Source: the human T2T-CHM13v2.0 reference genome, Homo sapiens. Taken from it: a stretch of 64,000 nucleotides of DNA. Location of the stretch: NCBI RefSeq assembly GCF_009914755.1, contig NC_060941.1; one strand, 5' to 3'. The position numbers and the translations under genes are program-made. The notes under the pieces are model-generated. The model searched no databases. It saw only the letters and a list, made by a program, of their open reading frames with translations, and was not told where the DNA came from. Below, one piece after another: positions 1 through 64,000 of the stretch (positions are counted from its first letter, which is position 1; the number at the start of each line of letters is the position of its first letter).

Positions 1-164
1 GTGGGATACAGACTGGCTAGGGACTGATGGAGGAGCCACGAAACTGCAGGTCTCTGATAATTGAAGGCCAGTGCAGTGCAGGCAATGTTGTGAGAGCTTG
101 GTGGTTAAAGTGGCAAACAGGTTCATAGTGAAGTAGCACTAGGAGATGAGAAAAGTCCAGGACA

Positions 165-566
<402 letters not shown>

Positions 567-667
567 CTAAAATCTTTGGTGAATGTGGGGAGGACTATAC
601 GATTAGTTAAGACAATTGCAAAATGGAGGGCTAAACAGTAACATAGCTGAATAGCATGAGACCTTTC

Positions 668-805
668 TTGTTTTTTGTTTTTTTTTTTTTTCAGAGATGG
701 AGTCTCTGTTGGCCAGGTTGGTCTTGAACTCCTAGTCTCAAGCAGTCCTCCCACCCCAACCTCGCAAAGTACTGAAATTACAAGCATGAGCCACCATGCC
801 CGGCC
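668..805 (-). mobile_element. FLAM (free left Alu monomer)
   Basis: Monomer with tail; 15-bp TSD agcatgagacctttc (653-667 / 807-821). Confidence 0.88.
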
Positions 806-942
806 CAGCATGAGACCTTTCAAAAAAGACTTTTACTCAAGGGAGAATCAAAAGAATGCATCAATAGTTCAGGATTGCAGGGAAAGTGGTGGCCTTGGAG
901 GACAGCCAGGAGTAAGAGACAAAAGGTTGGAAGGAAGGATCT

Positions 943-1135
943 GAATTAGCTATACCTGGTGGTGCAGGCTTTTAGTTGTCGCTACTTGGGAGGCTGAGGC
1001 TGAGGCTGGAGAATTGCTTGAGTCCAGGAGTTTGGGACTGCAGTGAGCTCTATCCTGCCGCTGCACTGCAGCCTGGGTGACAGAGCAAGACTCTGTCTCT
1101 AAAATTAAATAAGAAAAAGAAAAGAAATTTAAAAA
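943..1135 (+). mobile_element. Right-arm Alu monomer (FRAM/AluJ-like)
   Basis: Right-arm consensus plus A-rich tail. Confidence 0.8.
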
Positions 1136-2123
1136 GAAGAATCTGAGAACAGAATAAGAGTGTCAGAAACGAAAAGGAGGATTTAAAGTTGGAGAAGCTT
1201 TAGGTGCTGTTAAGGATAAGCATTAGTGGGTAGTGAGGTGGAGTGGAGGAGGAATTTGGAGCTTAGATCGTGGGAACATAGAGTCAAGCACTGAATTTTT
1301 GAGGAAGAGTAGGAATTCTGGCTGCCAGGTACCTGGGAGATGAGAGACGGTGTTGAAACGTGTAAGCCTTTTTGTTGTGGCAGGAGACGAAAGGCACGAA
1401 GATGGTAGGGGAGAACTTTCCCTACCATGGGAAGGCCATCGCTTAAAGCGTCCCTGTCTGTTGAGAATGGTTTATAGGGGTGCCCAATGGTGAGTCTTTG
1501 GGGCCTTCAGAGTGGCCAGGCAGGCCAGGCTCCTCTGGATGCAAGCAGCCTCATCTTTTTATGGTGGAGTACCCTGCGAATATTGCCTGGGCCATAACGT
1601 AAAAGCAACATGAAAGTTGTTGTAAAGTACTGTCACAGCTGACTCCCGATTTTGCATGATGACTATCGTTACCTCAGCAGCACCAGCCTAGGGTCTGGAA
1701 TATAGCAGGCACTCAAAATGTTTGATGAGGTGTTTCCACTGTGTGCTATTCTGGGAATTAAGAGACCTGAGTTCAAGTTTGGCTCTGCAGCTACTTGCTG
1801 TGTTGATGATGGGCAAGTCCTTGCAAGCCTTATGCTGCATCTCAGATTCTACCTATTTGACGAAGAACTTGGACTAGAATCCATGGTTCCTAAAGATTTG
1901 GAGGGCCATGACCCCCTTTGAGAATTTGATGAAAACCAGAGACCCTCTCCGTTTGAGTAGCACACAAATGTGTGCCGTTTCAGTGTGCTTGGACTGGATG
2001 GCCATGATCAAAGAACAACTCGCCTGAAGGGATTGATCAACTCGGGGGCTTGACTGCCTCCTCATCACAACCTCGCTCTAAGGAGCCCTCTACCAGAGGA
2101 TAAAGTACCCATCTTAGAAATGA

Positions 2124-2468
<345 letters not shown>

Positions 2469-4518
2469 AGCCCTTGTCTTTTGAGGGGACTCTTACTGAC
2501 CTGTAACCCCTGAGTTAGAGAGAAGGTAGTAAAGCCTATGAAATAAAGCACTCATAGTACTCAGTAAACTACAGCACCCACCAGGTTTGGATGGAGCTAT
2601 AACATTAGCTATAACCAGAAATACAGACGTCTTGAAAAAGCTGAGCACTGGAGCATGGTCCATTTTAGACCCACTTCAGGTTTTGCAGTCAGATTCAGAG
2701 GGACTTAGTGTGGTGCTGTCTCAGACAAGGAACATGAAGAACAGGAAGGGAATAAATGCTGTCTACCGTAGCTTCAAGAGCACAGGGGAACAGACTCAGG
2801 AGGCAGTGCGGTATCATGGCAGGGCAGGAAGAGGAGGACACCTCCAGTGCTAGTCCGATGAATTGGGTCAAGCACCGGTCTCAACACATCCACGCTCTGT
2901 GAGCTCTGGTTTCCTCACCTGTGAAGAAGGGCTAATAACACCCAGTATGCAAGGCAGGCGGTGGAACCGAATCCCAGCCATGCAACTTGTGTGCTGTGCA
3001 ACGATGGCAAGTTAACCTGAGCCTGTTTCCTCATGAGAAATGATTACCTTGGAAGCTGCTTCTAACAATGTGACTAGAACCTTTAGGAAAAACACATAGC
3101 ACAAGCTTGCCACAGAAGAGAGGCTCAACAAATAGAAAAACTTGATTTCCAGCGCTCTTGTTGGGAATAAATGGAAGTCACTGTGAATATTGCATACTGC
3201 CGAGAAGAGGAAAAAAATCAAGTTTCTTGCCTAGGACTTTCTGTGCAGCTCCTATGTCTTAGAAGATGTGTTTGGCTCCCTTTTGTGAAAGGCTTTTCCT
3301 TCAGTTTATTTACCTGTGTGAACAGAATTCAAAATTCTTTCATCATTTCGCTAAAGCTCAGTGAGGAGTGTCAACTCCACAAGCCAAAAAGCCTAATCCT
3401 ACGTTGGCAGCCAGATTACACACATCTGAAATTGAACCACCAGAAATACCATACCCAGAAAATCATTTGATCTGTGAACTGAATCCTGTGAGGGTTCCGG
3501 GCCTCCTCAAGGCAGAAAGGGTTCAATTTGAAAGGCGGTTATTAGCCCTGTCCCATGAGAGGGAGCGGGAGATCCACATCTTTCCTGGGAGCCTCGTGCC
3601 TTGCACACACCATCGAAAACCTGTTCATCTGCACTGGAAGCAGCATGCAAATAAAACGTTTTGGCTCTATACCTTGAGTAGCTGATTATGTCTAAAACTG
3701 ATGTAAGTTTGGGGATATATATTGTCTAGACCCTTCCACAACAGTTCATTCCAAATATATTTATCGGGTATTTGCACTCTAGAAATAATCCCTAATCTTC
3801 CCAAAACTCCTCTCGGGGGATTTTCTTGTTCATAATTTAGCTGAATAAGAGGTCTGACTCCATGTTCCTTTCTCCGAGTTTGTAAGGAAGAGCCCTTAAT
3901 AGTCGCTAGTGATTTATATCAAGGACAAACAAGCTTTCAACATCTAACACTAACTCCGTATGAACTATTTGTAAGGATTCAGGATAAAAAGCTGGATGTT
4001 GATATCTTGTGTATCTTGTAAAGAAGGTTCTCTACTCAGTCTTGCCTCTTTTGTCAGTAACTTACTAAATGACCCCTGGGCAGGTATTGGCGCATTTTCC
4101 CGTCTGTTTAGAGGACAGAGGTGGTGACTGAGATGGTGCCTGCAGTCTCTTCCAGTTCACATTTGAGTCTGGGTTCCTCACCTTTCAGCTTACCTTTATG
4201 GTAGAGCCAGTTTAGGCCAAAGACAAAATCCCCAATAATGTTCTAATAAGTGCTCACTCGAAGGTTATAAATCACAGTGCACACAAACTCTGAGTTAAAA
4301 CGGTGCATGGCCACGTACTGGAAATCTAAAGAGCATCATTATCAGGTTGGAAGGCAAGTTAACTTCTCTGGTTCCTTCTTTAAAGTCTGTAAAATACAAG
4401 GTTTCCCTGTGGTTCCTTTGGTATCATGTGCTGTTTATACAGAAAGAGTCCCACAACTTGCTTTTGAGACCTGCATCCTAAAACCAAAATAGCTCGTGAT
4501 ACAGCCTCTAAGTCATCA

Positions 4519-4524
4519 TTTATT
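4519..4524 (-). terminator. Distal polyadenylation signal AATAAA of UBE2G1
   Basis: tttatt on + strand; downstream U/GU-rich tract (TATTTTGGTTTT) at ~4491-4480. Confidence 0.75.
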
Positions 4525-5640
4525 GATTTATAGAGCACTCATCACATGAATGAGGTGCTTTACAATACAGTAAACATCACAACAGAACTCACATAGTTAA
4601 ATACAATCAACAAATTACAGAACTAAAAAAACTGAAATGAAGCAACATTATGTCAAATTTCAAAGATGCTGAGAAGTGGCAGTACAAAAAAGGTAATTCC
4701 ACCAACTGGAGACCAGACGGGCAAAGATACACAGGCACCACAGCCCAAAGCGGGCAGATTCGTCGAGGGTGAGTGGGCATATCAAATAAAATCTCACAAC
4801 CAAGAATGAAGGCCGTTAAAGATACTGACACCCACGTGATCACAGTACTAGTGGAATAACCTCACAAACATGTTACCTTAGTATGACACGTCAACCTCAT
4901 ATGGATTTTAAACTCAAAAAAGAGGCCAGAAAGCCACTCAGATCATCTATCCCATACAAGCACAGACTGAAATCTATATGCCTCTACGAGAACTTGGAAT
5001 AAATTTAGGAAACAGCCAACAGTTCTACAATCCATAAGATCTATGGAGATGTTGTTGATGGTTGGCACAAGTTTAGGGGGAAAAATCATTTTCCTAAAGC
5101 AGAGAGGAATCGCCTCACACTGATGAGGCACTGGTGGGACAAAAGCCACCTCGTTCAGTGTCACCTGAATGTGGGTTTCGTATCAAATGTAGAGGCATTT
5201 AAATTTACATTATCAGATGAACACTGAGAAAGGCACAGATGACATCTCCGACAGAGGAAGGGAAGTTGTAACATCTATGTAGGCCTGTTTCAGTATGTAA
5301 CACACTCAGGGCAGGTGGAAAAGCATGTGGAGACGCACTCATGCCTGGCTCTCACTTCCACTCCCGTAGAGCTAGCCCTAAAAAAAAAACCCACATGGTT
5401 TTATCAAACTAACTGCATTAAAGTGGCACTTAAAGTTCAAAAATAGTTGTCCCTGAGTTACTAGGTCATTTGCTGCTTGCTGAAGAGTCAGATCCCAAGT
5501 TTCACCTCAACAGATTGCTAGCAGAATTATAGCAATAGGAGAGCAAAATTTGAACTCCGTTTTGCCACAAGCAACCACCATGTGAACAAGTTCTGATTTT
5601 AAAAGGGAGGGATCCCATCTCTTAAAAGAATTTTTTTGTA

Positions 5641-5808
5641 TTAGCCAGGCATGGTGGCATACACCTGTAGTCCTAGCTACTCAGGAGGCTGAGGCAGGAG
5701 GATCACTTGAGCCCAGGAGGTCAAAGCTGCAGTTAGCTATGATCGTTGCCACTGCACTCCAGCCTGGGTGACAGAGAGACCCAGTTTCTTAAAAAAAAAA
5801 AAAAAAAA
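5641..5808 (+). mobile_element. Alu right monomer inside the UBE2G1 3'UTR (antisense to the mRNA)
   Basis: ttagccaggcatggtggc...gcactccagcctgggtgacagag plus poly(A). Confidence 0.88.
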
Positions 5809-6086
5809 GTAAAAAGGATTGTATTCCAAGTCCCTGGAGGGTGTGCAGTGCTGACATTTTGGGGCAACTATTTTTACAGTCTTTGGAAAAGGAAAAAAAA
5901 AACCAAGTCACAAAGTTCTTAAAGAAAACTGGGTTCTAATGAATCAATTTCCAGTCACAACACACTTACGAGTTTCTATAAGGTTTGTGGGTTTGTATAA
6001 TGTTTACAGGTTTTTATAACGCTTCAGAGTAGAGGACAGGGACTTAGAAAAAAATCACTCTCTACTGTGACTACATCCTCAACCAT

Positions 6087-6092
6087 TTTATT
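6087..6092 (-). terminator. Candidate proximal polyadenylation signal AATAAA
   Basis: AATAAA with upstream UGUA (~6113-6110) and downstream T-run (TGATTTTTTTTCT, ~6057-6046). Confidence 0.55.
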
Positions 6093-7530
6093 TCTGCTTA
6101 AAAAAGGACATACAACGTTTGTAGAGGTCTGGGCTCTTGGCAGGAGTTCTTTCACTCTTCTGCCAAAGCATTTCTCCAAACCCCACAGAGCAGAGATGCA
6201 CGAATTCTCACTGATTCTCACAATCAAACACCATGTCCCATCTGCTACTGTCTCAAGTTCTATCCCTTATAAGCCAAAGACTACTTCCCACACACAACCT
6301 CACAACAAACATGAAGGAGCCTAAGGCCTGCCTTTAACACTGCACATGTTCATTTTACCATTTGCTGAAGTTGTTTTAGAAAACTGTATGATATGAAATA
6401 TATTGAAGCTCAAACATTAATCACATCCAAGTGTACTATTGTTAGTGACGGGATCTATACGTCAAATAGCAAAGCATTTACCCCTGTAATGCTTTTAGAT
6501 TCACAGAAGAATCTAGATAGAACCAAATACATATACTGCCATGGCCATGTGATTTTCAAGTATTAAAAGTTCATTTGCATAAGGAATCAACCTGAGATTT
6601 TCCTAAACCACTTCTCTGGCACTCAGTATTATAGCCTTCATTCAATACAATAAAAGCCAACAACTTGACAATTATTGAAAAAAAATTATATTTTGGAAGA
6701 ACTCACTACATAAGGTGACAGAATTCCAAAATCAAATTACATGAAAATATACATCGCAATTTCTTTGTACAATAGGTGAGAAAAATCTGCAGTATAGAAG
6801 AATAGAGGCAGAGAAATATGAAGGACTAAGGAGAAGGGTATGAGAGTAAATAGGATTTGTAATAGCAAACCCAGAAGTTAAGTAGAAAGCCTGTAGCTGT
6901 GCATGCTTCATTTATCCAACCTTAATACCAGGCAACTGAAGAGGGAAAAGTCAGATTTGCTATTGTTTGGGGAAATTTTCAGTAAGTTGAATTAAGAACC
7001 ATCTATTTTTAGTTCTCAGGGGTAATGACTGGGATCAAGAGCTCACAACGGCCAATAAATGTTATTGCTATATCCAATCCAAGAGGTGGGTGCAACTAGA
7101 ATACAAAAAGGACAAAGCACCTAGTGATGACTCCTTCGAAGTCATCATTAAAAATCAAGTAATTGCTCATTAAGTATTTCAGTATTTGAACTAAATCATT
7201 TGAGAACATTCTGGCAGGTAAGAGATAAAAGCAAAGGGGAGTGTGTCAAAACAAAGAAGATACAAAAGTTTAGTAAGTGAAAAGAGTTTAATGAAGCCTC
7301 AAGGGTTTAAGGGAAATTAAATGGAAACTTTTAATCCTAATTGCTTTTCATCTGACATGCTTAAAGGAATCCTTTTAAACTGATAAGAAACAATGAATAG
7401 GAAAGAAAACCTGCTAAAATCTCTTAGAATTTACACGATTCTTATTCTACTACAAGAAAGCATTATTTGGTACAAGGTGTATTTGTGGATGTACATGAAC
7501 AGTATATATATTATCCGGATCATGTTGTGC

Positions 7531-7538
7531 TATGTACA
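7531..7538 (-). promoter_or_regulatory. Pumilio response element UGUACAUA in the 3'UTR
   Basis: tatgtaca on + strand = TGTACATA, matching the UGUAHAUA consensus. Confidence 0.45.
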
Positions 7539-7889
7539 GGTCTTTACAATTCTTCCTGAAGGTTAAAACAGTTCATTAGAATTCAAAATGCGTAATCATC
7601 TGTAAGTTGGCACTTGTTAGGCTCTTGTCAGCATTGATAACTGGCATGTTTTATTGCAGCCCAGTTCCAGCCAGTGTTTGCCAACTTGTACAACAGAAGT
7701 CCAGCAATAGGTGGGTAGAGTGCAGGAAAAACAGTGCCATGTTTCTCAATTGGAGACCTACAACAACAAAAACAACATTATATAGTCAATTCATCAATTA
7801 CAAAAGAATTAACTGTAAGTAGGTTTTATCCATATTAGATTTATTTGACAACAAATCCTTAATTTCATTCTGAGCTCACTTTGTTTCTA

Positions 7890-8097
7890 TCTATTATGGT
7901 AGCTCACAGCCACGTGGGTATATTTAATTTTAAATGTAAATTAATTGCCATTAAGTACAATTTACAATTTAGTTCCTGAGTCATGCTAAGCACATTTCAC
8001 GTGCTCAGTAGTCACATGTGGCTAGTGACTGGCAAGCTGAACAGCACAGCTGTATCCTTATCATCACAGAACGTTCTACTGGACAGCGCTAATTTAG
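7890..8097. mobile_element. MER3-like hAT-Charlie MITE
   Basis: gtgctcagtagtcacatgtggctagtgact ... gttctactggacagcgct. Confidence 0.75.
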
Positions 8098-8586
8098 ATT
8101 TTTCAATACTTCAAATGTCTTTCAACTTATATTAAATCTAGAATCCATAAGAGAAGATTTAAAAGCCAAGTGATTTGGAAATTTACAAACATTTGAGGAT
8201 GTTCAGAGAAACAACTTAAGATTGCCACACTTCCCAACTTGCTAAATTCTATCTAACTCACTATAGCTCCCTTCAAACCCATTTTCTCCACAAAGCCTGC
8301 CACAAATGACCCTCCATCCCAACCACAGTTTCTAAGTGTTTCAAATCTGTTGGCCTCGTATCATCCAGTTAGACTGTAAGTCAAGAACACATCTACATAA
8401 AAAGCAGCACCGCCTCATCGAGTTCTGATGTGCCAAGCAGCATGCTAAGCGCTTTACAAACTCATTTCCTGAATGCTCACAATCATCATTATGAAGGAGT
8501 CTCCCCTCTAAAGCTGAGACAAGTTCACATAGCCAATAAATGGCTGAGTTTCCTGTTCAAAAAGTTAGAAAAACACTAGGTTGAAG

Positions 8587-8885
8587 TTTTTGTTTGTTAT
8601 TTATTTGAGACAGGGTCCCACTCTGTCCCTCATGCTGGAGTGTAGTGGCATGAACATGGCTCACTGCAGCCTCTGGGCTCAAGTGATCTTCACACCTCAG
8701 CCTCCCAAGCAGCTGGGACCACAGGCACACACCACCATGCCCAGATAATTTTTAATTTTTTTTTGTAGAAACAGGGTCCTCACCACGTCACCCAGGCTGG
8801 TCTTGAACTACAGGCTCAAGCAACGCTGCCACCTCGGCCTCCCAAAGTGTTGGGATTACAGGCATGTGCTACTGCACCCAGTGGT
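8587..8885 (-). mobile_element. AluJ
   Basis: Diverged Alu dimer with J-type diagnostics (gggctcaag). Confidence 0.85.
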
Positions 8886-9233
8886 TAAAGCTTTAAAAGT
8901 CTCATTTGACTATTAGACTTTTCAGAGTCTTTATTATATTAATATGTGCTTTGAAAGGGGGGTGGGTGGGGGCGCCAAGGACAGCAGAAAAGGAAACACC
9001 TATTAGGACTGCATCTTTAGGTCAAGTGTTCCAAAGAACTCAGAAACTCTGAATCCATTGCCATGCACAATTTTGGGCAAAAGAAACAGAAGATGACTAA
9101 GAAATCAAGGGATATAATTTTAAATTCCTCACAGAGAAGCCAAATATACTTAAAGAGTTATGACAAATTTTAACTCACACCAGACATGTTCAAAATTCAG
9201 CATGCCTTCTAAAGCCCAATATGAACTTACCAA

Positions 9234-9737
<504 letters not shown>

Positions 9738-9920
9738 AAATTGATCTATCTTACAATCACTCAAATGCAACCATACCAAAAGCTCTGTTGTGGGGAGAAA
9801 GAAAGCCATTTAGACAACCTCCCTACAAGATCCTGAGAGGTAGAACGACTGCTATATGTCTTTCCAAAAGACATGTACCAATCAATGTAAATGGCCCTTA
9901 GCAAAGCATGAAATGTACTA

Positions 9921-10380
<460 letters not shown>

Positions 10381-11466
10381 AACACTAAAATCAGGCGACC
10401 TAGCCTTTTAATAGCAAAGATCCAGTTTTAAACAGCATTACCCTTTTCAGCAGAGGAAAAAGAAAATCTATCCCTCTTCCCTTTTAATAAAAGTTATACT
10501 AAATTCTAAATAGAGACAAGGCCTCAGTACAGAAAAGGCAGGTTTTGTCATTCTTTTCTCCAGAAAGATAAATGTGAAACTGAATTAACCAGCACAACAC
10601 TGCAAATAAATGGTGCTGACTTGCAACAGTCATTTACATTTTAAGCATATCCATTTCGCAGAATTTATGTTTCAATATTAATTGAAATTATATCAATTGC
10701 ACCTGTCATTTGCCTCATATCTTCTCAGAATTATGCCTGCTTTTTAACCTAAAAATCTGGAGATGGTTTACCTCCAAAGAACTTGAGTGTCTTATTCCAT
10801 TTATTAATATTTCTAAAACTAGAGTCGTCTTTAATTTTCCATATGGCTACAAAACCTAATCTTTTAAAAAGATCTAAAAAAATATAAAACAGACCAATGT
10901 GCTCCCAAATAGAAGCCACTTTTTGATGTTAATGACAAAAATAAAAGTAATTCTTCAATCATAGGGAAGTATTTCAATGATCTTAAGTGTTTCAATGATC
11001 TTGTAAGTGAAAACAGCCAATACCAATTAAGTTTTCCCCATTACCCTTCACAAAAAAATGCTTCCAAAAGTTCCAAATCACCCTACACAGCCACCCAGTG
11101 TACTCCTGCTCCGTCACCAATCCGCTGACTTTTTCCCCCACACTGGGACCGTGCTGCTCGTCGTCTTCTACCATGAGATTGGTGAGTAGCTCTAACACCA
11201 ACTTCCTTTCTGAGCTCTCTGTGAGAACTCACTCTCCTAACTCTCCTGCATGTTACCAAGCCAGTCTCTGTCTCTTCCTTCTGTACCCTAATTGTGCAGT
11301 CTCCAAGTTGTCCTTGCCCTGGTAAGTACTGCTCTCTACACCAAACAGATCTTCATCTCTACTCTGGAGACTTGCAATGTCACCAGCAGCCCTACTTCTA
11401 ACCTCTATCCTAACCACCTCAAATTGAGTCATGGTCTGCTTCTACTCCCACTGAAGCCCCCCCGCC

Positions 11467-11726
11467 CTTTTTTTTGGAGACAGAGTTACCCTCTGTCGCC
11501 CAGGCTGGAGTGCAGTGGTGCAATCTCCGCCTCCCAGGTTGAAGTGATTCTCCTGCCTCAGCCTCCCGAGTAGCTGGGATTACAGTCGCACACCACCGTA
11601 CTGGCTAATTTTTTTTTTTGTATTTTTAGTAGGAAGCGGTTTTGCCATGTTGGTCTCAAACTCCCACCCACCGATCTTCGCCTCCCAAAGTGCTGGGATT
11701 ACAGGCGTGAGCCACTGCCCCTGGCC
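11467..11726 (-). mobile_element. AluS with internal deletions
   Basis: Alu consensus; flanking repeat ctc(c)cactgaag. Confidence 0.85.
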
Positions 11727-11974
11727 TCCACTGAAGTTTTTAATGTGGTTTAACCTTACTTTGTTTTATGCTTGGTCTACCTGGCTAGGCAAACAGTCTT
11801 TACAGGTCAGTATAGTGTATCTATCGCATTCTATGTGTTCCTTCTTTCCCCAAGAGGACAGTGCCTTTGCAAATGTGTTAGAAATAACTATAGATTCATG
11901 CCCCACATCTGCAACTAAGTAAGGCAGGCAGCCTTCTACCTTACTGTGCTGAGTTACGCAATCCGTAGTACTTA

Positions 11975-12654
11975 TTCTGGGTCAAGTTCCCTAGGAAACG
12001 GATTCTGAGGCAGAGATTTGAGGTTTGTCAGGAGGTGCTCTCAAAAACAAGAGTGAGGGATGCAAGCTTAGACAAAGGGAGAAGATGAACTAACTCAAGG
12101 CAGTTGAAACAAAGGCCTCAGTCAATACTATGTTAGAATGACCTTCCCGAGAATTCCCAAACAAGACAAAAGAGCCAGTTGACCAAGCCTTTGTACCACC
12201 CCAACTCCACCCGTCTAATCCACTAGTCACTGAATGCAGGTAAGCACCAGCGATTCCTACAGGGGAACTCAGCTGTGCTTTACAGCAGACAAGGTTCCCG
12301 AAGCTTGGGAATGACTGCCTCCCTCAAGGCAGTCTACCCACACCTGGCTCACCCTCTCTCACTTGCTGCCTCTGATGAAGCCAACTGCCATGTTGTGAAT
12401 TGACTTATGGAGAGGTCTTCAGTAGACAGAACTGAGGGAGAACTCCAGCCAACAGGCAGTGAGGAGGAACTCAGTCGTGCCTGGAACCAGATGCACCCCA
12501 GTTGAGTCAACACCTTGACCACAGCCTTATGAGAGACCCGGAGTCAACCAAGCCACACCCAGATCCCATGGCCATGGAAATCATGAGATAATAAATGTTG
12601 TTTCAAGCCACTAAGTTTTAGTAATTTGTTACGTAGCAATAAAGAACCAATACA
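11975..12654. mobile_element. Adjacent ERVL/MaLR LTR fragments (LTR33-like ~11975-12340; MLT1F/G-like 3' part ~12345-12654 on +)
   Basis: MLT1 3' end signature ataaatgttgtttcaagccactaagtttt..gtaatttgttacgtagcaata..aataca. Confidence 0.65.
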
Positions 12655-13182
12655 GTCCCTCTAGCCTTGGTGCAGAACGGAGTCCTCCTGTCCAGTGGTA
12701 CACAAAGTAGCCATGGTTCTCATCTGTGGCAAGGGGAGAATTTGTTTCCTTTTCCTCTCTATTCTTCCTACCCCACAGCTGAATTAGAACATAAGGGTAC
12801 TAATAATCTCTATATAGGACGAGGTATAAACACTAACAAAATTTGAGATAAAGCCTGGGCCAAGTGGCACCCACAGTAATCCGTGCATTTTGAGAAAATA
12901 TGTGTGGGTCATGGACTTGAATGTAGATAAATATGTATTTTCAAATAATCTTAAATTGATTTCACTTTCAGTTCAGCCCAGACAGACAATACATTTTTCA
13001 AGTGTTTATAGTGAGTTTTCGTTCACGTCTATGTCCTATCACATGACTGAAAACACAAAAAAATACTCAGAAAGTGCATGGTGATAAAGCCGTGAGAAAA
13101 GCCAGCCTTCAAGAAGAGACAGGTGAGGCTGCTGACTATTCAGTCTACAAAGCCGGCCTTGGGGAAACAGGTATCTTTTACA

Positions 13183-13464
13183 TTTTTTTTTTTTTGTTTG
13201 AGATGGAGTCTCACTCTCTTGGCTCACTGCCTCTGCCTCCTGCAGCCTCTGCCTCCGGGATTCAAGTGATTCTCCTGCGTCAGCCTCCCAAGTAGCTGGA
13301 ATTACAGGCGCCTACCACTACGCCCAGCTACTTTTTGTATTTTTAGTGGAGACGGGGTTTCACCATGTTGGCCAGGCTGGTCTTGAACTCCTGACCTCAA
13401 GTGATCCACCCATCTTGGCCTCCCAAAGTGCTGGGCTTACATGCATGCGCCACCGCGCCCGGCC
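13183..13464 (-). mobile_element. AluS
   Basis: Alu consensus; flanking repeat ggaaacaggt. Confidence 0.88.
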
Positions 13465-13598
13465 TAAGGAAACAGGTTTCCATGGTATAAAGCCTTAATA
13501 CAAAAAAATTGTGTAATGGCAATGACATTTAAAAATTAGGTGCACATCTCAATAAAAAGAAGACTGACTCATTTATTTAAGCATTTGATTGTCTACAG

Positions 13599-13819
13599 CA
13601 GGGGTGCCCAGTCTTTTGGCTTCTCTGAACCACACTGGAAGACAAATTGTCTTGGGCCACACAAAATACACTAACACTAACCACAGCTGATGAACTTAAA
13701 AAAGAAAAAATAAAAAAAAAATCTTGATGTTTTACGAAATTCTACCAATTTGTGTTGGGCTGCATTCAAAGCTGTCCTGGGATACATGTGGCCCGCAGGC
13801 TGCAGGCTGGACAAGCTAG
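13599..13819 (+). mobile_element. MER30 (hAT-Charlie) DNA transposon
   Basis: Starts caggggtgcccagtcttttggc, ends ggctggacaagct; internal A-run typical of MER30. Confidence 0.85.
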
Positions 13820-14200
13820 CATACTATACTCTGAATATCAGACAGATGAGTGAAATATAGACCCATTGTTAGAACACATTAGTGATTTTGGTGTGATGTA
13901 TATTTAATTCAATTTTTAAATGATTACACTTTTAGTTCAACTAATGATTGGTTTAGGTACTTACTGAGGCATTTACTTCCTAAGCAGATTTTTAAAAGAT
14001 GGTGAAAATAGGAATAATTTTTAGACTGCATGGTATATCTGGTAGTAAAGGGGAGCACTTCTGGTTATAATAAGGAGATCTGAAAGCACATCTAAATTTT
14101 TTCTAGAAACCAGAGATATCAAACATGAAAACAGGATAAATGGTGGACAGACTTTAGCTTTACTTCGGACTTAAACCTTTGCATTTGATACATTTAATCA

Positions 14201-14675
<475 letters not shown>

Positions 14676-14890
14676 TTACACATCAGGGGAAAGTGGGGTG
14701 AGTGAAGTTCAACCTCTACCTCATACCATACACAAAAATCAATTTCAGTGGATTCAACACAAATATGAAAAGCGAAACAAAACAGATTTTTGGTGGTTAA
14801 AAAAGAACAGGCTCTCTAGCCAAGAAATGAAAAGTAAAATCCATAAAGGAAAAGACTAATCAATTCACCTGCATTAAAATTAAGAACCTC

Positions 14891-15047
14891 AGGCCAGGTG
14901 CGGTGGCTCATGCCCGTAATCCCAGCACTCTGGGACGCTGAGGCACTAGAACTGCTTGAACCCAGGAGACGGAGATTGCAGTGAGCCGAGATTGCACCAC
15001 TGCAATCCAGCCCGAGCGACACAGCGAAACTCTGCCCCCCAAAAAAA
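14891..15047 (+). mobile_element. Monomer-length Alu (left/right arm recombinant) whose tail became (AT)n
   Basis: Left-arm 5' end joined to right-arm 3' end; TSD gaacctca. Confidence 0.8.
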
Positions 15048-15048
15048 G

Positions 15049-15050
<2 letters not shown>

Positions 15051-15106
<56 letters not shown>
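15051..15106. repeat. (AT)28 microsatellite
   Basis: Perfect dinucleotide run. Confidence 0.97.
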
Positions 15107-15109
<3 letters not shown>

Positions 15110-15312
15110 CCTCAGTTTGTCCAAAGGATACCACAAAGAAAATAAAAGGACAAGTACACAAATCAACAAACTGAAAAAGTAATCTAAAAACCTGAACACG
15201 CAATTCACAGAGAAAACCTCAATGGTCAAACACATGAAACGATATGCAATTTCACTGGTAACTAGGGCAATTCATATTAAGTCCACAATATCCAGATTTA
15301 GATAGATAGACT

Positions 15313-16201
<889 letters not shown>

Positions 16202-16810
16202 ACAAAGGGGATCTTTATCCTTGCCAATGGGACTATGAAAAGAAGGAACACTTTAGAAAACAATTTGGCATTATCTACTCAAAATGAAATACGCGTACCC
16301 TTGATTTAAGAATTCCACCCCAAGTATATACCCTAGAGAACCTCTTACAGTACATGCAAATCAGGAAACAAGGATAGCCACCCTCTATAACAGAAAAAGA
16401 ACAAACACCCCTACACCAATTCAGAAAATAACTGCAATGAGAATAAGGAGTAGAGCGGTAATTTACCCAGTGTAATAGCACACAGGTGAAATGTACCTAT
16501 TTGCAACACAGATCAATTTGAAGAATATTGAGCAATAAAAGTAACAGAAGAATGCATTCATTATCATTCCACATATAAACAGTTCAAAATCATGAAATAC
16601 ATTGTTTAAACATGCAAATTTGGTAAAATTATGAAGAAAAGCAATAGTAAACCCAGAGTTAGGAATATGAGAAAGGGACAGAAGAAAGCAGCGGAGTGTA
16701 GGGGACAGAAGATAATGGTAATGTTCATTTTCTTAAAATAGGTAGATTCAAGATGTGCCATGGATTGTGATTTTTCAGACAGTGTATTTCGGTTTCTCCC
16801 TCAACCCCCA

Positions 16811-17044
16811 CAAATCAATAGGTCTTTTATTGAGTAATTTAAATATCACGAATAGGTCTTACGAATCATCTGGCATCTTGTTTCTGTAGCTGGACAACTC
16901 TTAGACTTTATTCACCAACTTGCAGAACTATTCCGTTTTCAGAGACATAGATATTCAATAACAATTTTCTGCTATGTTTTTAACTGTTGCAGCTTGCTGA
17001 ATCAAAGCAGCTGAATTTGAAACCAGCTCAATGTTGTATCCTTT
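16811..17044 (-). pseudogene. Processed RPL9 3' fragment (C-terminal codons, stop, 3'UTR with AATAAA), fused to the U3 fragment
   Basis: Translates [23 protein letters not shown] / frameshift / IYVSENGIVLQVGE* versus RPL9 [23 protein letters not shown]...IYVSEKGTVQQADE*; ends AATAAAAGACCTATTGATTTG like RPL9 mRNA. Confidence 0.9.
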
Positions 17045-17113
17045 GGTGCTCTACACCTTCAGAAAACTTCTATAGTAACAAACTATAGAAATGATCCCTG
17101 AAAGGATAGTCTT
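17045..17113 (-). pseudogene. U3 snoRNA pseudogene fragment, nt 1-70 (5' part of a chimeric retrocopy)
   Basis: Minus strand AAGACTATCCTTTCAGGGATCATTTCTATAGTTTGTTACTATAGAAGTTTTCTGAAGGTGTAGAGCACC versus U3 AAGACTATACTTTCAGGGATCATTTCTATAGTGTGTTACTAGAGAAGTTTCTCTGAACGTGTAGAGCACC. Confidence 0.93.
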
Positions 17114-17339
17114 CACTTCAGTTTCTATCATTTCAATATTTAATTTTAAAAGAAGAGACCAAATAACCCACATGTGAGCAATTAATCTATATTATTTCCT
17201 CTTCTAAGGTGGATGGGTGCCTTCCATCTTTGACTCCTTTCTAGACCTAACATAAAACTGTGGACAGATGTTATACAATAAAAGGGAAGTTTTTAACTAC
17301 CGGCCCTATCTGTAAAGACCAAGGAGATAGAAGACCAAC

Positions 17340-17651
17340 TTTTTGTTTGTTTGTTTTTTGTTTTTTTCTGAGATAGAGTCTTGCTCTGTTGTCCAGGCTG
17401 TAGTGCCACGGTGCAATCTTGGCTCACTGCAACCTCCGTCTCCCAGGTTCAAGCGATTCTCCTCCCTCAACCTCCTGAGTAGCTGGGATTACAGGCACAC
17501 GCCACCAGGCCTGGCTAATTTTTGTATTTTTAGTAGAGGGGAGGTTTCACCATGTTGTCCAGGCTAGTCTCAAACCCCTGATCTCAGGTGTTCCACCCGC
17601 CTCGGCTTCCCAAAGTGCTGGGATTACAGGCATGAGCCACCACGCCTGGCC
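17340..17651 (-). mobile_element. AluS
   Basis: TSD agaagaccaac. Confidence 0.92.
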
Positions 17652-18103
17652 AGAAGACCAACCTTAAAGGAATAGGTAGATGACTAATAGTCTTGCCTAT
17701 ACCCTACATAATACAGTATATGAAGATACATTAGTGCCCAAGTGATCAGGATGCTAGATCAAAAAGTCAAACAAAGAAACTAAACTGAAATAACAACCTT
17801 ATCATTAGAAACTTTACCATCAGTGAAAAGAAACAGACCAGCATACTAACCATATGAATGCAGAATATCTAGTCAAAAACAGCTGGGTGTCTTAGGAGAA
17901 AAGCAAGCAGATTATACAGTAGTTTTGAGAACGAGACTACAGGATAATACCATTAAAAAATGAAGTCAATGAAAAAATGTAATTCAAATACCCAAATCAC
18001 ACAATTTCCAAAAACTAATAGGATACTTACAAAAAAACAAAAGTATGATATTTAAAATAAACTTACCCTGAAATAAGTGAAGTTACTAGCTGCTAAATAA
18101 ATG

Positions 18104-18190
18104 TCACTCAAAAGCAGTCTCTTGGCTTTTTCTTACACAGCGGGCAACTTTTCTTTTAAATTCTCCATTTCTATCTTCCCTCCATTCTTT
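18104..18190 (-). CDS. UBE2G1: UBE2G1 exon 5 coding part: KEWREDRNGEFKRKVARCVRKSQETAFE* (TGA 18106-18104); exon continues 37 nt as 3'UTR to the donor after 18067
   Basis: Acceptor ctacAG at 18191-92; in frame with exon 4; donor GTAAGT at 18066-61. Confidence 0.97.
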   Translation of the reverse strand, partial: KEWREDRNGEFKRKVARCVRKSQETAFE

Positions 18191-18498
18191 CTGTAGATTA
18201 AAAAAGCAGTATCAAGTGATTTCATGCAAACTCCCCTTTATAATCTCAAATATTTATTTTAATTTTGAATGTAATCCCTTGGTGATTTGTACACTTCAGA
18301 AACATTATAGAGTTGAAAAGGTAGAAAGCAGTTAGACATACTTTTTCAAGACACTACCAGGATATACAGGCAGAAATCTCCTATGCAAATTACCTCTACA
18401 TTAAAAATTATCTTTAAAAAAGAAAAAGGTCACAAAAGAACATTTACAGTTTTGTATTACACTGAAATAGAAAGCTAAAATATACCAATAAGACATTC

Positions 18499-23786
<5,288 letters not shown>

Positions 23787-24367
23787 CCGATTCCTTACTT
23801 TTTATCTTTTGTGTTAACTACTGTAGGACTTTGCTCCGTGGTTAAAATGAGGCTTACAAAAAAATTTCACAGTTACGACAAGCCATTTTAAGCTGATAAA
23901 AATCTGATTGCATTGAAAAACTACACTTCTGCTCTGCCCATTCCACCCCCAATTCTAAATTTGGTGTCACAGTTTACATCCTAATAACGACGTATAGTAT
24001 TCTTGAAAACTGCTGAGAGGAGAATTTAAGTGTTCTCACAATAAAATTAGTAAGTATGTGAGGTAATGCATATGTGAATTAGCTCAAATTAGCCATTCCA
24101 CAACATATCCATATTTCAAAACAACATGTTGTATACAATAAATATGCACTTTTGGTCAGGCATGGTGGCTCACACATGTAATCGGAACAATTTGGGAAGC
24201 CAAGGCTGGAGGACCACTTGGGCCCAGGAGTTTGAGGTTGCAGTGACCTATGATTGTGCCACTGCACTCCAGCCTAGGTGACAGAGAGACCCTGTCTCAA
24301 AAAAAATAAAATAAATACGTAAATAAATATATTTATTTTGTCAAAAATAAGAACTATGGGAAGAGAT

Positions 24368-24392
24368 ACACACACACACACACACACACACA
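24368..24392. repeat. (CA)n microsatellite ~100 bp downstream of the exon 4 donor
   Basis: Run of about 12 CA units. Confidence 0.9.
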
Positions 24393-24492
24393 CGCATGCA
24401 TACATTCATGCATACTTACATACATACTAACTATAGTTCAGGTTTTATTACAAGGGAAAGTGAAGGGAAGGGAAGACGTGTGACCACCTTAC

Positions 24493-24671
24493 CGCAGCAT
24501 CAACATTAGCAGGTGAGTCTCCATTAGGGTCTGCCAGCATAGAAATGACACTAATCATGATGGTTTCCACAGTGTGGATAGGGAGCCAGCGTTCCTCTGG
24601 CTTTTCATAACCATACTTATCTTCCCCAGGCTCATGAAGAATAGAAATGCACACATCACCATTTTTATCAA
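24493..24671 (-). CDS. UBE2G1: UBE2G1 coding exon 4 (179 bp): DKNGDVCISILHEPGEDKYGYEKPEERWLPIHTVETIMISVISMLADPNGDSPANVDAA; catalytic Cys codon 24649-24651 and Ubc7/Cdc34-type acidic loop
   Basis: ORF track 24448..24684; acceptor ttttgcAG at 24672-73; donor GTAAGG at 24492-87. Confidence 0.98.
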
Positions 24672-25699
24672 CTGCAAAATTCAAGAAGAGGCTTGTTTCA
24701 TATATTACTAATTTGGTTATACATGAAATATCAATTACAAATGTGATCCTGATTCACACAGTACCTTTATCAAACATGACACATACGCAGAAGTTAATGT
24801 CCAAAATGCAATGTGTTGACTTTTTAAGAAGACTATAGTATAGATTGTACTACATACACAGGATCCATCTGACAAACCCAATAGGAATACAAGCTATCTT
24901 TTTCATTTATGTAAAACATGAAGATATCTAGCACGTAGATGGTGCCTAACATTTACATGTCTTAAGTATAATATAATAAATGAATAAATAGCAACTATTG
25001 GATGTGTTCTTCATTTGCAGAAAGCATATTTTTCCAAAAACTAGCAACTGAGTTTCTATGTAATGGCCTCCTAGTTTCCCCACTAACTTACCGACTTAAA
25101 TTGGTAATAGTCAAAGGCCCAGAGACTATTCCTAAGAAATATATTTTTACAATCATATAAAGGCAAAATTGTATTTTCTGAGAAAGGAGTATATTCAAAT
25201 TCACAAAACAAACATGCCATACTGCCAATGAAAACTCATCAACATATACGACACTCAAGAGGCCTCCTTTCTATAAACACATTTAATAAGAAAACATCCT
25301 TATTTTTAGGAGACATGTATTGACATAACTGTTTAAGCAGTTTAGCAAAAAAGTAAAATATTACTTATTCATTAAAAAAAGGTCCTAATCCACTAATTCA
25401 TTTATACATCATATAAATAATCCCTATTGTGAAACTAATCTTTTATGGTAACATTTACCCACCGTAAATTTTTTTAAAAATCATACTTTGAGGAAGAAAT
25501 TTTAGAAAGGAATTTGAGTAGTGACAATGTTTATGTATATTTCATTCCTAACTTATCCTATATAGTCTAACAAATTTGTGAATAAATATAATGCTAAATC
25601 TTATTTTTCGTTTCATAACATCAGTATTTCTGCTGTTATGAACTCTGGGTAATCAGAATCAAAGTTTGTATCTACCAATCAATATCATTGCTCTCTTAA

Positions 25700-25903
<204 letters not shown>

Positions 25904-27288
25904 TGACTTTTTTTTTTTTTTTTGGTAGAGATGGGGGTCTCACTATGTTGCCCAGGCTGGTCTCAAACTCCTGGGCTCTAGTGATCCTCCCACCTCAGCC
26001 TCCCAAGTAGTTGGGACCATAGGCACATGGCACCATTCCTGGCTTTTTTTTTTTTTTTTTGGTAGAGATATAGTCTTACTATATTGCCCAGGCTGGTCCC
26101 AAACTGGGATTACAGGAAACAGCCCCTGCGCTGGCCGACAAATACTTTTTCAATGCCTACTGCATGCCAGGCACACATCTGACAGAGAAGTACAGCAGTG
26201 AATATATGACAGGCAAGGCCCGTGCCTTCAATGTTTTATGTATGAGGTTTTCTATAATTAAGGTTCCTCTTCCCAACCCATCCCTATCTGCTAGTAAAAT
26301 CTATTTACTAAAATAGAATCAGGGCCAGAATAACACCGAGGGCCGGGCGTGGTGGCTCACGCCTGTAATCCCAACAGTTTGGGAGGCCGAGGAGGGCAGA
26401 TCACCTGCGGTCAGGAGTTTGAGGCCAGCCTGGCCAACATGGAGAAATCCCATCTCTACTAAAAATACAAAATTAGCTGGCTGTTGTGGCACATGCCTGT
26501 AATCCCAGCTACTTGGGAGGCTGGGGCAGGAGAATTGCTTGAAGCCGGGAGGCAGAGGTTGCCATGAGCCAACATCACACCACTGCAGTCTAGCCTGGGC
26601 AACGGGCAAAACGCCATCTCAAAAAAAAAAAAAAAAAAAAGGAATAACATCAAAACTTGTAACACTACAAAATTCAGCATAAAAATTTCATAGAGTATTA
26701 CTATTTTACAATGTTTTCTGTACTTACTGTGTAATAAGGATTTTTTCCAAGTCATTTTTCTTTAAAAACATGCTATTAAATATGTGTACAGAATTCTACC
26801 ACCACTATATAAGATCCATTTTCCTTTTTAAAAAAAATCAAGTTATCACTAATCCAGGATCTTTACATTTTTAACCTTCTCATGTCATTTTAAACATACC
26901 ATTTATTTTAGAATGAGAAGATTTTTAGGCTTAATACCTATTATCAAACCATATTTTAAAGGATTGTATCAATTTATACTGCCATCAGCAATCTGAGATG
27001 GCCATTTCATTGCCTCCTCAGGATGAACATTTTCCTTTATTGATGCTGTTTAAATTTCATATATAACATCTGGTTTAATTCACTTTTCTAAATGCTTTTG
27101 GGGTGACAACTTTCCATGGATATAACCTGTATGTCCTTCCTCTTTTGTGAAATGTCTGTTCTTATCCTTTAGCCAGTTATGTACTTAATGTTTACTTTCC
27201 TCTTGCCACGGTGTTTCTTAGTTTTCCCCATATAATTTTTGCTTGTTACTTTTTTCTTTCATTTCAGTGTTCATTAGAGATGAAACTA

Positions 27289-27576
<288 letters not shown>

Positions 27577-28229
27577 TCAAAAAAAAAAAAAAAAAACCCA
27601 AACCAAAACCAAACAAACAAAACTAAGCTGCCTAAACAATGCATATACTTCTAGCTACCTCCTTTTTCTTGAGGCCATGCACCTAAAATTCTGAAAAACT
27701 GATTTACCCTCATCTTCTCTATTTACTTACTACTCAGGTATTCCTTTATTCTCCTAGAAACTGGCTTCTCCCTAGCAGGATGCTACAACTGTGTCCACAA
27801 GTGGTCTGGATAGCATATTTATTCTCCTGGGTACTTTCAGCTACCTGAAGTCACCCCTCTGGGCCAAGACAACTAATACTGTGACAACACTTTGCTGGAT
27901 ACATTTTCCTCCCCTGGCATCTGTGGTACTCTTGTTTTCCCCTGGTTCTTGAACATTCTCTCAGTCACTTTCTAGTTTTCATTTTCCTTAATTTGACTTT
28001 TGATGTTATCCTAATCTCCAACATTAACTATATTTTCCGTAGGAAAACTAACCCATTCATTATCATGTTATCTATCATCCTGATACAGTAACTTCCAAGG
28101 CCCTTAAGCTCATTGCTGAACCCTGGACTGGTTTAACTAATTATCTAACTGGGTGTAGCAAGTATACCTCAAGAAAAGCTGAATATATGTAAGGTCAGTC
28201 ACATAAAACTATTCCCCTATAATAATTTT

Positions 28230-29010
28230 ATAACATCTCTATAACTCACCTACTATACAATTCACCTATTTGAAAAGCACGATTTAATGGTTTCTGTCTA
28301 GTATGTCTACAGAGTTGTACAATCAATACCACAATCAATTTTAGAGTATTTTTTCACCCTACAATGAAACGCAGTACCAGTTAGCAACCATTCCTCAATC
28401 CCCCCCACCTCCCCTCCAGCAGTAGGGAACCACTAACCTACTTTCGGTCTCTATGGATTTGTCTATTCTTGACATTTCATATAAAGGGAATCGTACACTA
28501 TGTCACCTTTTTCGACTGACTTTGTTCACTTAATATAATGTTTCCAAGGTTCATCTATGTTGTAGCAAGTATCACTACTTCATTTCTTTCTTTTCTTTAG
28601 AAAACAATATCATGTAATTCATTTCTTTTTATTGCCAAATAATATTCCGTTATATGGGTCCACATTTTGTTTTTCTATTTATCAGCTGATAGACATTTGG
28701 GCTGTTTCTACTTTTTGGCTGTTATGAATAATAAATGCTGCTGTGAACACTCGTGTTCGAGTTTTTCTGGACATGTGTTTCAGTTTTCTTGGTTAGGTTC
28801 CTAGGATGGAAGTGCAGGGTCCTATGGTAACTATGCTTAACCTTTTGAGGACTGCCAGGCTCTTCTCCAAACACCCGCACCATTTACCTTCTTGCCAGTA
28901 GTGCATGGGAGTTCTAATTTCTCTACTTCCTCATTGACATTTGTTATTATCTTTTTGATTATAGGAATCCTAGTGGGTAAAAAGTGGTATTTCATTATGG
29001 TTTTCACTCT
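28230..29010 (-). mobile_element. L1MB-type 3' end fragment
   Basis: Antisense L1 3'UTR motifs (aaccactaacctactttcggtctctatggatttg, gatagacatttgggctgtttctac). Confidence 0.8.
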
Positions 29011-29680
29011 ATAATTATTTTTGTAAATGGCCAGTCAATCCTAAACTCTTACTTCTCCTTTACCATTCACCTCTGGCAGTCAAGTCAAAGAAACTAAATT
29101 ACCCTTCCTGCAACACTATTCTTAGTTCAAGTTTTTATTGTTTTTTACTCAAATTATTGCTAAAATGCTCTACCTCCCTGCTATCTCTCTGACTTCCCCT
29201 TCCAATCTTCTATGAGTGTAATCTTTCAAGAAGGAAAATATAAGAGAAACCTATTACATAGCTTTTTTATTTTTTGTCATTTTCTCTTTTTGTCATGACA
29301 ATATGTACAGCTTTAAATGTCATGAATTAAACGAGTCCTCACAGCCTAAAGAATGAAGTTCAAGCCAAGCATCATCTTCATTCAAAATTCCATCTAAGAC
29401 CAGGCGCGTGGCTCACGCCTATAATCCCAGCACTTTGGGAGGCTGAGGCAGACAGATCACATGAGGTCAGGAGTTCAAGACCAGCCTGTCCAACATGGTG
29501 AAACCCCGACTCTACTAAAAATACAAAAATTAGCCAGGCGTGGTAGTGGACACCTGTAATCCCAGCTACTCAGGAGGCTGAGGCAAGAGAATCGTTTGAA
29601 CCCAGGAGGCAGAGGTTGCAGTGAGCCAAGATTGTCCCACTGCATTCCAGCCTGGGCGAGACAGTGAGACTCCGTCTCAA

Positions 29681-29719
<39 letters not shown>

Positions 29720-29855
29720 AAGTCTCTTCAACCTTAAAACAAAACACACCACCATTTTATCAGCTGTCCTCTTAAACTACCTAGGTGATTGCTCTCTTTC
29801 TTTTTACCAGAAGGGAAGTCTCCCATGTATTTGCTTACATGTATGTTTTCATCTA

Positions 29856-30014
<159 letters not shown>

Positions 30015-30180
30015 TTAGCTGGGTGTGGTGGCGTGTCCCTGTCATCCCAGCTACTTGGGAGGATCACTTGAGCCCAGGAGGTCAAGGCTGCAGTGAGCTG
30101 TGATCATGCTATTGCACTGCAGCCTGGGTGGCAGAGTGAGACCCTGTCTTAGAAAAAAAGGACGGAATGGGAGAAACGTA

Positions 30181-30270
30181 AGTGAGGGAGGGAGGGAGCG
30201 AGAGAGGGAGAGAAGGGGAAAAGGAGGGGCAGAGTGGGGGAAGGAGAGACGGAGGGAGGGAGGAAGGCAA
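30181..30270 (+). repeat. GA-rich polypurine low-complexity tract
   Basis: GGGA/GAGA repeats following an Alu tail. Confidence 0.8.
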
Positions 30271-31490
30271 GCTAGCTAGCTTAAGGCTCCAACAGGGTTT
30301 GCCTAGAGTTACACAGCTAGTCTGTGGTGAAGCCAACATTCAGAATCTGTTACATCTTCGAAATAGGTGCAAAACGATTGCCTATTATAATCAAGTAATG
30401 CAAGTGAAGGTAGAAGAAACTGTCGAAAGCCTAGGAAGAGATAAAAGAAAAGCCAAAGCACAAGAGGCAAGTGTCACCCATTCATGCATGCCCGCATCAT
30501 GCAGGAATACGGTTAATGCATTCTGCCATCAACTGTTAGAGATATTTTCCTCTTCTTACTGGTAGGAAAAATCACTATCTTTTACGATCACTGCTGCCTT
30601 AGATGCAATAAAATACGCTAAGTCCCTTGGCTCCCAGTAGTTCTCCATTTGCCAGTTCCAGTCTCTCCTAATGCCCATCTGGTTTTCAAGCCTTGGCTTC
30701 TATTACGTATTCCATATCCTTCCGATAAATCCTTGTTTAACTTCATTCAATCATTCATTCCTGTCTCGCTGATTCCAGCTTAAACTAATCTATATGTTTC
30801 TATTCCCTGCACCCAGAAGTCTTGATGATGCGAAGCCAAATGCAAATTAGTATAATAGCCTAAAGAGACAACTCTGATTACATAGTCAAAATAATTAGAA
30901 AAGAAATCTCTGCAAGTTCTATCATACAAAACAAAGCCAAAAGTTCAGAGAGACTGTTTTATAAATATAGCTTATCTGGCCTAAACTTTGGGGACTTTAT
31001 TTTACTTTATAGAGAATTTTTTTTTTAATTTTTAAATAAGACGTAGTTATTGGGGGCTTATATACAGGGGAGAGAGTCCAGTGGCAGCTGGCTAGGCAGG
31101 AGAACTGCCACCGTGTGGATTTGAAGTGGTAGCTCTTCTTTAAGTAAAAAAAGTCAATGTCATCACTACGTGCACAGCCATACTAGATGCTTTCCAGGCT
31201 TAAAAAATGTAATATGTTGTTTCATATGACACTGCCGGTAATCTTACACCTATGAATACACATAGAAGAGTTATCCATGGTATAAAAATAATATGAAAAA
31301 CTATAAGTTACAGAACCAGGTTTCATAATTTCTGTGTTCTTTGTAATAGCCAGTGAATCATCTAATACCTTGATAATTATCCCCTCAATTATAGGAGTTC
31401 TATTGATGTTATCCCTCAGTAACCATGCCCTCTGGTTTAAAACACGAGTCTCAAACCAAACTGAAAACTAAGTAAATAAATAAAAAATAA

Positions 31491-31747
<257 letters not shown>

Positions 31748-31964
31748 TGATCCGCCTGCCTGGCCTGCTGGGATTACAGGTGTGAGCCACTGCACCTGGC
31801 CTCTCCTCCTTTTAAAGGTTTTAGTACACAGCCATGTGCACAATGAACAGTACAAAAATGCCAAAGCAATTTCACTGAGAAACAGATCTTTCTTATTGAC
31901 CTTGAACACTTCAATAACAGGCCATCAAATCTGCAAATGTAAAAGTAAAACTAGATAAACTTAC

Positions 31965-32062
31965 CATTTGGGTGCCAGATTTCTGTAATGAATTTCATTT
32001 TAGGAGGTCGGAGGGGATAATCTTTTGGGAAAGTAAGATGAGCCTTAAAAACACCACCTTCA
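31965..32062 (-). CDS. UBE2G1: UBE2G1 coding exon 3 (98 bp): [32 protein letters not shown](V)
   Basis: Contains the E2 PxxYPxxPP and HPN motifs; acceptor ttttccAG at 32063-64; donor GTAAGT at 31964-59; phases consistent with exons 2 and 4. Confidence 0.97.
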
Positions 32063-33425
32063 CTGGAAAAAAGAACAAAAAGAAGTTCTTGCCTATAAGT
32101 TCCTGCTTTTAAGTATAGAAGTGTTAAAACAAATATAAAACAAGGGTGCTAGCACTAACATCAAAAATGAAGTAAACAAATAATCTGGATTCCCACAGGC
32201 AGTTACTTTCTCAACTAAGTAGTTTAATAAACTGTCATGGCTATCACATTGATTAAACTTTCAAGAGAGCTGGTAAAATGAAATCATCTGCTAAAAAGAC
32301 ATTCACACCAGATCAGATCAGATCATATTACTGCTATGCTACAAACCCTTCCATCACTTCCCAGTGCACTTAAAACAAAATTCAGAAGGTTTAACATCAC
32401 CAATTTCTCTATGTTGATTTGAAACTAGCCAGTCGTCTTTCTATTCCTCAAACACATCAAACCCTTTCTCATCTCAAAACTTATGGACATTTTCTTTTTC
32501 CTTATCTAGGAATAGATATATTGCCTCCATCTATCCATTTATTCATTTCATCATTTAACAAGTATTTACTCGGCATTTATGTGTCAAACTCCAGGGGTAT
32601 AGCAGCAAAAAAAATCTCAAGAGTGACTTTCCAGAACAGCACTGTAAAACCAAACTGTAATGCTGGAGATGTTCTGTATTTGTGCTGTCCAATAATGTAG
32701 CCACCAACCACTTGAAATATGCCCTGTGACTGCTATTTTAGACAATACACCTCCAGATCACTGACACTTAATCAGCAGTCATTCTTAAGGAATCATCAAA
32801 AGAACAATACAATGAGTTGTATACATTAACTAAAACCACAGAGATCAAGTCAGCCTTAAAGGGCAAAAATACTAAATTCCTGTCTTGCGGCCTTGGTACT
32901 AAATATTTCCTCTGTTGGAAATACTTTTCTCCCTTTGTCTTCTGATTATCATTCGGTACTCAGCTTAAACGTTACCTCTAGAAAGATTTTATTTGACTAA
33001 AATCTAAACTAGCCACCAGGTCCCTTCTAGTACATTGACCTCTTTAAATTTCTTTATTGCAGTACCATTTGCACATCTGATTCTTCTGTTGTTCAATGTG
33101 TCCAACCATTAGAATCATGATTGTGGTTGTTTCAGATCAGTGAGAAATGAAATTCTCAGCTCATTAAATGGTTTTCATTCACTGAACAAATATACATTGA
33201 TTACCCAGTTACTCTAACCATTGGTCTACGTAAAAGGATACAACAGAGAACAAAGCATTAAAGAGCACTGTGGAGCTTATCATTTTAGTGGCAGAAGGAA
33301 AATATCTACCAAGAAAAATATCAGTAGTAAGTGTTGTCATGGAATGATATGAGGAATCTATTGTTACATTTTTAAAAGCAGGTATTTCTAAAACAAGCTA
33401 ATTTGTCTTTAAAGAAAAAGTGGGA

Positions 33426-36195
<2,770 letters not shown>

Positions 36196-36486
36196 GAGAG
36201 AGAGAGATATGTAACCAGCAGTTTCACATTTGAAAGTGTTTAAAAACCCAGGCCTAGTTCAATTTTTTTCCATGAGGCCTCCATTACTGTTTTTGAGTTA
36301 AATTATAAAAATCTTACAAGGATCAAATCCTACCATACTGCCATATTTATTTTATGTAAATAATGTGCTGTATGCTGCCGTCTGCAATTTGCTCAACATT
36401 GTTCTATTAATCTATAGTCCTGTTGTAGCTGTCTCTTGTCCATTCATTCTATCCGCCACAGTTCACTATTATTCTACGATAGTCAG

Positions 36487-38329
36487 AATCACATAGTCAT
36501 GTGATCACTGACTTGGCTGTGCTCCGTGGGCACTGCTTTTCTGCCAGGTCCTGGAGTTGTCACCCCTTTTGCCTCTCAGCCTCCCACGGGCGCAATGGAG
36601 GAGAAGGATGAGAAAGCATGGGTGCTGCTGGCCCTTCTGTGGCCTCCAGTCACCTGGCTATGACTTTTGATGCTGTTATTGATGTGTTTCCTTGGCTTCA
36701 GCAGCTATTTTTGCTATAATAATCCTGCTGCCCTTCAGACTCAGGATAAACGGAACAGGCAGGTGAACACCATGAAATTCATGCTGCTATATGCCTGGTA
36801 TTCTTGGCCCAATGTAGTTTTGTGTTTCTTTGGTGGCTTTTTAAAAGACCGAGTATTTGGAATATGATGGGGCACAATTACTTTTAGCTGTTTTATTTGC
36901 ACTGGACAGGTTGTTTTGTTCTGGGTGGAATATTTAATGTTTTTTGGCTGATGGAATTTGAAAGACTTGTGTTTGGATTGGTGGGGAGTGCTCAGCAGTT
37001 GCCCAGGACATATGCTGTCAGCTGGTTTAAAGACAAAGAATTAAACCTGGTGTCTGGACTCCAACAATTTAGCATGGCTAGAATTGGAAGTACGGTAAAC
37101 ATGAACTTCGTGAGTTGGCTGTATTCTAAGATTGAAGCTTCGTGGGGTTCTGCTGGTCACACAACCCCTGGGGTCACACTTAAGATTGGGGGTATAAAAT
37201 GTATTCTTTCACTAATCTGTGCCTTCCTTGGCTCTTGCTTACTTAGATGTGAGAGCAGAGAGAATCCTTCATAAAGAACAACAACAACAAAAAAAGGGGG
37301 GGGAAGTTTTTACATTAACTGATGTAAAGGATTTCTCCTTACCCCTGTGGCTCATATTTATCATCTGTGTCTGCTATTGTGTTGCCATGTTCCCTTTTAT
37401 TGGACTTGGGAAAGTTTTCTTTACAGACAAATTTGGATTTTCTTTCCAGGCAGCAAGTGCAATGAACAGTGTTGTATATGTCGTTATCAGCTCCCACACC
37501 CCAGTATTTGGGCTCCCAGTGGATGACACGGGGAAGAACAGCATCTGGGTTCTGCGTGTGGTTGCAGCCACTCTTGTGTCCCACATGATGCTGGCCTTTA
37601 TGATGTGGAGCCCTTGGGTTGCTGTGTCTTCTGGGAATCTCCTATTCATCGCTTGCCTGTGCATTTTGGCCAACAGTGGCATCTGTAGTTCCTGAACATC
37701 AACTGGGAACTGCATATGGCTTCACGCACTCCATTCAGAATCTTGGGGTGGCCATCATTTCCATCACTGCTGGGATGGATGATACTGGACACTGGGGGAT
37801 ATTTGTTTTTAGAAGTTTTCTTCATTGCCTGTGATTCTATGTGACTTTTATCTGTGGTCTTACTCTATTTTGTGAATCATGCCCAGGGTGAGAACCTAAA
37901 TTATTCCACAAGACAAAGGGAAGAAATAAAATTTTCCCATACTTAATAAGTTTAAATGACTGTGTCATGAGAATGGGCTTTTGCACATCACTGGTTTGAA
38001 AATCTCCATTTTTAAAAATTTAGAGTTTAGTCATGAGAAAAAAAATAATGGAATGGCAAGTTGTATTTATATCCAAATACACCTATTTCAAAGTGTATTT
38101 GTGAGAACTATTTTAGCCTGTGTCTTCTGTATTGTGTGTTGCTGAAGAATTCTACAAAAGGCCAACCAACAATGAAAGGTTTAGAAAACTGCTCTGGAAC
38201 ATCCAGGTGAACTTCAGAAAAGAACAGTGAAAACAGAAAAACACGGGAGCTTCTTTTGAGATTGTCTTCATTAAGTATGTGTCTAAGGGATACAGCCTTT
38301 TCTTTATCTTACAGCAGAAAAAAAAAAAA
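36487..38329 (+). pseudogene. MFSD1P1: Processed (intronless) MFSD1 pseudogene, lysosomal MFS transporter; ATG 36595, CDS-derived to ~37949, 3'UTR to the A-run at 38318-38329
   Basis: ORF fragments LMCFLGFSSYFCYNNPAALQTQ..LLYAWYSWPNVVLCFFGGFLKDRVFGI, VPEHQLGTAYGF, C-terminus EEIKFSHT; premature TGA 36865-67 and several frameshifts; no introns. Confidence 0.92.
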
Positions 38330-39272
38330 TTGTGACAGACATTCCCTTTCCTGGTAGGGGCATAATGCTAGAAGACATGTGAAGATATTTGTATGAAGTC
38401 TCTTTCTACTCACAACCAGTAGCTTGGGCTCTACTATGTGGTTATGTGGACTGCTGAGCAGTGACCCTTCTGAGTTGATTTTTCTGTTACTGAGTCCCCT
38501 AATCTCTTAGGGACACAAATTATAGTACAAACAGTCTGTACAGTTTTTCATATAGTCTAATTAGTAACTACAAAGTGTCCTTCGAATTATAATTGACATT
38601 TACAAAAATAAATAATAAAACCGCAAAAGGGGAAAAAATAATTTTTTTTTTGCTATTATAAGCAATAGAACATGGAACGTTTGAAACATTTCCTAAGCAT
38701 AGAGTTTTTACCCTAGAAATGAAACTGCTAAGACCAAATTTAAGTAATTGTTCAAAGTCACTCAACTAAGAAGAGTGGTAGAGTTAGAGAGCTAACCAAA
38801 GGCAGTCCCCAAAGTCCATGTTTTGAACACTACGTGATAAACCGCATGGCATTACCACTGATCATTCCATTTCCAAGCAATGTAGGCACTAGGTTCATTC
38901 CCTCCAGAACTTCATTACAGAAGAGATGGCTTCTGCCTCTATGTCTCACACAGGACTGGAAAATAATTTATAACTGGAATAGAATTTTGCAACTGTAAAA
39001 GAATGTAATTCAGAGTTTTGGTTAACTGATTCTTCATTTTCTATATCTACCCAAGGCAATACTACAAAACACATAATCTTAAGATTCTCCAGATTTTTCA
39101 TATCATTGCCAGTGCTTAAAAACAAAATAAATAAATAAGACATACTCCTTGAACAGACCAGCCACTGGTGATGAAAGGAAAAGAGAGATAAAAGATATAC
39201 AGTCATCATTCATTAATAATTTATAAAATGTTATAATGATACAGTGATATCCAGGTTTCTTAGACTTTCTGG

Positions 39273-42197
<2,925 letters not shown>

Positions 42198-42267
42198 GCC
42201 AAAATAGTTTTTAATTCAGTGTATTAAAAGAGCTCCATTTTGAAGATGTCAGTTCCATTATACTTAC

Positions 42268-42370
42268 TAAAGTGTATCTGGAGGGCCAATAATAAGGACT
42301 TCCCATCGGTAGAGATCATTGTCATCTATTAAACCTGCAGAAAAGCCTTCCACTGGATTTTTGTTGAGTT
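42268..42370 (-). CDS. UBE2G1: UBE2G1 coding exon 2 (103 bp): (E)LNKNPVEGFSAGLIDDNDLYRWEVLIIGPPDTL(Y)
   Basis: Minus-strand translation matches the UBE2G1/Ubc7-family N-terminal UBC region; acceptor ttttccacAG at 42371-72; donor GTAAGTA at 42267-61; phase joins exon 3 (TA|T = Tyr). Confidence 0.97.
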
Positions 42371-42621
42371 CTGTGGAAAAAGAAAAGTTTAATCAATACA
42401 TTTAAGCACATAATTTGCATCCAGTAGATAAATTACAGAACTTGAGCGTACATGTTTTATGTAAGTTTTAAACCATTAAATAGATATACCTTGCCAGGCA
42501 AAATGCTACTTGATGGCCAAAACATTTTCATGCCTATACTGTAAGAAAGCCCTGGGTAAAGCAAACTATCCAGAAGATCAACTTCTACTGGTATCCAGCC
42601 AGGCTCTTGTCATTCTAAGTG

Positions 42622-42765
42622 GCCCTACAGTGGTCTTTTAAGGAAGCTTGTTAAAATGCAGATATCCAGGCCCGTCCCCCAGAGATTCTCATTGAGAGGG
42701 AGCCCTGGAAATCAAATCATGTTGGCAATTCTTATGCTGCTGTCTTCAGGGTATACTTTCAGAGT
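42622..42765. mobile_element. MER5-like hAT-Charlie fragment
   Basis: agcttgttaaaatgcagatatccaggccc..cccagagattctc. Confidence 0.65.
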
Positions 42766-43317
42766 GTCTAATCATACCTTTTCATTGGAATGTACTGCGC
42801 TTAATAACTTTCATTTATACTAACATTTGTACACCTATTTGACTTGTCCCTGTAGTCTTGGGGACCTGCTTCTACAGTGGGTGCTCCTGTGTGCCCATCC
42901 ATCTCTGAGCACAAGGAGAGCAGGGGCCCCATATGTCTTGTCTGTATATGTCGACCCTCTGAGAGCCACAGCTTCTGGGACAGAGGAGCAGCTTAAGAGT
43001 AACACCTGGAGCATACAGAATGGCTGCAGCATCGTGAGGTTCTCCTCCTCTAAAGAGAGTGCTGTGGCATGGAGAAAGGATGACAGGGTGGGAAACAAGA
43101 GAGGCGAGGAACTGGCAAGGTGGGGGCACACAGGCCAAGACAGGGACCTTAAGGAGCAGGTGAGCAGCGGTACAGAGCCCAGAATGTTTCCAGAGACACC
43201 AGACTTAATAAAGTACTGGCCTCCTGATGGTGAGCAGATCATGTGAGAAATTTTTAAACAACTTTAATGAGGTATAACTGACATTCAGTGAACTGCACAT
43301 ACTTAAATTATACAATT

Positions 43318-47979
<4,662 letters not shown>

Positions 47980-49299
47980 TTATTAAAGCTAAAGGAGATG
48001 CATTTAAAGGAGAAACTATCCAATGATGATAAACACATACAGCTCAGGGAAGAAGGGGTCTATATTCAGTCCACTGGATTCAATTAAAAAAAAAAGGCCA
48101 CAGTTGCCCTCGGCATAAGCAGTGTCAGTGTGAAGGTAAGGTGGAATCCATGCAGGCAACGCTGAGTGGACAAAGAGAAGATGAAGTGGAAAAACCCAAG
48201 TGGAAATTTTTTCTAAAAGTTTGACGGTAGATGGAAAAGTGTAGTAGTCACGGGTAAATGAAATTCAAGCAAGTTTTATTTTAATGGAAAAGGCTGAAAG
48301 ATGTTAAAACATCCTATCTGTGTTTAAATGTTGATACGGATACCTCACACTACATCCAAATCCAGACAGATTACAGATATAAACAAAGAGGTATAAAACC
48401 TAACTAAAAGAAAACATAGAATAGTGTTTTTTCACATCAATTTGAGTGGAGGTGGTCCTCCTATGCAGGACACAAAACTCAACAGTCAAATAATGCTACA
48501 CAAAATACTTTAAGGTTAGTACAGCAATAAAGTCTAAATACAAATGACTGGGAAAGAATATTTGCAAAATAGGGAGAAGTTTAAAATTCCTAATACAAAC
48601 AGAGCTTCTGTAAATCAAAAGGGAAACTAAAACCCAAAAGTGACCATGCTTGACCTTCTACTTATATTCCTAAGGTATTAGGAGTTTTGAGAATGCCAAA
48701 GATGAAGATAACATCTTTTCTGAATGCTATCTAGAGATAAAATTAAGAGTTGGAAAGGGCTAGAAAGACCTCTCTTTCTCACAAAAGTCATGACTGCTAA
48801 AACACAAAAGTTTATAGTTCTAAAGGAGGCAAAACTAACCAACAGTATTACAAATCAGGACGATAGTATTTCTCTCTCTCTCTCTCTCTGTCTTTTGGAG
48901 CAGGAAGTGAGAGTAGTATCTGGGAAGAGGCATGGAACGGACTTCTGGTGTACTGGTAGAGGCATGCCGTCCGTAATATGTGCGTACTTTCCTGTCAATG
49001 TTATACTTCAATTTTTAAAACTCAGTAAATCCTGGAGTATCCAGTGACTGTTAAATGGGAGTTATGCTTGCATGCTATGAATCTGGAAATCACTGTGGGC
49101 CAGAGTGGTCTACAAGCCATGAATAAAAAGGAAACCCAGGGACAAGGTAGTGTCCTTGAGAGTAATGACTTCTATGTGTTAAGTCATGGAAAATAATGCA
49201 TGAGCAGACTTGCTAAGATAGAGTCATTACCAAGAATAAGACTAAAAAAGAACAGAAAGAGCATATGAAAAGTAAAAACGCTGCATTTCTGAATCGGAA

Positions 49300-50560
49300 T
49301 TAGATGAATATAAAATGACATTGCTTTCAAATATATAGTTCTCAGATCTATCCACTGAAAAGGTCTAGAAAAAATGAACAGCCCAGTAGTGCCCAGAATA
49401 TGGTTTCTAAATATGAATTTATCACTAAAACCGACCAGGGCTCTTCAGACAAATGGCTGACTCCAGGTCTAGAGCAAGAAATGTTAGGTTCATCTCACAC
49501 ATAGCAGACAAAAAGGAAGCTATCGAGTAATACTATGGTATTGTGGAAAGGACTCAAGAGCCAGCTTGAAGAGGCCTCCACTGGTCAAATATGGGACAAT
49601 TTGAGTGTCAATAAAGTTAGTAACAACGAATGCTTGAAATATGCAAGTTTAAATCCATGAGTTTATAACTGTGAAATCAAAAACAAGAAACAAATTTATC
49701 ACCACTACAGGATGCTGGGAAACCATTTTGTTATTCTGAAAACCAATTTTAAAAAGCAAAAGAATCAACATTTAGTGTGATCCTTTTTTATTACACAAAT
49801 TATATTGCCAAGTAATCAAAATAGTAATTACTATTTGATCAAATGAGGTTTCTCTCTATAAAAATACTCCAGCTAAAAAATGAAAAATAACTGAAACATT
49901 GGCCATTTTATCATTTAATCCAGGCATTTTAAAAGACAACCAGATATTACAGTCTCCTGAAAAATGAACAAACCACCACATATGAAGTAATCTCACCTCA
50001 CAAACCTAACCTGTTTGAGCCCCTAAGTACAATAACTAATTCACAAAGAACAGAAACAGAGAAACATGTTCAAGGACATCCCTGGGACACAATTAGCAAG
50101 ATCTACTCTGCAGGATATTCTAAAGAACAAGACCTAGAATCTTCAGCAAATATACTGCAAGGAGCACAAAAGAGAGAAATGAATTCAAACTTTTTTTAAA
50201 TTTATGACGATTATGACACAAATGAAAATGTGAAGAGTAATGAGACATTAGACAATATCCAGAAATTGTTGTTTCCTTTTTGAGTTTGGCAGTAGTGTTG
50301 TGCTGGGGGTTTTCTTACCATTTTTAGAGATACATACTGAAATATTTACAGACAAATGATCATGTTTAGAATGTACTTCACAGTCATTAGGGAGAGGGCT
50401 AAGATAGGTGAAACGAGGCTGATCCATGACCTAATCACTTCAGGGGCTGGGGGAGTACATGGAGGCCCATTATACCTATCTGTCTACTTTGGTATTATTG
50501 GGCATTTAAAATTTTCCTCAAAAGATTTTTTTAATCTAAAAATAAGTTTAATATAGCCTA
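49300..50560 (+). mobile_element. L1MC-type 3'UTR fragment
   Basis: ccagggctcttcagacaaatggctgactccaggtctagagcaagaaatg; gagatacatactgaaatatttacagacaaatgat. Confidence 0.65.
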
Positions 50561-50703
50561 AAATAATGTTTTCAGTATTGTCGATCATTATGTAAAAGTA
50601 AAACTTCACTGCACCTCAGCAAAATACAAATTCTCAGAATAACATTCCAAGACCCAACTAGACGTCATTTTGTACTTGACTACTAAGAAAATAAGCTACT
50701 TTT

Positions 50704-51339
<636 letters not shown>

Positions 51340-51946
51340 TAAGTGTACTTTGCCAAGACCAATTGTTGGCTAAGTCTAACTTCTACAAAGCCAAATACAA
51401 ACTGAGGTTTACAGCCTAGTAACGATTTTCCTTTGTGTCTGGGTGACTGTGGTCTCCTGCTCCGGGAATGTGAGTTCCTGTCAAGTTTATTTATACAACA
51501 CAGTTGGCTGCAAGGTGTATGTCTGTAAAGTAACTATTTTTACTGCAGCTTCACTTTGAACTTCTGAGATCATAGATAGACAGACCCCTTTACCCAAACA
51601 GTACATAATTACTCCTAACTATTGAGATAATTTGTCAAAATAATTTTGACCTTATTATCAGAGGAATAAACTGCTGTTACCTTAAAACATAAAAATGCCA
51701 CAAACCAAGTCACCAAAAGTAACTGCAAAAACGTTCCCGTCCTTCAACCTTCCATTAATTAATACTGAAAAAAGTCAAGCATAGCAATCACAAAGGTGTA
51801 TTTCCTCTTTAGATTTCAAGATGCATCAAGTTAATAAATTTTACAAATTTCTGGTAAACTTTAAAAATTTGCTTAAAATTAGAATTTTTTATTTGTACCA
51901 CGACACGGGCTACCGGCTAGCTGATTTCCTAATCAAAAACATTTTT

Positions 51947-52787
51947 GGCCAGGCACAGTGGCTCATACCTGTAATCTCAGTGCTTTGGGAGGTCAAGGTG
52001 GGAGGATCGCTTAAGGGCAGGAGTTCAAGACCAGCCTAGGCAACAGCAACATAGAGAGACCCAGTCCTAGCTACTGGGGACGCTGAGTCAGGAGGACTGT
52101 TTGGGCCCGGAAGTTTGAGGCTGCAGTAACCTAAGAAGGTGCCAATGCACTCCAGCTTGGAGCAAGACCATGTCTCTTGAATAAAAAAAAAAAAAAAAAA
52201 AAAATCAAGGCCAGGCTCGGTGGCCTCTAATCCGAACACTTTGGGAGGCCGAGGCAGGAGGATCGCTTGAACCTAGAAATTTGAGACCAGGCTTGGCACT
52301 ATAGTGATACCCTGTCCAGGTGTGGTGGCTCACGCCTGTAATCCCAGTACTTTGGAAGGCTGAGGCAGGGAGATAACCTGAGGTCAGGAGTTTAAGACAA
52401 GCCTGGCCAGAATGGTGAAACCCCATCTCCACTAAAAATACAAAAATTAGCCAGGCGTGGTAGCGGGTGCCTCTAATCCCAGCTATTCAGGAGGCTGAGG
52501 CAGGAGAATCGCTTGAACCTGGGAGAAGGAGGTTGCAATGAGCTGAGATCGTGTCACTGCACTACAGCCTAGGCGACAAGAGCGAGACTTCGTCTCAAAA
52601 AGAAAAAAAAAAATTAGCCGGACATGGTGGCATGTGCCTATATAGTCCCAGTTACTCGGAAGGCTGAGGTGGGAGGACTGCTTGAGCCTGGGAAGTAGAA
52701 AGTGCAGTGAGCCAAAACCACACCAATGCACTCCAGCCTGGGAAATACAGAGTGAGACCCTGTCTCAAAAAACAACAAAACAAAAAA
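51947..52787 (+). mobile_element. Alu cluster: AluJ-like 51947-52200, then an AluS (~52316-52610) nested between the arms of an older Alu
   Basis: Left arm 52209-52315, inner dimer, right arm 52611-52787. Confidence 0.8.
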
Positions 52788-54099
52788 TATTCCACCCAAT
52801 TTATTTTACTGTGCTTCAAAAACATAAGGAAAATGAAACAGACAAGCCAAACAGATCAGAGATGATCCCTTAAAAAGAATTTGTCAATATGCTTCCCAAA
52901 GGGATTTGCTTGGCAGAATTCTGGACCACATTCCTAAAATAACACTTACTGACATTCTGCTACCTGTAATATTTCACCCTGCTTATCACAGCTTCTTCAA
53001 TCACAGGCGTCAGGGTTCTTCAATATTAAGTCCTAAGTACGTTGTTGCTTGTGCATAAATTATACACAATAGCATAAGCATGCATCTCTGCCAAGATTTG
53101 TCGCAGCAGGAACTCCTCACAATACCGAAATTATGCCCTAACACTAGTTTATAGTGTCACACAAACAGCTTACTTTGATCTCGCCTGTTTTATAGAAATA
53201 AATTTGATAAAGATGATTCCTGAGGATTTCTGAATGTCACTTCACAATGGAAAATTTGGGCACAGCATATGATATTATGTATTACTAGCCTGGGCAACTT
53301 AAACAGATCATTTCTATTTTTTGAGTCTCATTTTCCTTATCAGTAAAGGATGGTAAAGCCCTTGGTAACGTTGCAACACGGAGAAGATATTGTATATGCG
53401 AAAGTCTGACCCAGCTTAAGGTACAATAAATGTTAGTTGTCCATTTTCTTCCTTTAAAATTGCTCATTAATTAGGCTACAGGACATAAAAGGAATACGTC
53501 TGTATTCTTCAGAATCCTGAGAACAAGCCCATACCTGAATTATTTCTTTTGGAAAATACTACCCAGCTTCAAACCTCACGCCCAACTATGTTTCTAGTAG
53601 GACTGCCAAACAAGGCCCCCGGTACCCCAAGGCCACAGGAGGGAGTGGTTTTTCAGAGTTGGGAAGCTGTGCCATAAAGGCCTGAGAGCTGCCAATAGCC
53701 GCAATTCAAGTCTCAAGGAGAATGAAGCCAAAACGAAGAATAAGCAACAAGAAATCCAAACAGATCTTTGATTTCTTACACCTGGTACTACTCCTGCCCT
53801 TCTATAAACTTAGTTAGAAGTCAGTTTTCCTTTTTGTCTAAATTTATTTTAGTTGAATTCCTGTCACTTCCAACTAAGAATGCCACCTTCTTCATGTGTA
53901 AAGCCCTATTTTTAAGTTCACATCCCAGTTGGTCCCTAATCAGTTTCCCCTCGAATACACCAGTGGTTCTCAACTGTCCTTTTACCTTCCCCACATTATA
54001 CGGGGCAAAAAAGTGATTCTCAGGCTGCAGTGAGTCGTAAGCATGCTGCTGCTGAAGGAAGCAAGCACAGTCATGAGATTCTTGAATTTCCAATTCACT

Positions 54100-54698
54100 T
54101 TAAGTTCATTTCAACCACCAAATAATACATATAAAAAACCAGAAAGACTTCAGAAAAACAGTCTCAAAGAAATTACAGAAACATATTTTTAAAGAAGACC
54201 AGAAAGAAAACATTATAAAGCAACAGGAGACCTTAAAGGAAAGTGAAAAACAGACTAAAAACAAATCATGGTCATAACTTTCAGAAATCATACTTCTAAT
54301 GAAAAGATAAATAGTTATTTTTAAAGAGTAAAGATAATAAACAAAGGAGATTTACATAAGTTAAACTGGCATTCCTGAAGAGATCAGAATATTAAAATGT
54401 CATAAATCTATAAAGCTTTCTATAATAATAAATATACAGATTGAAAACATATCCCACAACTCAGAAAAAACTGGTACAGAATAAACAATAAAACATCTGT
54501 CAAATGAGGCACTGAACTTTAAAGTTAAATAATATCAAGGATATTCAGGAAGGGAAAAAACAAGTCCAGTATAGGTGGGTGGGTGGAACCAACCAGGTTA
54601 GCCTCAGATTTCTCCACAATACTCATTGTAGGTAAGTAACAGTGACGTGAAGAAATACGGAATCCTGAAGAAGAATGTGATAAAAAGAATGAGAAATG
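54100..54698 (+). mobile_element. Old L1M ORF1 remnant
   Basis: A-rich; aaccaggttagcctcagatttctccacaata resembles the L1 ORF1 C-terminal IRLxSDFS motif. Confidence 0.55.
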
Positions 54699-56798
54699 CA
54701 GCCAGGCATGGTGGCTCATGCCTGTAATCTCAGCACTTTGGGAGGCCCAGGCAAGTAGATGCTTGAACCCAGGAGTTCAAGACCAGCCTGGACAACACAG
54801 GGAGACACCACCTCTACAAAAAATACAAAAATTAGCTGGACATGGCGGCAAGCGCCTGTGGTGCCAGCCACTCAGGAGGCTAAGGTGGGCAGATCACTTG
54901 AGCCCAGGAGGTCGAGGCTGCAGTGAGCTGTAAGCATGCTGCTGCACTCCAGCCTAGGCACCTGTGTCGAAAAAAAAAAAAGAGAGAGAGAGAAGCCCAA
55001 ACAGGAAGTCCAAATAAGATGGTAATACACATTTACATGTATTGTAAACTTTAAGGACTTAAGAAATGGTACTTTTTGAATTAAATGCTGCGAAATCAAT
55101 CAAAATAAAGAATTCAGTAACAGAAAAACGCAGGTGAAAGGGACCAGTGTAGTTACCAACCCCGTGTAAATGCATAAATAAAACCAAACCACCATGAATG
55201 CTATAAGCTTTTATATATATATATTTAATAATATATGCTGTCATTGCCAAGTGGCACACGTGTGTGTGTGTGTGTATTATTTTCTTGTTGCCATTGGTCC
55301 TATTTTTACATTATCAGGATTTATATATAAATTTACATTGTCAGGATTTTACATTGTTATTTTCTGTATTGTCGTAATTTTACATTATCAGGATTTCTAT
55401 GTTAAAAAAGAATAACCAATTACTAAATATATCTATATTTATGATTAGAAAATGGGAAGGGAATGGAGGGAAAGGGAGAGAGGTACTAAGGAATACATAT
55501 GTGTTTATTCCCTCATCCTGGACATCAGGAAGTCAGTGGGTTCTATCAAGAGTCTCAAAACTATTTAGAGGTTTTTATAGATTTTCTTCTCTCAACTTTA
55601 GGACTCTTTTAGAAATTAATCTCTTCTTGCGATAAATGTCTATCTATAGGTCAATAATTTCTTCAATATTACCTTAGCTGGGTTGTCATTCATATGCAAC
55701 TTGCAACTTAAAGTATATAAATGGCACATCTATTACAACCTCAGATTTCAGCCCGCATGCATGCACTGAAAGGTGGATGCAAGGATGCCCAACGTTGGGA
55801 GACATCTGTAGGTGGTGGTTGTTATTACTAAGTAGTAGAATATTTTCAACTTTCTTTTATGTACTTTGATTTTTTAAATTATGAAAAAAGGCCATGTATC
55901 CTAAAGTAACATAGGAAAATAAAATAGAAGGCATTAGACACTACCTTCTTGCTCTCCAAAGACAACCACTGCTAACAATTTGCTGTGTATTCTTTCAGAC
56001 TTAGGCTACACCACCATATACTATACAGAAATGGAATCATCCTTGTATAACTGATGGCCACTTAGCATAGTCTGAACACTAGATAACTCGTTCCCACCAC
56101 CATACCTCTTTTCGTTTTCCCCCTCAAATATAAATAATGCTGCCTAGGTATGAGCTGAGAGGAGTGAAAAAAACAAAAAGTAAAAAAAAGAAATTATGAA
56201 TATTTAAAAGTCTTTTTAAAAATAAATAAAAAGAAAAAACAATGCTGCCATTGCCAGGCGGTGTGAACCTGTAGCCCCAACTGTTCTGGGGGATGAAGAG
56301 GGAAAATCTCTTGAGCCCAGGAGAGTCTGAGGCTGCAGTGAGCTATGATCGCACCATGGCACTCCAGCCTGAACAATAGAGGAAGACCCCATCTTAAAAA
56401 AAAATTAATTTAAAAAGAATACTTTGCACTCTCCTTGTACATCTGTGGAAGTATATCTAGAATATAAACTATAAACTGAACTGTAAGTCAAAGGAACATA
56501 TATATCAAGCCACAAAATGTTTACTTCAATGTATTATCCCAGAAACACTGTAGGCAACTATTTCCCTACAGCCTTGCTAACACTGGGTATTTTTACTGCT
56601 GGCTAACACTGGGCATCCTTCTGCCACTGGCAATTTATCTTTGGTGCATTTACATATTTTTATTCCCCCACCCCGTTTTTTTTACACTGAGTGATTCTCT
56701 TTTTTCTGATTATTTGGATGGGCTTTTTAAGCATTGTGGCCTTCTTTCTTTTTTTGGAGACAGAGTTTCACTCTGTGGCCCAGGCTGGAGTGCAGTAG

Positions 56799-56957
<159 letters not shown>

Positions 56958-57879
56958 TGAACTCCTGAGCTCGCCCCCCAACCCTGCCCACCCAAGTGCC
57001 GGGATTACAGGTGAACCCAGCCAATTTGCCCAATGTTTGTTGCTATTACTTAGAGTCTAAGGGATGAAGGCAATATTTACATTTAAACCCCTAATTTTCC
57101 TAGGCTATTAGTGTGCGATTCAAATGTGTGTCTATAAAGTTTATTATAATTAAAGCAAAAGTTTGAAATTTGAAAATTAGCAACATAATTTTTCTTTTTT
57201 ATATTTTGATTGGACTAAGTGTGGTATGAAACTCAAAAGCCAAACAAGTCAGAATGACAGCTTTGTCTACATTTTGAAATGCAACAATCTGAATGACAGG
57301 TTTCTAACATATGACCAAGTATTAAACTACTTTTAATGGAAGTATAAGAAGTGGATTCACATAAAATGCACAAAGTTAAAAACTGGAACAGGTAATACAA
57401 ATACAAGATGTTCTACTCACAAACACATATTAAGATGGTGTTGATTCCTCATTCCTCTAAGTAGTCTCCACCCACTTCTTGACATAAGAAAGAAAGAATA
57501 ATGTAAGCAGCAGACCATGCCAGGTCCAATCCAAGATTTCTTCCAAAGGGGAACAACAGGTGTGATTATGTCAAAGTAGCTGTGATCTGCTGACACTAAC
57601 TCACCCTCTGTTGTATCTTCCTATCATGCCTTGAACTCCTCCTCAAACTCTTCCCTAAGATGGCATTAGGAGATTATATTTCTCTAATTCAAATAACTAT
57701 TTATTTGTATGTGCTTCTTCTCCTTATAATCACATTAGCAAAAGAAGAGAGCCCTGCTGCATGATCAGAAATGTTGTGCATGAAATATAACTTCTACTGA
57801 AAGGCATCTTGTACATGATCTTCTCCACATTAAGTAAAAATGGCTTCTAAGAAAATGGGGTGTCCTGGGAAAATACAGG

Positions 57880-58780
57880 TGAACCTATGTAAGAGGCCTA
57901 GGAAAGTACAAACACTGAAAGAAAAAATTGGAAGTAATGCATTTATTTAAAGGCAAGGGAACCAAAAGCTGAGCCCCTGACTTTAAGTATATCCCCTGTA
58001 TCACACAGAAGACTGTTTCTATGCAACAGAAATACAAATGGAAGGCAATGTTGATGTCTAACAGTTACGGTAATACTTCATACAAAAATGTATAACCACC
58101 AGCAGCATGGAACCACCGAGCACTGTGGCAACAGCAATGTGCATTTCATATCTCCGAAGTGATGGAGGTGAAAGGAGAGAAACAGGAGAATTTGGTGAGC
58201 AGCTCAGTTGCAAAGCAAGCCCTGAATTGTTTGAGAGGTTTAAGAACAGTACATAAATGCATAACATTAAATATCACTGATAAATAAATTAGCTTCCGCT
58301 GATAGCGAGACTGCAACAAACTTTCCCCCAATGAATTGCAGAAAACTATTAATAAAGGAGAAATATTGGAAAGCAAATTTATAACTGACAAAAATAGACC
58401 TTTCTTAAAGAATGCCATCTTGTGCTTTGGTAAGAAATTTAAAAAGAAAACGTGTCAGGCTAACATTGCTTTTATATTTAAAAAATTGAGCGATGTTAAG
58501 CTAAAGCCTTTGCTGATATACTCTGAAAACCCAACAATACTTAAGAGCAACCTGTAAAACAAAAGTAAGGACTCATCACAACCTATGAGATTAAATATCA
58601 ATTACTGATGCCGTTTCTGATGCAGGATGATGATGAAGACAAAACTCCTTTAATTAAGGATTTTAAGGAAGAACCTAAGAAGGCATACGAATTCATCAAA
58701 ATGAAAATGAATTAATCAGATAAGAAACTAGTCCCTTTCAATTTACTGCTGACCTCCAAAGTTTAGAGAAAGTCATCTCC
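57880..58780 (+). mobile_element. TcMar-Tigger (pogo-like) transposase fossil
   Basis: Degenerate peptides KAS..LFERFKN, HNIK, ASADSETATNFPNELQKTINKGE, QIYN.D and DVKLKPLLIYSENPTILK resemble Tigger/TIGD HTH-CENPB and DDE_1 domains; boundaries approximate. Confidence 0.8.
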
Positions 58781-59487
58781 CAAAGGAAAAATTATTAGAT
58801 CTTACTAAGGAGACTGGGCTGAGAGAACAGCTTTGTCGCCCAGGCTGGAGTGCAGTGGCACAATCACAGTTCACTAAAGCCTTGACCTCCTGGACTCAGG
58901 CAATCCTCCCGAGCCTCCTGAGTAGCTGGGTCTATAGGTACATGGCACCATGCCCAATTCATTTTTATATTTTTTGTAGAGGCAGGGTTTCACCATGGGC
59001 ATCATGGTCTCGAAGTGGGCTCAAGCAATCTGCCCACCTCGGCCTCCCAAAGTCCTGGGATTACAGGTGTGAGCCACTGCACCTGGCCAGTAACTAGTAT
59101 TTTTAATGCTTTATATAATGGAAGAAAGGGGTGGAAATTTGTTACATAGATATATTTAGAGCATTTCATTTGCAACCCTTAATGTAATAATCCAGGCAAG
59201 GATGATCAATGGATGCTAAAACCATTAAGTGAAAAGGTCACTGGAGAACAGAATATGATGCCCAAGCATCACCCCACAGATTACTCACCAGTAAAAAGAG
59301 ATAATGCATCTTCGCAACGGAGAAATCTGGCAATCACCAAATAATTGTTCGAATTTAGAACCATTAACCCAAGAATGTGTATCTTCTTATTTGATGCAAA
59401 ATGGTATACACAAGCTTCATCTATGACATACTCTTGCCCCTCCCCCAAAATGTTTACACTGAATCAAATCAAGCTTCTTAGGTTAGA

Positions 59488-59786
59488 CCTGCACTTTCTA
59501 ATATAATAGCCACTAGTCGCATGTGGCTACTGAGCACCTAAGAAGTGGCTAGTCTTACTTAACATGTGCTGCAAATGTAAAATATAAACTGGATTTTTGA
59601 AGACTTTGTGAGAAAAAAGTTATGCTGATTCCATCTTGAAATTATATTTTGGGTATATTGAGTTAAATGAATTATTAAAATGAATTTTACCTATCTTTTT
59701 ACATTTCTAAATGTGGTTACAATTTTAAAATCACACATTAGGCTTTCATGTGTGGTTCCCATGTTTCTATTAGATAGTACTGCTAC
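59488..59786. mobile_element. MER33-like hAT-Charlie MITE
   Basis: atagccactagtcgcatgtggctactgagcac ... tttctattagatagtactgct. Confidence 0.75.
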
Positions 59787-59853
59787 AGTTTGCAGGAAAT
59801 CTAGGGGATGTGGAAATAAGTGAAACAATTGCTTTATTTATAAAGTGAGATAG

Positions 59854-59970
<117 letters not shown>

Positions 59971-60135
59971 TGATTTCTTGAGAAAATAATTAGAAAAATC
60001 CACAATGTTGAATAGGATACTCTATTTAACAACTAGTTTAAGGCCGGGCGCGGTGGCTCACGCCCGTAATCCCAGCATTTTGGGAGGCCAAGATGGGCGG
60101 ATCACGAGGTCAGGAGATCGAGACCATCCTGGCTA

Positions 60136-60439
<304 letters not shown>

Positions 60440-60799
60440 CTATAATGGTAAGATACACGTCAAATATTTCTCTAAACCCATAGAATGTACAATACCAAAA
60501 GTGAACCCTGATATAAATGATGGGATTGTGGGTGATGACGTGTCAATGTAGTCCATCAGTCATAACTCTATTTCAGTAGTTTTAAAACTTCAACCAACTA
60601 TTTCTTCACCTGCTAGCAGTTACATGGTTTTTGTTTTTAAATAACTCTTAAAATTGTACATATTTACATTGCATGTATCACACATATGTACACTATTCTG
60701 TATAAGTGAATATATGAAAGAGACATATGCTGGAAAGACAAAAGTAAAATAAAGAGAGCTTAAGAGACTTCTAAACAACTGAATCTTTTCCTCAAACAC

Positions 60800-62826
60800 A
60801 AAAAAATCCACCCAAAGCAATTTACAAATACAATGTAATCCCTGTATCAAAATCCCAACAACTTTTGGAAAACCCATCCTAAAATTCACACCCCAAATTG
60901 CCGAAACATTCTTGAAAACAAGAACAAAGTTGGAGAACTCACATGTCCTGATTCCAAGGCTTACTACAAAACGACAATAATCAAAACACTGTGGTATTGG
61001 CAAAAAGACAGACATAATATACACCAATGAAACAAAATAAGAGCCTAGAAATAAAACCCTTGCATATATGGCCAACTGATTTTCAACAAGGTTGACTAGA
61101 CCGCTCAATGAGGAAAGAAAATCTTTCAATAAACAACACTAGGGAAACTGGATATCCATAAGCAAAAGAATGAAGGTGGATTCTTTCCTTACATGATATG
61201 CAAAAAATAACTCTAAATGAACTGAAAACTTAAACGTAAGAGCTAAAACTTTAAAACTCTCAGGCGAAAAAATAAGAGAAAATCTTCAAGACATTGGATT
61301 TAGCAACAAACTCTTGGACATGACACCAAGAGCAATAGAGACAAAAGAAAAAATAAATGATCTGGATCAAAATTTAAAACTTTAGTTCATCAAAAGCAAC
61401 CCCCAAAAAAATGGGAAAAATATTGTAAATCACCTATCTGATAAAGGATTAATATCCAGAATACAAAAAGAACTCATACAACTCAATAACAACAAGAAAA
61501 CCAATGCAAAAATGGGCAAATGACTTGAATAGGCATTTCTCCAAAGATAAAAAGATGTCTGGTCAACAAGCACAATGCAAAGATGCTCAATATCACTAAT
61601 AATAGAAGAAATTCAAAACCACAATGAGATACCACTTCACACCAATTAGAATTGCTATTAAACACACACACAGAAAATGACAAGTGTTGACAAGAATGTA
61701 GAGAAATTAGAACCCCATGCATTGCTAATGGGAATGTAAGAGGATGCAACCATTGTGAAAGGCGGCATGGCATGTCCTCAAAATATTAAACTTAGAATTA
61801 CCATATGATCCAGCAATTTCACTTCTGGTTATATATGCAAAAGAATTAAAGCAGGGGGTCAAACAGATGTTTGTACACCAATGTTCAAAGCAGCATTATT
61901 CACAACAGTCAAAACGTGGAAACAACCCAATTGTCAACCAACAGATGAATGGATAAACAAAATGTGCAGTATATACATACAACAGGATGTTACTCAGCTT
62001 TAAAAAGGAATGAAATTATGATACATTCTACAACATGAATGAACTTGAAAATATTATGCCAAGTGCAATAAGCCAGATACAAAAGGATAAATATTGTATG
62101 AGTCCACTTACATGAAAATACCTTGCAGCCAGGTGCAGTGGCTCACACCTGTAATCCCAGCACTTGGGAGGCCAAGGTGGGCAGATCACCTGAGGTCAGG
62201 AGTTTGAAACCAGCCAGGCCAACATGGCAAAACCACGTCTCTACTAAAATACAAAAATTGGCCAGGCACGGTGGCTCACGCCTGTAATCCCAGTACTTTG
62301 GGAGGCCGAGGCAGGTGGATCACCTGAGTTCAGAAGTTCGAGGCCAGCCTGACCAACATGGCAAAACCCCGTCTCTACCAAAAATACAAAATTAGCCAGG
62401 CATGGTGGCTCATGCCTGTTAATCCCAGCTACTCGGGAGGCTGAGGCAGGAAGAATCGCTTCAACCTGGGAGGCAGAGGTTGCAGTGAGCCGAGATCGCG
62501 CCACTGCACTCCAGCCTGGGTGACAGAGCAAGACTCTGTCTCAAAAAAAATACAAAAATACAAAAATAGCCGTAGTGGCGTAGTGGCGGGCACCCCTAAT
62601 CCAGCTACTTGGGAGGCTGAGGCAGGAGATTCGCTTGGAACCGGGAAGCAGAGGTTGTACTGAGCCAAGATCACACCACTGCACCCCAGCCTGGGCAACA
62701 GAGCGAGACTGTCACAAATAAAAGAAACAGAAAAAGAAAAGAAAATACCTTGAGAAGTCAAACTCAGAGAGAGAAAATAGAATGGGGGTTGCCAGGGGCT
62801 CAGGATAAAGAGGGATGAGGAGTTAC
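60800..62826 (+). mobile_element. Old L1 (L1MA/MB-type) ORF2 3' end and 3'UTR, interrupted by nested Alus
   Basis: Typical L1 motifs (ttactacaaa..cagtaatcaaaacac..tggtattggc, gatccagcaatttcacttctgg, acagatgaatggataaacaaaatgtg). Confidence 0.85.
62127..62745 (+). mobile_element. Nested Alu-in-Alu-in-L1: inner AluS (~62260-62545) inserted in the A-rich linker of an outer AluS
   Basis: Outer TSD gaaaataccttg (62114-125 / 62741-752); inner TSD aaatacaaaaat. Confidence 0.85.
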
Positions 62827-62847
62827 CGGTTTGTGTGTTTGTTTATT

Positions 62848-62896
62848 AAGACTTAGTTAAGTACAGTAGTGAGAAGGGGGAAGAGTAGAATGGAGT
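62848..62896 (-). pseudogene. Y1 RNA (RNY1) retropseudogene, 3' half only, with degenerate A-rich tail at 62829-62847
   Basis: Minus strand ACTCCATTCTACTCTTCCCCCTTCTCACTACTGTACTTAACTAAGTCTT versus hY1 3' end ACTCCTTGTTCTACTCTTTCCCCCCTTCTCACTACTGCACTTGACTAGTCTTT. Confidence 0.82.
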
Positions 62897-62969
62897 AGTT
62901 AAAAAGTCCAATATACATATCAGAAGTGTGGGACACATCAAATGGAAGCCAAGCATATTCCTACCTCCT

Positions 62970-63310
62970 TGTGTGGCAGGTCCTAAAATACAGACGGACT
63001 GTGTCATTACTCTGAATCACCCTCAAGCCTTCGACGTGGCCCACACCCAAAGACAGCACCATTAATAACCTATCACGTACTTAGGATTCCTCCCAATACA
63101 GTACTCAGCAGCCACACCCGCCAAATAAATCCATGATGAGACATCTGCCATCCTTGCCTTAACATAAGTGACCTCTGAGAACAAATCTGCCCTTCTCTTC
63201 CTTCTGCAGGAACCCTTTCTCCTTTCCTTTGTGTAGAGCTTCTCCTGTGAAAGGCCCATTTTGGCCCATGTGCAGTGCAAGTAGACCGATACTCTCAGTC
63301 TCGCTGTTAA
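62970..63310. mobile_element. Possible old LTR fragment (unclassified)
   Basis: Begins TGTGGCAGG, GC content raised relative to flanks, internal AATAAA at 63124; family not recognised. Confidence 0.3.
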
Positions 63311-64000
63311 AGAAAGAGAGCAGAAATAACTCCGAATGGATCACCAAAATTTCTTAGTTTTGGAAAGAATATCAAATTCCACCAAGTTGCAAGTCATCAT
63401 TTCAGAGAATGGAAACTCAAAGCCTTGACTAGAATGATGGTTAATCTGGTTCTCCCAGCTGAGAACCCATATATTAAGCTAAACTAGTCTGGCTTTATTT
63501 AAAAACTAAGTAAACAAAATGAGAAATGCTTTTCACAAGTTAATTTTTAAAGTAAATGTACAAGGTGTATATTGTTTTATGTTGTCCAAAATATCAACAT
63601 ACTGGTTTTGCAAAAGCCCTTTACTACCGTATGCATACAAAAAAAGTTCTTCCCTTGGGTGATTTAATAGACCTAGTAAATGTCAGATAACTTAAATATT
63701 TTCGCCAGCAAGAGATACAGTAAAGTCTATGATTTTGATCTGAATTCAGTGCCCTGTACCCTGACTACTGCAGAGGAGAAGGCGATAAAATAAGAGGATG
63801 CTGTCATGCTTGCTCCTTAGCTTCTTTTGCATTCCTCTACATCTTATTCCATTTACAAGTTTATCTGTGTGAGGTACCAAGAACCCATAAAACAACCCTG
63901 AAGTTATTTATACATTTATTCAAACTTATAAAAGAAACCTAAGCACGTAGAAAATTGCAATGTAGCTAAGTTTTTTTCAAAAACAAATTAGGAAATTATT

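What the first reader, a model, noticed from the sequence alone, without database searches (positions are those of the whole stretch)
16811..17113. Chimeric retrocopy: U3 snoRNA (nt 1-70) fused to the 3' end of RPL9 mRNA
Seen: on the minus strand, 69 nt matching the exact 5' end of U3 run directly into the last ~45 codons, stop and 3'UTR of ribosomal protein L9 ([18 protein letters not shown]...IYVSE). The junction reads GCACC|AAAGGA. U3 continues GCACC-GAAA and RPL9 reads CTT-GAAGGA, so reversing one CpG decay gives a shared GAA microhomology. Known: L1-mediated snRNA/mRNA chimeras arise by template switching or RNA ligation, and truncated U3 pseudogenes classically end near nt 69-70. Inference: this records a U3 snoRNA and an RP mRNA together in one reverse-transcribing particle. 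No poly(A) tail or clear TSD is visible, which is atypical for TPRT. If the same junction recurs elsewhere, the fusion may have spread as a small SINE-like family or reflect a recurrent U3:RPL9 RNA interaction.
Basis: partly seen in the sequence, partly recalled or inferred. Interest (0 to 1): 0.8.

Follow-up and report, generated by a model that had tools for sequence, protein, structure and literature searches.

The report
Old U3–RPL9 chimeric retrocopy, single copy
A dead, ancient DNA copy made when a reverse transcriptase copied the tail of the ribosomal protein L9 message and then the first 70 bases of U3 snoRNA; it is a real but ordinary member of a class described since 2003.

Summary
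On the minus strand, 17113-17045 is U3 snoRNA nt 1-70 (Rfam 45.6 bits, gathering score 34). It runs without filler into 17043-16811, the last ~233 nt of spliced RPL9 mRNA, which ends exactly at the mRNA's cleavage site. The junction reads CACC|AAA|GGA; both parents carry GAA there, so one CpG decay gives a 3-nt microhomology.

The junction is unique in the T2T genome: a 30-mer with up to 3 mismatches finds 1 place. No SINE-like family exists.

It is not unusual. Of 35 non-gene U3 5' copies examined, 24 stop at U3 nt 69-77. Ten of these abut LINE-1, and one other (L041) abuts a different mRNA 3' end. Published work (Weber 2006; Doucet 2015; Moldovan 2019) already describes 3'-truncated U3 fused to L1, Alu or processed mRNA.

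There is no A-tail. A 13-nt G-rich filler sits between the RPL9 end and a weak candidate target-site duplication (AGAAACYGAA, 9/10, P about 0.014-0.036).

The copy is old: 20/231 private changes, and it carries variants shared with older RPL9 retrocopies.

Most likely it arose in one L1-type event, with a template jump onto U3 just 5' of its terminal helix. Interest is low.

The parts
17114..17126 (-). Candidate 5' copy of the target-site duplication, AGAAACTGAA(GTG), directly upstream of U3 nt 1
   Evidence: the repeat finder D6. The 9/10 match is reached at 178 of 12698 same-geometry places in the window and in 96 of 3000 shuffles. The single mismatch is a C/T at a CpG.
17045..17113 (-). U3 snoRNA nt 1-70 (69 nt, one 1-nt deletion). 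Covers the 5' domain only; boxes B, C, C' and D are absent.
   Evidence: Rfam RF00012 at 45.6 bits. BLASTN to the real U3 genes. 3 mismatches in 69 nt against the consensus of 23 other truncated copies.
17042..17044 (-). Junction triplet AAA. U3 reads GAA (nt 71-73) and RPL9 reads GAA here, so these bases could come from either parent.
   Evidence: U3 gene sequence and RPL9 exon sequence CTTGAAGGAAAT compared with the window. The G-to-A change follows a C, i.e. CpG decay (inference).
16811..17041 (-). 3'-terminal ~233 nt of spliced RPL9 mRNA: last ~45 codons (frameshifted), stop TAA 16910-16908, 3'UTR, AATAAA 16831-16826. It ends at the mRNA cleavage site.
   Evidence: three HSPs on the real gene L021; alignment with 11 retrocopies and the gene exons; uL6 residues 148-169.
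16798..16810 (-). 13-nt G-rich filler TGGGGGTTGAGGG where a poly(A) tail is expected. Origin unknown.
   Evidence: an A-rich run at this position in most of the 11 other retrocopies; an Alu in L010. Searches found no significant match to anything else in the window.
16785..16797 (-). Candidate 3' copy of the target-site duplication, AGAAACCGAA(ATA)

Best explanation
This is one ancient retroposition event of the LINE-1 type. Reverse transcription began at the 3' end of a spliced RPL9 mRNA and copied about 233 nt. The growing cDNA then moved onto a U3 snoRNA, landing at nt 70-73 (a shared GAA), and ran to U3 nt 1. The bipartite cDNA was fixed in what is now the last intron of UBE2G1, in the sense orientation.

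The landing point is the last unpaired stretch of U3's 5' domain, immediately 5' of the helix that the RNA's 3' end forms with nt ~75-80. This would explain why most U3 retrocopies in this genome stop at nt 69-77.

The product has no snoRNP-binding boxes and a frameshifted RPL9 fragment, so it is a dead pseudogene.

Shown: the identity of both halves, splicing of the RPL9 part, direct same-sense junction, single copy, and old age. Inferred: the enzyme (L1 ORF2p), the order of copying, and the template jump.
For: - Both halves are identified.
- The RPL9 part lacks two introns and ends at the cleavage site used by the other retrocopies.
- The halves are joined directly in the same orientation, with a possible 3-nt GAA overlap.
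- Breakpoints recur. Of the 40 best U3 5' matches in the genome (169 candidates, 40 scored), 5 are genes and 35 are non-gene copies. Of those 35, 11 are full length and 24, including the window, end at nt 69-77.
- Of the 24 truncated copies, 10 abut LINE-1 sequence. Evidence: ORF2p hits; RVT_1; BLASTN. Perfect TSDs of 21, 18 and 12 nt lie after the L1 tail in L003, L024 and L025.
- L041 is a second U3/mRNA-3'-end chimera, with an A-rich tail and a TSD-like repeat.
- Rfam's consensus structure places the terminal helix at model 76-80 paired with 215-219, just after the point where the window's U3 alignment stops.
- A flanking repeat is best under the one-event model: 96/3000 shuffles, against 443/3000 for U3 inserted alone and 1484/3000 for RPL9 inserted alone.
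- The divergence of the two halves is compatible: 3/69 versus 20/231 private changes, Fisher P 0.31.
- Literature passages: U3 chimeras are 3'-truncated (Doucet 2015); U3 is found fused to L1, Alu or processed mRNA by template switching (Weber 2006); Moldovan 2019 section 18.
Against: - There is no poly(A) tail; a 13-nt G-rich filler of unknown origin stands in its place.
- The TSD is short and only weakly significant: 0.014-0.048 empirically and 0.036-0.093 by shuffling, depending on the measure.
- If all 31 RPL9 differences from the majority consensus are counted, the halves differ in divergence at P 0.049. That consensus reflects younger mRNA versions, since 11 of the 31 differences are shared with other copies.
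- A 3-nt microhomology is expected by chance in roughly 6% of random junctions (my estimate). Five L1 junctions I could inspect show about 0-2 nt.
- No orthologous empty site could be examined.
Confidence: 0.6

Rival explanations
1. This is the same single insertion, but the two RNAs were joined before reverse transcription. A U3 fragment cut near nt 70-73 would have been ligated (for example by RtcB) to a 5'-OH fragment of RPL9 mRNA, and the chimeric RNA then retrotransposed.
For: Moldovan 2019 (passages seen) shows RtcB ligation for U6/L1. The paper explicitly leaves open that 3'-truncated U1, U3, U5 and 5S chimeras arise after an endonucleolytic cut that leaves a ligatable end. The 2025 preprint notes that U3 fragments rather than full-length U3 recombine with L1. 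The tight clustering of ends at nt 69-77 would also fit a preferred cleavage site.
Against: No evidence here for a U3 cleavage product. Ligation does not need the GAA overlap seen at this junction or the ACC overlap at L041. The DNA alone cannot distinguish this from a template jump.
Confidence: 0.2
2. The cDNA was captured at a DNA break without L1 endonuclease, or with an extra short template first. Priming would have occurred on a deadenylated RPL9 3' end through a few bases of homology (target ...CCA with mRNA ...UGG). The G-rich 13 nt is then either target DNA or a third, unidentified template, and the AGAAAC repeat is chance. This concerns the integration step and can be combined with either origin of the chimera.
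For: No A-tail, although the RPL9 part ends exactly at the cleavage site. The window reads GATTTGTGGGGG where the mRNA ends GATTTGG. The flanking repeat is only 9/10 with P 0.014-0.036. Tripartite chimeras are reported (PMC2104539, abstract and background read). That endonuclease-independent insertions lack tails and TSDs is recalled, not read here.
Against: The 9/10 repeat sits within 3 nt of the U3 start and 13 nt of the RPL9 end, and its only mismatch is a CpG transition. If real, it implies a staggered cut, as in ordinary target-primed insertion.
Confidence: 0.15
3. Two unrelated retrocopies landed next to each other: a truncated U3 pseudogene and a 5'-truncated RPL9 pseudogene.
For: Both kinds of element are individually common: 24 truncated U3 copies among 35 examined and at least 30 RPL9-like places. 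Counting all differences, the halves differ in divergence at P 0.049. Weber 2006 shows that adjacent snoRNA and other retroposons often have separate TSDs.
Against: - There is not one base between the halves, and the join falls in the U3 nt 69-77 hot zone.
- No A-tail or duplication separates them.
- Flank tests for either half inserted alone are at chance (443/3000 and 1484/3000).
- Stand-alone truncated U3 copies carry their own TSD or tail right after nt 69-76 (L002, L004, L027, L033).
Confidence: 0.05

Closest known systems
Bipartite chimeric retrogenes made by LINE-1 (Buzdin et al. 2002/2003 class): small nuclear or nucleolar RNA at the 5' side, 5'-truncated L1, Alu or mRNA at the 3' side
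   Same: Same architecture. The 5' part starts at nt 1 of a small RNA, the 3' part is a 5'-truncated polyadenylated-type RNA, and the two are joined directly in the same orientation. U3 is 3'-truncated, as reported for U3 chimeras (Doucet 2015 passage; Weber 2006 passage; Moldovan 2019 passage; features listed in PMC2104539 background).
   Different: No A-tail and only a weak TSD. I could not check whether this exact locus is in the 2003 list, because that paper (PMC169886) is not held.
U3/LINE-1 chimeric insertions (2025 preprint PMC11838501: 8.5% of 253 catalogued chimeras, mostly truncated U3, 95.5% sense)
   Same: Same U3 fragment and orientation. Ten such loci were found here with U3 ending at nt 69-76.
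   Different: The 3' partner here is a ribosomal-protein mRNA, not LINE-1. That catalogue covers LINE-1 partners only (passages seen; its supplements are closed).
Self-primed truncated U3 pseudogenes (Bernstein, Mount and Weiner 1983; cited, content recalled)
   Same: The same U3 segment (nt 1 to about 70) is retained. L002 and L004 in this genome show that form: U3 1-69 and 1-73/77, directly flanked by 17- and 16-nt repeats and without a tail.
   Different: Here the U3 end is followed by RPL9 mRNA sequence, not by the second copy of a target duplication (model B at chance).
RPL9 processed pseudogenes
   Same: Spliced, ends at the normal cleavage site, with a decayed reading frame.
   Different: Severely 5'-truncated (233 nt), capped by U3 sequence, and lacking the A-tail that most other copies keep.

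Membership tests
LINE-1-made bipartite chimeric retrogene | 5' part is a copy of a cellular small RNA starting at its nt 1 | tested here: met
   U3 nt 1 at 17113. The U3 part is 3'-truncated, as the literature states for U3 chimeras.
LINE-1-made bipartite chimeric retrogene | 3' part is a 5'-truncated copy of a polyadenylated RNA reaching its 3' end | tested here: met
   The last ~233 nt of spliced RPL9 mRNA, up to the cleavage site.
LINE-1-made bipartite chimeric retrogene | Both parts joined directly in the same transcriptional orientation | tested here: met
   No filler at 17045/17041. Both parts are on the minus strand.
LINE-1-made bipartite chimeric retrogene | Whole chimera flanked by one pair of short direct repeats (10-20 bp) | tested here: inconclusive
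   AGAAACTGAA versus AGAAACCGAA match 9/10, or 10/13 if extended. P is 0.014-0.048 empirically and 0.036-0.093 by shuffling.
LINE-1-made bipartite chimeric retrogene | A-rich tail at the 3' end | tested here: not met
   TGGGGGTTGAGGG follows the RPL9 end. Most of the 11 other RPL9 retrocopies have an A-rich run there.
LINE-1-made bipartite chimeric retrogene | Insertion at an L1 endonuclease-type site (TTTT/AA-like; consensus recalled) | tested here: inconclusive
   If the TSD is real, the bottom strand reads TTCT/AT at the nick (read). The site is only loosely similar to the consensus and depends on the TSD call.
Functional U3 snoRNA gene | Complete RNA with the 3' domain and its boxes and terminal helix | tested here: not met
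   Only model positions 1 to about 76 align credibly. BLASTN to U3 stops at nt 73.
Self-primed truncated U3 pseudogene | U3 nt 1 to about 70 directly bracketed by its own target duplication | tested here: not met
   The 5' flank versus the sequence after U3 is at chance: 443/3000 and 1640/3000 shuffles.
Amplified SINE-like family sharing this junction | Several genomic copies with the same U3/RPL9 breakpoint | tested here: not met
   The 111-nt junction query is spanned only by the window itself (40 of 113 candidates scored). The 30-mer with up to 3 mismatches finds 1 place in 3.1 Gb and 0 in the control.
RPL9 processed pseudogene | Intron-less copy of the mRNA | tested here: met
   Three HSPs on the real gene, separated by about 212 and 314 nt of intron, are contiguous in the window.

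The most novel reading that the evidence does not exclude
The tail-less, G-rich 3' end may mark a non-canonical event. One version is a three-template product: an unknown 13-nt template, then RPL9, then U3. The other is an endonuclease-independent patch of a DNA break using a deadenylated RPL9 mRNA. Combined with the nt 69-77 pile-up of U3 ends, this would make U3 retrocopies a natural footprint of which part of the U3 snoRNP a reverse transcriptase can reach in vivo.
Probability: 0.12. Interest if true: 0.35.

Novelty: new member of a known kind. Interest (0 to 1): 0.15.

Why it matters
It matters little by itself. The locus is a clean, datable example of the rarer U3/mRNA form of L1-type chimeric retrocopies, and RefSeq annotates only its U3 part (LOC124904156). 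Together with the 23 other truncated copies examined, it shows that acceptor or breakage sites on U3 cluster within about 8 nt, just before the terminal helix. That is a structural regularity worth a systematic count. Nothing suggests function, amplification or a specific U3-RPL9 interaction.

Tried and rejected
- **Amplified family.** Rejected: the junction is unique.
- **Flanks as part of a repeat that would reveal the empty site.** Rejected: both flanks occur only once in the genome.
- **G-rich filler as an Alu fragment or a local copy.** Only an 11-nt match (E 0.81) to one Alu, and pattern matches at the chance level of 2 versus 1.5 expected. Dropped.
- **Filler as RPL9 read-through.** The gene's downstream sequence (ACCTTCTT...) differs. 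Dropped.
- **GTG before U3 nt 1 as part of the transcript.** The real genes read GTT there. One other chimera (L005) also has GTG and 22 do not. Treated as chance or part of the TSD.
- **Pfam on the L1 C-terminal ORFs.** Gave no family, so I used PDB ORF2p matches instead.
- **Buzdin 2003.** Could not be read, so it is unknown whether it lists this locus.
- **Earlier findings of this scan.** Not open.
- **Junction microhomology in L1 chimeras.** Five junctions could be inspected and show about 0-2 nt. Too few and too diverged to support a rule.

Full report
**What is there**

Read on the minus strand, the stretch 17113-16811 has two parts.

*U3 part.* The first part is the 5' end of U3 snoRNA.
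- Rfam's U3 model (RF00012) scores 45.6 bits against a gathering score of 34.
- Only model positions 1 to about 76 align with high posterior probability. The reported span down to 16939 is a forced global alignment over unrelated sequence.
- Against the five real U3 genes, found at C17:19.01-19.14 Mb, the window matches U3 nt 1-73 at 92%.
- RefSeq's LOC124904156 (17038-17113) is this fragment.

*RPL9 part.* The second part, 17043-16811, is the last ~233 nt of RPL9 mRNA.
- It matches 11 fetched RPL9 retrocopies at 81-86%.
- It matches the real RPL9 gene on C4 (L021) as three separate pieces whose introns are missing in the window. The source was therefore spliced mRNA.
- Its translation matches uL6/RPL9 residues 148-169 of solved ribosome structures (E 2.1e-05). 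It then loses frame through a 4-nt deletion.
- It ends at ...AATAAAAGACCTATTGATTTG, the cleavage site after which most of the 11 other retrocopies carry an A-rich run.

**The junction**

The window reads GAGCACC-AAA-GGATAC. U3 genes read GAGCACC-GAA-AACC. The RPL9 exon reads CCTT-GAA-GGAAAT. By my estimate a 3-nt overlap arises by chance at about 6% of random joins, so this is suggestive only.

**Copy number**

- A 111-nt query across the junction found U3-only matches (query 1-55..66) and RPL9-only matches (58-109). Only the window itself spanned both (40 of 113 candidates scored).
- A 30-nt junction pattern with up to 3 mismatches has one place in the 3.1-Gb assembly and none in the reversed control.
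- The SINE-like family idea is refuted.

**Context in the same genome**

A query of U3 nt 1-75 gave 169 candidates, of which 40 were scored. Five are the genes and one is the window. I fetched the other 34.

- Eleven are full-length retrocopies (nt 1 to 209-217).
- Twenty-three, plus the window, stop at U3 nt 69-77.

Classification of the 24 truncated copies:

| Class | Count | Loci and evidence |
|---|---|---|
| Abut LINE-1 sequence | 10 | L003, L005, L023, L024, L025, L032, L037, L045, L047, L048. Named through ORF2p matches in PDB, RVT_1 and BLASTN to those copies. L045 is weak (68%) and partly read by eye. Perfect 21-, 18- and 12-nt TSDs lie beyond the L1 tail in L003, L024 and L025. |
| Followed by nothing or a short filler, then an A-rich run | 8 | L027, L028, L030, L031, L033, L039, L043, L044 |
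| Directly bracketed by 17- and 16-nt repeats, without a tail | 2 | L002, L004 |
| Abuts ERV integrase-like sequence | 1 | L029 |
| Unclear | 1 | L049 |
| Abut an mRNA 3' end | 2 | The window, and L041 |

For L041, the partner matches a unique place on C3 at 94%. That place continues without a tail, while L041 has AATAAA, an A/CA-rich tail and a TSD-like repeat.

The window's breakpoint and architecture are therefore typical. This sample is the best-scoring quarter of the candidates, so the proportions are not genome-wide.

**Why nt ~70**

In Rfam's consensus structure, the helix that pairs the RNA's 3' end (model 215-219) with model 76-80 starts right after the point where the window's U3 alignment ends.

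Inference: the 5' domain up to about nt 74 is the only stretch a reverse transcriptase can copy once it lands next to, or starts from, that helix. This would account for all three forms: the tail-less self-primed form (Bernstein 1983, recalled), the tailed form, and the chimeras.

**Ends of the insertion**

There is no A-tail. After the RPL9 end come 13 nt, TGGGGGTTGAGGG (16810-16798). They match nothing else in the window beyond chance and are not RPL9 downstream sequence.

Then comes AGAAACCGAA (16797-16788), which repeats AGAAACTGAA (17126-17117), lying 3 nt before U3 nt 1. The one mismatch is a CpG transition.

| Test of the flanking repeat | Result |
|---|---|
| 9/10 match reached at same-geometry places in the window | 178 of 12698 (0.014) |
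| Other measures, same empirical null | 0.038-0.048 |
| Shuffles of the flanks | 0.036-0.093 |
| Model: whole chimera as one event | 96/3000 shuffles |
| Model: U3 inserted alone | 443/3000 |
| Model: RPL9 inserted alone | 1484/3000 |

The one-event model is favoured, but the TSD is not proven. Both flanks are unique in the genome, so no paralogue shows the empty site.

**Age**

- The RPL9 part is the most diverged of the 12 copies compared: K2P 0.149 to the majority consensus, against 0.040-0.107 for the others.
- Eleven of its 31 differences are shared with other copies, mostly the older ones (L010, L017, L018, L019). These reflect an earlier version of the mRNA. Twenty of 231 are private.
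- The U3 part has 3 mismatches in 69 nt plus a 1-nt deletion.
- The halves do not differ significantly on private changes (Fisher P 0.31). They do so marginally if all 31 differences are counted (P 0.049).
- With commonly used neutral rates (recalled), this means tens of millions of years. I cannot date it better without orthologues.

**Mechanism and rivals**

The best reading (0.6) is one L1-type event with a template jump from RPL9 mRNA to U3.

The rivals are:
- The same event from a pre-ligated RNA (0.2). DNA evidence cannot separate this from the template jump.
- A non-canonical integration: break repair or a third short template. This explains the missing tail but not the flanking repeat (0.15). 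It concerns the integration step, so it can combine with either origin.
- Two independent neighbouring insertions (0.05).

**Comparison with what is known**

- Weber 2006 (passage) states that U3 or U6 sequences fused to an L1, an Alu or a processed mRNA arise by L1 RT template switching.
- Doucet 2015 (passage) notes that U3 chimeras are 3'-truncated.
- Moldovan 2019 (section 18 passage) says the same and leaves ligation open.
- The 2025 preprint (passages) counts U3/LINE-1 as 8.5% of 253 chimeras, mostly truncated and in sense orientation.
- The original catalogue (Buzdin 2003) is not held, and the preprint's supplements are closed. I therefore cannot say whether this locus is already listed.

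**Verdict**

The locus is a real, correctly read but ordinary relic: a new or unlisted member of a known kind. It has one unexplained detail, the G-rich filler in place of a tail.

Noticed in passing
L041 (G000:C17:11983664-11985264), U3 at 1501-1429 (-): A second U3/mRNA chimera. U3 nt 1-70/73 is joined to about 190 nt of a unique 3' end that matches C3:153295487-153295667 at 94%. It has AATAAA, an A/CA-rich tail, a TSD-like repeat (ATCTTAACTCT versus ATCCGTAACTCT) and a possible ACC overlap at the junction.
   Followed up: partly
L029 (G000:C15:36820610-36822210), U3 at 101-169 (+): U3 nt 1-69 runs directly into an open frame with a retroviral integrase DNA-binding domain (PF00552, E 6e-10). 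This is either a U3 copy inserted in an ERV or a U3/ERV-RNA chimera. It was only observed.
   Followed up: no
Loci L022, L026, L035, L036, L038, L040, L042, L050, L051: Full-length U3 retrocopies mostly carry a short 3' trailer (TTCCCAT.. or TTTTC..) after ...GAGTGGT and then an A-run. This suggests they derive from 3'-extended, adenylated U3 precursors, not from mature U3.
   Followed up: no
U3 nt 33 in all loci: All 24 truncated and most full-length retrocopies read T at U3 nt 33 (TAGTTYR), whereas the five present-day chr17 genes read G (TAGTGTG). Either the source gene or the gene cluster has changed since these copies were made.
   Followed up: no
L010-L020 (RPL9 retrocopies), alignment: RPL9 retrocopies fall into older and younger sets that differ at shared sites. 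One example is AACAAC versus AATGAC in the coding part; there are several 3'UTR sites as well. These trace the evolution of the RPL9 mRNA. L014 used a cleavage site 8 nt further downstream that matches the gene's flank.
   Followed up: partly
window 16826-16831 (-): The retrocopy places an AATAAA signal in the sense orientation inside the last intron of UBE2G1. I did not test whether it is ever used.
   Followed up: no
window 15500-16207 and 17333-17712: Alu copies flank the locus. They give below-threshold Rfam hits to Metazoa_SRP and to Alu-derived miRNA families (mir-3135, mir-1268, mir-619). These are ordinary.
   Followed up: no
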